Positions 1-64,000 of a DNA stretch of 64,000 bases are shown piece after piece. The stretch is from an uncultured Planctomycetales bacterium (GTDB lineage Bacteria; Omnitrophota; Gorgyraeia; Zapsychrales; JAHFFX01). The notes beneath the pieces were generated by a model. That model was not told where the DNA came from. It saw nothing but the letters and a program-made list of their open reading frames with translations, and did not search any database. The translations under genes and the position numbers were made by a program. The stretch spans positions 55,516 through 119,515 of the forward strand of contig CAYJRN010000004.1 of assembly GCA_964372915.1 (NCBI GenBank). Direction: 5' to 3'. Every line of letters starts with the position of its first letter. Within the stretch, counting starts at the first letter, position 1.

Positions 1-423
1 ACCCCGACGATGATTAAACAACTGGCGGCAATTTCCATTCCGGATCCTAAAACGATTATCATTCAGCCATGGGATGTTTCCAGTATTCTTGAGATCGAAA
101 AGGCCATTGCTAATTCCAAACTGGGCGTGTCGCCTTCCAATGATGGAAAGATCGTCCGTTTATCCATCCCCCCATTGTCGAAGGAAAGAAGGCAGGAGTT
201 GACCAAAGTGGTTAAGGACATGGCGGAAAACGGCCGCGTGTCGCTGCGGACCATCCGGCGTGATGCCAATGATAAAATCAAGAAGATACAGGCCGATGGC
301 CATCTTTCGGAAGACGAATGTTTCAAAGCCCAGGACGCCGTTCAGAAGATGATTGACAAGCATATTAAGGAAGTTGATCAAATCCTGGAGTCGAAGAACA
401 AGGAATTGACGGAATTTAACTAA
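1..423 (+). CDS. frr: Ribosome recycling factor, C-terminal 137 aa (5' end outside window)
   Basis: ORF 10..423 translates to the conserved RRF C-terminal region (…VRLSIPPLSKERRQELTKVVKDMAENGRVSLRTIRRDANDKIKK…); the frame is open to the window edge. Confidence 0.85.
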   Translation, partial: TPTMIKQLAAISIPDPKTIIIQPWDVSSILEIEKAIANSKLGVSPSNDGKIVRLSIPPLSKERRQELTKVVKDMAENGRVSLRTIRRDANDKIKKIQADGHLSEDECFKAQDAVQKMIDKHIKEVDQILESKNKELTEFN

Positions 424-440
424 AAGTCTTTGAAATCTAA

Positions 441-513
441 GACCCACTAGCTCATCTGGAAGAGCACTGCCCTTTTAAGGCAGGTGTGCCGCGTTCGAGT
501 CGCGGGTGGGTCA
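441..513 (+). tRNA. tRNA-Lys (anticodon TTT)
   Basis: Cloverleaf folded by hand: acceptor GACCCAC/GTGGGTC, D-stem GCTC/GAGC, anticodon stem CTGCC/GGCAG with loop CTTTTAA, T-arm CCGCG-TTCGAGT-CGCGG, discriminator A; no encoded CCA. Confidence 0.75.
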
Positions 514-755
514 TTCTACTTCGCTCGCACATTTTCATGTGCGAGCTTCGTAGGAACATCATTTTTCGCCAAATGAGCTTTTGTATTTGGCTTCGAAAAG
601 ACAGGTTCTCCTGCAAGGGGGCTTGCCCCTGCGAAGCTCAAGGCGATTCTACTTCGCTCCAGAATTTTCATGTTGGAGCTACGTAGGAATCGTTCCTTCG
701 AAGCTCAAACATAAGACATTTGAGCGAAGAAGAACGAAAGCACTTGAGCGAAGCA
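514..755. repeat. Inter-tRNA spacer with two ~45-bp direct repeat units (each a hairpin) plus short GAGCGAAG repeats
   Basis: attctacttcgctcgcacattttcatgtgcgagcttcgtaggaa (513-556) recurs as attctacttcgctccagaattttcatgttggagctacgtaggaa (~647-690); both contain a 10-bp inverted repeat; gagcgaag occurs three times near the 3' end. Confidence 0.6.
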
Positions 756-839
756 GGGCGGGTGGCGGAATGGTATACGCGCATGCCTTAGGAGCATGTC
801 CCGAAAGGGGTGGAGGTTCAAGTCCTCTCCCGCCCACCA
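756..839 (+). tRNA. tRNA-Leu (anticodon TAG), type II with long variable arm, CCA encoded
   Basis: Acceptor GGGCGGG/CCCGCCC, anticodon stem CATGC/GCATG with loop CTTAGGA, variable-arm hairpin CCCGAAAGGG, T-arm GGAGG-TTCAAGT-CCTCT, then ACCA. Confidence 0.75.
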
Positions 840-875
840 GCGTGATGAAGCTGTAAAAGATTTTTAAGATGAAGT

Positions 876-923
876 GCGGGCGGCACCCAAAGAATTGAAC
901 AAGTGGGTGCTCGCCGCATTTTT
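876..923 (+). terminator. Rho-independent terminator after tRNA-Leu
   Basis: GC-rich hairpin gcgggcggcaccc…gggtgctcgccgc followed by ATTTTTCCC. Confidence 0.55.
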
Positions 924-950
924 CCCTTGGTTAAAATATTGTGGAAAAAT

Positions 951-1024
951 GCGGCGGTAATTCAGTTGGCTAGAATGCTTCCTTGCCAAGGAAGATGTCG
1001 TGGGTTCGAATCCCATCCGCCGCT
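951..1024 (+). tRNA. tRNA-Gly (anticodon GCC)
   Basis: Acceptor GCGGCGG/CCGCCGC, D-stem ATTC/GAAT, anticodon stem CTTCC/GGAAG with loop TTGCCAA, T-arm GTGGG-TTCGAAT-CCCAT, discriminator T; no encoded CCA. Confidence 0.75.
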
Positions 1025-1058
1025 TAAAATTGGTTATCGTTTGGGTACAAAATTTTAA

Positions 1059-1158
1059 CCCCGCCGCATTCTTGCAGAATGCAAGAGGCGGGGTCAATTC
1101 CGGCTCTCACTTACGTCGTAATCTCCGTAAGTGAGGCCGTCATTGAAGGAGGCATTGC
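1059..1158 (+). repeat. Intergenic repeat element E, copy 3 (hairpin cassette ending in GTCATTGAAGGAGG directly before the ptsN start)
   Basis: ccccgccgcattcttgcagaatgcaagaggcgggg hairpin + GGGTCAATTCCGG + ctcacttacg…cgtaagtgag hairpin + gtcattgaaggagg; the same architecture occurs at 31150-31309 and 35691-35878. Confidence 0.65.
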
Positions 1159-1629
1159 ATGAAGATTGGCGATTTTCTTTTGCCGAAGGCGATCACAGCG
1201 GATTTGAAAGGTAACACAAAAGAAGAGGTCATCGAAGAGTTGGTGAAGTTGTTGGTCGCCACCGGCGCGATTGACAAAAAACACAAGGCCAAACTCGTCG
1301 AGATTCTGATGGCCCGTGAAGCGCTGGGTTCCACCGCCATCGGACAGGGAATCGCGATCCCGCACGGCAAATGCGAATACGTCAATAAGCTCATCGCCGG
1401 CCTCGGTATCAGCAGAAGTGGAATCGATTTCGATTCTCTAGATGGAGAACCGGCGCACATATTTTTCTTATTGGTCGCTCCCGCCGATTCCGCGGGGCCC
1501 CACCTCAAAGCCCTGGCCAGAATTTCACGTTTGTTGAAAGACAAATACTTCCGAGAACATCTTAAGAACGTCAAAGACGAAAAAATGATCCTGGAACTTA
1601 TTTCCCAGGAAGATGATCGGGTCCTTTAA
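1159..1629 (+). CDS. ptsN: PTS IIA-like nitrogen-regulatory protein PtsN (EIIA-Ntr)
   Basis: 156 aa; fructose/mannitol-type EIIA fold with the phosphorylatable His region (IAIPHGK); clustered with ptsH/ptsI. Confidence 0.75.
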   Translation: MKIGDFLLPKAITADLKGNTKEEVIEELVKLLVATGAIDKKHKAKLVEILMAREALGSTAIGQGIAIPHGKCEYVNKLIAGLGISRSGIDFDSLDGEPAHIFFLLVAPADSAGPHLKALARISRLLKDKYFREHLKNVKDEKMILELISQEDDRVL

Positions 1630-1643
1630 AACCCTACAGTCTC

Positions 1644-2882
1644 ATGTCCCAAAATTTCCTTAAGTGGTTTTATCCCCGTTTAAAGATCAAGCGGTGGTTT
1701 CTTACCTCTCTGCTGGGAATCCTGATCGTCTGGTTGGGGGCGATCTTCACGACCAAACCCTATTCGATTGTCAATGCCTTTGGGTTTGTCGTTATCTTTG
1801 TAGGCATTGCTTTTATTGTCTGGGGAATTTCCGAAACCATCATTTCGATCTTAAGTCTGTTTCTTCCCGGCGGCGTCCAGGAGCTCGTCAACATCCTCTA
1901 TCAGAGGCGTTACTTGGAGCGAGGGCCTAAAGTGGTCGCGATTGGAGGAGGCCACGGCCTTTCGAATCTTTTATTAGGATTAAAGGGATATACCTCGAAT
2001 TTGACGGCCATCGTCACGGTCGCCGACAGCGGCGGTTCTTCCGGACGCTTGAGAGAAGAGTTCAACATTGTCGCCCCGGGAGATATCCGTAACTGCCTGG
2101 TCGCTTTGGCCGATGCGCCGGCTTTGATGGGCAATCTCTTTCAATTTAGATTTTCCAAAGATTCCCAGCTGCAAGGCCACAATCTAGGGAATCTTTTCCT
2201 GACGGCGATGGTTCAATTGATGGACGGGGATTTTGAAAAAGCGGTGAAGGAATGCAGCAAGGTTTTGGCCATTCGCGGGAAGGTCGTTCCGGCGACGGTC
2301 AGCAACATCCATTTGGTGGCGGAATATATGGACGGTAGCCGCACCCAAGGAGAGGCCAGAATTCCTAAAAGCGGAGCCAAGATTAAACGTCTGACTTTAA
2401 CCGACAATGCCAACCCAACAGAAGATGCCCTGGAGGCCATCCGTCAGGCGGAAATTATTGTTTTGGGACCGGGAAGTCTATACACAAGCGTCATTCCCAA
2501 TCTTATCATCAAGGGAATGGCCGAGGCGATCGCCGGGTCTCGGGCCTATAAGCTTTATGTATGCAATGTGATGACCCAGCGCGGCGAGACGGAAGGGTAT
2601 TCGGCCGCCGATCACATCCAAGCCATTCTTGATCATGCCAATGGAGGGGTTATGAACGCCTGCATCGTCAATAACGCCGTTGTCCCAAAGAATGCGCTCA
2701 GCCGTTATGAAGCCGAAGACTCTTATCCGGTTAAACCCGACACGGAAAAGATTCACGACATGGGATATGAAGTGGTCGCCACGGATCTTTTGACCGTCAA
2801 CGATTACGTCCGTCACGATTCGAGAAAATTAACCAAAGCCTTGATCAATCTCATTGAAAAGCATCGTGTGATCAAACGTTAA
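1644..2882 (+). CDS. YvcK/CofD-like gluconeogenesis factor family protein (UPF0052) with an N-terminal 2-TM extension
   Basis: Core VVAIGGGHGLSNLLLGLK…TVADSGGSSGRLR typical of the YvcK/CofD family; the N-terminal ~90 aa are hydrophobic. Confidence 0.7.
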   Translation: MSQNFLKWFYPRLKIKRWFLTSLLGILIVWLGAIFTTKPYSIVNAFGFVVIFVGIAFIVWGISETIISILSLFLPGGVQELVNILYQRRYLERGPKVVAIGGGHGLSNLLLGLKGYTSNLTAIVTVADSGGSSGRLREEFNIVAPGDIRNCLVALADAPALMGNLFQFRFSKDSQLQGHNLGNLFLTAMVQLMDGDFEKAVKECSKVLAIRGKVVPATVSNIHLVAEYMDGSRTQGEARIPKSGAKIKRLTLTDNANPTEDALEAIRQAEIIVLGPGSLYTSVIPNLIIKGMAEAIAGSRAYKLYVCNVMTQRGETEGYSAADHIQAILDHANGGVMNACIVNNAVVPKNALSRYEAEDSYPVKPDTEKIHDMGYEVVATDLLTVNDYVRHDSRKLTKALINLIEKHRVIKR

Positions 2883-2892
2883 CAAGAGCACG

Positions 2893-3022
2893 GTGTAACA
2901 ACCCTGAGTCCCTCGACTTCGCTCGGGATGGTGAGCTTGTCGAACCACAAGTCCCGGACTTCCCCGGCCCGCCAGAGGCGACAGCCGGGACGGGCAGTCC
3001 GGGGTGTGTCGAAGGGTTGACC
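2893..3022. repeat. GC-rich intergenic repeat element A (related to copy B at 8337-8472)
   Basis: Shares GTGTAAC…TCGACT(T)CGCTC…CTGAGCTTGTCGAA…AGTCCGGGGTG(T/C)GTCGAAGGGTTGAC with 8367-8472; both copies encode the same spurious antisense peptide VNPSTHPGL. Confidence 0.65.
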
Positions 3023-3042
3023 GTAATCCATGGACCCCAAGG

Positions 3043-3306
3043 ATGCCCAAGATCGAAAAAGAGATGACAATTATGAATGGCCAGGGACTTCATGCCCGTC
3101 CGGCGGCGATGTTCGTTCAGATCGCGGTCAAATACGATTCCAAGATTACCGTTAAGAAAGGCGAGGAAGCGGTTAACGGCAAATCCATTATGGGGATTCT
3201 GATGCTGGGGGCACAGCATCTAAATAAGGTGACGCTGACTATCGAAGGCGATGATGCCGAGGCGGCCTTGAAGGAACTTGAGGAGTTTTTAGGAAAAGAT
3301 GGATGA
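3043..3306 (+). CDS. ptsH: Phosphocarrier protein HPr
   Basis: [11 protein letters not shown] active-site His motif with HPr length and fold signature; start ambiguous between ATG 3043 and ATG 3064 (3043 gives an N-terminal length closer to known HPr). Confidence 0.8.
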
Positions 3307-5071
3307 AGATGAAGTTGTCTTAAAAGGGATTCCGGCGGCACCGGGCATTGCGAGCGGTTCAGCGTTTATCCTCGACAAGCAGGACTTTATTGTCCCGGTC
3401 CGGGCGGTGATGAAACAGGAAGTCCCCATTGAAATTGCGCGCTTTGAGGAGGCCCTCATTAAGACCCGCGAGGAAATTCTGGCTATCCAGAAAAAAATCA
3501 GCGAGGCGATGGACGGCCAGCATGCGAAAATTTTTGATGCGCATCTGCTTGTGCTCGAGGATCGTATGCTCATTGAAGAGGTCATTAAGGATATCAAAAA
3601 GGAAAAACTTTCCGCCGAGTACATCTTCTCCAAGGTTTTGAAGAAATATACCAAGGCGATGTCTAAAATTGAGGATGAGTACCTGCGCGAGCGCACCGGC
3701 GATGTGAATGATATCGGGCGCCGAATCCTCAAGAATCTCATGGAGGAGAGCAAGCTCCAGGAGTTCGAAGATCTCACGGAAAAGATCATCATTGTGGCGC
3801 ATGACCTTTCTCCCTCGGACACAATCACCATGTACCATAAAAATATCATAGCGTTTGTGACTGACATCGGCGGCAGAACCTCTCACACGGCGATCATGGC
3901 GAAATCTTTGGGGGTGCCGGCGGTCGTGGGGTTAAAAGATTCCACGCTTAAGATCAACAATCAGGATCATATTATCGTGGACGGCCGTATGGGGCTGGTT
4001 ATTGTCAATCCCACCTCAACAACGGAGGGGATCTACCGCAACGAACAGAATCGCATTGTGGCCCTCAAGGACCGTTTCGCCGACATCAAAGATCTTCCGG
4101 CTCAAACCATCGACGGCAAAAAAGTTTCCATCCTGGCGAATATTGAATTGCCGGAGGAAATCCCGATGGTCAAAAAATACGGCGCCTCCGGGATCGGTCT
4201 TTACCGCACCGAATACATGTATATGAATCGGGTGGATCTTCCTCTGGAAGAAGAGCAGTTCAAAGCCTATCAGCAGGTGGCTAAGGCCATGGCCCCTTAC
4301 CCGGTCACGATCCGCAGCCTTGATCTGGGCGGCGATAAGTTTGTTTCCAGCTTGCAGATCCCTCGGGATATGTCTCCGTTCTTAGGCTGGCGGGCGATCA
4401 GGTTCTGCTTGGAACGCCCCGATATTTTTAAGGCCCAACTGCGAGCGATTCTTAGAGCGTCCATGTATGGGAAATTGCGCCTGATGTACCCGATGATCTC
4501 GGGGGCCGGGGAACTGCGTCAGGCAAACGCTATCCTGGAAGAAGTCAAAGTCAATTTGAGGGAAGAAAAAATCCCGTTTGATGAACAAATGCCGGTAGGT
4601 GTCATGATCGAAGTTCCTTCAGCGGCGTTAACCGCCGATCTTCTGGCGCGGGAAGCAAAGTTTTTTAGTATCGGCACCAATGACCTTATCCAATACACGC
4701 TGGCCGTCGAGCGCATCAATGAAAAGACCGCGGACCTTTATGAGCCGGGACATCCGGCAGTTTTGAAACTCATCAAGGCGTCCATCGACGCCGGTCACAA
4801 AGAGAATATCAGCGTGGGGCTTTGCGGAGAAATGTCGAGTGAGCCTTCGCTCGCTTTGCTTTTGTTGGGGTTGGGGTTGGATGAATTCAGCATGTCTCCG
4901 GGAAGTATTTTGCAGATCAAGAAACTCATCAGGAGTGTCCGTTTCACGGATGCCCAGAAGCTGGCCAACAAGGCCCTGACTATGTCGACGGGACAGGAAG
5001 TAGAGGAGATCGCCGTCGCCCGCCTGAAGGAGCTTGCCCCGAACATTTTTACGACCGAGAGGGAAGACTGA
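3299..5071 (+). CDS. ptsI: Phosphoenolpyruvate-protein phosphotransferase (PTS Enzyme I)
   Basis: 590 aa; [21 protein letters not shown] phospho-His region and the C-terminal PEP-utilising domain (…LDLGGDK…GTNDLIQY…). Confidence 0.9.
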
Positions 5072-5075
5072 CGCC

Positions 5076-5813
5076 ATGAAGGTCTTGATTCTTGCCGCCG
5101 GCTATGGCACGCGACTTGAGGTCATCGCCAAGGATATCCCGAAGCCATTGTTGTCCATCAAGGATCGGCCGCTCATCGATTATATCGCGGACAAATTCCG
5201 CAATCTTTCCGGAATCTCTCAGATTCTCGTTGTGACCAATAACAAATTTTTTCATGCCTTTGAATCGTGGGCCGAGAAACAAAAGGATTTTTCTCAAAAA
5301 CCGAAAGTCATCAATGATGGTTCCAAGTCTCCGGATGAGCGTCTGGGATCCATGGGCGACATCAACTTTGTTATTCAAAAGGAAAAAATCTCGGAGGACC
5401 TCTTGGTTGTTGGGGGTGACAATTTGTTCGATGCCGGCCTTGAGGATTTTATCCGCCGGGCTAAGGAAAATTCTCCTCATGTGACGATCGGCCTGTATGA
5501 TATCAAAGAGAAAGAAAAGGCGAAAATCTTTGGCGTTGTCGGTCTGGATGAAAAGGGAAAAGTGATTTCCTTCGAGGAAAAACCTTCGCAACCCAAATCC
5601 ACGCTCATCGGGATGTGCCTGTATTATTATCCAAAGGAATCGCTTGGGCTTGTGGATCGCTACCTCAAGGAATCCAAGAAATCGGATACGGCCGGCGATT
5701 ATATCAACTGGTTGTACCAAAAAGAAAGTGTTTATGGTTTTAAATTTTCGGGGAAATGGTATGATATCGGGAGCGTTGAATCCTATTATGAGGCGTCGGG
5801 GAACTTTAAATGA
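5076..5813 (+). CDS. Sugar-phosphate nucleotidyltransferase (NDP-sugar pyrophosphorylase family)
   Basis: MKVLILAAGYGTRL…KPLL… N-terminal nucleotidyltransferase signature; RBS GAGAGGGAAG upstream; substrate unknown. Confidence 0.65.
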   Translation: MKVLILAAGYGTRLEVIAKDIPKPLLSIKDRPLIDYIADKFRNLSGISQILVVTNNKFFHAFESWAEKQKDFSQKPKVINDGSKSPDERLGSMGDINFVIQKEKISEDLLVVGGDNLFDAGLEDFIRRAKENSPHVTIGLYDIKEKEKAKIFGVVGLDEKGKVISFEEKPSQPKSTLIGMCLYYYPKESLGLVDRYLKESKKSDTAGDYINWLYQKESVYGFKFSGKWYDIGSVESYYEASGNFK

Positions 5814-5851
5814 CCCCGTAGACCTATATTCAGAAAGGAAGGAAATCTAAA

Positions 5852-7000
5852 GTGAAAGAGAAATATTTTATTACTTCAGAATCCGTCGGTAACGGTCATC
5901 CGGATAAAGTGTGCGATCAAATTTCTGATGCGGTGTTGGATTGCGTCCTCAAGGACGATCCCAAAGGGCGCGTGGCCTGCGAAACATTTGTCACCGCGGG
6001 GCTCGTCATCGTCGGGGGCGAGATCACGACCAAGACATTCGTCGATGTGCACAAATTGGTTCGCCGGGTGCTCACCGAAATTGGTTACACGCATAGTAAA
6101 TACGGATTCAATTCCGAAACTTGCGCTATCCTCAATGCCATCAACGGTCAGTCGCCGGACATTGCGCAAGGCGTGGACACGGGCGGTGCCGGGGACCAGG
6201 GCATCATGATCGGCTATGCCTGCGATGAGACGCCGGAGCTTATGCCTTTGCCCATCATGCTCGCGCACCGTTTGGTCAAGCGCGTGGAAGACGTGCGAAG
6301 CAAGATTCTCCCTTACCTGGGGCCGGATTGCAAGAGCCAAGTGACCGTCGAATACAAAGACGGAGTGCCGCAAAGAGTTGATACGGTCGTTCTGGCCTGT
6401 CAGCATACGGAAGAAATTCTCGATAAGACCGGTAAAAAGATTACCGATCAAGCCCGTGAGGAAATGATCAATGAGGTTGCCAAGCCGATCGTCGGAAAAA
6501 TGGCAGATAAGGGTACCAAATATTACGTCAATCAAACCGGAAAATTCATTGTCGGCGGTCCGCAGTCGGACACGGGAATGACGGGACGCAAGATCGTCGT
6601 GGATACCTACGGAGGTGTCGTTTCCCACGGCGGCGGGGCTTTTTCCGGCAAGGATCCGACCAAGGTGGACCGTTCCGCAACCTATATGGCCCGTTATCTG
6701 GCCAAGAATATCGTCGCGGCCAAGCTCGCCAAGAAATGCTGGATTCAATTCGGCTATTGTATCGGCAAGGCCGAACCGGTGAGCGTCATGATCGACACCT
6801 ATGGGACGGGAAAAATTTCTGATCAGAAGTTGGTTGAGTTGACGCGTAAGCACTTTGATCTCACCCCCAAGGGTATTATTGAGACACTCAAGCTTTTGGT
6901 GCCGATTTACCAAAAAACAGCCGCCTACGGTCATTTCGGTCGTGAGGAATTTTCCTGGGAAAAGACCGATAAGGTCAATCTCTTCAAGAAGAATGCGTAA
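5852..7000 (+). CDS. metK: S-adenosylmethionine synthetase
   Basis: GTG start; …[22 protein letters not shown]… and [17 protein letters not shown] motifs. Confidence 0.9.
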
Positions 7001-7004
7001 AAAT

Positions 7005-8261
7005 ATGAAGTATGATATTAAGAATCGTTCGCTGGCCAAGAAAGGGAAACTCCGTATTGAATGGGCCGGGCGGGATATGCCGGTCCTCAAGCTCATTGAA
7101 AAAAGATTTAAGCAAGAAAAGCCTTTGAAGGGTTTAAAGGTGAGTTGCTGTTTGCACGTGACCACAGAAACAGGCAATCTCGCGCGTGTTCTAAAGGCCG
7201 GCGGGGCGCAAGTGGCTGTTTGCGCTTCCAATCCGTTATCCACTCAGGATGATGTGGCGGCGTCTCTGGTCGAGGATTATGGCATTCCGGTTTTTGCCAT
7301 CAAAGGGGAAGATAGGGATACCTATTACAACCATTTGAATGCCGCGCTTGATATCAAACCGAATCTCACCATGGATGACGGCGCGGATCTGGTGTCGGTC
7401 GTGCATCAAAAACGAAGGAATCTCGCCCAGAATATTTTTGCGGGAACGGAAGAAACGACCACGGGCGTCATCCGCCTGAAAAGCCTTGAACAGCAGAATC
7501 TCTTGCTGTACCCCATCATTGCCGTCAACGACGCCATGACGAAACATTTTTTTGACAACCGTTACGGCACGGGCCAGTCGACGCTCGATGGGATCATCCG
7601 CGCCACCAACCGTTTGATCGCCGGCGCCAATTTTGTCGTGAGCGGTTACGGCTGGTGCGGTCGAGGCGTGGCGAGTCGGGCTGCCGGGATGGGGGCAAGC
7701 GTCATCATCACGGAGGTGAATCCTTTACGCGCCCTTGAGGCCATCATGGATGGCTATCGGGTGATGCCGATTAAGCAAGCCGCCCGGGTGGGCGACATTT
7801 TTGTGACCGTGACCGGCGATATCAACGTCATCCGCGCCGAGCACATGGTTTTAATGAGAGACGGCGCTATCCTTGCTAATTCCGGGCACTTCGACGCGGA
7901 ATTGGATTTAAAAGGCCTTACCAAAATCACCAAGGCCAAACGCCTGATCCGTGATTTTGTCGAGGAGCATAAGCTGACCAACGGCCGTAATATTTATATT
8001 CTAGGGGAAGGTCGTTTGATCAATCTCGCTTCTGCCGAAGGGCACCCAGCTTCCGTCATGGACATGAGCTTTGCCAATCAGGCGCTCTCTGCCGAATACG
8101 TGGCTAAAAACCACACAACGTTACAGAAGAAAGTCTACGGCGTTCCCGAGGCCATCGATCGGATGATTGCCAAGTTGAAACTTGAGAGCCTAGGTGTTAA
8201 AATTGATACCCTAACACCCGAGCAAAAAAAATACCTGTCTAGCTGGGAAATGGGAACTTAA
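7005..8261 (+). CDS. ahcY: Adenosylhomocysteinase (S-adenosyl-L-homocysteine hydrolase)
   Basis: ~418 aa from ATG 7005; NAD-binding [13 protein letters not shown] and conserved AdoHcyase blocks; the ORF-track frame extends upstream, but the conserved N-terminus begins [14 protein letters not shown]. Confidence 0.88.
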
Positions 8262-8290
8262 GACGTTTGCAAGTTATTGAGAAGAACCCA

Positions 8291-8323
8291 AGGCTACAGG
8301 TGGCGGACGGCTGCTTGTAGCCT
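8291..8323 (+). terminator. Hairpin after ahcY (putative terminator, no T-run)
   Basis: aggctaca…tgtagcct 8-bp stem 30 nt after the ahcY stop. Confidence 0.3.
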
Positions 8324-8336
8324 TAATCCTTGTTGC

Positions 8337-8472
8337 CACTGCGCGGCCCGCTTGGCGGGCCGCGCAGTGTAACCCATTCGACTCGCTCCGCTCGCTCATG
8401 GCCCTGAGCTTGTCGAAGGGCAACCCTGAGCAAGCCCCGGACTGAAGTCCGGGGTGCGTCGAAGGGTTGACG
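8337..8472. repeat. GC-rich intergenic repeat element B (15-bp perfect palindrome + element A-like core)
   Basis: cactgcgcggcccgc-ttgg-cgggccgcgcagtg followed by gtgtaac…cgactcgctc…ctgagcttgtcgaaggg…agtccggggtgcgtcgaagggttgac. Confidence 0.65.
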
Positions 8473-8500
8473 TTTGTATCATGAACCACGGGAGTGAATC

Positions 8501-9517
8501 ATGCCAAAAATCTATTATGACAAAGACGCGGATTTGAATTTTATCAAAGATAAAAGGATCGCGATTATTGGCTACGGGATCCAAGGCCGGGGACACGCGC
8601 TCAATTTACGCGACAGCGGCCTCAAGGTTGTTGTCGGGCAACGCTCCCCGCAAGAAGCCGCGGGGCAGGCCGGAGGGTCTAATTATGAACAGGCGAAGAA
8701 AGACGGTTTTACGCCGATGGAAGCGACCGAGGCCGCCAAGAGTGCGGATATCATTGTGATCCTTACCCAGGATCACCTGCAGGGGGAAGTGTACAAGAAA
8801 TCCATCAAAAAGAATTTGAAGAAGGGCAAGTCGCTCGTTTTCTCTCACGGTTTTAATATCCATTTCAAACAGATCGTTCCCCAAAGGGATGTGGATGTGT
8901 TCATGATCGCTCCGAAAGGGCCGGGCTCACTGGTGCGCCGGCAGTATGAAGAGGGCAAAGGCGTCCCTTGTTTGGTGGCCATTCATCAGGACCCCTCGGG
9001 GCAGGCGCTTAAAACCGCGCTCGCTTATGCCAAAGGGATCGGGGGGGCTCGCGCCGGGGTCATCGAAACGACGTTCAAAGAAGAAACCGAGACCGATCTT
9101 TTCGGCGAACAGTCCGTCCTGTGCGGCGGCACCTCCGAACTGGTGAAGGCGGGCTTTGAAACGCTGGTGGCCGCCGGCTATCAGCCGGAGATTGCTTACT
9201 TTGAGTGTTTGCATGAGCTTAAACTCATCGTCGATCTTATTTATGAAGGCGGTTTGACGGGCATGCGCAGGCGCGTCTCCGACACGGCCGAGTACGGCGA
9301 TTACACAAGGGGGCCCCGCGTCATCAATCAAAGGACCCGCAAAGAAATGCAGAAGATCCTCAAGGAAATTCAATCGGGAAAATTTGCCCGCGAATGGATG
9401 AGGGAAAACAAAAAGGGCCGTCCCAATTTTAACGAATTCCGCAAGCGCGACGAGAATCATCCGGTGGAAGCGGTGGGGCGCGAGCTACGGGATATGATGC
9501 CCTGGATGAAGAAATAG
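8501..9517 (+). CDS. ilvC: Ketol-acid reductoisomerase
   Basis: 338 aa; [21 protein letters not shown] Rossmann motif and KARI C-terminal domain. Confidence 0.9.
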
Positions 9518-9582
9518 ATCCCTCGGCCGAGCGAGTTTATATGGAATCTAAGGGGCCTCGGGATAAATTCGACTAACAACTT

Positions 9583-10290
9583 ATGTCGTTTTGCTCCATA
9601 AGTTGTAGTCTTATTTATGATGCCGTGGATGAAAAAATAGTTATGGCCGTTGAGACAAAAATCCAAGCGCCATTAAAATTGCACTTAGGCTGCGGGACCA
9701 ACAAGCTTTCCGGATGGGTGAATATCGACTCGGTCAAGGGCTGTGGGCCGGATCAGGTTCTGGATTTGATGCAGCCTTTGCCGTATACAGATGAGAGTGT
9801 CGATGAAATCCTCGGCGAGGATTTGCTGGAACATTTTGACAAATACATGCGCTTTGTGGTTTTTGGCGAATGGGCCAGAGTTTTAAAAATTGGAGGGACG
9901 ATCACCGTACAGGTCCCCGATTTAGAGAAAATTTTATCAAAGCAACGCAAATTCGGTGGTCTTGAGAATTTTATGGATTTTATTTTTGGCGAAAATATGT
10001 GGCGCTCCGAAATTTATATAGGACACTTCGGCAATCACAAGTGCGGTTATTCTGACAAGTCACTACAGGAATTTGTATCGCATTTTGGAATTAAAACCGT
10101 CTCGTTAGAAACCGTTGGCTTCAATTTGCGTTTGACGGGGCACAAAGCCCGGCATGTTCCAGCGGAGGAACTCGATAAAATACTGATTCATTCCCACGCG
10201 AACGCGACCGGCATCGGCCAGGCCGATTTGTCGCTTGGGTTTGTGCGGGAGAAAATTAAACAGTTTCAGAAAAATATAGAAAGCGACTAA
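9583..10290 (+). CDS. Class I SAM-dependent methyltransferase-like protein (hypothetical)
   Basis: LKLHLGCGTNKLSGWVNID motif-I-like segment; likely true start near 9643 (MAVETK…); function unknown. Confidence 0.5.
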   Translation: MSFCSISCSLIYDAVDEKIVMAVETKIQAPLKLHLGCGTNKLSGWVNIDSVKGCGPDQVLDLMQPLPYTDESVDEILGEDLLEHFDKYMRFVVFGEWARVLKIGGTITVQVPDLEKILSKQRKFGGLENFMDFIFGENMWRSEIYIGHFGNHKCGYSDKSLQEFVSHFGIKTVSLETVGFNLRLTGHKARHVPAEELDKILIHSHANATGIGQADLSLGFVREKIKQFQKNIESD

Positions 10291-10292
10291 TT

Positions 10293-10366
10293 CGTCACAA
10301 GTCACAAGGTCACACGTCATAAGTAGTTTTTACTTGTGCCTTGTGTCTTGTGACATGTGACTTTTA
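10293..10366 (+). promoter_or_regulatory. Long imperfect hairpin built from tandem GTCACAAG / CTTGTGAC heptamer repeats, followed by TTTT; terminator or leader structure upstream of leuA
   Basis: gtcacaagtcacaaggtcacacgtcataagtag-ttttt-acttgtgccttgtgtcttgtgacatgtgac then ttttaagg, 12 nt before the leuA ATG. Confidence 0.45.
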
Positions 10367-10377
10367 AGGAATAACTT

Positions 10378-11889
10378 ATGAAAGACGAAAACAGAGTATT
10401 AATCTTCGATACCACCCTGCGCGACGGCGAACAGGCGCCGGGAGCGAGCATGACGGAAAAGGAAAAGCTCGAGATCGCGTTTGCTCTTGAGCGTCTGGGG
10501 GTCGATATTATCGAGGCCGGGTTTCCGATCAGTTCCGCAGGCGATTTTAATGCCGTCGCGATGGTCGCCAAGAACATCAAAACGTCCGTTGTGTGCGGAT
10601 TAGCCCGTTGCATCAAAAAAGACATCGATGCGGCCGGCGACGCCATCAAGGCCGCCAAACGCGGGCGCATTCACGTATTCCTTGCCACCTCGAAGATCCA
10701 TCTTCAATATAAATTCAAAAAAAGTGAAGAAGAGATCTTTCAGATGGCGGTTGATTCGGTTAAGTACGCGCGCGGCAAGACCGAGAACGTGGAATTTTCT
10801 CCCGAAGATGCCTCGCGTTCGGAGAAGTCCTTTCTGTACCATGTGCTCGAGGCGGTCATTGAAGCAGGAGCCACGACCGTCAATATTCCTGACACCGTCG
10901 GTTACGGCGTTCCTCAAGAATACGGAAAACTTATTACGGACATCAAGAATCATGTTCCCAACATTCACAAGGCCGTGATCTCGGCCCATTGCCACGACGA
11001 TCTGGGACTGGCGGTGGCCAATTCCATGGCGGCGATTCAAAACGGGGCAAGGCAAGTCGAATGCACTATTAATGGCGTGGGAGAGCGCGCCGGCAACGCC
11101 TCGATGGAAGAGATCGTCATGCAATTAAAGACCCGTCAGGATTTTTATAAGTGCACAACCGGCATTAACACCAAGGAGATTGCCCGCGTCTCGCGTTTGG
11201 TGAGTAAGGCGACCGGTTTTATCGTCCCGCCTAACAAGGCGATCGTGGGTGCCAATGCTTTTCGTCACGAGTCGGGCATCCATCAGGACGGAATACTCAA
11301 AGAACGCTCGACGTATGAAATCATGCAACCCGAAGATGTCGGGATTGTCGGAACCGGGGGCCTCGTTCTGGGGAAGCACTCCGGCCGTCATGCGTTCAAG
11401 GCCCGCTTAAAAAGTCTGGGAGTTGATCTCAGTGATTCGCAACTCGACAAGGCCTTTGAACGTTTCAAAACCGTGGCCGATAAGAAAAAACAGGTTTTTG
11501 ATGAAGACCTTCTGGCGATCGTTGAGGATGAGACCAAACTGGTTCGGGATACTTGGAGCTTAGTGAGCCTTAAGACCACCAGCGGCACTAATATCAAACC
11601 GCACGTGGAGGTGGTCCTTAAGTCCAAAGGCAAAACCTTTGAGGCCAGTTCTTCCGGTGATGGTCCCATCGATGCGTGTTACAAGGCCATTGACAGTATC
11701 ACCAACATGAAAGGCGAGCTTCTGGATTACTCGATCCAGTCCGTCACGCGCGGCCAAGACGCCTTAGGCGAGGTTACGCTCAAGGTTAAGATCAAGGACA
11801 AGAGCGTGATTGTCCACGGCGCCAGCACGGATATCCTCGAAGCCTCTGCCAAGGCCTATTTGAACGCCATCAACAAGGTGCTCTCATAA
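10378..11889 (+). CDS. leuA: 2-isopropylmalate synthase
   Basis: 503 aa; LRDGEQAPGASMT…HCHDDLGLAVANS… HMGL-like domain plus the LeuA dimerisation/regulatory C-terminus. Confidence 0.9.
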   Translation: MKDENRVLIFDTTLRDGEQAPGASMTEKEKLEIAFALERLGVDIIEAGFPISSAGDFNAVAMVAKNIKTSVVCGLARCIKKDIDAAGDAIKAAKRGRIHVFLATSKIHLQYKFKKSEEEIFQMAVDSVKYARGKTENVEFSPEDASRSEKSFLYHVLEAVIEAGATTVNIPDTVGYGVPQEYGKLITDIKNHVPNIHKAVISAHCHDDLGLAVANSMAAIQNGARQVECTINGVGERAGNASMEEIVMQLKTRQDFYKCTTGINTKEIARVSRLVSKATGFIVPPNKAIVGANAFRHESGIHQDGILKERSTYEIMQPEDVGIVGTGGLVLGKHSGRHAFKARLKSLGVDLSDSQLDKAFERFKTVADKKKQVFDEDLLAIVEDETKLVRDTWSLVSLKTTSGTNIKPHVEVVLKSKGKTFEASSSGDGPIDACYKAIDSITNMKGELLDYSIQSVTRGQDALGEVTLKVKIKDKSVIVHGASTDILEASAKAYLNAINKVLS

Positions 11890-11895
11890 GAATAG

Positions 11896-11946
11896 CCGGG
11901 GGCACCCCGCACCAAATTGGTGCGGGGCGCCCCCGGCAGTTTTTCC
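11896..11946 (+). terminator. Rho-independent terminator after leuA
   Basis: ccgggggcaccccgcacc-aaatt-ggtgcggggcgcccccgg followed by CAGTTTTTCC. Confidence 0.7.
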
Positions 11947-11947
11947 T

Positions 11948-12826
11948 ATGCAAAATCGCAAAGCTGTCTTCGGTATCATCGGGGATCCCCTCAGTCATAG
12001 CCTTTCTCCCGTCATGCATAATACGGCATTCAAGGAGCTCGGTTTGAATGCCGTCTACAAGCTCATTCCCTTGAAAGCAGAAGAATTGATGGTCTTTTTC
12101 GCGGCCTTGAAGGATGAGGAAAGCGACATCTTTGGGCTCAACGTGACGATCCCCTACAAGCAAAAGGTCGTCGAGTATATGGATTTTTTACAGCCGTTTG
12201 CCCAAGAGGTGAAGGCGGTCAACACCGTCGTTGTCTCGCCCAATCGGACCTTAACGGGAGTGAATACGGACGGACCCGGCTTTCTCGCGCACTTGGCGGA
12301 ACTTAAAGTTGATACGAAAAACAAAAAGATTGCCCTTTTAGGCGCCGGAGGGGCCGCGCGCGCGATCATCGCTTCGTTATGCCTTATTCCTGAAAGACCG
12401 TATTCCATTCGAGTCTACAATCACCATAAGGAAAAGACAGACGCGCTCATCAAAGATCTTAAGGAAAGAATGGATGTGAGCTTTGTAAGCTCGGTTGCTA
12501 CCCGCGAAGAATTAAACCTAGCATCGGCGGATTTGCTCATCAACGCCACTCCCTTGGGACTGAACAATGAGGATCCTTTGCCGATCGACGAGAATCTGAT
12601 CCATCGGAATTTGCTGGTGTACGACGTGATCTACAATCCTCAAGAAACGCGTTTACTGCGCGCGGCCCAAAAAAAAGGCGCTAAGACCGCCAACGGTCTT
12701 GGGATGTTGTTCTGTCAAGGGACACTTTCCTTTCATCACTGGATGGGATTTGAGCTGAGCGATAAAATCAAGATAAAAATGTGGAAAAGTCTTATTGACG
12801 ATTGTTCCTCTAAAAAGGATTTTTAA
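11948..12826 (+). CDS. aroE: Shikimate dehydrogenase
   Basis: VFGIIGDPLSHSLSPVMHN… substrate-binding N-terminus and GAGGAARA NADP motif. Confidence 0.85.
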   Translation: MQNRKAVFGIIGDPLSHSLSPVMHNTAFKELGLNAVYKLIPLKAEELMVFFAALKDEESDIFGLNVTIPYKQKVVEYMDFLQPFAQEVKAVNTVVVSPNRTLTGVNTDGPGFLAHLAELKVDTKNKKIALLGAGGAARAIIASLCLIPERPYSIRVYNHHKEKTDALIKDLKERMDVSFVSSVATREELNLASADLLINATPLGLNNEDPLPIDENLIHRNLLVYDVIYNPQETRLLRAAQKKGAKTANGLGMLFCQGTLSFHHWMGFELSDKIKIKMWKSLIDDCSSKKDF

Positions 12827-12828
12827 AA

Positions 12829-12936
12829 GAGAACAATCGTCGCCCCTGTTTTCCTTAAAACATATTCAGAGGAAACTGGGGCAGTCCTCACTTCCTCTGA
12901 AAATTTTTCAAAGGAAAGTGAGGGCGAGATACTGGC
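12829..12936. repeat. MITE-like repeat element C, copy 1 (forward)
   Basis: gagaacaatcgtcgcccctgttttccttaaaa…cctcacttcctctg…ggaaagtgagg…gatactggc is the reverse complement of 41919-42020 at ~90% identity; internal hairpin cctcacttcc/ggaaagtgagg. Confidence 0.7.
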
Positions 12937-12989
12937 TACCATAACTGTATTTAGAAAAGAAAAAGCCAGTAAAGAAGGAAGGCGGTAAC

Positions 12990-13991
12990 GTGGCGGAACT
13001 TGATCTCTTCTTCAAAATTTTCTTTTTTCTCTTTGGCGCGATTGTTGGGAGCTTTCTTAATGTCTGCATCGTGCGTCTTCCTCAAGGACAATCGGTGGTG
13101 GCGCCGCGGTCGCGCTGTGTCCACTGCGAGAAAACAATTCCTTGGCACGACAATATTCCGTTGATCAGTTATGTTCGGCTCGGCGGCAGATGCCGGTTTT
13201 GCAAAAAGAAAGTTTCGTTCCGTTATTTTTTGGTGGAATCGTTGACGGCCGCCGCGTTTGTTTTATTCTACAAAACTTTTGGGCTGACACCGTTGTTGTT
13301 GCCCTATCTTCTTTTGACGTGCGGCTTCATTGCTGCCACCTTCATTGATTTGGAGCACCGCATTATTCCCGATGAAATCACCATCGGAGGAATGTTCGCA
13401 GGTCTTGCCTTAAGTATATTCATTCCGCAGATGCAGGATACGGCGGTTTGGACGATTTCCAGCGGACGGGTCCTCATGCGGATTCTGGTGGCAATCTTTT
13501 TTGTGGCGTATTTTTTGAATTTTTTCATCAAAAAAGAACCGATCCTCAAAGAGGACAATGAGCTTTTTATTTTTATTGGGATTTTGTTTTTGGTTGATGT
13601 CTTTATAGGCCTGTCTATCCGTCCGGGAGATGTCCTTGATGGAATCAAAGCGTACATGATCAACCTGGATGCTTCACTGCTGGGGCTTTTGGTCGGCGGG
13701 GGTCTCATTTATTCGATGGGGATGCTGGGTGATTTTCTTTTTAAGAAGGAATCGATGGGCGGCGGGGACGTCAAACTTTTAGCCATGATCGGCGCGTTTT
13801 TAGGCTGGAAGTTGGCCGTGCTATCGTTTTTTATCGCTCCTGTCTTTGGGGCCTTAGTAGGTATTGTGATAAAAATCAAGACGAACGAAAGTGTCATCGC
13901 CTACGGGCCGTTCCTGTCGCTGGGGGCGCTCATGAGTATATTCTGGGGCGATGCAATTCTAGCTTGGATTTTGGCAGGTCATGGGTTATAG
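12990..13991 (+). CDS. Prepilin peptidase (A24 family leader peptidase / N-methyltransferase)
   Basis: N-terminal tetra-Cys motif CVHC…CRFC, polytopic membrane body, GGGDVKLLAMIGAFLGW catalytic region. Confidence 0.75.
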   Translation: MAELDLFFKIFFFLFGAIVGSFLNVCIVRLPQGQSVVAPRSRCVHCEKTIPWHDNIPLISYVRLGGRCRFCKKKVSFRYFLVESLTAAAFVLFYKTFGLTPLLLPYLLLTCGFIAATFIDLEHRIIPDEITIGGMFAGLALSIFIPQMQDTAVWTISSGRVLMRILVAIFFVAYFLNFFIKKEPILKEDNELFIFIGILFLVDVFIGLSIRPGDVLDGIKAYMINLDASLLGLLVGGGLIYSMGMLGDFLFKKESMGGGDVKLLAMIGAFLGWKLAVLSFFIAPVFGALVGIVIKIKTNESVIAYGPFLSLGALMSIFWGDAILAWILAGHGL

Positions 13992-14066
13992 TAACGTAAG
14001 AGTTTTCCTCTTCGGCAGCTTCTTTTTTCCACCTCCCAAGAAAATTTGAGTTAGCCGGCATATCTT

Positions 14067-14095
14067 TTGACAGGTTCTTCCTCTCGTGTTAAAAT
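14067..14095 (+). promoter_or_regulatory. Sigma70-like promoter for aroK (predicted leaderless transcript)
   Basis: TTGACA (14067-14072), 17-nt spacer, TAAAAT (14090-14095); predicted TSS ~14102-14104, coinciding with the aroK ATG at 14104. Confidence 0.45.
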
Positions 14096-14103
14096 CTGCC
14101 CAT

Positions 14104-14610
14104 ATGATAAAGAACATTGTTTTGATTGGATTTATGGGTGCTGGTAAGTCTTTGGTGTCCAATAGTTTAGCAAAAGAACTCAACCGAGAAAGAATTTCGA
14201 CGGATGAGTGGATCGAGAAAAAAGAAGGAAAGACCATTACCGAAATCTTTCGGGATTCCGGAGAAAGACACTTTCGCAGGCTTGAAGAAGACCTGGTCCG
14301 GGAGCTCAGCCATCGAGAGAACCTTATCATCGACTGCGGCGGCGGCGTTGCTGCCAATCAGAAAAACCTCGACTTTCTTAAGAACAATGGAATTCTTTTT
14401 TATCTCAAAATTTCTCCGGCCGTCGTCTATAAACGGGTGAAGAATAATCCCCATCGGCCATTATTGCAAGGGGCGGAGCCCCTCAAGAAAATCGAAGAAT
14501 TGCTCAAAGCCAGAAGTCTATTTTATGAACAGGCTGATTTTATTATTGATACCGACACGCACCGCATCGAAGACACGGTGCGCGAGGTTTTGAGGCTGTT
14601 GCCGAAATGA
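14104..14610 (+). CDS. aroK: Shikimate kinase
   Basis: MIKNIVLIGFMGAGKSLVS P-loop at the N-terminus; alternative GTG start at 14086. Confidence 0.85.
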   Translation: MIKNIVLIGFMGAGKSLVSNSLAKELNRERISTDEWIEKKEGKTITEIFRDSGERHFRRLEEDLVRELSHRENLIIDCGGGVAANQKNLDFLKNNGILFYLKISPAVVYKRVKNNPHRPLLQGAEPLKKIEELLKARSLFYEQADFIIDTDTHRIEDTVREVLRLLPK

Positions 14611-15734
14611 ACGAACGTGAATCCATTCTCATCTTAAACAGCATCCCGGGGTTGGGAAATGCTCGGGTCCGAGGACTGATCGATCGTTTTGGTTCCCCCG
14701 CAGGTGTCTTGGCCCAATCCCCCCGAGAACTGGCGCGAGAGAAGAGTATTTCTTTTGAACTCGCCCAGAGCATCGCGAGTTTTTCCAAGGATGGATATTT
14801 AGAAAGAGAATGTCGCTTTATCGAAAAAAATCGCGTTCGAGTGATGACCTTCCATGATGCCGATTATCCGTCGAGGTTGAAGGAAATCCCGGACGCTCCG
14901 GTTGTGCTTTTTGTAAAAGGGGAATTGCCGGAAGAGATCGATTTTTCAATTGCGGTCGTAGGCTCACGCCAGGCGTCCGTTTATGGATTGACCACGGCAC
15001 AGAAGTTCTCCTGTGACTTGGCCCAAATGGGGATGGTCGTTGTTTCGGGGCTGGCCAGAGGCATTGATACCGCGGCCCACCGCGGAGCGCTTAAAGCCCG
15101 CGGCAAGACAATCGCGGTTTTAGGCTGCGGTCTGGCGCATGTTTATCCGTCGGAAAATAAAAAGCTGTTTGAGGAAATCGCGGAATCAGGCGCGATCATT
15201 TCAGAGTTCTCTTCCCAAGTTCCGCCGGCGACTTTTAATTTCCCGCGGCGGAACAGAATCATCAGCGGTCTGTCCTTGGGCGTTATTGTTGTTGAGGCTT
15301 CTTTAAAAAGCGGGGCTCTGATCACGGCGGATTTTGCGCTGGAGCAGGGGCGCGAGGTCTTCGCGGTTCCCGGCAAGGTGGATAACCCGACGGCCCAGGG
15401 CACGCATAAGCTCATCAAGCAGGGAGCGAAGCTCGTCAGTAGCGTGGATGATGTTCTTGAAGAACTGAAAAATGATTTGAAAGAAGAGCTTCTCAAAAGA
15501 AAAAGCCTGCTTTTTCCAGCGCCCGTTCAAAGAAATTTCAAAACGCCCGGGGGCTTATCGGCTCAAGAGGTCACAGTTGTTGAGTGCGTTGCCGACGAGC
15601 CGGTCCACATCGACAATATTTCTTCAAAAAGCGGTTTGAAAGAGTCTCTGGTCGGCGCGATTTTGCTGCAGTTGGAATTAAAACGCATCGTAAAACAATT
15701 ACCCGGAAAGATGTTTGTAAGGAACAATATATGA
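14607..15734 (+). CDS. dprA: DNA processing protein DprA (Smf)
   Basis: 375 aa; Rossmann-like DprA core (…VVSGLARGIDTAAHRGALKA…) and the conserved smf-topA adjacency. Confidence 0.8.
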   Translation: MNERESILILNSIPGLGNARVRGLIDRFGSPAGVLAQSPRELAREKSISFELAQSIASFSKDGYLERECRFIEKNRVRVMTFHDADYPSRLKEIPDAPVVLFVKGELPEEIDFSIAVVGSRQASVYGLTTAQKFSCDLAQMGMVVVSGLARGIDTAAHRGALKARGKTIAVLGCGLAHVYPSENKKLFEEIAESGAIISEFSSQVPPATFNFPRRNRIISGLSLGVIVVEASLKSGALITADFALEQGREVFAVPGKVDNPTAQGTHKLIKQGAKLVSSVDDVLEELKNDLKEELLKRKSLLFPAPVQRNFKTPGGLSAQEVTVVECVADEPVHIDNISSKSGLKESLVGAILLQLELKRIVKQLPGKMFVRNNI

Positions 15735-17719
15735 TCCAATCGCTTGTCATCGTCGAGTCTCCCGCTAAGGTCAAGACCATCAACAAAATTCTCGGGAGTA
15801 AATATAAGGTCGTGTCTTCAATGGGCCACCTTATTGATTTGCCCAAATCGAAACTGGGTGTTGACATTGAAAATGATTTTAACCCGAAGCTGGTTGTCGT
15901 CAAAGCCAAACAGAAGATTCTGACCCAGCTTAAGAAAGACGCGCAATCTAAAAAAGAGATTTATATCGCCACCGATCCCGACCGCGAGGGGGAGGCCATC
16001 GGCTGGAACATCATCAGTCACATTGGCGATGGGAAAAAATACTACCGTGTGACCTTCCACGAAATCACCAAAGACGCCGTCTTGAAAGCGTTTGAAAACC
16101 CCAGAGAGTTTGATACCAAAAAGATCGACGCGCAGGTCGCGCGCCGGGTACTGGATCGCATCGTCGGCTACCAGATCAGCCCCTTACTCTGGAAGAAGGT
16201 TGGCTCCCGGCTCAGCGCCGGGCGCGTGCAGTCGGTGGCGCTGCGTTTGATCGTCGAACGCGAGCGCTCCATCAAAAGTTTTGTCCCGCAGGAATACTGG
16301 GAGATCGCCGTGGATCTTAAGAAAGACGGTTACGAAGACATCTTGGTCGCCGCGCTTGAAAAGATCGACGGACAGAGGGCGGAGCTAAAAAACAAAGAGT
16401 TGACGGAACGTATCGTCGAAGAAATCAAAAAACAGCAGTTCGCCGTTTCTCAGATTACCCAGCGCGAGGTCAAGCGTAACCCCTCGCCGCCTTTGATTAC
16501 CAGTACCATGCAGCAGGAGGCTTTCAATAAACTGGGCTTCAACGCGCAAAAGACCATGATGATCGCTCAGCAGCTTTACGAAGGGGTTGAGATCGGCTCA
16601 GATGAGACGACGGGTCTTATCACCTACATGAGAACCGACTCGGTGAACATTTCCAAAGAAGCCATGGAAAAGGTTCGCGCCTACATCAGCAAGACTTATG
16701 GTGAAAAATATCTTCCTGAAAAGCCCAACGTTTACAAATCGAGAAAGTCCGCGCAAGAAGCCCACGAGGCCATTCGTCCGACGGATGTGACGCGTAAGCC
16801 CCAGGACATCAAGAATTTTCTCGATGAGGATCAATACAAACTTTATGAACTTGTCTGGCGAAGGTTTGTCAGCTCTCAAATGGTACCGGCGGTTTATCAA
16901 TATAAAAAGATTGAGATCGTCGCTGGAGTGTTTACCTTTGGGACTTCCGGCTCCACACTTCTTTTTGATGGTTTTCTGGCGCTTTCCGCCGAGGATCGTG
17001 AACAGGAAGAGAAGCTTGATTTGACGCATTATGCAAAAGGAGACGCCTTGAGCCTTCAAGAGGTTCATCCTAGTCAGCATTTCACCAAACCGCCGGCCCG
17101 CTATTCGGAAGCAAGTTTGGTCAAAGCCCTTGAAGAGAACGGCATCGGCCGGCCGAGCACGTATGCCTCGATCATCTATACGCTGGTCTTAAGGAATTAT
17201 GTTATGCGTGAACGAGGTTATTTCATGGCAACGGAATTGGGAATGCTCATTTGCGATCTCTTAGTCGAATATTTTCCCAAAATCATGGACATTGGGTTCA
17301 CGGCGACGATGGAAGAAAATCTCGATCGCATTGAAGAGGGAGACCTCGAGTATCAGAAACTGCTGCACGAATTTTATCAGCCTTTTAAGGAAGAACTCGA
17401 TTATGCCATGGAAAACATCGTGAAGACCCAGAATTTTATCGACCGTACCTGTCCGCAATGCGGCAAAAAAATGACTATCAAATGGGGGCGCAAAGGGAAA
17501 TTTTTAAGCTGTTCCGGATTTCCCGAATGCAAATTCGCGGAACCTTTTCGTACCGGCGTCAAGTGCCCCGAACCTAATTGTCCCGGGGAGCTCGTCGAGC
17601 GACGCTCCAAGCGCGGCGCGGTTTTTTATGGGTGCAGCAATTATCCGGAGTGCAAGCACATCGAAAACAAATTGCCGGAAAAGCAAGCAAATATCGAGGC
17701 GGATGATCTGGACGTTTGA
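15731..17719 (+). CDS. topA: DNA topoisomerase I
   Basis: Start MIQSLVIVESPAKVKTINKILG (TOPRIM); C-terminal CPQCGKKM…CPEPNCPGE…CSNYPEC zinc ribbons; ATGA overlap with the dprA stop. Confidence 0.9.
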   Translation: MIQSLVIVESPAKVKTINKILGSKYKVVSSMGHLIDLPKSKLGVDIENDFNPKLVVVKAKQKILTQLKKDAQSKKEIYIATDPDREGEAIGWNIISHIGDGKKYYRVTFHEITKDAVLKAFENPREFDTKKIDAQVARRVLDRIVGYQISPLLWKKVGSRLSAGRVQSVALRLIVERERSIKSFVPQEYWEIAVDLKKDGYEDILVAALEKIDGQRAELKNKELTERIVEEIKKQQFAVSQITQREVKRNPSPPLITSTMQQEAFNKLGFNAQKTMMIAQQLYEGVEIGSDETTGLITYMRTDSVNISKEAMEKVRAYISKTYGEKYLPEKPNVYKSRKSAQEAHEAIRPTDVTRKPQDIKNFLDEDQYKLYELVWRRFVSSQMVPAVYQYKKIEIVAGVFTFGTSGSTLLFDGFLALSAEDREQEEKLDLTHYAKGDALSLQEVHPSQHFTKPPARYSEASLVKALEENGIGRPSTYASIIYTLVLRNYVMRERGYFMATELGMLICDLLVEYFPKIMDIGFTATMEENLDRIEEGDLEYQKLLHEFYQPFKEELDYAMENIVKTQNFIDRTCPQCGKKMTIKWGRKGKFLSCSGFPECKFAEPFRTGVKCPEPNCPGELVERRSKRGAVFYGCSNYPECKHIENKLPEKQANIEADDLDV

Positions 17720-17827
17720 ACTGATAATGAACCTATCCGATAACGAAAAACGAGACGCGGTAAAGTTTATTCAGGAAGGTAAACCTTTGTCTGAGAAATA
17801 TCGATTTTTTCAAGCGGTAAGGCACTT

Positions 17828-18688
17828 ATGAACCGATACCTTGACAAATTTCTCTCTTATCTTGAAATTGAGAAGAATTATTCTTCGCATACGCTTCTTA
17901 ACTACCGGCTCGACCTTGAGGATTTCTTGAAGTTTTCCACCGAGACGCCCATTGAGAGCGTGGATTACCTTTTGTTGAGAAAATATTTGGCTCACCTGCG
18001 CATCAAGGAGCCTCGGCCTCGGACGCTGGCTCGCAAACTTTCCTCCTTGAGGAGTTTTTTTAAATTCCTGCAACGGGAAAATCATGTGAAGGATAATCCG
18101 GCGGTGCTTTTGCAGACGCCGAAGCTCGATAAAAAGTTGCCGAAATTTTTGAGTGAAAACGAAATGGTTCAGCTCATCGAAGCGCCGCCGGTTGACAGCT
18201 TGAGCGGAAAACGCGACCGGGCGATTTTTGAGGTTCTCTATTCAACGGGAATACGCGTGAGTGAACTGGTGTCTTTGAACATCGACAGCGTGGATTTTAT
18301 CGGGAATATCGTCAAGGTGATGGGTAAGGGGAAGAAAGAACGATTGGCCCCGATCGGGGACAAGGCCCTGGAGGCGATTCAGGATTATTTGAACAATCGA
18401 AAAAATCCATCGACGGCGATTTTTTTGAACCAGAACGGCAAAAGGCTCACCACGCGCAGTATCTTGAATATCACCAACAAGTACATTGGGATTGCAAGCA
18501 TCAAAATCAAAGTTTCTCCACACGTTCTCCGTCACTCCTTTGCCACACACTTACTCAACCGCGGCGCGGACCTGCGTTCGGTCCAGGAACTCTTGGGACA
18601 CGTCAATCTTTCCACCACCCAGATCTATACCCACGTCACGACGGAACGCCTCAAAAATGTTTATGATAAAGCTCATCCAAGAGCATAG
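17828..18688 (+). CDS. Tyrosine site-specific recombinase XerC/XerD family
   Basis: …HVLRHSFATHLLNRGADLRSVQELLGHVNLSTTQIYTHV… catalytic R-H-R-Y region. Confidence 0.85.
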   Translation: MNRYLDKFLSYLEIEKNYSSHTLLNYRLDLEDFLKFSTETPIESVDYLLLRKYLAHLRIKEPRPRTLARKLSSLRSFFKFLQRENHVKDNPAVLLQTPKLDKKLPKFLSENEMVQLIEAPPVDSLSGKRDRAIFEVLYSTGIRVSELVSLNIDSVDFIGNIVKVMGKGKKERLAPIGDKALEAIQDYLNNRKNPSTAIFLNQNGKRLTTRSILNITNKYIGIASIKIKVSPHVLRHSFATHLLNRGADLRSVQELLGHVNLSTTQIYTHVTTERLKNVYDKAHPRA

Positions 18689-18701
18689 TTTTTCTTAAAA
18701 T

Positions 18702-19958
18702 ATGTTCATTTTATACGATATTATCTTCTTTTTGTACATGGTCTTTTATATTCCTTGTCTTTTGATGAGAGGCAAATGGCATTCCGGTTTGTGGCAGCGA
18801 TGGGGCTTTTTTTCATCGGAGATGAAAAAAAGCCTAAGGCAAAAGAAGAACATCTGGGTGCATGCGGTCAGCGTCGGAGAAGTTTTGTCGGTGGCTGGTT
18901 TACTTGAAGAGCTTGCCAAACGATATCCGAATGATCACCTGGTTCTTTCAGTGGTGACTCCAACCGGTTTTCATCTGGCTCAATCCAAGTTTGGCCCCAA
19001 GATGACCGTCATCTACGCGCCTTTGGATTTTAGCTGGGTTGTGAGGCGGTACATTAATCTCATCCGTCCGAAAATCTATCTTGTGGCCGAGACTGAGATC
19101 TGGCCTAACCTATGGTCGTTTCTGCATCAAGAGAAGATCCCCATCGTGCAGGTGAACGGTCGTATTTCGACGGGCGCGTTTCGGATTTATAGGCAAGTTC
19201 GATGGTTTATAAAACCTGTTTTAAGAGGAGTCAGCGCCTTTTGCGTGCAAAGTGAGGGTGACGCAAAAAGGATTATAGAGTTAGGGGCGGATGCCGACAA
19301 GATCCATGTGGTCGGAAATATCAAGTTCGATGACCTTCCGCGAGAAATCCCATCGGACTTAAAGGGGTTAGGGTTCAAGATTGCCGATGAACTTTTGATT
19401 GCCGGCAGCACGCACAAAGGGGAAGAAGATATCATGCTCGAGATCTTCAAGGCGATTTCTCCTGAGTTTAAAGATTTGCGTCTGGTCTTGGCCCCTCGCC
19501 ATCCGGAAAGAGCCGCGGAGGTTATCCGGTTGGTCGAACGCGCCGGTTTTGAAGCGGTGAGATTTTCCCAGATCAAAAATTCAAAGATCGAACGCCAGAG
19601 CATCGTGGTGGTGGACACGATTGGTCAGCTGCGTTCCCTTTACGCTTTGGGAACAATTATTTTTGTCGGCAAAAGTCTTACCGTTGGGGGAGGGCAGAAC
19701 ATCATTGAGCCGGGATTTTTTGCAAAACCCGTTCTGGTGGGGCCCTGGATGCAGAATTTTCAGGATGTTCTGGAAATCTTTCTTCAATATAAAGCCGTGG
19801 TGCAAGTTCAGGATAAAGAAGAATTGCGCGAAGAGATCGAAAGGTTACTTAAGAGTCCTCAACAGATGGAAGTCCTCGGCTCCCAGGCTAGGAGTGTCAT
19901 CGAAAAATTTAAAGGGGCTAGGGCCCGAACCTCTAACATTATTTCCCAATACATCTAA
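18702..19958 (+). CDS. waaA: 3-deoxy-D-manno-octulosonic acid (Kdo) transferase, GT30
   Basis: …RWGFF…IWVHAVSVGEVLSVAGLLEEL…ETEIWPNL… matches WaaA/KdtA throughout. Confidence 0.85.
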   Translation: MFILYDIIFFLYMVFYIPCLLMRGKWHSGLWQRWGFFSSEMKKSLRQKKNIWVHAVSVGEVLSVAGLLEELAKRYPNDHLVLSVVTPTGFHLAQSKFGPKMTVIYAPLDFSWVVRRYINLIRPKIYLVAETEIWPNLWSFLHQEKIPIVQVNGRISTGAFRIYRQVRWFIKPVLRGVSAFCVQSEGDAKRIIELGADADKIHVVGNIKFDDLPREIPSDLKGLGFKIADELLIAGSTHKGEEDIMLEIFKAISPEFKDLRLVLAPRHPERAAEVIRLVERAGFEAVRFSQIKNSKIERQSIVVVDTIGQLRSLYALGTIIFVGKSLTVGGGQNIIEPGFFAKPVLVGPWMQNFQDVLEIFLQYKAVVQVQDKEELREEIERLLKSPQQMEVLGSQARSVIEKFKGARARTSNIISQYI

Positions 19959-19964
19959 AAATCT

Positions 19965-21038
19965 ATGAAAGAATATTTATATCGTCTGGCCACGGATCAA
20001 AAAAATGGTTTTCCCGCCCGGTGTCTCAAGGCGTTGCTCTTGCCTCTGGCAGGCTGCTATGGGTGGGCTGTGAAATTGGTATATACCTTTCATCGTTGCG
20101 GGATTTTAAGAACGCACCAGCTCCCTAAGCCGGTCATCAGCATCGGCAACATCACTTTAGGGGGGGTAGGGAAGACTCCTTTGGTGTTGCTGGTGGCGGA
20201 ATATCTCTCGAACAAGAGGGCCCGACCGGTTATTCTCATCCGCGGGTATATGGATGAGCGCCCCATCACGCTTAAAGACCCTCGCACGATGAGCGACGAG
20301 GCTTTGACGCTCGAGGCGGCCTTGGAAAACGTGCCGGTCATGATCGGCCGCGACCGCCTCAAGAGCGCCCGAAGGGCGCTCAAAGAGCATGGGGTCGACG
20401 TTTTTATTTTGGACGATGGTTTTCAGCACTGGCGCTTGCATCGAAATCTCGATATCGTCGCTATCGACACGACCAATCCTTTCGGCAATGGGCAGCTCAT
20501 TCCCCGCGGGACCCTGCGGGAACCCGTCGACGCCTTGAAGCGGGCCAATCTTTTTGTTCTGACCAAAGTGGATGCGGGAAAAGATAATATTGAGAGAATC
20601 ATAAAAAAGATTCGTGAGCTTAATTCCGAGGCGCCCATCGTCCAGGCGGTACACGTTCCCGTTGGGCTGATGAGCATCACGCATCCCAAACGGCACTGGG
20701 ATCTTCAATTTTTAAGAGGAAAGAAGGTTTGTGGTTTCTGCGGGATTGGGGATCCTTCGTCGTTTAAGAATTCACTGCTGGCGTTGGGCGCAGAGGTGGT
20801 CGCGTTTATTCCGTTTATGGATCACCATTGTTATACCGAGAGCGATATCCACAAAATACTCGACGAAGGCCTTAAAAAGGGGGCCACGACATTGATCACG
20901 ACCGAAAAAGACAAAGTTAAACTGGAAGAATTTAAGCATCTTTTTAAGGACGACCAGGAACTGTTGTTTCTTAAGATCAAAATCGAAATCACCCAAGGTA
21001 AAGATGAATTCTTTCATCGAATCACTCATATACTATAG
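19965..21038 (+). CDS. lpxK: Tetraacyldisaccharide 4'-kinase
   Basis: PVISIGNITLGGVGKTPLVLLVAEYL Walker A region of LpxK. Confidence 0.85.
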   Translation: MKEYLYRLATDQKNGFPARCLKALLLPLAGCYGWAVKLVYTFHRCGILRTHQLPKPVISIGNITLGGVGKTPLVLLVAEYLSNKRARPVILIRGYMDERPITLKDPRTMSDEALTLEAALENVPVMIGRDRLKSARRALKEHGVDVFILDDGFQHWRLHRNLDIVAIDTTNPFGNGQLIPRGTLREPVDALKRANLFVLTKVDAGKDNIERIIKKIRELNSEAPIVQAVHVPVGLMSITHPKRHWDLQFLRGKKVCGFCGIGDPSSFKNSLLALGAEVVAFIPFMDHHCYTESDIHKILDEGLKKGATTLITTEKDKVKLEEFKHLFKDDQELLFLKIKIEITQGKDEFFHRITHIL

Positions 21039-22977
21039 CGTCAGAGCTTTCGGTTTTTTTATCCGACTGCTGCCCGTTTCCGTGGCTCTGTGGATCGGAC
21101 GCGGGATCGGTACCGTCGGTTATTACTACGATGTCCGTCATCGCTCGATGGCCTATGCGAATCTGAAGATCGCTTTTGCCAGGACCAAAAGTCCACAGGA
21201 AATCAAGGAGATCACCAAGTCGCTTTTTAAGAATTATGGCCAGAATTTGATTGAGCTTTTGCGCTTGCCGTTACTCACCCGCGAGAATTACAGCGATTTT
21301 ATCCACCTGGAAGGCAAGGAACATGTTGATGAGGCCATCAAGTTAGGCAAGGGAGTGCTTTTTGTCGCGATGCATTTCGGCAGTTGGGAACTCTCGAGCC
21401 TTTCCTGTTCGATGTTGGGCAAATACAAACTTGTAGCGAAACCTCAGACCAAATTTTCACGTCTCGATGATTTTTTGAACTCTTACCGGGCCTGCAGCGG
21501 AACCATGACGGTCGCCAAGGGCTCGGGCACTCGCGAAATTTTAAGGAGTCTACGGAGCAACGAGCTCGTTGGCATCGTGGTGGATCAGGGCGGCAAAGAT
21601 GGGGCCCTGGTTCCTTTTTTCGGCCGACAGGCGTCCATGGCGGTCGGAGCGGTGAGGATCGGGCTCAAAACTGGAGTTCCTTTATGTCCGTGCGTCATCA
21701 TCCGTCAAGGAGGGCATCGACACCGGATGATCATTCATGAGCCGCTCAAGCTCATCGATACCGGTCATATTGAAAAGGATGTGATGGCAAATCTTGAGAA
21801 TATTGTTCGCTGGATGGAAGGCTACATCGAAAAATACCCTGCCGAGTATATGTGGTTCTACAAGATTTGGAAATATTCAAAGGAATCAACCACGCTCATT
21901 TTAAGCGACGGCAAGATGGGGCACGCGCGTCAATCGCAGGCCGTGGCCAGAACGCTTACGGAGGCCCTGGAGGAACGCGGGATCGCCAGTGAGGCAAAGA
22001 TCACGGAAGTTAAATTTAAAAGTCCTTTAAGGGCGCGTTTGATCTCGGTCTTAGGGTTACTGGCGAACCGGTTTTGTTTTCAGGGGCGATTGAATTTCCT
22101 GCAATGGTTTCTCACGGAAGAATCGTATCGGGACGTTATGAACTTTAAGGCGGATTTCATCATTTCCTGCGGATCTTCACTGGCGAGCTTGAATTTCCTT
22201 CTTACCATGGATCATAAGGCGAAGAACATCGCGATCCTTAAACCAGGACTTCTCAACTTCAAGAAATTTGATCTCATCATTTTGCCCAGGCACGACCGGC
22301 CGCGCGGAGAACCTTACCCGGGGAGGGTTGTGTACACGCGTATTGCCCCGAATCTTGTCGATGAAAATTATTTGAGCCAGCAGTCGGAACTTTTTTTGAA
22401 GCGTTATTCGCACCTAAGAAGCCGCGACAAGATGCGGATCGGGGTTTTACTCGGCGGAGACGCGAAACAATTGACGTTCCGTGAACCGCTCATGAAAATG
22501 ATGATCAGTCAGATCAAGCAAGCGGCAGAAGAGCTGAATGCCGATATCCTTTTTACGACCTCTCGCCGCACCTCGGCGCGCGTCGAGAATCTCGTTGTGA
22601 GGGAACTTAAAAAATTTTATCGCTGCCAGGTCTTCATCATGGCCAATCACAGCAATATTCCCGAGGCTGTGGGCGGAATTTTAGGGCTTTCAGATATTGT
22701 TGTTGTGTCGACAGACAGTATCTCGATGATCTCCGAGGCCGTGAGCGCCAAGAAAGCCACGATCGTTTTTGGATTAAAGAACTCGGCGGCCGGCATATTG
22801 AGCCCTCGAAACAAGTACGAGCTCTTCGTGGGGACCTTGAATGATGAAGGGTACGTGATATCCGCCGGCGCCAAGAACATCGGGCGGCTTATTCTGGATG
22901 TGGCGCGGTGCAAAATTCAAACAAAGATTATCCATGATGAGGGCGTGATTCTTAGCGGAGTAAGACAGATCCTATGA
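21004..22977 (+). CDS. Fusion: lipid A late acyltransferase (LpxL/LpxM family, PF03279-like) + C-terminal ELM1/DUF1022-like domain
   Basis: The N-terminal ~290 aa carry MHFGSWELSS (HX4E-like acyltransferase motif); the C-terminal ~360 aa begin …LILSDGKMGHARQSQAVARTL…, which I recognise as ELM1-family-like. Confidence 0.6.
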   Translation: MNSFIESLIYYSVRAFGFFIRLLPVSVALWIGRGIGTVGYYYDVRHRSMAYANLKIAFARTKSPQEIKEITKSLFKNYGQNLIELLRLPLLTRENYSDFIHLEGKEHVDEAIKLGKGVLFVAMHFGSWELSSLSCSMLGKYKLVAKPQTKFSRLDDFLNSYRACSGTMTVAKGSGTREILRSLRSNELVGIVVDQGGKDGALVPFFGRQASMAVGAVRIGLKTGVPLCPCVIIRQGGHRHRMIIHEPLKLIDTGHIEKDVMANLENIVRWMEGYIEKYPAEYMWFYKIWKYSKESTTLILSDGKMGHARQSQAVARTLTEALEERGIASEAKITEVKFKSPLRARLISVLGLLANRFCFQGRLNFLQWFLTEESYRDVMNFKADFIISCGSSLASLNFLLTMDHKAKNIAILKPGLLNFKKFDLIILPRHDRPRGEPYPGRVVYTRIAPNLVDENYLSQQSELFLKRYSHLRSRDKMRIGVLLGGDAKQLTFREPLMKMMISQIKQAAEELNADILFTTSRRTSARVENLVVRELKKFYRCQVFIMANHSNIPEAVGGILGLSDIVVVSTDSISMISEAVSAKKATIVFGLKNSAAGILSPRNKYELFVGTLNDEGYVISAGAKNIGRLILDVARCKIQTKIIHDEGVILSGVRQIL

Positions 22978-25073
22978 AAGTTTTGCAGATACTGCCGGAG
23001 TTGAATGTGGGGGGCGTGGAAACGGGGACGGTGGATTTTGCCAAATACCTCGCGGAGCACGGCCACCGGGCGGTGGTCGTCTCTAACGGCGGAACCTTGG
23101 TCGGTGAACTGGAAAAGATCGGGGTGAATCATTATCAGCTTCCCGTGCATAAGAAAAATTTATGGACGATGATTCAATCGGTGCGTAGACTTAAGAAAAT
23201 CATTATTGGAGAGGGGGTGGATGTCGTTCATGCGCGTTCGCGCGTGCCGGCGTGGATCGCTTACTTTGCGTGCCGTAAGACGCCGGCGGCGTTTATTACC
23301 ACATGCCACGGTCATTATCAGAAACATTTTTTCAGTCGTATCATGGGCTGGGCCAAATTCGTGATCGTGCCCAGCACCGTGATCGGTAAACATATGATTG
23401 AAAGTTTCGGCGTTTCTGCCTCAAACGTGCGTTTGATTCCGCGCAGTGTCGATTTAGAAAAATTCAATGTCCCTCGCCAGCGCGATTCTCAGAAATCCCA
23501 TTGCGTGATTTCGATGGTCGGTCGAATCACACCCTTAAAAGGCCACGAATATTTTTTGCGGGCGATGGCCAAGGTGATTCGCTATATGCCGTATGCCAAG
23601 ATTTGGATCATTGGCGACGTGCCCGAGAAAAAGGAATCGTACCGGCAAGAGCTGGAGGTCTTGGTGAAGCACTTAGGGCTATCGGAGCATGTCCAATTTT
23701 TAGGAAACCGCCGCGACATTCCCGCCTTACTGGCCAAGACCGATCTGTTGGTGCTCTCAACGGTAACACAGGAAGCTTTTGGCCGTGTGATTCTGGAAGC
23801 GCAGGCGGCCGGCGTGCCGGTCGTGGCTACCCGTGTCGGGGGTGTCGTGGAAATCATCGACGACGGCAAAACCGGAATTCTCGTCCCCCCCAAAGACGTC
23901 GAGGCCATGGCCCAGGAAGTGATGCGGGTTCTCAAGGATAAAAAGTTAGCGGAAAGTCTTGTGACCGAGGCCCGCAAAAAACTGGAAGCCAATTTTCGCC
24001 TTGAGCATATGGCCACAAAGACGATTGAGGTTTACAAAGAACTTTTGGCGTCTTTGAACATCCTGGTTATTAAATTGAGTTCTATCGGCGATGTGGTTCT
24101 GGTGACGGCGTCTTTGAGGGCTTTAAGGAAAAAGTTTCCTCATGCCAAGATTTATTGTTTGGTCGGGAAAGAATCCCGAGAGATCCTTATCCGTTGTCCG
24201 TATCTTGATGGTCTCATTGTTTATGATGTGAAAAGCTCTCCTTGGGGGTGGACAGCTTTTTTAAAGACGGTAAAAAAGCTCAGGCACTATCAGTTTGATA
24301 AGATCATTGATTTTCAAAATAATGCGAGAAGTCATTGGCTGTGTTTTTTAAGTTTCTCCAAGGAAAGTTACGGCTACAATCGCAAGTGGGGATTCTTACT
24401 TTCGAATCGGATTAGCGATAACCAAGACCCCCTCGGACCGGTAGAGCATCAATTTGAGGTTTTGAAAATTTTAGGGATTGAACTTAAAGAGGGAATTGCC
24501 CTTGAGCTGTGGCCATCAGCCAAGGATGAACAATATGTCGAGGAACTTTTGAGCTCCGAATGGCTGACCAATGCTCAAGCGATTGTCGGCATCAATCTCT
24601 GCGCGTCCGAGAAATGGAAGACAAAGAATTGGCCCATCTCCCACGTGGCGCGCCTGTGCGATATCTTAATGAGCAAGAATGTGCGTGTTTTGATTACCGG
24701 GACCGGGAAAGATCGGGAGGCGGCCCGGCAACTTTTGAAGTTAACGAAGACCAAGCCCGCGATTTTCGTCGGTAAAACCGATATCCTGCAATTAGCGGCT
24801 TTGATCAAACGCTGCAAGGTGTATCTGACGCCGGATTCGGCCCCCATGCATGTGGCCGCGGCCATGGGAACACCCTTCATCGCTTTTTTTGGGCCCACGG
24901 ATGCCCGACGCCATCTTCCGCCGGCCGCAAAATTCTCGGTCCTTAAGAAATCCATGGCCTGTTCGCCCTGTTACAGCGGAACCTGCCGGATCAAGACGCA
25001 CGCCTGCATGAAGGAGATCACCCCCGATGAGGTTGCCAAGGAGATTGGGAAATTGATGGGAAGTATCCGATGA
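22974..25073 (+). CDS. Fusion glycosyltransferase: N-terminal GT4 (RfaG-like) + C-terminal GT9 (heptosyltransferase-like)
   Basis: N-half MKVLQILPELNVGGVETGTVDFAKYL… with EAFGRVILEAQAAGVPVVATRVGG (GT4 E-x7-E region); C-half LNILVIKLSSIGDVVLVTASLRAL…PDSAPMHVAAAMGTPFIAFFGPTD (GT9). Confidence 0.7.
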   Translation: MKVLQILPELNVGGVETGTVDFAKYLAEHGHRAVVVSNGGTLVGELEKIGVNHYQLPVHKKNLWTMIQSVRRLKKIIIGEGVDVVHARSRVPAWIAYFACRKTPAAFITTCHGHYQKHFFSRIMGWAKFVIVPSTVIGKHMIESFGVSASNVRLIPRSVDLEKFNVPRQRDSQKSHCVISMVGRITPLKGHEYFLRAMAKVIRYMPYAKIWIIGDVPEKKESYRQELEVLVKHLGLSEHVQFLGNRRDIPALLAKTDLLVLSTVTQEAFGRVILEAQAAGVPVVATRVGGVVEIIDDGKTGILVPPKDVEAMAQEVMRVLKDKKLAESLVTEARKKLEANFRLEHMATKTIEVYKELLASLNILVIKLSSIGDVVLVTASLRALRKKFPHAKIYCLVGKESREILIRCPYLDGLIVYDVKSSPWGWTAFLKTVKKLRHYQFDKIIDFQNNARSHWLCFLSFSKESYGYNRKWGFLLSNRISDNQDPLGPVEHQFEVLKILGIELKEGIALELWPSAKDEQYVEELLSSEWLTNAQAIVGINLCASEKWKTKNWPISHVARLCDILMSKNVRVLITGTGKDREAARQLLKLTKTKPAIFVGKTDILQLAALIKRCKVYLTPDSAPMHVAAAMGTPFIAFFGPTDARRHLPPAAKFSVLKKSMACSPCYSGTCRIKTHACMKEITPDEVAKEIGKLMGSIR

Positions 25074-26185
25074 ACGTTTTGATTCTTTCGACACATTTTC
25101 ATACAGGGGGAATCACGCGCTACATCCTCACTTTGACCAAAGGTCTGGCGCGAAGAGGGAACCGAATTTTTGTTGTCAGCGCGGGGGGGAATTGTGTCGA
25201 GCATTTGTCGCAGTTCGCAGGGATGGCGCAGCATCAATCGATGAACATCCGGACGAAATCCGAACTGGATTTAAGGATTTATTGGGCCTTGCCGGCGCTT
25301 CAAAAGTTTATTCGAGAAAACACGATTGACATTATCCATTCCCAGACGCGCGTCACCCAGGTCATGGGGACGTTTTTAGCTTTGATGACGCGCAAACCCT
25401 ATGTTTCGACAGCCCACGGATTTTTTAAAAAGCGTCTGAGCCGGAAAATCTTCCCGTGTTGGGGGGAGCGGGTGATCGCGGTGAGCGAGCCCGTGCGTGA
25501 ACACCTCATCAAGGATTTGGGAGTGCCCGGGCAAAAGATTGCGATAGTCCCCAACGGCATCGACGTCAATGATTTCCTTCCCATTGATGACCAAGAGAGG
25601 AAAAAGTTACGGCAGAAATATCAGTTGATGGATGATCCGGTGATTGGGATTATCGCGCGGCTTTCCAGCGTCAAAGGCATCGATGTCCTGGTCGCGGCGA
25701 TGAAAAAAGTGTCGGCAAAAAAGCCGCAGGCGAAACTTTTGATTGTGGGGCAAGGCCCCGAAGAGCCAGATCTTAAAGCAATGGTGGGCAAGCTGCGTCT
25801 GGAGCGTAACGTGTTTTTCTATCCGATCGTCGATAAAACGGCGGAGATCCTGGCTCTTTTGGATGTTTTCGTGATGCCGTCGCGGCAGGAAGGCTTGGGG
25901 CTTTCTATTATGGAGGCACAGGCGGCCGGGGTTCCTGTCGTAGCTTCCAAGGTCGGAGGAATCCCAAGTCTCATCGAAGACGGGCGTAACGGCCTTTTGG
26001 TTTCGCCTGAAAATCCGGAAAGCCTGGCACAGGCTATCCTGCTTCTTTTGGAAAACAAAGAACAAGCTAAGAAAATGGGCGAGGCCGGACGAGCCTTTGT
26101 TGGGAAACATTTTTCCGATGATAAAATGATCGAGGGGACCCTTAAGGTTTACTCCGACGCCAGAAAACTCTATGCACCCAGATAA
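25070..26185 (+). CDS. Glycosyltransferase family 4
   Basis: …EGLGLSIMEAQAAGVPVVASKVGGIPSLIEDGRNGLLV… GT4 C-terminal motif. Confidence 0.75.
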   Translation: MNVLILSTHFHTGGITRYILTLTKGLARRGNRIFVVSAGGNCVEHLSQFAGMAQHQSMNIRTKSELDLRIYWALPALQKFIRENTIDIIHSQTRVTQVMGTFLALMTRKPYVSTAHGFFKKRLSRKIFPCWGERVIAVSEPVREHLIKDLGVPGQKIAIVPNGIDVNDFLPIDDQERKKLRQKYQLMDDPVIGIIARLSSVKGIDVLVAAMKKVSAKKPQAKLLIVGQGPEEPDLKAMVGKLRLERNVFFYPIVDKTAEILALLDVFVMPSRQEGLGLSIMEAQAAGVPVVASKVGGIPSLIEDGRNGLLVSPENPESLAQAILLLLENKEQAKKMGEAGRAFVGKHFSDDKMIEGTLKVYSDARKLYAPR

Positions 26186-26251
26186 TTGGTTTTCTGGGTC
26201 GGAGTTCTATCTTTGAAAAAGCGTCGGAATGAAAGTCTGGTGAAGTGAGCG

Positions 26252-27265
26252 ATGAAAAAGATATTGGTTGTTAATGTCAATTGGATGGGCGATGTGATTT
26301 TTTCCGCGCCGGTTTTTAAAGCCTTGAAGAAAGCTTATCCGCGGGCTGAGATCGTCTCTTTGGCGGTTCCACGAGTTGGGGATGTTCTTGCCAGTATTCC
26401 TCATATCGATCGCGTTATTCTTTATGATGAAGAAGGCAAGGATCGCTCACCTTTGGCCAAGGGACGGTTGATTTCACAATTAAAGAAAGAACAATTCGAT
26501 ATCGCCTTCTTGCTACACCGCTCCTTCACGCGGGCGCTTTTAGTCACTTTGGCCGGAATTCCCCAGCGGGTAGGATATGACGAAAAAAATAGAGGCCGAT
26601 TTCTCACGCACAAAGTCAAACCCCTCAATGGGATTGTTCATCGCAGCGACCATTATTTACAGGTGATCGAGTCCTACGGCATCAGAGTTGAAGATCGACG
26701 CTGTGAATTGATTTTTACTGAAGAAAGTCAGCGATACGTTGATGATCTTCTTAGGAAAGAGGGTGTTGCCACAGAGGATTTTTTGGCCGTTGTTAATCCC
26801 GGCGGGAATTGGGATCTGAAGCGCTGGCCCAAAGAAAAGTTTGCCGAGCTTATTGATCGGTTGCACAAGGATTGTCAGGCCAAGGTTGTGGTTTCGGGAG
26901 CTCTTAATGATTTGAATTTGGCCAACGAAATTGCGCGGTTAACCGATCGAAAACCCATCATCACCGCCGGGAAAAGCGATCTCAATCAATTGCTGGCCCT
27001 GATGCGCCGCGCGAATGTCGTTATCTCAGCCGACTCAGGTCCGTTACATCTGGCGCACGGCGTGGGAGCGAAGGTGATCGGGGTCTTTGGCCCCACCCGA
27101 CCAGAGGTGACGGGCCCCAGGGGGAGTGGAAAAAGTTTAATCTTACAAAGGGATGTCGGATGTAACCCTGAGCCATGCTATCATCTTCAGTGTCCCGACA
27201 ACATTTGCATGCGTTCCATTAATGTGGATGATGTGATCGATGCTGTTCAAAAAATCCGAAATTAA
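26252..27265 (+). CDS. Glycosyltransferase family 9 (LPS heptosyltransferase-like), paralogue 1
   Basis: ILVVNVNWMGDVIFSAPVFKALKKAYP…DSGPLHLAHGVGAKVIGVFGPT. Confidence 0.75.
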   Translation: MKKILVVNVNWMGDVIFSAPVFKALKKAYPRAEIVSLAVPRVGDVLASIPHIDRVILYDEEGKDRSPLAKGRLISQLKKEQFDIAFLLHRSFTRALLVTLAGIPQRVGYDEKNRGRFLTHKVKPLNGIVHRSDHYLQVIESYGIRVEDRRCELIFTEESQRYVDDLLRKEGVATEDFLAVVNPGGNWDLKRWPKEKFAELIDRLHKDCQAKVVVSGALNDLNLANEIARLTDRKPIITAGKSDLNQLLALMRRANVVISADSGPLHLAHGVGAKVIGVFGPTRPEVTGPRGSGKSLILQRDVGCNPEPCYHLQCPDNICMRSINVDDVIDAVQKIRN

Positions 27266-28214
27266 AAAAATTCTCGTCGTCTCGTTAAGCAATCCGGGGG
27301 ATGTGATTCTCACCTTCCCGGTCGTTGATATTCTTCTGGAGAATTTTCCGGACGCGCCGTTGTCGGTCGTGGCGGGGGAAAAGGCAAAGGAATTCTTTAC
27401 CGGGAATCCTTTCATCCAAAATGTTTATGTCTTCAATAAAAAATCTTCGTCGTGGGATAAGCTGTCATGGGTTCTTCATTTAAGAAGAGAAAGATTTGAT
27501 CTTATCGTTGATTTGCGCAATACCGCGATTCCGTTTTTTGCCGGCGGTCAATACCGTACCAGCTATCGGATGTCTAAAAAACCTTTGATGCACATGAAAG
27601 AAAAACATTTGAACCGTCTGCGGACGGTTCTGGATTTCAGTCATGAATCGCGGACCCGTCGGGCTATTTATATTACAGCCCAAGATAAGAAATTTGTCGA
27701 TGACGTTTTCAAAAGCGGGATTGGCGAAGGGGAAACGTTCGTGGTCGTTTCGCCCGGGGCCGCCAATCATATCAAGCGCTGGAGGGAAGAAGGGTTTGCG
27801 CGCGTGTGCGAGTCCTTGGCTGCCCGGCATAAGGCAAAGATTGTTTTTGTGGGCGACCAGAATGACCGGGCCCTCGCGCGTTCGATTGCCGCTCAAATGA
27901 AGCACCCCGTGGTGGACCTGACCGCTCAAACGACGTTGCTGCAGCTCGCGGAAGTTATTCATCGCGCGAAACTTGTCATCGCCAACGACAGTGCCGTCAT
28001 GCATCTGGCCAGTTATTTGAATGTTCCAACGTTGGCCATTTTCGGCCCGACGGACGAACACAAGTACGGTCCTTGGAGTGACCGCTCTTGGGTCGTACGC
28101 AAGAATCTTTTTTGCTCTCCGTGCGAAAAATCCGGCTGCGCCTATCACCATGAATGTATGGAAGAGATTAGGTCTGAGGAAGTTTTGTCGGTCTTGGAGA
28201 AAAATTTCCTATGA
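27240..28214 (+). CDS. Glycosyltransferase family 9 (LPS heptosyltransferase-like), paralogue 2
   Basis: ILVVSLSNPGDVILTFPVVDILLENFP…DSAVMHLASYLNVPTLAIFGPTD. Confidence 0.75.
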   Translation: MLFKKSEIKKILVVSLSNPGDVILTFPVVDILLENFPDAPLSVVAGEKAKEFFTGNPFIQNVYVFNKKSSSWDKLSWVLHLRRERFDLIVDLRNTAIPFFAGGQYRTSYRMSKKPLMHMKEKHLNRLRTVLDFSHESRTRRAIYITAQDKKFVDDVFKSGIGEGETFVVVSPGAANHIKRWREEGFARVCESLAARHKAKIVFVGDQNDRALARSIAAQMKHPVVDLTAQTTLLQLAEVIHRAKLVIANDSAVMHLASYLNVPTLAIFGPTDEHKYGPWSDRSWVVRKNLFCSPCEKSGCAYHHECMEEIRSEEVLSVLEKNFL

Positions 28215-29248
28215 AAAAATATCGGAACATCTTGGTTGTCCGCACGGATCGCGTGGGCGATGTCATTCTGACAACGCCCGCCCTCGCGGCGTTGAGGGCG
28301 GGTTATCCGAAGGCGCGAATTTCCATTCTCATGGCGCCTTCCAATCTGGAGCTCGTAGAGGGAAATCCGAATTTAGATGAGGTGCTATTCGATGATCGTC
28401 AAGGAAAACATAGAGGGTTCATTGGTTTTCTAAAATTGGTGAGAGAAGTCAAGTCCAGGGCCTTTGATGCCGCGTTTATTTTTCACACCAAGAGAAGGAC
28501 GAATCTGCTTTGCTTCCTGGCGGGGATCCCGGAAACCATTGGTTATAAAAACGATAAGTTGGGTTTCTTGTTGACACGGGGGCTCATTGATACCCGGCCG
28601 CAGGGGTTAAAGCCTGAGGCGGAATATTGTCTGGATGTTTTAAGAGCGGTGGGAATTCCCATAAAAGACCCTCAACTCTTTCTTTATGTGAGCCCGGAGG
28701 CGGAACGTTGGGCCCGGAGATTTTTTTTAGAAAACGGTATCGATGATCAAGATAAGCTGGTGGCTATCCATCCGGGAGCCAGTTGCATTTCCAAAAGATG
28801 GATGCCCGAACGGTTCGCCGAAGTCGCCGACCAGTTGAGGGAAAGGCGCCCCTACAAAATTGTTTTCATCGGCTCCGCGGACAATCGAGAAATCATGCAA
28901 AATATCAAATCCGCCTTGAAAATCAAGGCGCTCGACGCGACGGGAATGACGACTTTGGCTCAACTGGCCGGCCTCTTGAAGCGTTGCGCGCTGTTGATCT
29001 CTAACGATTCCGGCCCCGTGCACATCGCCGCGGCTCTTAAGGTCCCGGTCATTTCCATCTTTGGCCGCAATCAGGCGGGTTTAAGCCCCTTACGCTGGGG
29101 GCCGCTCACCTCCAAGAGTGTCATCTTGCATAAAGAAGTGGGTTGTCCCGTGTGCCTGGCGCACAATTGTAATATTAACTTTAAGTGCTTGGAAGAAATC
29201 AAGACCCAGGAGGTTTTAGAAGCTGTTGACGCCCTTTTGAGACTATGA
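28211..29248 (+). CDS. Glycosyltransferase family 9 (LPS heptosyltransferase-like), paralogue 3
   Basis: ILVVRTDRVGDVILTTPALAALRAGYP…DSGPVHIAAALKVPVISIFG. Confidence 0.75.
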   Translation: MKKYRNILVVRTDRVGDVILTTPALAALRAGYPKARISILMAPSNLELVEGNPNLDEVLFDDRQGKHRGFIGFLKLVREVKSRAFDAAFIFHTKRRTNLLCFLAGIPETIGYKNDKLGFLLTRGLIDTRPQGLKPEAEYCLDVLRAVGIPIKDPQLFLYVSPEAERWARRFFLENGIDDQDKLVAIHPGASCISKRWMPERFAEVADQLRERRPYKIVFIGSADNREIMQNIKSALKIKALDATGMTTLAQLAGLLKRCALLISNDSGPVHIAAALKVPVISIFGRNQAGLSPLRWGPLTSKSVILHKEVGCPVCLAHNCNINFKCLEEIKTQEVLEAVDALLRL

Positions 29249-29297
29249 TAAAATCAACCCTTGTTTTGTTAACAAATTCTTACTGCCCAAAGGTTTT

Positions 29298-30323
29298 TTG
29301 ATGAGACATTATAACGAAATCATCGCCAATTTCCGCAAGAAAAGGATTTTGGTGATCGGGGACATCTTGCTGGATGAATATGTGTTTGGGAGTGTCTCCC
29401 GGGTTTCGCCGGAAGCGCCTGTCCCCATCGTGTTGCAGGAAGGGCAGCCCAGCTATACACCGGGAGGGTCTGCTAATGTCGCCAACAACCTGCAATCGTT
29501 AGGGGCCCGTGTGACGCTCATGGGAAAAGTCGGCGCCGACAAAGAAGGCGCGATTCTTCTTAAGGAGCTTAAGAAAAGAAAAATCAATACCACCGCTATC
29601 ATGGTCGATCGCAGGATTTCCACGCCCTTGAAAACTCGCATTGTGGCCCAGCACCAACAGGTTTTACGGCTCGACCGTGAAACAGTTTGCGATTTTTCCG
29701 ACGCGTCCTTAAAAGAAAAAGTCCGACGCTACTTTAAGTCATCCATCAAGAATTTTGATGCCGTGATTATTTCCGATTACGGCAAAGGGATGATTACCGC
29801 CGATCTTGTTTCGCAGGTCTGTTTGAGCGCCATCCAGGCGAAGAAAATCATTACCGTGGACCCTAAAGTCGAACACTTCACGTATTATCAAGGGGTGACC
29901 GCGATTACCCCCAACCGTAAAGAAACCGAGAACGCGATTCGTAACATCAAAATCACGCACAGCGCCGGTAAAAAGCTGGATGTCGAACACGATCGTCTGG
30001 AAACGGATGCCGACATTAAGCGGGCCGGCGAGGCAATCGTAAAATATTTGAAATTGAAAAGCCTTTTGATTACATTGGGCGAGCAGGGAATGGTCTTGTT
30101 TGAGGCGGGAAAGCCTCCGATTTATATCGATACTAAGGCCCAGGAAGTTTTTGATGTGACGGGCGCGGGCGACACGGTGATTTCGGTTTTTACTCTAGCG
30201 CTCACCGCCGGAGCGAGTCAGCGGCAGGCGGCGGATATGGCCAATTTCGCGGCCGGCATTGTCGTTGGAAAACGCGGAGCGGCGACCGTCACGCCTCAAG
30301 AACTTTTGGCGGCGATCCCATGA
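29298..30323 (+). CDS. hldE: D-glycero-beta-D-manno-heptose-7-phosphate kinase (RfaE/HldE domain I only, PfkB family)
   Basis: …ILVIGDILLDEYVFGSVSRVSPEAPVPIV…GGSANVANNL…DVTGAGDTV… PfkB ribokinase-like motifs; no adenylyltransferase domain II attached. Confidence 0.75.
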   Translation: MMRHYNEIIANFRKKRILVIGDILLDEYVFGSVSRVSPEAPVPIVLQEGQPSYTPGGSANVANNLQSLGARVTLMGKVGADKEGAILLKELKKRKINTTAIMVDRRISTPLKTRIVAQHQQVLRLDRETVCDFSDASLKEKVRRYFKSSIKNFDAVIISDYGKGMITADLVSQVCLSAIQAKKIITVDPKVEHFTYYQGVTAITPNRKETENAIRNIKITHSAGKKLDVEHDRLETDADIKRAGEAIVKYLKLKSLLITLGEQGMVLFEAGKPPIYIDTKAQEVFDVTGAGDTVISVFTLALTAGASQRQAADMANFAAGIVVGKRGAATVTPQELLAAIP

Positions 30324-31174
30324 GGACAAAAAGCCCCTCGATGATTTCAGCTCGTAATCCTTTAAAGACCAAGGCCACTGCCAAAACGCTGAAGGTCATC
30401 GGTGTCATCCCGGCCCGCTATGGTTCCACGCGTCTTGCGGCCAAGGTGCTGGCGGATCTAAACGGCAAACCGATGATCCAGCATGTGTACGAGCGCGCGG
30501 CCAAGAGTCAATATTTGGATGAACTTTTGATTGCCTGCGACCATGAACGCGTTTTGAACAAAGCTAAAGAGTTCGGCGCCCAAGCGGTTTTAACGTCGGT
30601 CCATCACGCCTCGGGCACGGAACGGATCGCGGAAGCGGTGAAATCCATCGACGCGGAAATCGTCATTAACATTCAGGGAGATGAGCCGCTCATTCATCAT
30701 TCGGTGATCGATGATTTGGCAAAAGCCCTTTTGGATGATTCCAATTGTCTTATGGCCACGGCCATCAAGCCCGTTGCCGTTGGGAGCAAGGAGTTGGACG
30801 ATCCCAACATCGTCAAGGTCGTCATTGACAAGAATCACAATGCTTTGTATTTTTCGAGGTCGTTGATTCCTTATGTACGTAAATCTAGCGAAGGTTTGAG
30901 GTACTTTAAACATTTGGGGATTTATGCCTACCGGAAAAAGTTCTTGATGGGCTTTAAGGATTTACCGAAATCGCGTTTGGAAGAAACGGAAAGTTTGGAA
31001 CAGTTGAGAGTTCTGGAAGCCGGATACAAAATTAAGACCGTTGAAACCAACATCGAGACGATCAGCGTCGATGTGGAGGAAGATATCAAGAAGGTCGAGG
31101 AGTATTTGAAAAAATCATCATCATCGGCCACAACTTACGGAGTCTCGCCGAAGGCGGACGAACGTAAGTTGTGA
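30320..31174 (+). CDS. kdsB: 3-deoxy-manno-octulosonate cytidylyltransferase (CMP-Kdo synthetase)
   Basis: VIGVIPARYGSTRLAAKVLADLNGKPMIQHVYERA; ~30 aa N-terminal extension; the 3' end overlaps the start of repeat E copy 1. Confidence 0.85.
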   Translation: MRTKSPSMISARNPLKTKATAKTLKVIGVIPARYGSTRLAAKVLADLNGKPMIQHVYERAAKSQYLDELLIACDHERVLNKAKEFGAQAVLTSVHHASGTERIAEAVKSIDAEIVINIQGDEPLIHHSVIDDLAKALLDDSNCLMATAIKPVAVGSKELDDPNIVKVVIDKNHNALYFSRSLIPYVRKSSEGLRYFKHLGIYAYRKKFLMGFKDLPKSRLEETESLEQLRVLEAGYKIKTVETNIETISVDVEEDIKKVEEYLKKSSSSATTYGVSPKADERKL

Positions 31175-31309
31175 GCCGAACTCGACCCAGCACTTATTTT
31201 GCGACACGGTGTTAAAGCCAAAATAAGTGCTGGGTTCAATTCCGTCACAGACTTACGTCGCTCCAAATGGGAGCTTCCGTAAGTCTGGACGTCATTGAAG
31301 GAACATTAA
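31150..31309 (+). repeat. Intergenic repeat element E, copy 1
   Basis: …gacgaacgtaagttg…cccagcacttattttg-cgacacggtgttaaag-ccaaaataagtgctggg (16-bp perfect stem) + GGTTCAATTCCG + cagacttacg…cgtaagtctg + gtcattgaagga + ATG of kdsA. Confidence 0.7.
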
Positions 31310-32131
31310 ATGTCACGGATTGTGAATGTCGGGAAAATCAAAATCGGAAACGGGACGCCGCTGGTTCTTATCGCGGGCCCGTGCGTGATTGAAAGTCGCG
31401 CCCTTGCCTTCAAGGTCGCTTCCGAAATTAAAAAGATCACCGCCGCTTTGAAGATTCCATTCATTTTTAAAGCGAGCTATGACAAAGCCAACCGGACATC
31501 CCTGGCGTCATTCCGCGGCCCCGGGATGTCCCAAGGCTTGGAAGTTCTAAGGGAAATCAAGGAACGACTGGGTGTTCCGGTATTGAGTGACGTGCATAGT
31601 TCTCAAGAAGTACAAGAGGCGGCGCAAGTGCTCGATGTGTTACAGATCCCGGCGTTTCTTTGCCGGCAAACGGATATTCTTATTGCGGCCGCTCAAAGCG
31701 GAAGAGTGGTAAATATTAAAAAGGGCCAGTTTCTAGCGCCAGGGGATATGCAACAGGTCGTTAAGAAAATCGAATCCGCCGGCAATCGCAACATTCTTTT
31801 GACCGAACGAGGGGCCAGTTTCGGTTATAACAATTTGGTCACGGATTTTCGCTCGCTTTCGATTATGCGCAAGACCGGTTATCCGGTTGTGTTCGACGCC
31901 TCTCACAGCGTTCAGCAGCCCGGCGGTTTGGGGAGCGTCTCCGGGGGAATGAGCGAGTTCATTCCGTTATTAAGTCGCTGCGCCGTGGCGGCCGGCTGCG
32001 ATGCTGTTTTCATGGAAGTTCATCCTAATCCTAAGAAAGCCTTGTCGGACGGGCCCAATATGCTCAGGCTTGACCAGCTGAGGAAACTGCTCGTTGATTT
32101 AAAAGCGATTGATGCAATTGTGACCTTGTGA
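31310..32131 (+). CDS. kdsA: 2-dehydro-3-deoxyphosphooctonate aldolase (Kdo8P synthase)
   Basis: MSRIVNVGKIKIGNGTPLVLIAGPCVIES… DAHP/KDO8P synthase family. Confidence 0.9.
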   Translation: MSRIVNVGKIKIGNGTPLVLIAGPCVIESRALAFKVASEIKKITAALKIPFIFKASYDKANRTSLASFRGPGMSQGLEVLREIKERLGVPVLSDVHSSQEVQEAAQVLDVLQIPAFLCRQTDILIAAAQSGRVVNIKKGQFLAPGDMQQVVKKIESAGNRNILLTERGASFGYNNLVTDFRSLSIMRKTGYPVVFDASHSVQQPGGLGSVSGGMSEFIPLLSRCAVAAGCDAVFMEVHPNPKKALSDGPNMLRLDQLRKLLVDLKAIDAIVTL

Positions 32132-32143
32132 TTTTTAAAAGCC

Positions 32144-33100
32144 ATGTCTCTTAAGCTTGCCAAAGATGTCATCAAAATCGAAGCCGCCGCGGTGAAAAAT
32201 CTCGCGCGTGCGGTTGACGGGAATTTTCTCAAGGCCGTTGAAATGATCGTCAAGTGCAAAGGCCGGGTGATCGTGACCGGCATGGGCAAGGCCGGCATCA
32301 TCGGCCATAAGATCGCCGCGACACTTTCTTCGACGGGAACGCCCAGCATTTGGATGCATAGCGCCGAGGCCGTGCACGGGGATATGGGTCAAGTCACGCG
32401 CAATGACATCTTAATTCTCTTGTCGAATAGCGGCGAGACCGATGAAACCAAAAGACTTTTACCTCTCATAAAAAAAATCGGTGCCAAGATCATTGCCATG
32501 ACGGGCAATACAAAATCAACTTTGGCCAAGCACAGCGATGTGGTGTTAAACGTATCGGTGAGAACAGAAGGCTGTCCTCTGGGGCTCTCCCCGATGGCCT
32601 CCACGACGGCAACGTTGGTTATGGGCGATTGCTTGGCAGCGTGTCTCATTGAGCGCAAAGGCTTTAAAAAAGAAAATTTCGCTTTTAATCATCCGGCGGG
32701 AATGTTGGGGAAGAAATTGCTCTTGAGAGTAGAAGACATTATGCGCACTGGTCCTACGTTGGCCAAAGTGAAAGAACAGATGCGCGTGAAAGACGTTTTG
32801 CTTTCCATTACCCGCGCCCGCTGCGGTTCGGCATGTGTCATTGATGCTAAAGGACGGTTGGTAGGGATTTTCACCGATGGGGATTTGCGCCGGCATCTGG
32901 AAACGGACTCGGATCTTTCGTTGCGGAAAGTCAAGGACGTGATGACGCGAAAACCCACGACCATTGAGAAAGACAAATTGGCGACCGAGGCCTTAAGGAT
33001 TTTGCAGGATAAGAAGATCGACGAACTGCCGGTTGTTTCCAAAGGAAAATTGGTGGGACTCTTGGATGTTCAGGATTTATTGAAAGCCGGACTGGTATGA
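32144..33100 (+). CDS. kdsD: Arabinose-5-phosphate isomerase (SIS + tandem CBS)
   Basis: SIS domain (…GRVIVTGMGKAGIIGHKIAATLSSTGTPS…) followed by a CBS pair. Confidence 0.85.
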   Translation: MSLKLAKDVIKIEAAAVKNLARAVDGNFLKAVEMIVKCKGRVIVTGMGKAGIIGHKIAATLSSTGTPSIWMHSAEAVHGDMGQVTRNDILILLSNSGETDETKRLLPLIKKIGAKIIAMTGNTKSTLAKHSDVVLNVSVRTEGCPLGLSPMASTTATLVMGDCLAACLIERKGFKKENFAFNHPAGMLGKKLLLRVEDIMRTGPTLAKVKEQMRVKDVLLSITRARCGSACVIDAKGRLVGIFTDGDLRRHLETDSDLSLRKVKDVMTRKPTTIEKDKLATEALRILQDKKIDELPVVSKGKLVGLLDVQDLLKAGLV

Positions 33101-33152
33101 AGTTCATAATTATTTGTAGTTGCCATCACGATTTTTAAAATAGGAGGTTAAA

Positions 33153-33338
33153 ATGATATCTCCCAAAAAACAAATTGCCAAGATCATCAAAGAACAGCCG
33201 GAGGACAGTTCTTATGAGGAAATTCTCCGCGAGCTGGCTTTTGGCCGGATGGTGGATCGCGGGTTGGCCGATTCTAAGGTGGGTCGAACCATCAGCAATG
33301 CGGAAATGAAGCAGAGGATCAGCAAGTGGCGGAAATAA
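33153..33338 (+). CDS. Putative type II antitoxin (ParD/RelB-like partner of the downstream ParE)
   Basis: 61 aa; overlaps the downstream RelE/ParE toxin gene by 13 nt in the classic antitoxin-toxin order. Confidence 0.5.
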   Translation: MISPKKQIAKIIKEQPEDSSYEEILRELAFGRMVDRGLADSKVGRTISNAEMKQRISKWRK

Positions 33339-33628
33339 GGTGGACCCACGAAGCGCACAAGTGGCTTAAGGACATTCACGATTACATCGCCGTTGATAAT
33401 CCGATGGCGGCACATAAAGTCATCGAAGATATATTTCAAAAGGTTCAAGTGTTGCGACGTTTGCCTGAAATTGGTTTCCGGTATGATCGGTATCCTGAAT
33501 TAAACATTCGAATTTTGTTATATGGGCATTACCGGATTGCCTATTGGATCAAGTCAGTCGATCAGATCGATATTTTGGGAGTATTTCACGGGGCACTGGA
33601 GATTGATAACTATCTCAAGATGAATTAG
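33326..33628 (+). CDS. parE: RelE/ParE-family type II toxin
   Basis: 100 aa; …ILGVFHGALEIDNY… C-terminal ParE/RelE signature; size and operon context fit. Confidence 0.7.
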   Translation: MAEIRWTHEAHKWLKDIHDYIAVDNPMAAHKVIEDIFQKVQVLRRLPEIGFRYDRYPELNIRILLYGHYRIAYWIKSVDQIDILGVFHGALEIDNYLKMN

Positions 33629-33629
33629 C

Positions 33630-34157
33630 ATGCAATCCATGAATATGAAAGAAAGACTTAAAAAGATTAAACTTTTAATCATGGACGTCGACGGTGTTTT
33701 GACTGACGGCAGGATCGTCGTTGATGAGCGCGGCCGAGAAACCAAGAATTTTGACGTGCAGGATGGGTTTGGCATCGTTGTCTTCCAGCGCGCCGGTTTT
33801 AAAACGGCGATCCTGAGCGCCGCCCGGGCCTCGGCGGTCGTCAAGTACCGCGCCCGCGACCTTGAGATCGACCAAGTGCATTTGAACGCGTATCCTAAGA
33901 TTGATGCCTACAAAAAGATTTTAAGAGCCCTTAAACTCAACGATGAGGACGCTTGCTTCATCGGTGATGATTTGCCGGACCTGGAAGTTTTATCGAAGGT
34001 CGGTTTCGCCGTGGCTGTCCCTTACGCGAGGGCGGAAGTCAAAAAAGTCGCCGACTATATCACTAAGAAACAGGGCGGTAACGGCGCGGTCCGGGAAGTG
34101 ATTGAGCTCATTATGAAGACCCAAAACCTGTGGCCGAACCCTTCAGGGAAAAGGTGA
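33630..34157 (+). CDS. kdsC: 3-deoxy-D-manno-octulosonate 8-phosphate phosphatase (HAD family)
   Basis: LLIMDVDGVLTDGRIVV…GDDLPDL… HAD motifs I and IV; kdsD-kdsC-lpt context. Confidence 0.85.
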   Translation: MQSMNMKERLKKIKLLIMDVDGVLTDGRIVVDERGRETKNFDVQDGFGIVVFQRAGFKTAILSAARASAVVKYRARDLEIDQVHLNAYPKIDAYKKILRALKLNDEDACFIGDDLPDLEVLSKVGFAVAVPYARAEVKKVADYITKKQGGNGAVREVIELIMKTQNLWPNPSGKR

Positions 34158-34987
34158 CGATCGTGTTGAACCGAGTGTTTTTCATTATGCTTGTTTTTTT
34201 TAGCGGTGTTGTCTTTTTACACGCTGAAGACAGTCCGCAGCAATTCCAGGGATTCACCCTCGATGGGTATACGGATGGGGGGCACAAGGCCTGGGACGTG
34301 AAAGGCGATACCGCCGATGTCAGCGGTAATACCATCGAACTCACCAACCCCGATGCGAATTCCTATGGGAAGGATAATGTCAATATCAAGGCGAAAACCG
34401 GATCCATCGATAAAGAAAGCGGCCAGATGCATTTAGAGAAGGATGTGGTCATCACCACTCAAAGCGGAGCCAGGATGACGACGAATTCCCTTGATTGGGA
34501 ACGCGAAAAAGATTTGGTCACTACCAACGATAGAGTGAAGATCACGCGCGACGATATTATCGCCGAGGCGATGGGCGCGATAGCCCATCCCAATCTGCAG
34601 ACGGGCCAGATGAACAAGGACGTCACTGTTGAGCTGAGACCCAAACCCGATAAGGACGGAAATCCACAGTTGCCCGTGACCATCACTTGCGACGGGCCGC
34701 TGGAGATCGATCAATTGAAACAACAGGCGACCTTTAACAAGAACGTGGTCGCGGTCCAGGAAGGCCGGGAACTCAAGGCAGACAAAGTTGAGGTCTTCTT
34801 CGATCAGACCACCAAGCAGATTAAACAGATGATCTGCACCGGCCACGTCGCAATCACGCAGGGCGGCAACACGACTTATTCCGAATCCGCCGTCTACACC
34901 GCAGGAGACCAGAAGATGATTTTGTCGGGAAGACCGAAGCTCATTTTACAGACGCAAGGAGGCCAATTTGCATCTCCTGGAAACTAA
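34130..34987 (+). CDS. LPS transport periplasmic protein, LptC/LptA (OstA-like) family
   Basis: N-terminal hydrophobic anchor/signal, then an OstA-like beta-jellyroll region; located between kdsC and lptB as in kdsD-kdsC-lptC-lptA-lptB operons; start uncertain (GTG 34154 or 34163 likely). Confidence 0.6.
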   Translation: MAEPFREKVTIVLNRVFFIMLVFFSGVVFLHAEDSPQQFQGFTLDGYTDGGHKAWDVKGDTADVSGNTIELTNPDANSYGKDNVNIKAKTGSIDKESGQMHLEKDVVITTQSGARMTTNSLDWEREKDLVTTNDRVKITRDDIIAEAMGAIAHPNLQTGQMNKDVTVELRPKPDKDGNPQLPVTITCDGPLEIDQLKQQATFNKNVVAVQEGRELKADKVEVFFDQTTKQIKQMICTGHVAITQGGNTTYSESAVYTAGDQKMILSGRPKLILQTQGGQFASPGN

Positions 34988-35690
34988 AGGACTCGTTAAG
35001 ACCTACGGCGGCCGCCGGGTTGTCGACGGCTTAAGTATCTCGGTGGGTCGTTCCGAAATTGTGGGACTCTTGGGGCCCAATGGCGCCGGTAAGACGACGA
35101 CTTTTTATATGGCCGTGGGGATTGTGAAGCCCGAGGAAGGAAATATATTTTTTGATGAGGAAGATATCACCAAGAAACCCATCCATGAACGTTGCCGTCT
35201 GGGCATGGGATATCTCGCGCAGGAACCATCAATCTTCCGAAAATTGACCGTTGAGGAAAACATCCTGGCGATCCTGGAGACTTTGAACATCTCTCCGCGC
35301 GAACGCCAGTACCGCCTGCGCTCCCTTTTGGACGAATTGAACATTGCGCATCTGGCTAAGGCCAAGGCCTACACGCTTTCCGGCGGGGAACGAAGACGTC
35401 TTGAAATTACGCGGGCGTTAGTGACCAATCCGTCATTTTTGCTGTTGGACGAACCGTTTTCGGGGATTGATCCGATCGTCGTGGCCGAGGCGCAGGAAAT
35501 CATCAGAGACTTAAAAGGCCGGGGCTTGGGAATTCTTCTCACGGATCATAACGTTCGCGAGACGCTTTCGATCACCGACCGGGCGTATTTGATCGCCGAG
35601 GGCCGCGTTCTCATCTCCGGCTCGGCGCAGGATCTTATCAATGATCCAAAGGCCAGGAAGATTTATTTGGGGGAGAAGTTTACGATGTGA
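34968..35690 (+). CDS. lptB: LPS export ABC transporter ATP-binding protein
   Basis: GLLGPNGAGKTTTF Walker A, LSGGERRRLEI signature, LLLDEPFSGIDP Walker B. Confidence 0.88.
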   Translation: MHLLETKGLVKTYGGRRVVDGLSISVGRSEIVGLLGPNGAGKTTTFYMAVGIVKPEEGNIFFDEEDITKKPIHERCRLGMGYLAQEPSIFRKLTVEENILAILETLNISPRERQYRLRSLLDELNIAHLAKAKAYTLSGGERRRLEITRALVTNPSFLLLDEPFSGIDPIVVAEAQEIIRDLKGRGLGILLTDHNVRETLSITDRAYLIAEGRVLISGSAQDLINDPKARKIYLGEKFTM

Positions 35691-35878
35691 GTTGAGCGCA
35701 CAACTTGCGGAGCGTTTTAGGCGACGTAAGTTGACAGCGCGAAACTCACCCAGCACTTATTTTGCGATACCAGATTTAAGCCAAAATAGGTGCTGGGTAA
35801 ATTCGCACTTATAAGTTACGTCGTCCGCCAAAGGCGGACTCCGTAACTTATGTGCTCATTTAAGGAGTTAACAGCAAC
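35691..35878 (+). repeat. Intergenic repeat element E, copy 2
   Basis: …ggcgacgtaagttgacagcgcgaaactcacccagcacttattttgcgatacc…ccaaaataggtgctggg + gcacttataagttacg…cgtaacttatgtgc hairpin with inner gtccgcc/ggcggac + tcatttaaggag + ATG of tig. Confidence 0.7.
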
Positions 35879-36793
35879 ATGAAACTGGAAGTCAAGAAAG
35901 TCGACGCGACAAAAAGAGAATTAAAATTTGAGATCCCCAAAGACAGGGTTTCACAAAAGCTGGAAGAAGTTTACGTCGAAATCGCCAAGGTTGCCAAGGT
36001 CAGGGGTTTCCGTCCCGGGAAGGCCCCGCGCAATGTCATTGAGGGGGAACACAGCCGTCTGGCGCAGGAAGAGATGCTCAAAAAAATCATCCCCGAGGTT
36101 TATCAGGAGGGAATCGATAAAGAAAAGATCGTGCCCATGGACATGCCGGATATTCACGACGTGTCCTACAAGGACGGCAAGGTTACCTTTAACGCGACTT
36201 TGGATATCCGGCCTGAGGTCAAGGTCAAGAATTACAAAGGCGTTCAGCTCAAGAGAAAGACCTCTCAGGTGACCGAGGAAGAAATCAACAAGACCCTTGA
36301 ATTTTTTAAAAGAGGCCAGGGCGAGAAGGAAGTCAATATCGACGATCAGTTCGCGCGCGGACTCGGCTATCCAAACTTGGAGGATTTTAAGAATTTTTTA
36401 AAACGCCAGATGGAAATGGACAAGGATCGCCAAAACCGGATGGATGTCGAGAATCAGATTCTTGAGGCGCTTTTAAAAGAATCGTCGCTGGTCGTTCCCG
36501 CGTCGGTCGTCCAAAGACAGCTGGAGCATCTTGTTGGGGAAAACATCCGGCACTTAAAGTCTCGTCCCGCCGTTGGCGGAGCAGGCCGAATGCCGGAAGA
36601 GGAGATTAAAAAGAAAGAAGACGAGCTGCGCAAGGAACTAAAGTCTGTGGCGGAAAGAGATGTGAAAATTTTTCTCATCATGGAGAAGATTGCCGAGCTT
36701 GAGAACATTTCTGTGGGGCCCAACGAAAACATGCCTCATAAGGTTTTGGAATTTTTAATGAAAAACGCTAATTGGGAGGAAACGAAATCATGA
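35879..36793 (+). CDS. tig: Trigger factor, short form lacking the central PPIase domain
   Basis: N-terminal ribosome-binding domain with the GFRPGKAP signature, joined directly to the C-terminal chaperone arm (…[21 protein letters not shown]…); 304 aa versus ~430 aa typical. Confidence 0.75.
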
Positions 36794-37398
36794 GCGAAAA
36801 GAATCAAGTTCTGGTTCCTATGGTCATCGAGAAAACCGGTCACGCCGAAAGGGCCTATGATATTTATTCGCGGCTTCTTAAGGATAGAATTATCTTCATC
36901 GGGACGGGGATTGACGATACCGTCGCGAACCTTGTGATCGCGCAAATGCTGTTCTTACAGCTGGAGGATTCCGGCAAAGACATTCATTTGTACATCAATT
37001 CCCCCGGGGGGTCAGTGACGGCGGGCCTGGCGATTTACGACACCATGCAATTCGTCAAACCCGATGTCTGCACGTATTGCGTTGGGCAGGCAGCCAGCAT
37101 GGGGGCGGTTCTGCTTACGGCCGGGACCAAGGGAAAACGTTATGCCCTTCCTTTTTCACGGATGATGATCCACCAGCCGTGGGGCGGGATGCAGGGGACG
37201 GCCAGCGACATTTCAATCCATGCCAAAGAAATCCTGCGCGTGAGGGAAGAATTGAACCAGATCCTTTCCAAACATACCGGCCAAAATCTTCAAAGGATCC
37301 AAACTGATACCGACCGGGATTTTTTTATGAATTCCAAAGAGTCCAAGGATTATGGATTGGTGGATGAAGTCATTGTCAGTTTAAAGAAAGATAAGTGA
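36790..37398 (+). CDS. clpP: ATP-dependent Clp protease proteolytic subunit
   Basis: …[24 protein letters not shown]…[19 protein letters not shown]…AASMGAVLL…MIHQPWGG… Ser-His-Asp triad context. Confidence 0.9.
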
Positions 37399-37424
37399 GG
37401 GGTCGGGGAATTCCCCGACCCCTC
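37397..37424 (+). terminator. Perfect palindromic hairpin overlapping the clpP stop (no T-run)
   Basis: gagggg-tcgggg-aatt-ccccga-cccctc; followed by a GC-rich segment with partial similarity to repeat A/B (…cctgagcgg…gtcgaagga…). Confidence 0.4.
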
Positions 37425-37489
37425 ATCCTGAGCGGAGCCCCGAGGCTACGCCGAGGGGCGGAGTCGAAGGATCAGAAAGGATTGAATGT

Positions 37490-38632
37490 ATGAAACGAAA
37501 TCTGCTGCTCACCCCGGGTCCCACGCAAATTCCAGATTCGGTCCGCGAAATTCTAGGCCGGCCGATCATTCATCACCGCACGCCGCAATTCCAGGCGGCT
37601 TTAAAAGAAGCGGCGGAAGGGCTCAAGGATATTTTTCAGACCCGTAATGATGTCCTCATTCTCACTTCCTCGGGCACCGGCGGGATGGAAGCGGCTGTCT
37701 GTAATCTTCTCTCCAAGGGCGACAAGGCGATTTCTGTTGAGGGCGGTAAGTTCGGCGAGCGCTGGAGCGAGCTGTCCCGAGCCTATGGCGTCGATATCCG
37801 TGTGATCAAGGTCAAGTGGGGGCAGACGGTTGACCCGAATGAAATCAAAAAGCTTTTGGACGCCCAAAAAGATATTAAAGCGGTATTCGTCACGCTCGTT
37901 GAAACCTCGACGGGAGTGACCAGCGATATCAAGGCCATCGGGGACATGGTTAAGAAAACCCCCGCGGTCTTGGTGGTGGATGCCATCAGCGGGCTGGGCG
38001 CAACGGAACTCAAAGCTGACGAATGGGGCGTGGATGTGGTTGTGTCAGGCTCACAAAAAGGATTGATGCTGCCGCCGGGTTTGGCATTCGTGAGCGTTTC
38101 TTCCAAAGCCTGGGCCTTAATCGAAAGATCCACGAATCCCAAATATTATTTCGATCTTAAAGCGGCCAAGAGAGCGGCAGAAAAAGCCGATACGCCTTAC
38201 ACGCCGGCCATCAATATCATTTTGGCTTTAAATGAATCCATTCGTCTTATCAGGGAAGCGGGGATAGACAAATTGTTGGCCCATTATGCGCGCCTGGCCA
38301 AGGCCACCCGCGCGGCGGCCAAGGCTTTGAACCTCACGCTGTTCGCGGATGAGAAATGCGTTTCCAACGTCGTGACGGCAATCAATTTGCCGGCGGGGAT
38401 CGATGGTGAGAAACTCGTGAAAGTCATGCGCGACACCTATGGCATCAGTGTTGCCGGCGGGCAAGATACCTTGAAAGGCAAAATTGTCCGCTTCTCACAG
38501 ATGGGATGCCTGGATGAGTATGATATCTTAACGGGAATTTCCTGCTTTGAAAAAGTTTTAAACGAGATGGGGTATAAGTTCACTTTGGGCGCTGGAGTCG
38601 CCGCGGCCCAGAAAGTTCTCAATACTCAATAA
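37490..38632 (+). CDS. serC: Class V aminotransferase, probable phosphoserine aminotransferase (AGXT-like SerC)
   Basis: MKRNLLLTPGPTQIPDSV… class V fold-type I N-terminus; immediately upstream of serA. Confidence 0.6.
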   Translation: MKRNLLLTPGPTQIPDSVREILGRPIIHHRTPQFQAALKEAAEGLKDIFQTRNDVLILTSSGTGGMEAAVCNLLSKGDKAISVEGGKFGERWSELSRAYGVDIRVIKVKWGQTVDPNEIKKLLDAQKDIKAVFVTLVETSTGVTSDIKAIGDMVKKTPAVLVVDAISGLGATELKADEWGVDVVVSGSQKGLMLPPGLAFVSVSSKAWALIERSTNPKYYFDLKAAKRAAEKADTPYTPAINIILALNESIRLIREAGIDKLLAHYARLAKATRAAAKALNLTLFADEKCVSNVVTAINLPAGIDGEKLVKVMRDTYGISVAGGQDTLKGKIVRFSQMGCLDEYDILTGISCFEKVLNEMGYKFTLGAGVAAAQKVLNTQ

Positions 38633-38636
38633 GCCA

Positions 38637-40232
38637 TTGGAGCGAACGATGAAGATCTTGATTACCGATAAGCTGGCGCAGGAGGGCGTGGACATCCTCA
38701 AAGCCGTTAAAGAATTTACGGTGGACTGCAAGTTCGGCATAAAATCCGATGAGCTTAAAGCCATCATCAAGGATTACGATGCCTTGATCATCCGCAGCGA
38801 GACGAATCTCACGGCCGATATCATAGAAAAGGCTGACCGCCTGAAAGTGATCGGCCGCGCGGGGGTGGGACTGGACAATGTGGACTTGAAGGCCGCCACT
38901 CGAAAAGGGATCGTGGTCATGAATACGCCGGCCGGCAACACGACCTCGACGGCGGAACACACCATGAGTATGATCCTTGCCTTATCGCGCAATATCCCTC
39001 AGGCCTGCGCGTCCTTGAAGTCGGGAAAATGGGAACGTTCCAAGTTTACCGGCGTTGAGCTCTACGGCAAGACGCTGGGCGTCATTGGCCTGGGACGTAT
39101 TGGTTCAACGGTTGCCCGGATGGCTAAAGGTTTTGGCATGAAGATCGTTGCCTGTGATCCATTTCTTTCAAATGAAGTAGCTGCCAAGATGGGGGTCGAA
39201 ATGGCGGAATTGGAATCGCTTCTTAAGACCTCCGACTACATCACGATTCATATTCCTAAAGGTACGGACAGCCGGAGCCTGATTTCAAGACCGGAATTCG
39301 CCCTTATGAAAAAAGGTGTGCGCATCATCAATTGCGCGCGCGGCGGCATCATCGATGAGACCGCCTTGGCTGAGGCGCTTGCCAACAAAACGATTGCGGG
39401 TTGCGCCTTGGATGTTTTTGAAAAAGAACCCCCCAGCGCCGGTCATCCGCTCTTAAAGTTCGACCATTGCGTGGCCACGCCGCATTTGGGAGCAGCTACT
39501 TCCGAGGCGCAGCTCAACGTGGCCATCGAGATCGCCGAGTGCGCGCGCAATGCTTTATTAGGGAAGGGCATCGTGAATGCCGCCAACTTTCCCTCGGTCA
39601 GTGCTGAGGCTTACAAAGTGCTTGAACCCTACATCGATTTGGCGGAACGCATGGGACGCTTTTCCGGACAACTCATTAACGGTCCCATTAAGGAAATCAA
39701 AATTACCTATAGCGGGACCGTTACCAATTACAAAGTGGCTCCCGTGACGATGGCGATCGTCTTCGGAGTTTTGTCGCCTATCTTAGGGGAGACGATTAAT
39801 CTTGTGAACGCCGTCGATTACGCCCGCGAGCGGGGCATCAACGTCCAAGAAATCCAGTCGACCAAAGAAGAGGAATTTGTGAATCTTGTGAGCCTGGAAG
39901 TCGTTTCTGACCACGACACGTTTTCTTTATGGGGGACGCTGTCCGCCAATAATAAACCGCGCATTGTCCGCGTCAACAAAATTTACGTGGAGGCGACTCC
40001 CGACGGATACATGCTGTTCATCAACAATAATGATAAGCCCGGCATCGTTGGTGCCGTCGGAACTATTCTTGCCCAGGCGAACATCAATATCGGCAGCATC
40101 AGCTTTGGCCGTGAGGTGCAAGGCGGACAGGTTGTGAGCGTGGTCAATGTTGATAGTGAAGTTCCCAATGGGGTGATCGAGAAGCTGCGTAAGACCAAAG
40201 ATATTCTTTTTGTCAAATTGATCGAGGTCTAA
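38637..40232 (+). CDS. serA: D-3-phosphoglycerate dehydrogenase with C-terminal ACT domain
   Basis: 531 aa; GLGRIGSTVA NAD motif, 2-hydroxyacid dehydrogenase catalytic region, ASB and ACT C-terminus. Confidence 0.88.
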   Translation: MERTMKILITDKLAQEGVDILKAVKEFTVDCKFGIKSDELKAIIKDYDALIIRSETNLTADIIEKADRLKVIGRAGVGLDNVDLKAATRKGIVVMNTPAGNTTSTAEHTMSMILALSRNIPQACASLKSGKWERSKFTGVELYGKTLGVIGLGRIGSTVARMAKGFGMKIVACDPFLSNEVAAKMGVEMAELESLLKTSDYITIHIPKGTDSRSLISRPEFALMKKGVRIINCARGGIIDETALAEALANKTIAGCALDVFEKEPPSAGHPLLKFDHCVATPHLGAATSEAQLNVAIEIAECARNALLGKGIVNAANFPSVSAEAYKVLEPYIDLAERMGRFSGQLINGPIKEIKITYSGTVTNYKVAPVTMAIVFGVLSPILGETINLVNAVDYARERGINVQEIQSTKEEEFVNLVSLEVVSDHDTFSLWGTLSANNKPRIVRVNKIYVEATPDGYMLFINNNDKPGIVGAVGTILAQANINIGSISFGREVQGGQVVSVVNVDSEVPNGVIEKLRKTKDILFVKLIEV

Positions 40233-40235
40233 CCT

Positions 40236-40949
40236 ATGCCTTTTTTTGTGGCCGGGGCCGCCGACGGGACGAATCCTTTGGCGCTTTCAACGCTGGTCAT
40301 CTTTATTCTGATTCTTTTATTTTTACGGCGTAATCGTCAAGAAGTCTTGATGACCGGTATCATCTTTATCGGTACGATTCTTTTTACTAATTTTTTGGCC
40401 AAGAATTATTTTTTTGACGAGCTCTTTGATACGGATGTATTTTATTATATCGCGCAATGGACATATCTTTTTTTGGGTTTGGGCGCCTTGGCCGCCGGGG
40501 CGGTGAATCTTTATGACTGGTGGAAGATCAAAACGACCGGCGAGATAAAAGATAGTTTTTTAAAACGTTCGCCGATTTCCACCGTTCAAGCAAAAAAGGT
40601 TTCTTTCCGCTGGTTTTTTGTGGCGACTTTTTCTTTTTTCACGGCACTCTTTTTGTCCTTGATTCAATCGGTCTATCCGTCTCCGCCGTACTTGCAGGCT
40701 TTGGTCGATGTTTATCTCATCCATAAGCTTAATCAAGAACTGGCGTTTTATCTTTTGATTTACAGCTTCATGAGTGTTCTTCCGCTGGTTTTAGCGTTGG
40801 TTTTTGTCCTGATCGGATTTTTTTCTCTGCGATTCACGAATTTTTTAGGCTTTCGGGCCAGGACCGTTAAGATCGCCGCATCAGCTTTTTTTGGAGCTTG
40901 GGGACTAGGCCTACTCTATCAACTCAACAAATCCATTTTTGGAGGATAA
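40236..40949 (+). CDS. Hypothetical cysteine-free polytopic membrane protein (~6 TM)
   Basis: 237 aa, strongly hydrophobic segments, no recognisable motif. Confidence 0.45.
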   Translation: MPFFVAGAADGTNPLALSTLVIFILILLFLRRNRQEVLMTGIIFIGTILFTNFLAKNYFFDELFDTDVFYYIAQWTYLFLGLGALAAGAVNLYDWWKIKTTGEIKDSFLKRSPISTVQAKKVSFRWFFVATFSFFTALFLSLIQSVYPSPPYLQALVDVYLIHKLNQELAFYLLIYSFMSVLPLVLALVFVLIGFFSLRFTNFLGFRARTVKIAASAFFGAWGLGLLYQLNKSIFGG

Positions 40950-40961
40950 CAGAAGGATCAT

Positions 40962-41879
40962 ATGAAAAAAATTTTCTTTGTTCTTTTTGTAGTGTTTCTG
41001 CTCTCAGTTTCTCTTTTAAATGCGCAAGAGAAGGGGAAGGTTGCCCCTAAGGAGACCTTAACGAAAACGGCCGCTAAACCGTCTTTAGACCTTTGGGTGA
41101 TTGTCCCTTCGGATTGTCGCACCTGTCAGTTGGGACCCGTTGTGGACTCCTTGAAATCTTTTTTTCCGGATATTCAACCTCAACTCATAAGTTCGGCGGA
41201 ACCCTCAACGGTGGAAATGATTAAGCAGTTCAAAATTACGATGCTGCCGGCGTATCTCTTTTCCAAGTCTCTGGACAAAGAGGCGAACTTTGAGAAATTT
41301 CAACAAGCCGTTGAGCCCATCGCAGACAAGTACTACATGAAGCCCTCGCTTTCAGGCGTTTCTTACTTTTTGAATCGTCCGTTTAAGGCCGGCAGGCTTG
41401 ACTTGTTCGTCTTCATTTCCGCTAAAGAAAGTTTGCCCATCTTGAAGATGGTGGAAGGGATCGTGGAGCAAAAGCAAAGTTCCAAGAAGTTCACGCTCCA
41501 TTTGATTGGCAGAGAGAATCCGCAAAAAAAAGGAGAATTTCTTTCTCCCATGGGCAATCGGGAAGTGGAGGAGGGAAAACTGTTCGCCTGCATTGATGCT
41601 TATGCGCCGAAAGCCGCGGGGCAGTATCTGACCTGCCGTATGGCCGATAGCAACAGTCTTTTTTGGGAAGATTGTTTTCAGTCTAAGAGCGCTTCAAAAG
41701 ATAAAATCAAGGCATGCGTGAAGGGTGAAGAGGGCAAGCGGCTATACTTAGAAAAAATCAAGATGTCTCAGGAGTGGCAGATCTTGTATGGGCCGCTGTT
41801 TGCCTTGAACAACGTTGAGATTTTCGGTGTCACGTCCCAGTCCACGATCAACGATGTTTTGAACGCCATTGGACAGTAG
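40962..41879 (+). CDS. Hypothetical secreted protein with N-terminal CxxC (thioredoxin/DsbA-like?)
   Basis: Signal peptide MKKIFFVLFVVFLLSVSLLNAQE; …VIVPSDCRTCQLGP… then …ITMLPAYLF… reminiscent of a thioredoxin fold; additional Cys pairs C-terminally. Confidence 0.4.
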   Translation: MKKIFFVLFVVFLLSVSLLNAQEKGKVAPKETLTKTAAKPSLDLWVIVPSDCRTCQLGPVVDSLKSFFPDIQPQLISSAEPSTVEMIKQFKITMLPAYLFSKSLDKEANFEKFQQAVEPIADKYYMKPSLSGVSYFLNRPFKAGRLDLFVFISAKESLPILKMVEGIVEQKQSSKKFTLHLIGRENPQKKGEFLSPMGNREVEEGKLFACIDAYAPKAAGQYLTCRMADSNSLFWEDCFQSKSASKDKIKACVKGEEGKRLYLEKIKMSQEWQILYGPLFALNNVEIFGVTSQSTINDVLNAIGQ

Positions 41880-41918
41880 TTTCTACTGACCTTTTCCTTT
41901 CCAAAGACATTAAGGAAG

Positions 41919-42020
41919 GCCAGTATCTCGTCCTCACTTCCTCTGTATTTAAGGAAAGTGAGGACTGTCCCAGTTTCCTCTGGATCAATTTTAAGGAAAA
42001 CAGGGACGATGATTGTTCTC
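41919..42020. repeat. MITE-like repeat element C, copy 2 (inverted relative to copy 1)
   Basis: Reverse complement matches 12829-12936; flanked by inverted repeats gacgatgattgttctc / gaggaacaatcgtc. Confidence 0.7.
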
Positions 42021-42074
42021 TTAAGAAAACCCTGTTTAGAGGAACAATCGTCAATAAAAGAGGGTTATCCATTC

Positions 42075-43346
42075 ATGAATATTGCTGTTGTGGGAGCGCA
42101 ATGGGGCGATGAGGGCAAGGGGAAGCTCATCGATATTCTTTCCAAAGATACCGACATCACGGCGCGTTATCAAGGCGGAAATAATGCCGGGCACACGGTC
42201 GTTGTCGAAGATGAGGTATATGTGTTTCACCTCATCCCTTCCGCCGTCTTGCGCAAAGGCAAGGTTTGTGTCATCGGCAACGGTGCCGTCATTGACCCTA
42301 AGGCTTTGCTGGAAGAGATCGATGGTTTGACTAAGCGGGGAATTCCCGTGAATTCCAAGAAGCTCAAGATTTCCGGACATGCCCACGTGGTCATGCCCTA
42401 CCATCGGATCCTCGATGGATTACGTGAGTCCAAACGCAAGAATAAAATCGGGACAACGGGGCGCGGCATTGGTCCTTGTTACTCTGATAAAGTGAGTCGC
42501 TGCGGGATCCGGATGATCGATCTTTTGAACCCGCGAATCCTTAAGGGAAAACTGGAAGATAATTTAAGAGAGAAGAATGAGATTTTCTCAAAAGTTTATG
42601 ACCAGAATGATTTTTCCTTGGGGAATATTTACAATGAGTACTTGGGCTACGGTGAAAGGCTTAAAAATTTTGTCTGCGACACGGCCATTTTTTTAAACCG
42701 CGAAATCGATAAGAAGAAATCGGTCCTTTTTGAAGGCGCGCAAGGCACGTTTCTTGATATTGATTTTGGGACCTATCCTTTCGTCACTTCTTCCAATTCT
42801 ATTGTGGGCGGTGTGTCTTCCGGCACGGGAGTTCCTCCCACCAAGATCGATAAGGTGATTGCCTGTGTCAAGGCCTATACGACACGGGTGGGAGAGGGGC
42901 CGTTTCCCACGGAGTTCTCTGATAATCTTAAAGAAGATATCCGCAATAAAGGCCAGGAGTTCGGCGCCACCACCGGGCGCCCCCGGCGCTGCGGTTGGTT
43001 CGACAGCGTGCTGGTCAAATACTCGGCGATCATCAATGGGATTTCCGAACTCGCCATCATGAAACTCGATGTGTTGGATGATCTTAAAAAAATCAAAATC
43101 TGTACCGCTTATAAATATCAGGGAAAGGTCTATAAAGATTTCCCTATGGATCTTGAAGTCTTGAGCCGTGCCGAAGCCCTCTACGAAGAGCTGGACGGCT
43201 GGCAAACGGTCATTTGCGAGGTCCGTAAGTATAAGGATCTTCCCAAAAACGCGAGGGGCTATGTCGAGCGCCTGGAGGCCATGGTGGGGGTGAGGATCAA
43301 GTACGTTTCCATCGGTTCCAAAAGAGATCAGATCATTATCCGTTAA
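42075..43346 (+). CDS. purA: Adenylosuccinate synthetase
   Basis: Start MNIAVVGAQWGDEGKGKLIDIL; GHTVVV…TTGRGIGP… motifs; the ORF-track frame extends upstream into repeat C, but the conserved N-terminus starts at 42075. Confidence 0.9.
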   Translation: MNIAVVGAQWGDEGKGKLIDILSKDTDITARYQGGNNAGHTVVVEDEVYVFHLIPSAVLRKGKVCVIGNGAVIDPKALLEEIDGLTKRGIPVNSKKLKISGHAHVVMPYHRILDGLRESKRKNKIGTTGRGIGPCYSDKVSRCGIRMIDLLNPRILKGKLEDNLREKNEIFSKVYDQNDFSLGNIYNEYLGYGERLKNFVCDTAIFLNREIDKKKSVLFEGAQGTFLDIDFGTYPFVTSSNSIVGGVSSGTGVPPTKIDKVIACVKAYTTRVGEGPFPTEFSDNLKEDIRNKGQEFGATTGRPRRCGWFDSVLVKYSAIINGISELAIMKLDVLDDLKKIKICTAYKYQGKVYKDFPMDLEVLSRAEALYEELDGWQTVICEVRKYKDLPKNARGYVERLEAMVGVRIKYVSIGSKRDQIIIR

Positions 43347-43459
43347 CATTTTACGTGTCAAAAAGATAGGTAATTTTACAAGCCTCGGCTAGAGAATCCT
43401 TTGTGATTTTTCATCAATGCTCGACGAGTGGAGGCAGCGCTGACTACCTTAGAAAAATC

Positions 43460-43488
43460 TTGACTTTAAAAAGTGCGCATGTTATTGT
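43460..43488 (+). promoter_or_regulatory. Putative sigma70-like promoter upstream of the OmpA-like gene
   Basis: TTGACT, 17 nt, TATTGT; weak -10. Confidence 0.3.
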
Positions 43489-43545
43489 GGGTCTAATTCT
43501 TTACCCCTCTTGCGGGGTTTACCGATAAAAATAGGGATTTTTCTT

Positions 43546-44154
43546 ATGAAATTTTTAAAGGCAACGGCTTTCATTGTGGGAGTTGGTCTTGTCTCATCCG
43601 GCTGTACAGTTATTTTCCAAAAAGGTCGTCGCGCGGACGTTGAAAAGATCTCCCATCTCAGCGGTCAATTGAGCGAATTGGAGAAGGCAAAAGTCGAACT
43701 GGAGGATCGCCTCAAGCAGGAAATCTCCGATAAACAAGTGAAGGTGGAAATGCTCGAGAAGGGGCTCGTCATCACCTTTATGTCGGAGGTGCTCTTTGAT
43801 TCCGGGAAGGCGCATTTGCGTAACGACTCCTTGTCGAAACTCGATAAAGTGGGAAGTGTCCTTAATACCACCGTCAAGAATTTGAATGTTGGCATCGAGG
43901 GACATACCGATAATATCCCGATCAAGTACTCCGGTTGGAAGTCGAATTGGGAGCTGTCCTCGGCTCGCGCCATGAGCGTTCTGCATTATCTCATCGAGAG
44001 TCAAAAAGTGGCCCCGGCTCGTTTGGCGGCGACCGGCTACGGGGAATACCGGCCCGTTGCCTCCAATGACACAGCGGATGGCTGTCAGAAAAATCGGCGT
44101 GTGGAAATCGTCATTCTTCCAAAGACCACACAAGAAAAAACGGGAACGGAATAA
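43546..44154 (+). CDS. OmpA-family peptidoglycan-associated (lipo)protein with N-terminal coiled coil
   Basis: Signal + …LVSSGC lipobox-like; C-terminal OmpA domain GHTDNIP…NWELSSARAMSV…NRRVEIVI. Confidence 0.75.
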   Translation: MKFLKATAFIVGVGLVSSGCTVIFQKGRRADVEKISHLSGQLSELEKAKVELEDRLKQEISDKQVKVEMLEKGLVITFMSEVLFDSGKAHLRNDSLSKLDKVGSVLNTTVKNLNVGIEGHTDNIPIKYSGWKSNWELSSARAMSVLHYLIESQKVAPARLAATGYGEYRPVASNDTADGCQKNRRVEIVILPKTTQEKTGTE

Positions 44155-44160
44155 TACTCA

Positions 44161-44562
44161 ATGTCCATGAAGCGGAGGGAAAACGTGAGCGATAAGATAA
44201 AGAATGCGATTCTTCTTGTGGCAGTGGTTTTGACGATCGGCTCGTGTCTTATAGCCGTCAGTTCCGGCCGGGCGGCTCAGAAGATGCAGCAAAGTTTGGA
44301 TCAGGAGCGTTATCAACGAATGGTTGCCGAGGAAAAGCTCGAAAAATCATCTTTACAGATTGCCTCTCTGGAATCGGAATTGGACAGCGTTAAGGGCAAA
44401 ATTCAGGGAATCCAGGCGATCATGCAAGATGGCAACCACGCGAACGCGGATTTGAAGATTCAGCTGGAGAGTATTACCAAAGTGAAGGAATCCCTCGAGA
44501 AGCAACTGGAAGAAATGCAAAGAGCGCAAGGGGAAGCCCCGCAGGTTAAGGCGGCTCCTTAA
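44161..44562 (+). CDS. Hypothetical membrane-anchored coiled-coil protein
   Basis: N-terminal TM (ILLVAVVLTIGSCLIAV) then heptad-rich …QIASLESELDSVKGKIQGIQ…; no assignable family. Confidence 0.4.
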   Translation: MSMKRRENVSDKIKNAILLVAVVLTIGSCLIAVSSGRAAQKMQQSLDQERYQRMVAEEKLEKSSLQIASLESELDSVKGKIQGIQAIMQDGNHANADLKIQLESITKVKESLEKQLEEMQRAQGEAPQVKAAP

Positions 44563-44667
44563 GGCGCCGGCGGAATGGCGGCGGAGGGGTCACCCAATAG
44601 GTGTTAGCTATGCTTAACTTTCGCTAAAAGCATTCACGCTTCGATGAAGTTGAGAAGAGGACGTTAG

Positions 44668-44697
44668 ATGGGGGATCACAAATCCCCCATTTTTCTT
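44668..44697 (+). terminator. Rho-independent terminator
   Basis: atggggga-tcacaa-atcccccat followed by TTTTCTT. Confidence 0.7.
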
Positions 44698-44761
44698 GTC
44701 GGCGTATCCTCAATGTCACCAAAGCGTAAGTTTTAAATAATTTTAGATAAGGAAATACGTT

Positions 44762-45490
44762 TTGATGAGCTCTAAACATCTTCCCCATCTTCCCCAGCAC
44801 GTCGCTATCATTATGGACGGAAACGGCCGTTGGGCGCAGAAAAGACGCCAGCCCCGCACTCAAGGCCATCTGGAGGGAGTCAAACGTGTGGAGGAAATCG
44901 TTGCGCTCGCGCAGAGGATGGGGATCAAGGTCCTCACTCTTTTTACCTTTTCAACGGAAAACTGGACCCGTCCCAAGAATGAGGTCTCGATGCTGATGCG
45001 CACGCTCATCACGGTTCTTAATTCTAAGGTGAAGAGTTTAAATAAACGTAATGTGCGGTTACAGTTCATTGGCCGTAAGAACGGTTTGCCGGATATGGTC
45101 GTAAAGAGCATGACTTCCACAGCGGAACTGACGAAAAATAACACCGGGCTCATCGTTAATTTGGCGTTCAATTACGGCGGGCGGATGGAAATCTTGGACG
45201 CCGTCAAGAAGATCGCCGCGCGCGTTAAAGGAGGCGAAATTAAGCCCGAGAACATTGACGAGCAACTTTTAAGCGACAACCTTTATACCGGCGGTTTGCC
45301 GGACCCGGATTTTTTGATCAGGACCTCCGGTGAAAAACGGATCAGCAATTTTCTTCTTTGGCAGCTTTCGTATGCCGAACTTTATTTTACCGAGAAGTTT
45401 TGGCCGGAGTTTGACAAACAGGAATTTAAGAAAGCCATTGCCGATTATCAATCCAGAGACAGACGCTACGGGAATGTGTCGGTCCAATGA
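44762..45490 (+). CDS. uppS: Undecaprenyl pyrophosphate synthase
   Basis: HVAIIMDGNGRWA…FSTENW…LLWQ… cis-IPPS motifs. Confidence 0.9.
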   Translation: MMSSKHLPHLPQHVAIIMDGNGRWAQKRRQPRTQGHLEGVKRVEEIVALAQRMGIKVLTLFTFSTENWTRPKNEVSMLMRTLITVLNSKVKSLNKRNVRLQFIGRKNGLPDMVVKSMTSTAELTKNNTGLIVNLAFNYGGRMEILDAVKKIAARVKGGEIKPENIDEQLLSDNLYTGGLPDPDFLIRTSGEKRISNFLLWQLSYAELYFTEKFWPEFDKQEFKKAIADYQSRDRRYGNVSVQ

Positions 45491-46338
45491 GGATATCCAT
45501 GACGCTCAAGCGCTGCATCAGTTCACTGGTTAGCATCGTCATTACCACGCTGGCCATTCTCAATGAATGGGTCTTTGTGGCGGTGATCGCAGGGCTCACC
45601 CTGGGAGGATTGTACGAGTTCTTTTACATGATCAAGAAGAAAGGGATTCCCATTTACAGTTATGTGGGGATCTTTATCGGCTTTCTTATTCCGGCTTCGA
45701 TTTATACGCGTTTTGAGCTGACCCGCAACTGGGAACTTCTTTTTATCGTCGTCGGGTTGTTGCTTTTGTTGCTGTCGCAATTCGGGCGTCAAGACAATCG
45801 CAACGCCATCGTGGGGATTTCCACAACGCTTTTCGGCGTTTTGTATGTTTCGTGGTTTTTTAGTTTTCTGGTTAAGATCCGTTTGCTCATTCCTAATTCC
45901 GACGGGACGGCCAGCCTGTATGGAATTAAACTTTTGGGTTTTATCGTCCTGGTCACCAAAGCCGGAGATATCGGGGCGCTGTTGGTTGGGAGTATTTGCG
46001 GGAAGCATCCGCTTTTGCCTAAAGTCAGCCCCAATAAATCCGTGGAGGGGTGCCTGGGGAATTTTGTCTTTAGCGTCCTTGCGGCTGTTTTGGGCAAATC
46101 CCTGCTTCCGGAATTCTTGAACTTTCCTCTGGTGCAGGTGGCCATGATGGGAGCTTTCTTCGGCGGCATGGGACAACTGGGCGATCTGTCCGAATCGCTC
46201 ATTAAACGTGATTGTAACGTCAAGGATTCAGGGAAATTGCTCCCCGGCATGGGCGGGGTTCTGGACATTATCGACAGCTTGCTTTTCTCGGCCCCTGCGT
46301 TTTATCTTTATATGAGCTCCGCGCTGAACATGAGGTAA
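45487..46338 (+). CDS. cdsA: Phosphatidate cytidylyltransferase
   Basis: Polytopic; C-terminal …SPNKSVEGCLGN…DSLIKRDCNVKDSG… CTP-transferase signature. Confidence 0.85.
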   Translation: MRISMTLKRCISSLVSIVITTLAILNEWVFVAVIAGLTLGGLYEFFYMIKKKGIPIYSYVGIFIGFLIPASIYTRFELTRNWELLFIVVGLLLLLLSQFGRQDNRNAIVGISTTLFGVLYVSWFFSFLVKIRLLIPNSDGTASLYGIKLLGFIVLVTKAGDIGALLVGSICGKHPLLPKVSPNKSVEGCLGNFVFSVLAAVLGKSLLPEFLNFPLVQVAMMGAFFGGMGQLGDLSESLIKRDCNVKDSGKLLPGMGGVLDIIDSLLFSAPAFYLYMSSALNMR

Positions 46339-46343
46339 ACTGT

Positions 46344-47495
46344 ATGGGCCGTAAAAAAGTTGCCATCTTGGGCTCCACGGGTTCGATCGGTATTAATACG
46401 CTTAAAGTGATTGACCGCTATCCCGATCTCTTCAAAGTGGTGGCTTTAAGCGCCAATAATAACATTGAACTTCTCAGTGCCCAGATCAAGAAATATTCGC
46501 CGGAATTTGTCGCGGTCAATGTCCAGGGTATTGATGAGCTCAAAAAACGGGCCGGTTTTAAAAATTTTAAGTTTTTTAATGTTAAAGACGTGACCAGTCT
46601 CGTGGAATGTTCTGGCGCCGGCATCCTGGTTCTTGCGATGAGCGGCTCCGCGGCGCTGCCGCCTTTTTTAAGCGCGGTCCGTCTTGGGATGAGGGTAGCC
46701 CCCGCCAATAAAGAGGCACTCGTCATGGCGGGAGACATCATCATGCGCGAGGCCAAGAAATACGGGGCCACCATTATTCCCATCGATAGCGAGCAGAGTG
46801 CGATTTTTCAATGCCTCGCCGGCCATGATAGAAATGAATTGAAGAAGGTTTTGTTGACCGCCTCCGGCGGGTCTTTGTATCGCACCAACCCTAAGACTTG
46901 GAGTCGAATTTCCGTCCGTGAGGTTTTGAGGCATCCGCGTTGGAAAATGGGAAAGAAGATCACCGTCGATTCGGCGACCTTGATGAACAAGGGTTTTGAG
47001 GTGATCGAAGCGAAGATGCTCTTTGGTTTGGAAGTGGATCAGATTGAGGTCGTGATTCATCCGGAAGCGATCATTCATTCGATGGTGGAGTTCAAAGATG
47101 GTTCGCTTTTGGCGCAGATGGGCGTTACGGATATGCGGCTGCCCATTCAGTACGCGCTGACCTATCCAAAACGTTTGTCATCGGATGTAAGGCCCATGGA
47201 TTTCTCTCAGGTGAGCCGGTTGACGTTTGGAAAACCGGACTTTAAGAAATTTCCGGCGCTGTCCTTGGCGTTTTACTGCGCGAAAAAAGGCGGGACGCTT
47301 CCCTGTGTCCTCGCCGCCGCCGATGAAGAAGCGGTCTCTGCTTTTTTAGAAGGAAGGATTGGATTTTTGCAGGTTTATTCCGTCGTTAAGAAGGTTGTTT
47401 TAAAACACAGGAACGTTTTGAATCCTGAGCTTAAAAATATCATGGCCGCCGATACCTGGGCCCGGGAAGAAGCTCAAAAAATCATCTTAAACTAA
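46344..47495 (+). CDS. dxr: 1-deoxy-D-xylulose 5-phosphate reductoisomerase
   Basis: KVAILGSTGSIGINTL NADPH motif and the Dxr central/C-terminal domains. Confidence 0.9.
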   Translation: MGRKKVAILGSTGSIGINTLKVIDRYPDLFKVVALSANNNIELLSAQIKKYSPEFVAVNVQGIDELKKRAGFKNFKFFNVKDVTSLVECSGAGILVLAMSGSAALPPFLSAVRLGMRVAPANKEALVMAGDIIMREAKKYGATIIPIDSEQSAIFQCLAGHDRNELKKVLLTASGGSLYRTNPKTWSRISVREVLRHPRWKMGKKITVDSATLMNKGFEVIEAKMLFGLEVDQIEVVIHPEAIIHSMVEFKDGSLLAQMGVTDMRLPIQYALTYPKRLSSDVRPMDFSQVSRLTFGKPDFKKFPALSLAFYCAKKGGTLPCVLAAADEEAVSAFLEGRIGFLQVYSVVKKVVLKHRNVLNPELKNIMAADTWAREEAQKIILN

Positions 47496-48586
47496 TGGAC
47501 ATTATTATTTTTTTTATTGTTTTAAGCGTGCTCATCATCGTGCACGAATACGGGCATTTCATCACGGCCAAGAAATGCGGGGTCAAGGTCGAACGCTTTG
47601 CTTTGGGATTTGGCCCGAAGCTCGGATCTTTTACCCGCGATGGGACAGAATTTGTCCTGTGCCTCATTCCTTTAGGGGGGTATGTCAAGATGGCCGGGGA
47701 TGAACGGTCTCAATGTAAAGGCGAGCCTGCAGAATTTCTTTCTCAACCCGTGGGCCGTCGGGCGTTCATCGTTTTTATGGGGCCGGTGGTTAACTATCTT
47801 TTGGCGTATGTGTGTTTTGTGTTGGTTTTTTTCTTAGGGTACCAGACCCTCTCGGCCCAAGTGGGAGAAACTATTCAGGATTCGCCGGCACAAGTGGCGG
47901 GTCTTTTGCAAGGAGACAGAATCGTGGCGATCGACGATACAAAAATTCTGAGCTGGGAAGATCTGCAGAAAAAAGTTTCCGGTTCTAAGAATGAGGTCTT
48001 GAAGGTTAAGGCCCTTCGCGGCGGGCAGATCGTGGAGAAAACAATCGCTCCTCGTATCGAGGTTCTTAAGAATATTTTGGGGCAAGAGGAGAATGTCCGC
48101 ATCATCGGCATTAAGCCTCAGGAGGATGAAATTATCCTCCTGAAATTTGGTTTGATCGAATCTTTGGGAAAGGCGAAAGAGCGACTGTGGGACATCACTG
48201 TCCTCACCTATAAAGCTTTTTACCGGATGATCACCGGGGCCATGTCTCCCCGGGAAGCCATGACCGGCCCCATCGGTATATTCTTTATCGTGAAGGACGC
48301 CCTCCGGCAAGGGTTATCCTATCTTTTGTACATCGTCGGGAACATTTCTTTGAGTTTGGCGATTTTTAATCTCATGCCGTTGCCGGTCCTCGACGGCGGC
48401 CACCTGGCGCTCTTGGCGGCAGAGAAATTAAGAGGCAGGGCCTTGTCCCCCAAAGTGGATGAAGGTATTGCCCGGGTGGGCTTTAGTCTCATCCTTTGCC
48501 TGGCCTTATTTGTGTTTTACATTGATTTTCAAAGATATGGCTGGATCGATAAGATTGTTGGCATCTGGCAGCGTATGGGTCTTTAA
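47495..48586 (+). CDS. rseP: RIP metalloprotease RseP (site-2 protease, M50)
   Basis: HEYGHF zinc motif in TM1, PDZ domain, …NLMPLPVLDGGH… second motif. Confidence 0.88.
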   Translation: MDIIIFFIVLSVLIIVHEYGHFITAKKCGVKVERFALGFGPKLGSFTRDGTEFVLCLIPLGGYVKMAGDERSQCKGEPAEFLSQPVGRRAFIVFMGPVVNYLLAYVCFVLVFFLGYQTLSAQVGETIQDSPAQVAGLLQGDRIVAIDDTKILSWEDLQKKVSGSKNEVLKVKALRGGQIVEKTIAPRIEVLKNILGQEENVRIIGIKPQEDEIILLKFGLIESLGKAKERLWDITVLTYKAFYRMITGAMSPREAMTGPIGIFFIVKDALRQGLSYLLYIVGNISLSLAIFNLMPLPVLDGGHLALLAAEKLRGRALSPKVDEGIARVGFSLILCLALFVFYIDFQRYGWIDKIVGIWQRMGL

Positions 48587-48617
48587 ACAGCAGGAAGCTG
48601 ATCAAAGGAGTTTAAAT

Positions 48618-49880
48618 ATGGACGATATTAAAAAAGGAATCCATCAATACTTTATTCAAAAAGGCGAATTGTTGAAGATCAAGGACAAGTTGACGGAAGA
48701 TGAGTTAAGAAAGTATGTGGCCAAAAATATCCATGATTTGTGCGAGGAGCATAATCTGACGCTAGGTGAGAGCGAACGGGTAGCGCTTGTGCGTGAGATC
48801 GTGGGCGCCATGGTGAGTTTCGGCCCCTTACGCTCCTTAATGGAAGATCCGACGATCACGGAAATCATGGTCAACGGCCCCCAAAAAATTTACGTGCAAA
48901 GAAACGGTAAAATCGAACTGACCCAATACAAGTTCGACGACAACCAACATCTGGTGCATACGATTGAGAAGATCTTGGCCGCCTCAGGTTCGAGTCGCCG
49001 CGTGGATGAATCCTCGCCCTACGTGGATTTTTCTCTCCAAGACGGTTCCCGCGCCAATGTTATTCTTCCTCCGGTTTCTTTGAGCGGGCCGTGCATCACG
49101 ATTCGTAAGTTTGCCACCGACATCGGGACCATCGAAGACCTTTGCAATCGAGCGATGCTGAATAAAAAAATGGCGACCCTTTTGATCGCGGGAATCAAAG
49201 CCAAATTGAATATGGTATTTTGCGGGGCCACGGGAAGCGGAAAAACCACGACCTTGAACGTCCTCTCCCGTCATATTCCTGAGGACGAGAGGATTGTCAC
49301 GATTGAAGATACCTCCGAGCTGCGTCTTATGCAGCAGCACGTGGTGAGCCTACAGACCAAGGCCTCCAACATCGAAGGCAGAGGAGCCATTACCATCAGA
49401 GATCTTTTTATCAATTCTTTGCGTATGCGGCCTGATCGCATTATCATCGGCGAAATCAGAAGCGAGGAATGTCTGGATCTGGTCCAGGCCATCAGTTCCG
49501 GCCACTCAGGCTCTTTGGCGATTGTTCACGCCGACAGCCCGCAGGACTGTTTCGACCGCATGGTGACCATGGTCTTAATGTCCGGGATTCGCCTGAGCGC
49601 GGAAGAGATCCGCCGGCAAATCGCCAACGCCATTGATATGATCGTTTATACGGAACTCTATATGGACGGTTGTCGTCGGATTACCAACATCACCGACGTG
49701 GAATTCGTTACACAGAACGACGATATTTGCCTGCGGGACATTTTCCGTTGGGAAACCGCAATGTTCAAGGATCGGAAGATTATCGGGGACTGGGTCATGG
49801 ATTCCAAGCCGCCGAGCTTTTTAAAGAAATTAAAAAAGAGAAATGTCGATTTGCCGCAAGAATTTTTTGAAAAGCCCTAA
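48618..49880 (+). CDS. CpaF/TadA-like secretion ATPase (type II/IV secretion NTPase superfamily), orphan
   Basis: ~420 aa; Walker A FCGATGSGKTTTLNVL, …IIGEIRSEE… Asp/His boxes typical of Flp-pilus CpaF/VirB11-like ATPases; no pilus genes adjacent. Confidence 0.7.
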   Translation: MDDIKKGIHQYFIQKGELLKIKDKLTEDELRKYVAKNIHDLCEEHNLTLGESERVALVREIVGAMVSFGPLRSLMEDPTITEIMVNGPQKIYVQRNGKIELTQYKFDDNQHLVHTIEKILAASGSSRRVDESSPYVDFSLQDGSRANVILPPVSLSGPCITIRKFATDIGTIEDLCNRAMLNKKMATLLIAGIKAKLNMVFCGATGSGKTTTLNVLSRHIPEDERIVTIEDTSELRLMQQHVVSLQTKASNIEGRGAITIRDLFINSLRMRPDRIIIGEIRSEECLDLVQAISSGHSGSLAIVHADSPQDCFDRMVTMVLMSGIRLSAEEIRRQIANAIDMIVYTELYMDGCRRITNITDVEFVTQNDDICLRDIFRWETAMFKDRKIIGDWVMDSKPPSFLKKLKKRNVDLPQEFFEKP

Positions 49881-49894
49881 AACATAAAGACGAC

Positions 49895-51151
49895 ATGGAC
49901 TGGTCAAAATATCTTATTCCAACTTTGAAGGAAGTTCCCATAGGAACAGAGGTCGTGAGCCATCAGCTTTCGCTGCGCTCGGGGCTCATCCATATGCTGA
50001 CCTCCGGAGTCTATTCCTATCTGCCGTTGGGTTTGAGGGTCCTCAAGCGCATCGAGCGTATTATTAGAGAAGAGATGAACGCCACCGGCGCTTTAGAGCT
50101 TTTTTTGCCGGTGCTGCAGCCTTTGGAGCTATGGCAACAAACCGGTAGGGATAAAACGCTTTCCGAGGTCATGATCCGCTTTGAAGACAAGCGCAAAAGA
50201 CAAATGTGTCTGGGGCCCACGCACGAAGAGGTCATTACAGATTTAGTGAAAAGTTTTGTGCAGAGCTACCGGCAGCTCCCCTTAAATCTTTATCAGATCC
50301 AAACGAAGTTTAGGGACGAAGTTCGGCCGCGCTTTGGAATCGTCCGGGCCTGCGAGTTCATCATGAAAGACGCTTATAGCTTTGACCGGAACAAGGAGGG
50401 CCTCAAGAAAAATTATCAATTGATGTACGAGGCGTACAAAAAGATTTTTGCAAGGTGCGGTTTAAAAACTGTTATTATAGAGGCCGATTCCGGTGCGATG
50501 GGAGGAGATGTTTCTCATGAATTTTTAGTGCCCACCTTGATTGGGGAGGATTCGATTTTGTTGTGCGGCGCCTGCGGCGCCGCACAGGCGTTTTCGCCTC
50601 AACAAGAAGGCGGGAATTGTCCCCAATGCCACAAGGCCAGCTTAGAGAAAAAAGTCGCCATTGAGTTGGGCCATATTTTTCAATTGGGGCTTAAATACAG
50701 CCTGGCCCAGCATGCAGATTTCTTGGATGAAGACGGTCAGAAAAAACCACTCGTGATGGGCTGCTATGGGATTGGCGTGAGCCGCCTGATTGCCGCGATT
50801 ATAGAGGGGAATAATGACGCCAAAGGAATCATCTGGCCCAAGGAAGTTGCTCCTTTTGATGTTGAGATTCTGCCTTTGAAGACCGAGGATGAAATGCTGA
50901 TGGCCCTTGCCCGTCAACTCGAAAAAGATTTTGTTAAAGCGGGCTTGGACGTTTTGGTGGATGACCGCAATGAAAGCGCCGGTGTCAAATTCAACGATGC
51001 GGACTTGGTCGGCATTCCTTTAAGAGTGGTCTTGGGCAAGAAAACAGTTGTGGACAAAACGGCAGAGATCAAGGATCGCAAGAGCGGCGAGGTGAAGATC
51101 TTTCCCATCAAGGAAGTCTCCGCAAAGCTTATCGAAATCTCTAGAGGCTAA
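49895..51151 (+). CDS. proS: Prolyl-tRNA synthetase, short form lacking the INS editing domain
   Basis: Class II motifs (…FRDEVRPRFGIVRACEFIMKDAYSF…), C-terminal anticodon-binding domain; 418 aa with a CGACG…CPQC zinc-ribbon-like insert. Confidence 0.8.
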   Translation: MDWSKYLIPTLKEVPIGTEVVSHQLSLRSGLIHMLTSGVYSYLPLGLRVLKRIERIIREEMNATGALELFLPVLQPLELWQQTGRDKTLSEVMIRFEDKRKRQMCLGPTHEEVITDLVKSFVQSYRQLPLNLYQIQTKFRDEVRPRFGIVRACEFIMKDAYSFDRNKEGLKKNYQLMYEAYKKIFARCGLKTVIIEADSGAMGGDVSHEFLVPTLIGEDSILLCGACGAAQAFSPQQEGGNCPQCHKASLEKKVAIELGHIFQLGLKYSLAQHADFLDEDGQKKPLVMGCYGIGVSRLIAAIIEGNNDAKGIIWPKEVAPFDVEILPLKTEDEMLMALARQLEKDFVKAGLDVLVDDRNESAGVKFNDADLVGIPLRVVLGKKTVVDKTAEIKDRKSGEVKIFPIKEVSAKLIEISRG

Positions 51152-51152
51152 G

Positions 51153-51626
51153 TTGATGATTTTCGAGTTGGAAGAGAAAATCAGAATGATCGCAGCGCCT
51201 CTTTTAAGCGAATTATTGCTGGAGATCGTAGAAATGCAGATCCGCCCTCAAGGCAAGAGCCTGGTCATTGAAATTCTCGTCGACAAGCCTGGGGGCGGCG
51301 TTACCATTCAAGAATGCGCGATTCTTAACCGCAGGATCGGCAATGCCCTTGAGGCAGAGAACGTGATCGCCGGCCAATACCTTTTGGAAGTTTCATCGCC
51401 GGGGCTGGACCGGCCTTTAAAGACCAGAAGTGATTTTAGCCGTGGGCTTCATAAAGAAATCAAATTTTTCTTAACCGAACCCATCGAAGAACAATGGGAG
51501 TATCTGGGGAAGATTGTCAAGGTGAGCGACGAGGAGGTCGTCATCGAAGTCAAGGGACGGCAGACTCTCCTCCCCTTTAGTAAAATCAATAAAGCCAAAC
51601 ACAATATCAATATAGGAAGGATCTAG
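51153..51626 (+). CDS. rimP: Ribosome maturation factor RimP
   Basis: 157 aa, RimP/DUF150 fold pattern; conserved rimP-nusA-infB order. Confidence 0.8.
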   Translation: MMIFELEEKIRMIAAPLLSELLLEIVEMQIRPQGKSLVIEILVDKPGGGVTIQECAILNRRIGNALEAENVIAGQYLLEVSSPGLDRPLKTRSDFSRGLHKEIKFFLTEPIEEQWEYLGKIVKVSDEEVVIEVKGRQTLLPFSKINKAKHNINIGRI

Positions 51627-51627
51627 T

Positions 51628-52824
51628 ATGGAGAGCGAGTTGTTGGTCATCTTGGAACAATTGGAAAGAGATAAAGGCATTAATAAGGAAATTCTCATTG
51701 AGGCCGTGGAGGCGGCTGTCGCCTCGGCCGCCAGAAAGGTTTGGACCGTCGATAAAGAGGAAGAGATCAAGGTGGTGTTGGATCGGAAAACCGGAAAACT
51801 CACCGCCTTTGCCGGCGGACAGGAGATTCGTTCGAATGAGTTCGGCCGCATCGCCGCCCAGACGGCGAAGCAAGTGGTCATTCAAAAAATCCGCGAGGCG
51901 GAGAAGGACGTGGTCTTTTCCGAATACCAGGCCCGCATCGGCCAGATCATCAGCGGCAGCGTGTACCGTTTTGATAAAGGCAGTATCATCGTTGATTTGG
52001 GAAAGACTGAGGCCTTTATCCCCAAGTCCGAACAATCCGGTAAAGAGGAATTCCGTCAAGGCGATAGGATTCGTGCCTATGTTTTGGATGTGAAGCGCGA
52101 GGCCAAGGGGCCGCAGATCCTTCTGTCTCGCGCCAATCCCAATTTTGTGAAACGCCTTTTTGAATTAGAAGTCCCCGAAATCTTTGAGGGGATCGTCGAG
52201 GTCAAATCCATCGCGCGTGATGCCGGGGAACGGACCAAGATCGCGGTTTATTCGAAGGATGAAAAGGTGGACTGCGTGGGCGCCTGTGTCGGGATGAGAG
52301 GCTCACGCGTTAAGAATATCGTCTCTGAATTACACGGGGAAAAGATCGACATCGTCCGCCATTCCTCGGATGTGAAGGAATACATCCAGGCCGCGCTTTC
52401 CCCGGCGGAGTTGTCGCAGATCCAGATGAATACCTCAGATAAGAAGGCCAATATTATCGTGGCCGACGACCAATTGTCGCTGGCGATAGGCAAGCACGGG
52501 CAAAATGTGCGTCTGGCCAGCCGTTTGATCGGCTGGGAGATCAACATTTTTTCCGCCGAGCAATGGCAGAATCAGAAAGAGGCCTCGGCCGTCCAAGTCC
52601 AAGACGGCGCCGCTAAGGCTAAGGACGGCGAAGGCGCTTCCGTTGCCGACCTTCCCGGCGTGGGAGAAAAAGTGCTGGGATTACTTAAAGAAGCCGGTTA
52701 CGATTCTTTGGAAAAAATCGCCAACGCTTCCGTCGATGGGCTTGTCAAAATTAAAGGATTAGGGGAAGTGAAGGCGACCAAGATGATCAAGGAAGCAAAA
52801 GGATTGTTAAAGGAAAAGAAATAA
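51628..52824 (+). CDS. nusA: Transcription termination/antitermination factor NusA
   Basis: N-terminal domain, S1, two KH domains (…GMRGSRVKNIVSELHGEKIDIV…), C-terminal acidic/HhH region. Confidence 0.9.
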   Translation: MESELLVILEQLERDKGINKEILIEAVEAAVASAARKVWTVDKEEEIKVVLDRKTGKLTAFAGGQEIRSNEFGRIAAQTAKQVVIQKIREAEKDVVFSEYQARIGQIISGSVYRFDKGSIIVDLGKTEAFIPKSEQSGKEEFRQGDRIRAYVLDVKREAKGPQILLSRANPNFVKRLFELEVPEIFEGIVEVKSIARDAGERTKIAVYSKDEKVDCVGACVGMRGSRVKNIVSELHGEKIDIVRHSSDVKEYIQAALSPAELSQIQMNTSDKKANIIVADDQLSLAIGKHGQNVRLASRLIGWEINIFSAEQWQNQKEASAVQVQDGAAKAKDGEGASVADLPGVGEKVLGLLKEAGYDSLEKIANASVDGLVKIKGLGEVKATKMIKEAKGLLKEKK

Positions 52825-52896
52825 TCATTGAGTCCGCTGGGTCATTGAGTCAATAGGCTCAACAGACCCAACAGACGCAGTATAAAAATTTTATCT

Positions 52897-55344
52897 ATGA
52901 GAGTATCCGAATTAGCCAAAGAGTTTAATACAACCAGCCCGGTGGTCTTGGAGAAACTTAAGAACTTAAAGCTTAAGGCCAAAGATGAAAACCAGGACTT
53001 GAATGCGGCGGTGGTGATTGTTTTGCGCAGCGAACTTAAAAACCTTGTTCCCGCCGGCAGACCCAAACCCGCGGTTCCGGCCGTGGATCCTTCCAGGCGT
53101 CCCAAATGGGACAGAGCCGAGGTTAAAGAACCTCTTTTGAAAAAGAAGGAAGAAAAACAAAAGGAACCTACAGTCTTCCAAGACAAGAAAACGCTTAAAA
53201 AAGAGGAACACTCCGTTTCCAAAGGCGGAAAGGTCAAGGAAATAAAAGCGACCGCCAAAGCCAAGACAACTAAGCCTAAGATTGCCGCGAAACCGAAGAA
53301 AGCGCCGGTAAAGGCAAAAGCCGAAAAAGCCGAAAAAGTTAAAAAAGCCGCACCCAAGGTTGTTCTTCCTGCCGAGATTCTTAAACCTAAACCGATTGTC
53401 AAAATCAGCGATGAGCCGTTTGTCAGCCTCAAACCGCTCTTGAAAAAGAGAAGACCGATGCCTCATGGGGCGGGCGCCGGGAAGCGGGGTTTCCCGGGCG
53501 AAACCAGGCCCGCTTCCAGCGGACCGTTTTCGACACCGGCAACGTCGGCCGCCCAATTTCCCCCCGGTGGTGAAGACAACCGGATCTTGCAAGACATCGA
53601 AATCAAGCTTCCCATTGCCGTCAAAGACCTGGCGGTTAAATTCCAGCAGAAACCCAGCGCCATCCTCAAGCAATTGATGTTCATGGGCCTCCTCGTTAAT
53701 ATCAACCAGAATCTCGATGAGGATGTGGTGAAGAAACTCGCCCAGGATTTTGGGTTTAATCTCATTAAGGTCAAATCGCAGGAAGAACAGCTCGTTGAAC
53801 TGCACGAAGTGGAAAAAGAGGATCCCAGTAAACTGAAACCCCGCGCGCCAGTCATCACTTTTATGGGACATGTCGACCACGGAAAAACTTCGCTCTTGGA
53901 CCGTGTGCGCAAAAGTCGTGTGGCCGATAAGGAACATGGCGGGATCACCCAGCATATCGGCGCTTATTCGGTGAAAACCCCTAAAGGGATCATCACGTTT
54001 CTCGATACCCCGGGTCACGAAGCCTTTACGGCGATGCGCGCCCGCGGGGCCCACATCACCGATATCGTCGTTCTCGTCGTCGCCGCCGATGAAGGAATCA
54101 TGCCTCAAACGGAAGAGGCCATTGACCATGCCCGCGCGGCCCAGGTCCCAATCGTCGTTGCCTTGAATAAGATTGATAAAAAGAACGCCGACGTCGACCG
54201 CGTCAAAAAGCAGTTGATGGAAAAGGGATTGACCCCCGAAGACTGGGGCGGCAAAACCATTACCGTTGGTGTCTCTGCCTTTACGGGAGAGGGCGTGGAC
54301 CAGCTTCTTGAAATGATTCTCCTAGAGGCCGAACTTTTAGAGCTCAAGGCCAACTATGACAAAAGAGCCTCCGGGATCGTGGTCGAGGCGCATTTAAGTC
54401 AGGGGAAAGGCGCTTTGGCAACTCTTATTGTTCAAAATGGGACGCTCCGCGACACCGATACGATTGTCGTTGGGCCCTACTACGGGCGCGTGAAAGCATT
54501 ATTTGACGATTACGAGCGTCCTATCAAAGAAGCAGGTCCCTCGATGCCGGTGGAAATCTTGGGGCTGCCGGGTGTTCCGGACGCTGGAGAGCTTTTTTAT
54601 GTCGTTGAGGACGAGCGTCACGCCCGCGACATTGCCTATCGCCGGCGCGACCAGATCAAGGAACAGAAGATACAGAGTTATTCTAAAATCACGCTGGAAG
54701 ACCTCTATTCGCAGATCCAGGAAGGCAAGCTTAAAGAACTTAAAGTCATCCTCAAGACCGACGTGCAAGGATCGATGGAAGCCCTGGTGGATTCCTTGAA
54801 GAAGATCCCCAGCGACCAGGTGCAGCTTAATATCATTCATACCGGAGTCGGTGAGATCAACGCTTCCGACGTTATCCTGGCGGTCGCTTCCGATGCCATT
54901 GTGATTGGGTTCAACGTTGATACAGATACCCGGGGGAAACAGGAACTGGAAAAAAATCCCGTGGACGTGAGGACCTACCGCATCATTTACGACGCGGTCA
55001 ACGATATTAAAAAAGCCCTTGAAGGGTTGCTCGAACCCAGGACCCGCAAAAAATTCTTAAGCCGCGTGGAAATCCGTGAGGTCTTCAAGCTCAGCCGCTC
55101 AGGCGTCGTGGCCGGTTGTTCTGTGCAAAAAGGAAAAGTCATCCGCAGGGCCCATGTCGATGTTGTTAGAAACGGCGAGACGGTATTTTCCGGGACCATC
55201 GCGTCCTTGAAGCGGTTCAAGGACGACGTGAAAGAAGTGGCCGAAGGCGTGGAATGCGGTATTACCATAAGCGGCTATGATAAGGTGCTGGCCGGGGATG
55301 TCCTCGAAGTGTACGAGATCGAGAAAATCGCCAGGACATTATGA
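52897..55344 (+). CDS. infB: Translation initiation factor IF-2
   Basis: MRVSELAKEF N-terminus, K/A/P-rich linker, G-domain GHVDHGKTSLLD…DTPGHEAF…NKIDK. Confidence 0.92.
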   Translation: MRVSELAKEFNTTSPVVLEKLKNLKLKAKDENQDLNAAVVIVLRSELKNLVPAGRPKPAVPAVDPSRRPKWDRAEVKEPLLKKKEEKQKEPTVFQDKKTLKKEEHSVSKGGKVKEIKATAKAKTTKPKIAAKPKKAPVKAKAEKAEKVKKAAPKVVLPAEILKPKPIVKISDEPFVSLKPLLKKRRPMPHGAGAGKRGFPGETRPASSGPFSTPATSAAQFPPGGEDNRILQDIEIKLPIAVKDLAVKFQQKPSAILKQLMFMGLLVNINQNLDEDVVKKLAQDFGFNLIKVKSQEEQLVELHEVEKEDPSKLKPRAPVITFMGHVDHGKTSLLDRVRKSRVADKEHGGITQHIGAYSVKTPKGIITFLDTPGHEAFTAMRARGAHITDIVVLVVAADEGIMPQTEEAIDHARAAQVPIVVALNKIDKKNADVDRVKKQLMEKGLTPEDWGGKTITVGVSAFTGEGVDQLLEMILLEAELLELKANYDKRASGIVVEAHLSQGKGALATLIVQNGTLRDTDTIVVGPYYGRVKALFDDYERPIKEAGPSMPVEILGLPGVPDAGELFYVVEDERHARDIAYRRRDQIKEQKIQSYSKITLEDLYSQIQEGKLKELKVILKTDVQGSMEALVDSLKKIPSDQVQLNIIHTGVGEINASDVILAVASDAIVIGFNVDTDTRGKQELEKNPVDVRTYRIIYDAVNDIKKALEGLLEPRTRKKFLSRVEIREVFKLSRSGVVAGCSVQKGKVIRRAHVDVVRNGETVFSGTIASLKRFKDDVKEVAEGVECGITISGYDKVLAGDVLEVYEIEKIARTL

Positions 55345-56324
55345 AAAAAATCGTCTTTAGTGCCATGCGTCCCACGGGTAAGCTTCATTTGGGGCATCTG
55401 GTGGGGGCTCTCGCCAACTGGGTTGAGCTTCAAAAGCAGCATGATTGCATCTTTGGCATCGTTGACTGGCATGCCTTGATGGGAGAGTACGAAGAGAGCC
55501 AAGGCATTAAAGAAAACATCGTCGAGATTGCCATCGACTGGATCGCCTGCGGCATCGATCCGCAAAAATCCATCCTTTTTGTGCAATCGGCGGTTCCCGA
55601 ACATTTGGAGCTGGCGATAGTCCTCTCGTGCATCACTCCTTTAGGCTGGCTTGAGCGCAATCCGACGTACAAGGAACAATTAAGAGAAATCACCACGCGC
55701 GATTTACAGACGTATGCCTTCTTAGGCTACCCGGTTTTGCAGGCGGCCGACATTCTTCTCTATAAAGCGACCGCGGTGCCGATTGGCGAAGATCAGCTGC
55801 CGCATCTGGAACTCGCGCGTGAGATCGCCCGGCGGTTCAATCGTATTTACAAAACCGAATTTTTTCCCGACTGCAAAGCCATTTTGACCCAAACACCCAG
55901 GCTCTTGGGCGTCGATAACCGCAAGATGAGCAAAAGCTATCAGAATGCGATCAATGTGTCCGATGCGCCGGAGGTTTTAAAGAAAAAAGTTGCCTCGATG
56001 GTGACGGATCCAAGACGCATTAAGATGAGTGATCCCGGGCACCCGGAGGATTGTAACGTCTATAGTTACCACAAAGTTTTTGCGCCGTCCCAAAAAGCAG
56101 CGGTTTATGATTGGTGCTCGAACGCCAAGAAGGGATGTGTCGAGTGTAAACAGATCTTGAGCGGGCATCTTTCGGATCAGCTTAAATCCATTCAGGAAAA
56201 ACGTCGTGATCTTGAGAAAAACAAAAATCACATTGAAGAGATTTTAGATGAAGGGGCCAAGAAGGCCCGTGTAATCGCGCAAAAAACGATGGCGGAAGTG
56301 AAGGAAGTAATATTCCAGCCATAG
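55341..56324 (+). CDS. trpS: Tryptophanyl-tRNA synthetase
   Basis: PTGKLHLGH (HIGH) and KMSKS motifs. Confidence 0.9.
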   Translation: MKKIVFSAMRPTGKLHLGHLVGALANWVELQKQHDCIFGIVDWHALMGEYEESQGIKENIVEIAIDWIACGIDPQKSILFVQSAVPEHLELAIVLSCITPLGWLERNPTYKEQLREITTRDLQTYAFLGYPVLQAADILLYKATAVPIGEDQLPHLELAREIARRFNRIYKTEFFPDCKAILTQTPRLLGVDNRKMSKSYQNAINVSDAPEVLKKKVASMVTDPRRIKMSDPGHPEDCNVYSYHKVFAPSQKAAVYDWCSNAKKGCVECKQILSGHLSDQLKSIQEKRRDLEKNKNHIEEILDEGAKKARVIAQKTMAEVKEVIFQP

Positions 56325-56408
56325 AAAAGACCGAATGAATAAATCCCAAGCTCCAAACACCAATAACCAAAATTTGGTGATTGTAACTTGGTAATTGGTT
56401 ATTAAACC

Positions 56409-57146
56409 ATGACTTATAAACTTAAACTCGACATGTTCGAAGGGCCGCTGGACCTGCTTTTATATCTCATCAAGAAAGATCAGATCGACATTTACGATAT
56501 TCCCATCTCCCAGGTGACCGAACAGTATATGGAATACATCGAGATGATGAAACTTCTTAATCTCGATGTCGTTGGGGATTTCCTGGTTATGGCCGCGACT
56601 TTGATGCAGATCAAGTCCAAAATGCTTTTGCCGCCGGATCCCACCCAAGAAGAGCAGGAAGAGGAGGACCCGCGGGACGAACTGGTACGCCGCTTACTCG
56701 AGTACAAAAAATTCAAAGAGATCGCCGAGGAATTGCAAGGCAAAGAGGCCAGCCGCCAGGATCTCTTCCGGCGCGTCACGGATATCGAGAGGCTCAAGGA
56801 ACTCAAAGAGGACGCCAAGGAAGTTTATGTTGAGGCGAGCCTTTTTGATCTGATCAGCGCCTTCACCAAGGCGCTGCGCAAGGTTCAGGAAAAGGCGGTC
56901 TATTCGATCAAGCAAGAAGAATTCACCGTCGAGATGAAGATTCACGCGATCCTCCATTTGCTCCTGGATCAGGAGGCTGTCAGCTTAAACAACCTGTTTG
57001 GCCAATGCCGCGATAAAATGGAAATCGTCGTGACGTTTATGGCGATCCTGGAGTTGATTCGCATCAAGGAAATTGTGGTCATGCAAAAACGGATGTTCGA
57101 TGAGATTGAAATCCTGCGCAACAAGGATAATGTTATCTCTGGTTAG
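56409..57146 (+). CDS. scpA: Segregation and condensation protein A
   Basis: …LDMFEGPLDLLLYLIKKDQIDIYDIPIS…; no scpB adjacent. Confidence 0.8.
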   Translation: MTYKLKLDMFEGPLDLLLYLIKKDQIDIYDIPISQVTEQYMEYIEMMKLLNLDVVGDFLVMAATLMQIKSKMLLPPDPTQEEQEEEDPRDELVRRLLEYKKFKEIAEELQGKEASRQDLFRRVTDIERLKELKEDAKEVYVEASLFDLISAFTKALRKVQEKAVYSIKQEEFTVEMKIHAILHLLLDQEAVSLNNLFGQCRDKMEIVVTFMAILELIRIKEIVVMQKRMFDEIEILRNKDNVISG

Positions 57147-57149
57147 TCT

Positions 57150-58163
57150 ATGCTGGAAGAAACCAAAAAACTTTTTTTAAATCAGGAAACCGAAGAAGAC
57201 CAGGTCATCAGTCTTTCTCTGCGCCCGGCCAGCATCGATGACTTTATCGGACAGAAAGATTTGGTTTCGAATCTCAAGGTCTCCCTCGCTGCGGCCAAGA
57301 GCCGGCAAGAGCCTATCGAGCATATACTCTTTAGCGGCCCGCCGGGGCTGGGAAAGACCTCGTTGGCTTATATCGTCGCTCATGAGATGGGGGCGCGCAT
57401 TACCGTGACCTCGGGCCCGGCCATTTCCCGCGCCGGTGATTTGATCGGGATCTTGACCAATCTTGAAAAAGGCGATTGTCTATTTATCGATGAGATCCAT
57501 CGCTTGTCAAAAACGGTCGAAGAGTTTCTGTATCCGGCGATGGAAAGTTTTCAGATCGATTTTATCGTCGACAAAGGGCCGTACGCGAAAACCATCAGAT
57601 TTAATCTCAAACCTTTTACGCTCATCGGCGCCACGACTCGCAGCGGGCTGTTGGCCTCGCCTTTACGAGACCGCTTTGGCATTTTTCATCATTTGGATTT
57701 TTATTTGGTTCAGGAATTAAAAGAAGTCGTTCTCAAATCCTCCCGGAAATTAAACGTCCAGATCGAAGACGGGGCGGCGTTTGAAATTGCCCGCCGCGCC
57801 CGGGGGACCCCGCGCATCGCCAACCGCCTTTTGCGGCGGGTGCGAGATTTTGCCCAAGTAAGATCGGGGGGAAAGACGATCAATACGTCTATCGTCGAGG
57901 AGGCGATGGCCACGCTTGGCATCGATGAGGCAGGCCTCGATGAAACGGACCGGCGCTTGATCAAGGTCATCAAAGATATTTACAAGGGCGGCCCCGTTGG
58001 GGTGGAGGCCCTGGCCGCGACCTTGAATGAAGAAGTCGATACGATCGTGGACGTCGTCGAACCTTTTTTGCTTAAGATCGGATTTTTAAAGCGCACGGCC
58101 CGTGGTCGCGAACTCACGGACATTTCGCTCAACCATCTGTATTCATCATCCCACCCTAAATGA
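57150..58163 (+). CDS. ruvB: Holliday junction ATP-dependent DNA helicase RuvB
   Basis: LRPASIDDFIGQ…LFSGPPGLGKTSLA…FIDEIHRL. Confidence 0.9.
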   Translation: MLEETKKLFLNQETEEDQVISLSLRPASIDDFIGQKDLVSNLKVSLAAAKSRQEPIEHILFSGPPGLGKTSLAYIVAHEMGARITVTSGPAISRAGDLIGILTNLEKGDCLFIDEIHRLSKTVEEFLYPAMESFQIDFIVDKGPYAKTIRFNLKPFTLIGATTRSGLLASPLRDRFGIFHHLDFYLVQELKEVVLKSSRKLNVQIEDGAAFEIARRARGTPRIANRLLRRVRDFAQVRSGGKTINTSIVEEAMATLGIDEAGLDETDRRLIKVIKDIYKGGPVGVEALAATLNEEVDTIVDVVEPFLLKIGFLKRTARGRELTDISLNHLYSSSHPK

Positions 58164-58200
58164 CGTAGCACTTTTCATCTAAAAAAATATTTAGGAAAAA

Positions 58201-58485
58201 GTGCGTACGGAATTTACCCCAAAGCTGCGATGGATAAAAGCAGCGTGGGGCTACCATCAAAGAGGACACATGGGAGATATCGGTAAGACCTTGATGTTCG
58301 CCGGAGCCATTTTCATGGTCGTCGGACTCGCGCTCGTTTTCTTGGGAAAGTTGCCGGGCGTGGGGAAATTGCCCGGAGATATCTTCCTCAAACGCGAGAA
58401 CTTCTCCTTTTATTTTCCTTTGACCACGTGTCTTTTATTGAGCGCGTTTTTAAGTCTCATCCTGTTTTTTATGAACCGCAGGTAA
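58201..58485 (+). CDS. DUF2905-like small membrane protein
   Basis: …GKLPGDIFLKRENFSFYFP… motif I associate with the DUF2905 family; probable true start at M58270. Confidence 0.5.
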   Translation: MRTEFTPKLRWIKAAWGYHQRGHMGDIGKTLMFAGAIFMVVGLALVFLGKLPGVGKLPGDIFLKRENFSFYFPLTTCLLLSAFLSLILFFMNRR

Positions 58486-58488
58486 AAT

Positions 58489-59655
58489 ATGCAATCAGGA
58501 TTTAAACGCAGCCCGCTTATTCTTTGTCTTCTTGTCTTTTTCTCTTTTTCTGTTGGCGCAAGCCCCACGCAGTCCCCGCAACCCACGATTCGTGTGGCAG
58601 TCCTTGAAGGTGCCGTCCAGTTTGAGCTTTCCGTCCGCGGCAAATATGAAATCATTGATGTTCATTCGGGCGAGGTAGTTTTTAGCGGCGCTTATTTACA
58701 AAAGGCCCCGGTGTCTTTACAAGAGGACGCCATCCACATCGGCCACCTCAAATACACAGCCGATCGCTTGAGGGTCATTGCCAGGAAAGATGCCGCGATT
58801 TTTACCGACGGATGGCGTTTACGCGGAGACATCGAGATCCTAAGAACCAAGAACAAGAATTTCATAGTTATCAACCGCGTCGGCCTTGAGGATTACGTGA
58901 AAGGCGTTCTGTATAAAGAAATTTCCAACCGCTGGCCGCTCGCGGCCATCAAGGCGCAGGCCGTGGCCACAAGAACCTATGCCCTCTTTCGCATGGCAAA
59001 GAGTAAAGGCGCCGAGTACGATGTCACCAGCGACATCTATTCTCAGGTTTACGGCGGGCGTAATGCGGAAAAGTATCGCACGACGGTGGCCGCCAACCGC
59101 ACCGAAGGAGAGGTCCTCGCTTATAAAGGGGAAATCCTTCCGGCGTACTTTCATGCCACCTGCGGCGGATTTACCGAGGACGCCGACCAACTCTGGAAGC
59201 AGGACCTGCCTCCCTTAAAAGGAGTTTTTTGTCCCTGGTGCCGGACCTCGCCGCATTATTTCTGGCGAAAGAATTTTCGTTCCAAGGACATTCAGGCTCA
59301 GTTGAATCAACACGGCTATGAGCTGGGTCTCATTCAGAAAATTCAGCTGGTTGACCGCAACTTAAGCGGCCGCATCCGGAATCTTAAGATTATCGCCCGC
59401 GATGGGAAAGAAACCCTGATGGCGGGAAAAGATTTTAGGGAAATCATCGGCCCCAATCTCATCAGGAGCAACAATTATACGGTGGAAATGAAGGGATATT
59501 ACTTTGACCTCGTTGGAAAAGGCTGGGGGCATGGGGTAGGGATGTGCCAGTGGGGAGCGAGCGAAATGGCGCGCCTGGGCAAAAACTATAAGCAGATTTT
59601 GAGTTATTATTATCCGGGGGCGGATTTAGTGAACTTCTCGGAAGTGAAATTTTGA
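58489..59655 (+). CDS. SpoIID/LytB-domain protein (amidase enhancer-like)
   Basis: Signal peptide; …LEDYVKGVLYKEISNRWPLAAIKAQAVATRTYAL… SpoIID signature. Confidence 0.75.
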   Translation: MQSGFKRSPLILCLLVFFSFSVGASPTQSPQPTIRVAVLEGAVQFELSVRGKYEIIDVHSGEVVFSGAYLQKAPVSLQEDAIHIGHLKYTADRLRVIARKDAAIFTDGWRLRGDIEILRTKNKNFIVINRVGLEDYVKGVLYKEISNRWPLAAIKAQAVATRTYALFRMAKSKGAEYDVTSDIYSQVYGGRNAEKYRTTVAANRTEGEVLAYKGEILPAYFHATCGGFTEDADQLWKQDLPPLKGVFCPWCRTSPHYFWRKNFRSKDIQAQLNQHGYELGLIQKIQLVDRNLSGRIRNLKIIARDGKETLMAGKDFREIIGPNLIRSNNYTVEMKGYYFDLVGKGWGHGVGMCQWGASEMARLGKNYKQILSYYYPGADLVNFSEVKF

Positions 59656-59710
59656 TCTATTGAAGTCAACCCCAGCTCAATGAATGCAAGAGACCCAATA
59701 ATCCCATCCT

Positions 59711-60736
59711 ATGATCAGCCTCAAAGACTTCCACTACGACCTTCCCAAAGAATTGATCGCTCAAAGACCGCTTGAAGAGCGCGATCGCTGCCGGCTTATG
59801 GTTATTGACCGGCAAAAGTCCCGAATCACCCACGATGTTTTCGCGAATATCGGCCAATATCTTCCTCAAGGCAGCACGATTGTCCTTAATGACAGTAAAG
59901 TCATTCCCGCGCGGCTTTTGGGGAACCGCGCCACCGGCGGAACAGTGGAGGTGCTGCTTTTGAGGCGTTTGTCTGATGGATATTCGTATGAGTGTCTCAT
60001 CAAGCCTTTAGGGAGGCTGAAGCTTGAAGAAAAAATTATTTTTAATGGGAGCGCAGTATACGCAGAACTCAAGGATCATCAGAAAAAAATCGTTCGTTTT
60101 AACAAAAAGAATATTGGTTCCTTTTTGAATCGCATCGGACATATGCCGCTGCCGCCGTACATCAAGCGGACGGATGAGCCAAAGGACCGCGAATTTTATC
60201 AGACGGTGTACGCGAGGAAAGAGGGCTCGGTGGCGGCTCCGACCGCGGGGTTGCATTTCACGCCGGAGCTTTTAGAGCGTCTTCAAAAAGACGGTCACAG
60301 AATTGAGAAGGTGACGCTGCACGTCAATTACGCGACGTTTAAAATAGTCGAGGAAGAGGACATTACGAAACACCAAATGTATTTTGAGGATTACGCGGTC
60401 TCGGCGAAAACGATGAAAGCTCTGGGGCCCCGCCGACTGTCCCGCCTTGGCGGGACGGTGGGGCCCATCGTCGCCGTCGGCACCACCAGCTGCCGCGTCC
60501 TGGAGACGCTCGTACGCACGCAACAATCCCAAGGCAGCACCAACATCTTTATTTATCCGGGACTTAAATTTCAGAGAACGGACGTCCTCATCACCAATTT
60601 TCATCTGCCCAAAAGCACGCTGTTGATGCTTGTCTATGCCTTCGGCGGAACCGAGTTGATGAAGAGAGCGTATCAAGAGGCCATCGAACAAAGGTATCGG
60701 TTTTATAGTTACGGGGATGCGATGGTGATCCTTTAG
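59711..60736 (+). CDS. queA: S-adenosylmethionine:tRNA ribosyltransferase-isomerase
   Basis: MISLKDFHYDLPKELIAQRPLEERDRCRLMV… QueA N-terminus and length. Confidence 0.88.
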   Translation: MISLKDFHYDLPKELIAQRPLEERDRCRLMVIDRQKSRITHDVFANIGQYLPQGSTIVLNDSKVIPARLLGNRATGGTVEVLLLRRLSDGYSYECLIKPLGRLKLEEKIIFNGSAVYAELKDHQKKIVRFNKKNIGSFLNRIGHMPLPPYIKRTDEPKDREFYQTVYARKEGSVAAPTAGLHFTPELLERLQKDGHRIEKVTLHVNYATFKIVEEEDITKHQMYFEDYAVSAKTMKALGPRRLSRLGGTVGPIVAVGTTSCRVLETLVRTQQSQGSTNIFIYPGLKFQRTDVLITNFHLPKSTLLMLVYAFGGTELMKRAYQEAIEQRYRFYSYGDAMVIL

Positions 60737-60808
60737 TTGACTTTATCGCGGCAGGCCGGTATACTTAACGTAGATACAGAAGTATCTACAATGGAAGGGA
60801 GCAAAATT

Positions 60809-61093
60809 ATGAGTATAGCCATTAGCCTTTTGAAAGCCCCACACGTGGGTATCCGGGAGCTTAAGCAAGGGTTGTCTGATTTTCTTAAAAGAGATCAACC
60901 CCTCATCGTTACGGATCGGGGTGAGCCGACCAATGTCATTTTGCATTATGATGATTTTTTGGAACTTGTGGATATTATTGAAGAAATCAACGACCCGCGC
61001 ACAAGAAAACTTGTAGCCGAGGGACGCAGATTCATTAAAGAAGGTTCCTTAGGCATTCCAGTTTTTCCCGTCAAAGCCCTCAAACGCAAATGA
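60809..61093 (+). CDS. Phd/YefM-family type II antitoxin
   Basis: …VGIRELKQGLSDFLKRDQPLIVTDRGEPTNVILHYDDFLEL… matches the Phd/YefM pattern; strong RBS GGAAGGGAG; 4-nt overlap with the downstream toxin. Confidence 0.65.
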   Translation: MSIAISLLKAPHVGIRELKQGLSDFLKRDQPLIVTDRGEPTNVILHYDDFLELVDIIEEINDPRTRKLVAEGRRFIKEGSLGIPVFPVKALKRK

Positions 61094-61389
61094 AGTACGT
61101 CGCCAGGTTTCCTGCCGCCGCCATCGAGAGACACTTTCATAAAGCCTTGGAGGGTTTATCCCACGAAACCCATGAGAAAATCATGGAGGCCATTGCTTCT
61201 CTGCAAGATAATCCAAGACCTTTTGGCGCCAAACCGTTTACTCAGCTTAAACCTTCGGTGCATATTTATGATTATGTAGCACAATATCGGCTGCGCATCA
61301 GTGATTATCGTGTACTATATGATGTGGATGATCATAGAAAGATCGTCTGGATTCTTGCTTTAAGAAAGAGGAATGAAAAAACATATTAA
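61090..61389 (+). CDS. RelE/ParE-family type II toxin (mRNA interferase-like)
   Basis: 99 aa; …YRLRISDYRVLYDVDDHRKIVWILALRKR… RelE/StbE C-terminal signature. Confidence 0.7.
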   Translation: MKYVARFPAAAIERHFHKALEGLSHETHEKIMEAIASLQDNPRPFGAKPFTQLKPSVHIYDYVAQYRLRISDYRVLYDVDDHRKIVWILALRKRNEKTY

Positions 61390-61530
61390 ACCATCAAAAT
61401 TAACAAATAAGAGGGAAGATTTAAAAGAATTTGCCAAGCGCGCCCAAGAGCCAAGCATTTCTTTTGAAGAATTTCTAAAGAAACTTAAAGACGAAGGAAG
61501 AATATAGGGTAGGTGTATCAGGAGGTCGCA

Positions 61531-61794
61531 ATGCAGATTCATTGGAACAAAGACACCCAGGAGAAATTTAAAAAGATGATCGAGAAAATTCCGATTTTCC
61601 TGCGCGCTATCGCTGAGGACAAAGTCATGAAGAGAGCGGAAGGTCTCGCCACAAAAGACAATCGTTCGCAGGTGACCGAAAAAGACATGGTCGACGCCTT
61701 CTTTGCCGAAACCCCTTTCGGCTTTCATGGACCGATGAAGTGTGATATGGAAGAGATTGGGATTGATTATAAGAAGTATGGGTATGACAGTTGA
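61531..61794 (+). CDS. Small protein with PCP_red-like domain (hypothetical)
   Basis: W…EKFKKMIEKIPIFLRAIAEDKVMKRAE… resembles the ~45-aa PCP_red module found as standalone small proteins; RBS GGAGG 61521-61525. Confidence 0.4.
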   Translation: MQIHWNKDTQEKFKKMIEKIPIFLRAIAEDKVMKRAEGLATKDNRSQVTEKDMVDAFFAETPFGFHGPMKCDMEEIGIDYKKYGYDS

Positions 61795-61858
61795 GGATTA
61801 GAGGATTAAAAATCAAAGTTGACAAGCATACGCCAATGGCGCATACTGGTATCAGGAT

Positions 61859-62176
61859 ATGACCATCATTGAGACACCAATCTTTACTAAGAAAATCGTT
61901 GAGTATGTCTCGGATGAGGATTATCGAAGCCTGCAATTAACATTGATAGAACGTCCATCGGCCGGAAGCGTTATTCAAGGCACGGGCGGCTTGAGAAAAT
62001 ACCGTTGGGCCCATGAGGGGAAAGGCAAAAGCGGCGGGTTGCGAATCATCTATTTCTGGGACCCCAAGCATGAAGCAATTTACATGTTGCTGCCTTTCCG
62101 TAAGTCTGAAAAGAAAGATTTGACATCGGAGCAAAAGAAAATTCTCAAAAACGTGATAAAGGAGTATTTGACATGA
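61859..62176 (+). CDS. higB: HigB-like toxin (Gp49/COG4679-type RelE superfamily)
   Basis: …GGLRKYRWAHEGKGKSGGLRIIYFWDPKHEAIYMLLPFRKSEKKDLTSEQKKILKNVIKEY… matches the phage Gp49-like toxin family; toxin-first order with an overlapping HTH gene. Confidence 0.7.
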   Translation: MTIIETPIFTKKIVEYVSDEDYRSLQLTLIERPSAGSVIQGTGGLRKYRWAHEGKGKSGGLRIIYFWDPKHEAIYMLLPFRKSEKKDLTSEQKKILKNVIKEYLT

Positions 62177-62463
62177 AAAATCAGGAATTCAATGAGTTGG
62201 TTCAAAGCATACGCCAGGCCGGAGAGATCCAGAAAGGCAAACTTAAGGCCGGGCGGGTCTTCAAATTTCATCCTTTAGTGGTTAAACAGATCCGACAAAA
62301 ACTGCATCAATCGCAGAAGGATTTCGCGGAGATGATCGGGGTCAATCTTGCCACTCTGCAGAATTGGGAGCAGGGGCGTCGCCATCCGGAAGGGCCTGCC
62401 TTGACGCTGCTTAAAGTCGTCTCTAAAAATCCTCGCGCTGTTCTCAAAGCACTCCACGCGTAG
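62173..62463 (+). CDS. higA: HigA-like XRE-family HTH antitoxin
   Basis: …QKDFAEMIGVNLATLQNWEQGRRHPEGPALTLLKVV… HTH and C-terminal motif of COG5606-type HigA partners. Confidence 0.7.
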   Translation: MKNQEFNELVQSIRQAGEIQKGKLKAGRVFKFHPLVVKQIRQKLHQSQKDFAEMIGVNLATLQNWEQGRRHPEGPALTLLKVVSKNPRAVLKALHA

Positions 62464-62735
62464 ATTAAAATGATGGTCATTATTGAATGCATGGATGAAA
62501 TGATTCGGATTCGGGAAATAGTTTCCAATCTCAAGAGGAAAACTGTTTCATACCTGCTTTCCTTGATATGTTTTTAAAGATGAAGCAGGTACGTACCATC
62601 TTCCTTCTGGATAAAGTTTGCTGTGGAAAAGATGGTACGAAGTCAAAGGGGAAAGCGGGATTTACACTACAATTGTCGCCGGCCGGCAAGAATCTTGAAT
62701 TTCGATGGTGCGTGTCCACGGAATTCCAAAGAACG

Positions 62736-64000
62736 ATGAGCCAATTGTCGATGATGAATCAAAACTTCAAACTTTTCAAGAACGATCCATTCACTCGTGC
62801 CCGTCGTGGCGTCCTTACGACTCCTCACGGCACGATCCAAACGCCGTTTTTTATGCCGGTCGGTACCAACGGCACCGTGAAGACGCTGTCTTCCGAAGAC
62901 CTGCATGAAATGAATTCGCAGATCGTGCTGTCGAACACCTATCATTTGTTCATTCGTCCCGGAACGGATGTCATCAAAAACGCCGGAGGCTTGCACAAGT
63001 TTATGAATTGGGACAAGCCGATCTTGACCGACTCGGGTGGATATCAAGTATTCAGTCTTGCGCAATTACGCAAGCTCACCGATCAAGGCGTTGAGTTTCA
63101 ATCTCACTTCGACGGTAAAACGCATTTCTTAACCCCGGAAGATGTGATTTCTATTCAGCGTATTCTTGGTTCGGATATCATGATGCCGCTCGATGAATGC
63201 GCGCCTTTCCCATGCGAGCGCGACCATGCGCTTGAAGCTTTGGAACGAACGACGCGGTGGGCAAAACGGTCGAAGGAATTCTATTTTAGCGATTCCGACT
63301 GGCCTCTCGCCGGAACGCTTGCCCCGCCCCAGCGAGGCGGGGCTACGCTCGACGCTCGGACTCGCTCTCCCCGCCTTGCGGCGGGGAACCATGCCCGCTC
63401 GTCCTCACGACGTCCGGCTCAAGGCCAGTCGGAATCGCCGTCAGATCAATATCGTCAATTTTTGTTCGGCATCATCCAAGGCGCGGCGTTCAAGGATTTG
63501 CGCGAGCGCTCCGCCCGTGAAATCATCGACATAGGTTTTGATGGTTATGCCGTCGGCGGCGTGAGTGTGGGCGAGCCCGTGGACTTGATGTTCGAGACGC
63601 TCGAGTGGGTTGAACCGCTTTTACCGGAAGATCATCCGCGGTATTTTATGGGTATTGGTTATCCGGATCAGATCGTGCGCGCGGTGGGGATGGGGATGGA
63701 CATGTTCGACACCGTGATCCCGACGCGCTTTGGCCGTAACGGCAGCGCGTTCACGGACCGAGGCCGCTTGGCCATGCGCAATGCCGAGTACACCAGCGAC
63801 ACGCGGCCTTTGGATGAAAACTGCGCGTGTATTGTCTGCCGAAAATATTCCAGAAGTTATATCCGCCACCTTTTAAACGCCGGAGAAATCTTAGGCCTTA
63901 AACTGCTTGCGTATCACAACGTTACCTTCTATATTCATCTTATGGAACGGATGCGCGGAACAATCGAAGCGGGGACGTTCAAACAGTTTCACGATAATTT
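62736..64000 (+). CDS. tgt: Queuine tRNA-ribosyltransferase (3' end outside window), carrying a ~50-aa in-frame low-complexity insertion
   Basis: …ARRGVLTTPHGTIQTPFFMPVGTNGTVK…PILTDSGGYQVFSL…GFDGYAVGG…CxCxxC…H zinc site; open to the window edge (absent from the ORF track because no in-window stop); start 62736 or 62751. Confidence 0.88.
   Translation, partial: MSQLSMMNQNFKLFKNDPFTRARRGVLTTPHGTIQTPFFMPVGTNGTVKTLSSEDLHEMNSQIVLSNTYHLFIRPGTDVIKNAGGLHKFMNWDKPILTDSGGYQVFSLAQLRKLTDQGVEFQSHFDGKTHFLTPEDVISIQRILGSDIMMPLDECAPFPCERDHALEALERTTRWAKRSKEFYFSDSDWPLAGTLAPPQRGGATLDARTRSPRLAAGNHARSSSRRPAQGQSESPSDQYRQFLFGIIQGAAFKDLRERSAREIIDIGFDGYAVGGVSVGEPVDLMFETLEWVEPLLPEDHPRYFMGIGYPDQIVRAVGMGMDMFDTVIPTRFGRNGSAFTDRGRLAMRNAEYTSDTRPLDENCACIVCRKYSRSYIRHLLNAGEILGLKLLAYHNVTFYIHLMERMRGTIEAGTFKQFHDN
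63290..63450. repeat. GC-rich palindromic element inserted in-frame within tgt
   Basis: ~70% GC versus ~50% flanks; hairpins gccccgcc-ccagcga-ggcggggc and ccccgcc-ttgc-ggcgggg; contains cgactcgctc, also present in repeats A/B; lengthens the WAKRS…GIIQG spacing by ~50 residues. Confidence 0.55.

Follow-up and report, generated by a model that had tools for sequence, protein, structure and literature searches.

The 2.0-kb block that separates queA from tgt, two tRNA-modification genes that are neighbours in most relatives, in this member of the Omnitrophota is very probably a composite of three independent units, which accumulated in an insertion-tolerant junction in one lineage of the phylum. 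The first unit would be a yefM/phd-relE/yoeB-type operon (60737–61389) equipped with a promoter of its own and with a palindrome that resembles an operator. The second would be a native small PCP_red/DUF2621 gene (61531–61794), belonging to neither toxin–antitoxin (TA) pair, and the third a higB2-higA2 (NadS)-type operon (61819–62463) with its own predicted promoter and the same RelE-fold mechanism. As a whole, the locus is real but ordinary: accessory genes have come to occupy a gap that tolerates them, and its TA pairs are of ordinary, known kinds. All positions refer to the window, that is, the whole stretch of 64,000 nucleotides analysed.

The left flank of the insertion is formed by queA (59711–60736, +), which encodes tRNA preQ1(34) S-adenosylmethionine ribosyltransferase-isomerase (PF02547, 413 bits; NF001140, 423 bits) and ends with the stop codon TAG at 60734–60736. 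The right flank is formed by tgt, the gene for tRNA-guanine transglycosylase (PF01702, 515 bits; TIGR00430, 499 bits), whose 5' 421 codons occupy 62736–64000 (+). This gene is cut by the end of the window; the complete 434-aa ORF, followed by trmD, is present in an identical contig (L001). The first-pass annotation had placed about 2 kb between the two genes, and this was borne out, with the ORFs lying where it had located them: 60809–61093, 61090–61389, 61373–61507, 61531–61794, 61859–62176, and 62173–62463, all on the + strand. Minus-strand ORFs of the same stretch had no matches in Pfam. Rfam searches, run with gathering thresholds on the whole window and with E ≤ 1 on positions 60600–63600, detected no RNA family in the block. 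An assembly error can be dismissed, because three sequencing runs carried out independently gave contigs that match the window with 100% identity: ERR4904392 (over 5805 bases), ERR3478687 (over 2816 bases), and ERR3478686 (over 3195 bases).

Conservation of the gene string scpA-ruvB-spoIID-queA ... tgt-trmD extends throughout the phylum. Comparison with related genomes, as the first-pass annotation had proposed, found queA and tgt contiguous in seven Omnitrophota relatives, with 0–244 bp between them (L009, L010, L011, L012, L013, L063, and L075). The same junction holds different, unrelated cargo in other relatives (L073, L074, L015, and L016–L018): a methyltransferase accompanied by a 154-aa protein that lacks a known function; a PPIase together with a 620-aa protein; or 7.3 kb of two-component signalling genes. 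The gap therefore repeatedly accepts genes, and it may fairly be described as a place within a string of housekeeping genes where insertions are tolerated. Homologues of the inserted genes were found in none of 64 queA loci of other species (searched up to 8 kb per side), so that the present gene order does not recur in these species as a set of core genes. The nearest QueA relative among 5.8 billion proteins shares 70% identity, and none exceeds this value.

Base composition of the block, proposed as a check in the first-pass annotation, deviates from that of its surroundings. With a GC content of 0.437, the queA–tgt stretch is the minimum among all 2-kb segments of the 64 kb (mean 0.495, sd 0.018). 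The deviation in GC3 is seen in the genes for Phd (0.43, z −4.2) and RelE (0.41, z −4.8), as opposed to those for HigB (0.53), HigA (0.57), and the PCP_red protein (0.57, z −0.65), and this contrast argues for separate origins. The presence of two complete type II TA modules was supported by profile and structure-database searches, by ATGA overlaps within both pairs, and by conservation of the pairs elsewhere. Three of the four TA proteins passed curated cut-offs in Pfam and the remaining one did so in NCBIfam. In a sigma-70 consensus scan of 3.4 kb (59600–63000), the top two promoter-like sites were located directly 5' of the two TA operons.

The first of these sites, TTGACT-17-TATACT (60737–60765, +), begins 1 base past the queA stop codon and is joint best in the scanned region, with 10 of 12 consensus matches. 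Right downstream of its −10 hexamer lies a perfect palindrome, GTAGATAC-AGAA-GTATCTAC (60770–60789, +), which represents a putative operator. The antitoxin gene comes first (94 aa; 60809–61093, +) and is joined by a 4-nt ATGA overlap to the gene of a RelE/YoeB-like toxin of the RelE/ParE superfamily (99 aa; 61090–61389, +). The label Phd/YefM assigned earlier to the antitoxin is backed by TIGR01552 (24.4 bits, cut-off 20.8) and not by Pfam, in which the PF02604 score of 24.8 bits is under the cut-off of 29.8. The protein also matched the phrog_2268 antitoxin (E 2e-4), while a sequence search of the PDB gave no match. A homologous pair with the same layout occurs in another Omnitrophota locus, L078 (58% identity for Phd and 61% for RelE). 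The cassette in L078 has the site TTGACG-16-TATACT at the matching relative place, and the sequence preceding the pair there contains the half-site GTAGATAC as well.

Assignment of the toxin is based on PF05016 (34.2 bits, cut-off 23) and the RelE-like toxin family phrog_1213 (E 7e-12). It has 176 homologues; where these are named, they are called mRNA interferases or RelE/ParE toxins, and where an organism is given, it is mostly one of the Omnitrophota. A family profile made from 44 homologues matched YoeB (E 8e-7), aRelE of P. horikoshii (E 1e-5), and E. coli RelE (E 0.01); no ParE structure was matched at E ≤ 0.01. The conserved residues R67, R74, Y77, R92, R94, and Y99 are retained. Judging from these sequence comparisons, the toxin most likely belongs to the mRNA-interferase branch and not to the gyrase-poison ParE branch. 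By analogy with its family, it would most likely be a ribosome-dependent mRNA endonuclease; the antitoxin is predicted to inactivate it and also to repress the operon.

The 44-aa ORF that overlaps the end of relE (61373–61507, +) is probably no gene. It has a GC content of 0.31 and a GC3 of 0.27 (z −8.5), and has no match in Pfam (also none at E ≤ 10), NCBIfam, PADLOC, or PHROG. Among 1.84 billion representative proteins, its only matches were the ORF itself and low-complexity proteins, and no counterpart follows the homologous cassette in L078. It was also considered as a conserved partner of the PCP_red gene. This was rejected: the small ORFs directly upstream of PCP_red in four other loci (L003, L005, L076, and L077) are unrelated to it and fall into three unrelated types. 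Most likely, this AT-rich stretch is simply the non-coding 3' end of the first cassette, and its suggested role as a TA or defence component was abandoned.

The middle gene (61531–61794, +) encodes a small helical protein of 87 aa and is preceded by AGGAGG 5 nt ahead of its ATG. Its earlier assignment to PCP_red needs refinement: the protein passes the cut-off of DUF2621 (PF11084; 33.5 versus 27.7 bits) and fails that of PCP_red (23.6 versus 32.5 bits). We detected 602 homologues; the 120 listed show 62–76% identity, and every named organism among these 120 is a member of the Omnitrophota. The family displays 23 invariant positions. An AF2 model (pLDDT 91.7) consists of five helices, and its nearest fold neighbours are Nostoc asr4154 (2l09), the PCP_red domain of BchB (2kru), and AAA+ lid domains. 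The GC3 of the gene, 0.568, is host-like. The gene has no fixed neighbourhood across the genomes examined, and TA genes are its neighbours in none of the five other genomic contexts inspected. Neither PADLOC nor PHROG gave a match, and a literature search on the function of DUF2621 or PF08369 found nothing. The first-pass annotation had regarded this protein as a potential additional TA or defence component. This view is not supported: the gene is conserved phylum-wide, and it is most likely neither an accessory nor a defence gene and part of neither TA pair.

The second TA operon has the reverse gene order, with the toxin gene higB (105 aa; 61859–62176, +) preceding higA (96 aa; 62173–62463, +), again with a 4-nt ATGA overlap. 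A sigma-70-like site, TTGACA-17-CATACT (61819–61847, +; 10 of 12 consensus matches), is located upstream of higB, and its spacer contains two copies of GCATAC around GCCA-A-TGGC. This site may not be the real start, since the leader would be only about 5 nt long. The name HigB, given earlier on the basis of a Gp49-like character, is retained via the RelE-fold family PF06296 'RelE' (31.2 bits, cut-off 27), while the Gp49 cut-off was not reached (18.3 versus 23.9 bits). The toxin is clearly related to V. cholerae HigB-2 (5ja9; E 5.6e-23), with 46 of 95 aligned residues identical (48%) over residues 3–97, and to phrog_5869 (E 1e-30). It shares up to about 51% identity with annotated RelE/ParE toxins and has homologues on 882 plasmids. 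The antitoxin is a HigA-2/NadS-like HTH protein (NF041265 NadS, 65.6 bits, cut-off 60; PF01381, 34.8 bits; PF15731, 31.5 bits) and matches V. cholerae HigA-2 (5j9i; E 4e-10). A plasmid of A. baumannii carries HigB and NadS as a pair (49% and 41% identity, respectively). As suggested by these relationships, HigB would be a ribosome-dependent mRNA-cleaving toxin; its neutralisation by HigA and autoregulation of the operon are likewise predicted from the family.

Between higA and tgt, there is a non-coding spacer of 272 bp (62464–62735, +). It has no Rfam match and no similarity to the corresponding junctions of relatives. Its RNA fold is slightly stronger than those of shuffled sequences (z −2.2), which is not decisive. 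A consensus scan revealed neither a terminator-like site nor a + strand promoter-like site with at least 9 of 12 matches in this spacer. The adjacent tgt gene has an unexplained in-frame palindromic insert of 150 bp. No further copies of this insert were found in the window or in the fetched loci, and JGI metagenomes yielded none in two scans with terminal-repeat patterns.

The survey for genes and sites related to mobility covered the region from spoIID to trmD, in which neither integrase nor transposase genes were present. The tRNA genes of the window are confined to positions 441–1024. No direct repeats were found at the block boundaries, and other repeats lie off these boundaries. A 12-nt inverted repeat that brackets higBA was considered as a boundary repeat and rejected, as 22% of shuffled sequences yield one and its occurrence is compatible with chance. 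A phage vehicle was also rejected: no close relative of HigB was found on viral contigs, and the relatives of RelE found there are just 28–45% identical in partial alignments. PADLOC gave no match for Phd, RelE, the 44-aa ORF, the PCP_red protein, or HigB, and generic HTH matches only for HigA. The first-pass annotation had described the region as an island in an insertion hotspot. The permissive character of the gap is confirmed by its varied cargo, but the unity of the block is not, as its parts differ sharply in GC3 and the search for mobility genes and flanking repeats found none. According to a preprint on a groundwater metagenome (bioRxiv 10.64898/2026.05.20.726742), RelE/StbE and HigA/HigB pairs are among the gene clusters common to chromosomes and mobile elements; Omnitrophota, along with two further phyla with small genomes, dominate the participating chromosomes.

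Three other explanations of the block were weighed against the composite. It could be a single island, serving mobility or defence, that was acquired in one piece; the PCP_red gene and the 44-aa ORF would then be functional partners of the TA modules, for instance as chaperone, sensor, or third component. The co-directional, tightly packed genes without an intervening terminator and the GC minimum of the whole stretch agree with such an origin, as does the absence of a fixed neighbourhood of the PCP_red gene, which for this reason appears to move. We nevertheless consider a single island very unlikely. GC3 is uneven, 0.27–0.43 in the left part and 0.53–0.57 in the remainder, and integrase, transposase, tRNA, and flanking direct repeats are all absent from the block. 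The putative partners fare no better: the PCP_red gene lacks TA neighbours in its five other contexts, neither it nor the 44-aa ORF is known to PADLOC or PHROG, the latter has no homologues, and both are missing from the Phd-RelE cassette of L078. In addition, no close relatives of either toxin were found on viral contigs. As a point against the composite, the part made up of PCP_red and higBA may have come by en-bloc transfer from another member of the Omnitrophota with similar GC content. The opposite explanation, that of an old, vertically inherited core string under purifying selection without any insertion, is hardly tenable. The phylum-wide conservation of the flanks and of PCP_red itself would fit it, but synteny largely refutes it: no examined relative has this cargo, queA and tgt being adjacent in seven and separated by different cargo in others, and none of the 64 queA loci carries a homologue of the five inserted genes. 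The foreign-looking GC3 of Phd and RelE also contradicts it.

The remaining explanation concerns the consequences of the insertion. Transcription of tgt, and of PCP_red, would depend on read-through from queA and on the two autoregulated TA promoters, so that the insertion would have a regulatory effect. This is unlikely, although several features of the locus are consistent with it. In relatives, tgt lies 0–30 bp behind queA and, given this short distance, the two genes are probably co-transcribed. Here, terminator-like sites are absent from the + strand between queA and tgt, save a weak one inside relE, and the 272-bp spacer offers no promoter-like site of its own on this strand. However, these arguments come solely from consensus scans, and the promoters of Omnitrophota are uncharacterised; moreover, a promoter-like site with 9 of 12 matches is present within the 3' end of higA (62401–62430), and polar arrangements of this type are common and usually neutral. 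It is highly improbable that the tRNA-modification operon has been rewired, with two stress-responsive TA promoters partly driving tgt and PCP_red, and with PCP_red being retained at this site because its loss would be punished by the TA pairs on either side. If true, such rewiring would couple queuosine modification of tRNA to the activity of ribosome-dependent mRNases.

In terms of new biology, the composite adds little. It documents an Omnitrophota case of type II TA pairs stacking within the scpA-ruvB-spoIID-queA / tgt-trmD gap, a junction that has been opened by different cargo in several lineages of this poorly studied phylum. The two pairs extend the range over which the HigB-2/HigA-2 family and a RelE/YoeB-like family centred on the Omnitrophota are known. 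Two by-products are more useful: the phylum-conserved, DUF2621/PCP_red-like helical protein of 87 aa and the 150-bp palindromic insert in tgt. Should the genome contain further copies of the latter, it would be the equivalent in Omnitrophota of the palindromic elements of Rickettsia.

Among known systems, the closest to the 87-aa protein include stand-alone PCP_red-domain proteins (Nostoc asr4154, 2l09) as well as the C-terminal domain of the protochlorophyllide reductase subunit BchB (2kru) and Pfam DUF2621. The higBA operon shares its toxin-first order and overlapping genes with V. cholerae HigB-2/HigA-2, a superintegron TA system (5ja9, 5j9i, and 5jaa), and the C-terminal HTH of its antitoxin matches HigA-2 and the NadS model. 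Like the HigB/NadS pairs of small Acinetobacter plasmids, it is kept as a unit. Unlike these systems, it is chromosomal and located in an Omnitrophota housekeeping gene string, without an integron attC-like site or plasmid context, and its identity to the A. baumannii plasmid pair is only 41–49%.

The first operon resembles systems that join an antitoxin of the YefM-YoeB or Phd-Doc type to a RelE/YoeB-type mRNA interferase (E. coli RelE and YoeB; P. horikoshii aRelE, 1wmi; YoeB, 7v6w) in its antitoxin-first order, 4-nt overlap, and probable Phd/YefM-type N-terminal domain. The succession of a predicted promoter and a palindrome is as in autoregulated TA operons, and the toxin has the conserved Arg residues and the C-terminal Tyr of known RelE/YoeB mRNA interferases of the RelE/ParE superfamily. 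It is, however, far from all solved structures (best E 8e-7, by profile), and, unlike these systems, this Phd-RelE lineage has so far been found mainly in Omnitrophota metagenome genomes. A parallel for tandem TA modules between housekeeping genes in other Omnitrophota is L078. The site there is another one, between a deaminase-domain gene and dnaX, the PCP_red gene is missing, and the Phd-RelE pair is followed by a different, unrelated TA module (MNT/HepT); yet here, too, TA pairs are stacked in a gap between the genes of a core string.

Sequence matches assign the window to an uncultured bacterium of the phylum Omnitrophota. In one-genome-per-species data, the best QueA matches were from Omnitrophota genomes (50–61% identity), and a 138,815-bp NCBI contig contained the exact QueA sequence. 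Family profiles located queA at 59711–60736 and tgt from 62736 past the window end, both on the plus strand. The six ORFs that the first-pass annotation had listed between these genes were all present there, at the same coordinates; minus-strand ORFs between queA and tgt gave no family match. Three contigs from independent sequencing runs agreed with the window throughout the queA–tgt region (100% identity), and an assembly artefact is therefore ruled out as the source of this arrangement. Essentially all long ORFs of the 64-kb window that do not overlap a longer one are on the plus strand, which makes the co-directional stretch (1–64000) unusually long. Three tRNA genes are located at 441–1024.

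The gene order scpA-ruvB-spoIID-queA-tgt-trmD is conserved in Omnitrophota. Among the loci fetched for comparison, those of seven Omnitrophota relatives displayed a small queA–tgt gap of 0–244 bp (L013, 0 bp; L063, 10 bp; L075, 16 bp; L009, 25 bp; L011, 30 bp; L012, 93 bp; and L010, 244 bp). The two genes are also adjacent in Clostridia, Syntrophus, and others, a distribution that makes contiguity the likely ancestral state. Across 64 queA loci from other species, none of the five inserted genes had a homologue, and no relative with the same order as core genes was found among these loci; an ancestral core arrangement of the block is thus contradicted by the synteny of relatives. The other lineages with an open junction carry different cargo each time: a 154-aa protein of unknown function and a SAM methyltransferase in the nearest relative (L073; 70% QueA identity), a PPIase and a 620-aa protein in L074, about 7.3 kb of histidine-kinase, response-regulator, GGDEF, and PilZ genes shared by L016, L017, and L018, and a further, different gene in L015. 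This variety bears out the earlier proposal of an insertion-permissive site in a housekeeping string. The signalling block of L016 (9113–16123; same region in L017 and L018), which represents another Omnitrophota clade, encodes two kinases, one of them a 1071-aa PAS histidine kinase, together with response regulators, a GGDEF protein, and a PilZ protein, and is common to three species with 77–97% protein identity.

Both toxin–antitoxin (TA) modules proposed in the first-pass annotation proved to be real and complete. In module 1 (60809–61389, plus strand), the antitoxin gene comes first and shares an ATGA overlap with the toxin gene. The 94-aa antitoxin passes the Phd family model TIGR01552 (24.4 bits; cut-off 20.8) and scores 24.8 bits against Pfam PF02604, under the cut-off of 29.8. 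The 99-aa toxin passes PF05016 (ParE_toxin; 34.2 bits, cut-off 23) and matches a phage 'RelE-like toxin' family (E 7e-12). A profile built from 44 toxin homologues and run against solved structures retrieved mRNA interferases only, namely YoeB (8e-7), P. horikoshii aRelE (1e-5), and E. coli RelE (0.01), with no ParE gyrase poison among the matches. Given these matches and the retention of the conserved residues R67, R74, R92, R94, Y77, and C-terminal Y99, the toxin is read as RelE/YoeB-like. Another Omnitrophota genome (locus L078) encodes homologues of the toxin (61% identity) and, directly before it, the antitoxin (58%), and these genes likewise overlap.

Module 2 (61859–62463, plus strand) has the toxin-first order of HigBA. 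Its 105-aa toxin scores above the PF06296 cut-off and finds V. cholerae HigB-2 as a structural-database match (E 5.6e-23; 46 of 95 aligned residues identical). The 96-aa antitoxin passes three models (NadS, HTH_3, and MqsA_antitoxin), and its match there is HigA-2 (E 4e-10). Homologues of this toxin are carried by 882 plasmids. In an A. baumannii plasmid, a toxin homologue with 49% identity is followed by an overlapping nadS, whose product is 41% identical to the module 2 antitoxin. From the families, we infer toxicity, neutralisation, and autoregulation for both modules.

The two best sigma-70-like sites in the scanned region 59600–63000 (10 of 12 matches each) are located directly before the two TA operons. 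The promoter-like site of module 1 (TTGACT-17-TATACT, 60737–60765, plus strand) begins one base past the queA stop and is followed by a perfect palindrome, GTAGATAC-AGAA-GTATCTAC (60770–60789, plus strand). The half-site GTAGATAC and the promoter layout both recur upstream of the L078 cassette. The site of module 2 (TTGACA-17-CATACT, 61819–61847, plus strand) directly precedes higBA. Consensus scans revealed no plus-strand terminator-like site between queA and tgt, save a weak one inside relE, and no promoter-like site in the 272-bp spacer before tgt, which suggests that, as a regulatory side effect, the TA promoters may now account for part of tgt transcription. A 12-nt perfect inverted repeat, ATGACCATCATT / AATGATGGTCAT (61859–61870 and 62469–62480), frames higBA exactly, from the higB start codon to 6 nt beyond the higA stop. 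Such a repeat occurred in 22% of shuffled sequences and, by itself, could be due to chance. The higBA promoter spacer (61824–61835) and the 5' region of higA (62205–62216) share a 12-nt perfect direct repeat, AAGCATACGCCA; at least two direct repeats of 12 nt occurred in 4% of shuffles.

The small middle proteins had been suggested as additional TA or defence components, a role that our data do not support. The 87-aa PCP_red-like protein passes DUF2621 (33.5 bits; cut-off 27.7) and does not pass the PCP_red profile. It has 602 homologues, the best 120 of which share 62–76% identity; among the matches listed, those with an organism name are from Omnitrophota. Invariant residues occupy 23 positions in the family and include a TPFGFxGPxKxDM motif. 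In five other contexts, the gene has unrelated housekeeping neighbours (a glycosyltransferase and a MiaB-like gene; the dap operon; RNase II; GFA and MamF; PMT_2 and PIG-L), with no TA gene, queA, or tgt nearby, and the protein has no PADLOC or PHROG match. It is confidently modelled as a five-helix bundle (pLDDT 91.7), with Nostoc asr4154 and the BchB PCP_red domain as the closest folds and, more generically, AAA+ lid domains. We tentatively take it for a small module for protein binding, encoded by a gene that is part of the phylum's core set and has no fixed chromosomal address. The 44-aa ORF (31% GC) has no family match, retrieved only itself and low-complexity proteins from 1.84 billion representative proteins, and lacks a counterpart downstream of the L078 cassette; we treat it as probably non-coding.

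The block deviates in composition: its GC content of 0.437 is the lowest in the window (mean 0.495, SD 0.018). Relative to 53 window genes, GC3 is far lower in Phd (0.43, z -4.2), RelE (0.41, z -4.8), and the 44-aa ORF (0.27, z -8.5), but host-like in the PCP_red-like gene (0.57, z -0.65); values for HigB and HigA are 0.53 and 0.57. The block looks composite. Searches there for an integrase, a transposase, a nearby tRNA gene, and boundary direct repeats were negative. The term 'island' suggests more unity than the block shows. En-bloc acquisition, with the PCP_red-like protein as functional partner of the TA modules, is disfavoured by the composition of the block, the other contexts of that gene, and the absence of mobility genes. 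In the best-supported account, two unrelated, self-contained TA operons would have settled independently, flanking a relocated native gene. The gap would tolerate insertions because all genes are co-directional and nothing essential is interrupted, and both toxins would act as RelE-fold ribosome-dependent mRNases restrained by their antitoxins.

Separate from this block, tgt contains an in-frame palindromic insert (63289–63438) of 150 bp, or exactly 50 codons, with 72% GC. Its inverted arms at the termini are 26 nt long (88% complementary) and enclose two perfect internal 8-bp GC hairpins (63321–63343 and 63368–63387); its single-strand DNA fold reaches -54 kcal/mol (z -6.8). The insert, identical in independent assemblies, occupies a loop where eight Omnitrophota relatives have nothing. 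Around it, the TGT Pfam match falls into two parts, with reading frame and catalytic motifs intact. The insert is similar to the palindromic elements inserted in frame in Rickettsia genes, or to a MITE, but no second copy was found in the window, in the fetched loci, or by two pattern-based scans of JGI metagenomes. The 244-bp queA–tgt gap of L010 (2953–3195) harbours GC-rich hairpins, e.g. TCCGCCGCAGATTGCGGCGGA, whose style is that of the insert's inner hairpin TCCCCGCCTTGCGGCGGGGA, which may hint at a GC-rich palindrome family in Omnitrophota.

Both TA families are well known, and two such modules in the queA–tgt gap are a real but ordinary finding. L078 offers another Omnitrophota instance of stacked TA pairs between housekeeping genes: in this Omnitrophica genome (GCA_016235185.1; 2711–4244), the Phd-RelE homologues are followed by an MNT/HepT pair (NTP_transf_2 and HepT-like), located between a deaminase-domain gene and dnaX. 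For a groundwater metagenome, a preprint lists RelE/StbE and HigA/HigB pairs among the gene clusters that chromosomes and mobile elements have in common, and Omnitrophota and two other small-genome phyla dominated the participating chromosomes (bioRxiv 10.64898/2026.05.20.726742).

What the first reader, a model, noticed from the sequence alone, without database searches (positions are those of the whole stretch)
63290..63450. In-frame ~150-bp GC-rich palindromic insertion inside tgt
Tgt is recognisable end to end, including catalytic motifs and the CxCxxC…H zinc site. The segment between WAKRSKEF and LFGIIQG is about 50 residues longer than the typical spacing in Tgt proteins as I recall them (e.g. 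E. coli). It encodes low-complexity sequence (…PLAGTLAPPQRGGATLDARTRSPRLAAGNHARSSSRRPAQGQSES…). The DNA is ~70% GC against ~50% flanks. It carries two near-perfect hairpins and the cgactcgctc motif shared with intergenic repeats A/B. This suggests a repeat element inserted into a coding region while preserving frame. It may be a tolerated surface-loop insertion, or a sequencing/assembly artefact worth verifying.
Basis: partly seen in the sequence, partly recalled or inferred. Interest (0 to 1): 0.65.

Follow-up and report, generated by a model that had tools for sequence, protein, structure and literature searches.

The report
Palindromic repeat inserted in-frame in tgt
A 150-base, GC-rich, hairpin-forming repeat that normally lies between genes in Omnitrophota bacteria has landed inside the tRNA-modification gene tgt without breaking the reading frame. 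It adds a floppy 50-residue loop to the enzyme, a rare Rickettsia-like case of repeat DNA written into a protein.

Summary
Window 63289-63438 is an exactly 150-nt, 72% GC segment (window mean 49.6%) inside an otherwise normal tgt gene. It has 26-nt terminal inverted repeats and two perfect 8-bp hairpins. All 61 aligned Tgt orthologues, the closest 84% identical, lack it. Two independent assemblies carry identical DNA, so it is not an assembly artefact.

It belongs to a repeat family that matches no Rfam family. A full HMMER search with the 49-residue peptide, followed by a DNA pattern scan, found 12 further distinct DNA copies. One is in Omnitrophica WOR_2 GWA2_47_8; the rest are in metagenome contigs. 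All 12 are intergenic.

A covariance model scores members at 75-135 bits and controls at 20 bits or less. Stems covary strongly and almost only through Watson-Crick pairs. The unpaired junctions are the most conserved parts.

No target-site duplication, neighbouring transposase or coding constraint (pN/pS about 1) was found.

The insert falls in an alpha-to-beta loop on the non-catalytic face of the TIM barrel and is predicted to be disordered. Another Omnitrophota Tgt carries an unrelated palindromic insert two codons away.

The suggested link to intergenic repeats A/B is not supported. Verdict: a new member of a known kind (RPE/MITE/REP-like in-frame insertion).

The parts
62736..64000 (+). 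Host gene tgt (queuine tRNA-ribosyltransferase). The CDS is cut by the window end, and the full product is P0001. The gene caller's 490-aa version starts about 57 codons too early.
   Evidence: Translation. PF01702 precomputed for P0001. PDB TGT hits at E = 6e-121. The AlphaFold model matches Z. mobilis TGT at TM 0.94-0.95.
63289..63438 (+). The inserted element: 150 nt, 50 codons, 72% GC, stop-free in all three + frames. It starts at codon position 2 of Ser185 and ends at position 1 of the following Pro codon.
   Evidence: Absent from all orthologues. Covariance model R1 hit of 118.3 bits at 63297-63430.
63289..63305 (+). Outer stem P1, 5' arm (GCGATTCCGACTGGCCT). It pairs perfectly with 63422-63438.
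63422..63438 (+). Outer stem P1, 3' arm (AGGCCAGTCGGAATCGC).
63309..63314 (+). P2 5' strand, GCCGGA. It pairs with TCCGGC at 63413-63418 and is nearly invariant across the family, followed by the conserved ACGCTYG.
63413..63418 (+). P2 3' strand, TCCGGC, preceded by the conserved ACG.
63321..63343 (+). Hairpin P3: 8-bp stem GCCCCGCC/GGCGGGGC with the family-conserved 7-nt loop CCAGCGA.
   Evidence: 7 of 8 pairs covary across the family and 98% of cells are paired.
63353..63361 (+). P4 5' strand (CG...GGAC). It is interrupted in this copy and pairs with 63401-63409.
63368..63387 (+). Hairpin P5: 8-bp stem TCCCCGCC/GGCGGGGA with loop TTGC.
63389..63409 (+). Conserved junction CCATGCCCGCTC, then the P4 3' strand (GTCC...CG).

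Best explanation
The 150 nt at 63289-63438 is one copy of a family of GC-rich, multi-hairpin palindromic repeat elements that matches no Rfam family. Members are about 140-170 nt long. They have five helices:
- a long outer stem P1;
- a conserved 6-bp P2;
- a P3 hairpin with the loop CCAGCGA;
- an arm made of P4 and P5.

The family occurs in Omnitrophota and otherwise sits between housekeeping genes. One copy entered tgt after this lineage split from its nearest sampled relatives.

It survived for three reasons:
- It adds exactly 50 codons.
- It has no stop codon in this orientation.
- It landed at the N-terminal end of a barrel strand, in an alpha-to-beta loop on the face opposite the active site.

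The ribosome reads through it and the enzyme carries an extra disordered Arg/Ser/Ala/Pro/Gly-rich loop.

Shown: the insertion, family membership, conserved structure and loop position. Inferred: read-through translation, retained Tgt activity and the way the element moves. The likeliest route is a hairpin-recognising, duplication-free mechanism supplied in trans, as for REP/RAYT or IS200-type elements, because there is no target-site duplication and the termini are not the conserved part.
For: **It is an insertion**
- All 61 aligned orthologues, the closest 84% identical over aligned positions, lack the segment.
- 55 query residues face 7 in Z. mobilis TGT.

**It is not an artefact**
- DNA is identical in Logan assemblies of ERR4904392 and ERR3478686. 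The protein index also lists an NCBI contig of 138,815 bp.

**It belongs to a family**
- The 49-aa peptide finds P0121, P0122 and P0123 at 61-71% identity.
- Full-length DNA copies are 84.7% (L082) and 82.4% (L080) identical. L080 carries two more diverged copies within 1 kb.
- A core-pattern scan adds L090, L108, L114, L117, L120, L124, L132 and L138.
- Model R1 scores the 13 distinct DNA members, the window copy included, at 75-135 bits. Everything else scores 20 bits or less in 1.0 Mb of other DNA.
- P0123 comes from Omnitrophica WOR_2 bacterium GWA2_47_8.

**The structure is conserved**
- 86.8% of cells are paired against 67% in shuffles. 19 of 28 pairs change on both sides (0 of 500 shuffles reach this). 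Slid controls give 51% or less.
- P1 is present in the members tested, at 11-23 paired positions, yet its arms are only 35% identical between members.

**It is tolerated**
- The insert is residues 242-290 of P0001. It is coil, with pLDDT below 50 for 254-289, and lies between helix 218-241 and strand 298-303. The rest of the model matches TGT at TM 0.94.
- All catalytic and zinc motifs are intact.
- An unrelated 114-nt palindromic insert sits two codons away in another Omnitrophota Tgt, P0014.
- pN/pS among copies is 1.06 in the tgt frame, so the peptide is a by-product of the DNA sequence.
Against: - There is only one copy in the 64-kb window, even with model filters off. The rest of the source genome could not be searched.
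- No target-site duplication flanks this copy or the three close copies. No transposase lies next to any copy. Mobility is therefore inferred only from presence versus absence in tgt.
- The termini are less conserved than the internal junctions, which is unlike a classical MITE.
- Translation through a hairpin of -92 kcal/mol and activity of the enlarged enzyme are untested.
- The two Logan runs may sample the same site, so they do not show fixation across populations.
Confidence: 0.75

Rival explanations
1. The element acts at the RNA level inside tgt. Its 17+6-bp outer duplex would be cut, for example by RNase III, or would stall ribosomes. The insertion would then down-regulate or silence tgt rather than being a neutral loop.
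For: - The fold is very stable: -92 kcal/mol, z = -7.1.
- By my reading of the flanking genes, 10 of 13 family copies lie in the sense orientation of neighbouring transcription units. These include copies within operons and directly after a 5S rRNA gene.
- Related palindromic repeats (Correia, ERIC, REP) are known from the literature to act on mRNA; this rests on my own knowledge and the review PMC10969869.
Against: - The tgt frame and all catalytic motifs are intact.
- Stems are almost purely Watson-Crick: 309 WC pairs, 1 G-U and 7 A-C. That is unusual for a structure selected only as RNA.
- No expression data are available.
Confidence: 0.12
2. The family is a functional structured RNA or single-stranded DNA element rather than selfish DNA. 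The tgt copy would be an accidental or regulatory placement, and the more stable antisense strand could be the active one.
For: - Unpaired junctions and loops are more conserved (0.80) than stems P3 (0.67), P4 (0.63) and P1 (0.60).
- Covariation is strong.
- The antisense RNA folds better in 12 of 13 members. For the window copy it is -117 against -92 kcal/mol.
- The L132 copy and the P0122 ORF lie in a similar gene context, next to a Macro-NUDIX gene, which may mean long retention at one locus.
Against: - No Rfam family matches.
- G-U pairs are nearly absent on either strand.
- No conserved neighbouring gene, promoter or terminator was seen.
- Several diverged copies cluster in one intergenic region (L080), as repeats do.
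- The proposed P3-loop pseudoknot is not kept in all members.
Confidence: 0.1
3. It is an intragenic inverton. The 26-nt inverted repeats would let a recombinase flip the segment, switching tgt off, because the flipped orientation puts TGA at the sixth codon.
For: - Inverted repeats flank a segment that lies wholly inside a CDS.
- The reverse orientation has a stop in every frame.
- Intragenic invertons are documented (PMC10028968).
Against: - Both readable assemblies, and the window, show the same orientation.
- The other 12 DNA copies are intergenic.
- No neighbouring recombinase gene came to notice, although I made no dedicated search of the window.
- The interior is itself hairpin-rich, which invertons do not need.
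Confidence: 0.02
4. It is an assembly or sequencing artefact, or an ancestral lineage-specific loop rather than an insertion.
For: No second copy in the window. The source genome is not among the species representatives that were scanned.
Against: - Sequence is identical in independent assemblies.
- The segment belongs to a conserved family found elsewhere.
- All orthologues lack it.
- Its composition is about 4 sd above the window mean.
Confidence: 0.01

Closest known systems
Rickettsia palindromic elements (RPE; Ogata et al. 2000 and 2002, as summarised in PMC10969869)
   Same: Palindromic repeats of about 150 bp that insert in-frame into housekeeping genes. They add a peptide that is compatible with the host protein's fold.
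   Different: - Different phylum, and GC-rich rather than AT-rich.
- Only 1 of the 13 known DNA copies here is intragenic.
- There is no coding constraint on the peptide (pN/pS 1.06).
- Sequence homology to RPEs was not tested.
Bacterial MITEs such as Correia/NEMIS, ERIC and QMITE (PMC10969869, PMC5896051)
   Same: Similar size, terminal inverted repeats and long hairpin when transcribed. Mostly intergenic or intra-operon, with occasional in-frame fusion to ORFs.
   Different: - No target-site duplication.
- The termini are the least conserved part, while the internal unpaired junctions are the most conserved.
- No parent insertion sequence was found.
REP / REPIN / BIME elements mobilised by RAYT transposases (PMC3733652)
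   Same: GC-rich hairpins in intergenic positions, with no target-site duplication. Head-to-head neighbours occur (L080 3542-3670 + and 3702-3838 -). Pairing is kept by compensatory changes.
   Different: - Here the unit is a 5-helix composite of 140-170 nt, not a 20-40-nt palindrome.
- The GTAG tag is present only in the window copy; other members have GAAG or GCAG.
- Presence of a RAYT gene is unknown.
The unrelated in-frame insert in Tgt of another Omnitrophota (P0014, locus L078 892-1005)
   Same: Same loop of the same enzyme, two codons upstream. It is palindromic, in-frame, and lies in a tgt gene next to trmD.
   Different: - 114 nt at 34% GC, with 13-nt inverted repeats and a TTTAT flanking duplication.
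- Its ends resemble the window's A/B repeats (3-6 of 500 shuffles score as well), not the tgt element.

Membership tests
Tgt / queuine tRNA-ribosyltransferase (host gene) | PF01702 fold, catalytic Asp residues (DSGG, DEC, MFD) and the CxCxxC...H zinc site | tested here: met
   E = 6e-121 to Z. mobilis TGT; TM 0.94-0.95.
MITE | Short, with no transposase gene | tested here: met
   150 nt, and pN/pS about 1 in all frames.
MITE | Terminal inverted repeats | tested here: met
   26 nt at 88% complementarity, with the outer 17 nt perfect.
MITE | Target-site duplication flanking the element | tested here: not met
   No direct repeat flanks the window copy, L082, L108 or L080b. A 2-bp GC cannot be told apart from the inverted repeat itself.
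MITE | Termini conserved among copies and shared with a parent insertion sequence | tested here: not met
   P1 arms are 35% identical between members, while internal junctions score 0.80. No transposase lies next to any copy.
MITE / repeat family in general | Several copies at unrelated loci | tested here: met
   13 distinct DNA members, three of them in one genome contig (L080). Only one copy in this window.
RPE-like in-frame palindromic element | In-frame insertion into a conserved protein at a structurally tolerant site | tested here: met
   50 codons in a disordered alpha-to-beta loop.
RPE-like in-frame palindromic element | Frequent intragenic location across the family, with a conserved encoded peptide | tested here: not met
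   12 of 13 DNA copies are intergenic. pN/pS is 1.06.
RPE (Rickettsia families RPE-1 to RPE-10) | Sequence homology to the Rickettsia elements | not tested
   No RPE sequences were compared.
REP / REPIN | A conserved GTAG or CGTC tetranucleotide at the foot of a 20-40-nt palindrome | tested here: not met
   The antisense foot of P3 is GTAG only in the window copy; other members have GCAG or GAAG.
REP / REPIN | A RAYT transposase gene in the same genome | not testable with these tools
Intragenic inverton | Both orientations present in the population | not testable with these tools
   No reads are available. The readable assemblies and the window show one orientation.
Any Rfam RNA family, including ribozymes and group I/II introns | A covariance-model match | tested here: not met
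   Best hit is 25.7 bits against a gathering score of 38, to an unrelated eukaryotic UTR element. Five other members give no hit at the element.

The most novel reading that the evidence does not exclude
The family may not be an ordinary selfish MITE. It could be a new class of structured nucleic-acid element of Omnitrophota, acting as RNA or as single-stranded DNA. Its conserved unpaired junctions (GGAACGCUYG, loop CCAGCGA, CGCUCG, UGCCCGCU, ACG) would be recognised by a dedicated protein, while all five stems drift freely under strict Watson-Crick compensation. The tgt copy would then be the first evidence that such an element can move, and that it does so without a target-site duplication.
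Probability: 0.25. Interest if true: 0.7.

Novelty: new member of a known kind. Interest (0 to 1): 0.5.

Why it matters
- It extends the RPE phenomenon, palindromic repeat DNA read through as part of a housekeeping enzyme, from Rickettsia to an uncultured free-living phylum.
- Together with the independent insert in P0014, it suggests that the alpha-to-beta loop before strand LFGIxQG of Tgt tolerates insertions.
- It brings to light a five-helix repeat family that matches no Rfam family, with strong covariation and conserved junctions. A calibrated model (R1) now exists to survey it across Omnitrophota genomes.
- It shows a practical limit of gene annotation. The element produces spurious small ORFs (P0121, P0122) and spurious N-terminal extensions (P0123).

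Tried and rejected
- **Second copy in the window.** blastn, nhmmer and the covariance model with filters off found none.
- **Terminal-repeat scans of genome contigs.** The two-arm pattern gave 0 hits. The 17-mer gave 75 hits, all single chance matches with no partner arm.
- **Two-arm scan of metagenome contigs.** 0 hits. The termini vary too much for exact patterns.
- **Word-index protein searches.** A six-frame translation and a 13-member six-frame profile both returned only P0001. That index misses this low-complexity family. The exhaustive HMMER search was what worked.
- **Viral contigs.** No members.
- **Kinship with intergenic repeats A/B.** Rejected on shuffle statistics and the covariance model.
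- **Pseudoknot between the P3 loop (AGCGAG) and CUCGCU.** One compensatory change is seen in one subfamily. The target is missing in L120 and L080c and mismatched in L108 and L114, so I dropped it.
- **Intein, group I/II intron, ribozyme.** The element is too short and has no Rfam match.
- **Translational bypass.** Not needed, since the frame is open.
- **A peptide-coding module.** Rejected by pN/pS of about 1.
- **REP with a GTAG tag.** The tag is not conserved.

Full report
**1. What is in the sequence**

The tgt reading frame starts at 62736 on the + strand and runs off the window end. It has the catalytic DSGGYQ, PLDEC and DMFDTV motifs and the CxCxxC...H zinc site.

Between WAKRSKEFYFS and PSDQYRQFLFGIIQG lie 150 nt, at 63289-63438, that orthologues do not have. 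The segment has these features:
- It is 72% GC in a window of 49.6% GC. It includes the highest-GC 150-nt stretch of the whole 64 kb, about 4 sd above the mean.
- It has 26-nt terminal inverted repeats at 63289-63314 and 63413-63438. They are 88% complementary, and the outer 17 nt are perfect.
- It has two perfect 8-bp hairpins, at 63321-63343 and 63368-63387. Their stem motif CCCCGCC...GGCGGGG occurs nowhere else in the window, with 0 expected by chance.
- As RNA it folds to -92.3 kcal/mol (z = -7.1). As DNA the z-score is -6.8. The antisense RNA reaches -117.1 kcal/mol (z = -10.3).
- It is open in all three + frames and has one stop in each - frame.

**2. It is an insertion and not an artefact**

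A search of 5.8 billion proteins shows that the host is an Omnitrophota bacterium. P0001 is the window's own protein, and every other Tgt listed is 370-412 aa long.
- In alignments of 10 and 62 sequences, only P0001 has the 48-50 extra residues. The closest orthologue, P0002, is 84% identical over aligned positions.
- Against Z. mobilis TGT, 55 query residues correspond to 7.
- Exactly the same protein is encoded on Logan assemblies of two different sequencing runs, ERR4904392 and ERR3478686. The index also lists an NCBI contig of 138,815 bp.
- The two Logan contigs are 100% identical to the window over 5,805 and 3,195 nt, element included.

**3. It belongs to a repeat family**

Early searches failed:
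- Exact-pattern scans based on the terminal repeats found nothing beyond chance.
- The word-index protein search returned only P0001.

The exhaustive HMMER search with the 49-residue insert peptide then found three proteins carrying the same peptide at 61-71% identity.
- P0121 and P0122 are spurious small ORFs.
- P0123 is a 660-aa protein of Omnitrophica WOR_2 bacterium GWA2_47_8, in which the match lies in an N-terminal extension that is probably spurious.

Their DNA holds full-length copies. L082 179-325 is 84.7% identical over all 150 nt, and L080 4379-4523 is 82.4% identical. Two more diverged copies lie within 1 kb in L080.

A scan of JGI metagenomes with the conserved core (GCCGGAACG...TGCCCG...ACGTCCGGC) returned 62 loci. 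By inspection, about 11 carry true members.

I built a covariance model from 13 distinct members (R1: 132 positions, 28 base pairs).
- Members score 75-135 bits.
- Everything else scores 20 bits or less, across 489 kb of pattern-matched loci and 543 kb of unrelated bacterial DNA.
- In the window it finds only the tgt copy, even with filters off.
- No Rfam family matches the window copy or five other members.

**4. Anatomy and evolution of the family**

The members share one architecture:
- a long outer stem P1;
- a small internal loop;
- a nearly invariant 6-bp P2 (GCCGGA/TCCGGC);
- a hairpin P3 whose 7-nt loop CCAGCGA is conserved;
- an arm of P4 and P5.

On the model alignment, 86.8% of pair cells are standard pairs against 67% after shuffling. 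19 of 28 pairs show changes on both sides, which 0 of 500 shuffles reach. Sliding the partners by one column drops pairing to 51% or less. P3 is 98% paired, with up to four pair types per position.

P1 spans 11-23 paired positions in the 12 members where my script parsed it. The minimum-free-energy folds show an outer stem in all 13. Its arms are only 35% identical between members.

Pairing is almost purely Watson-Crick: 309 WC pairs, 1 G-U and 7 A-C. This points to a constraint on DNA, or on both strands. It could also come from arm-to-arm correction in quasi-palindromes, which is my inference.

Unpaired core columns are more conserved (0.80) than stems P3 (0.67), P4 (0.63) or the P1 flanks (0.60). 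This is unlike a classical MITE, whose termini are the conserved part.

I found no target-site duplication at the window copy or at its three close relatives.

Among four close copies, pN/pS is 1.06 in the tgt frame and 0.79 and 0.87 in the other two frames. The shared 'peptide' is therefore a by-product of DNA conservation.

**5. Where the other copies sit**

All 12 other DNA copies are intergenic:
- L108 lies between a thiE-associated gene and thiE.
- L132 lies between a CCA-adding enzyme gene and a Macro-NUDIX gene. The P0122 ORF also precedes a Macro-NUDIX gene.
- L114 lies between type II secretion genes.
- L124 lies directly after a 5S rRNA gene, and L082 lies upstream of two tRNA genes.
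- L080 has a cluster of three copies, two of them head to head.

The neighbours tested against Pfam are ordinary cellular genes and none is a transposase. By my reading of the flanks, 10 of 13 copies are in the sense orientation of the surrounding transcription units. This is a weak bias (one-sided binomial p about 0.05).

**6. Why tgt tolerates it**

An AlphaFold2 model built with 62 sequences has a mean pLDDT of 81.
- The insert is residues 242-290 of P0001. It is coil, with pLDDT below 50 for residues 254-289.
- It lies between helix 218-241 and strand 298-303 (LFGIIQ).
- The rest of the model superposes on Z. mobilis TGT structures at TM 0.94-0.95 and about 2 A rmsd.

In (beta/alpha)8 barrels the active site lies at the C-terminal ends of the strands. 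A loop that enters the N-terminal end of a strand is therefore on the opposite face. This follows from established TIM-barrel topology and is an inference for this enzyme.

Length divisible by three (chance 1/3) and an open frame (about 0.4 at this GC) are the filters any surviving insertion must pass. Neither is remarkable on its own.

Another Omnitrophota Tgt, P0014, independently carries an unrelated insert two codons upstream in the same loop.
- It is 114 nt long and 34% GC.
- It has 13-nt inverted repeats and a TTTAT flanking duplication.

**7. The claimed link to repeats A/B**

Repeats A (about 2890-3025) and B (about 8366-8475) are related to each other (0 of 500 shuffles score as well). 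B is also related to an intergenic repeat in L078 (1 of 500), and A and B to the ends of the P0014 insert (3-6 of 500).

They are not related to the tgt element, for which 57-404 of 500 shuffles score as well. The element has GGACTCGCTC, not CGACTCGCTC.

**8. Verdict**

The closest known phenomenon is the Rickettsia palindromic element (PMC10969869). The family also resembles REP/REPIN and ERIC/Correia-type elements. It fails the MITE criteria of a target-site duplication and conserved termini, and the REP criterion of a conserved GTAG tag.

Still open are the mechanism of movement, whether the element has a function as RNA or DNA, and whether the enlarged Tgt is active. I rate it a new member of a known kind, of moderate interest. 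There is a smaller chance that the family is a distinct structured element.

Noticed in passing
L078 892-1005 (tgt CDS 372-1610; Logan SRR28521197): Another Omnitrophota Tgt (P0014) has an independent 114-nt, 34% GC, in-frame palindromic insert two codons upstream of the window's insertion point. It has 13-nt inverted repeats (CTTCGACTCTTTT / AAATGAGTCGAAG) and a TTTAT flanking duplication. Its ends resemble the window's repeats A/B.
   Followed up: partly
window 2890-3025 and 8366-8475; also L078 1620-1745: Intergenic GC-rich repeats A and B share GAGCTTGTCGAA and a right end AGTCCGGGGTGYGTCGAAGGGTTGAC. They form a second family, unrelated to the tgt element. A relative lies between tgt and trmD in another Omnitrophota contig.
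   Followed up: partly
window 60737-62463: Between queA and tgt lies a run of small toxin-antitoxin-like genes: PhdYeFM/ParE, a DUF2621 gene, and RelE with an MqsA/HTH antitoxin. In P0002 and P0014, trmD, rplS and rnhB follow tgt. The tgt neighbourhood therefore seems to collect small mobile modules.
   Followed up: no
window 31162-31302, 35748-35866 and 1124-1150: A third repeat family: a 40-nt-arm hairpin (ACCCAGCACTTATTTTG...CAAAATAAGTGCTGGGT) followed by TCCGTAAGT...CATTGAAGGA. It is present two to three times in the window.
   Followed up: no
window 513-556 and 646-689: Two 44-nt hairpin repeats (ATTCTACTTCGCTCG...) lie between the tRNA-Lys and tRNA-Leu genes.
   Followed up: no
window 12792-12971 and 41884-42057: Long inverted repeats lie 29 kb apart (102 nt at 88% and 56 nt at 79%). 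They could be a duplicated gene fragment or the ends of a larger mobile region.
   Followed up: no
L080 3542-4516 (Omnitrophica WOR_2 GWA2_47_8, MHFY01000032.1): Three diverged copies of the tgt-type element lie within 1 kb, two of them head to head. The region is crowded with PF05635 (23S rRNA intervening-sequence protein) and bAvd-like genes. The gene caller fused one copy onto the N-terminus of a 660-aa protein.
   Followed up: partly
L124 2270-2389: A family member lies directly downstream of a 5S rRNA gene (2414-2530) on the same strand, where the end of an rRNA operon would be expected.
   Followed up: no
window 62567-62735: The public gene call for this tgt (P0001, 490 aa) starts about 57 codons upstream of the start supported by orthologues (62736). 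These residues have pLDDT below 50 and no counterpart in other Tgt proteins.
   Followed up: partly
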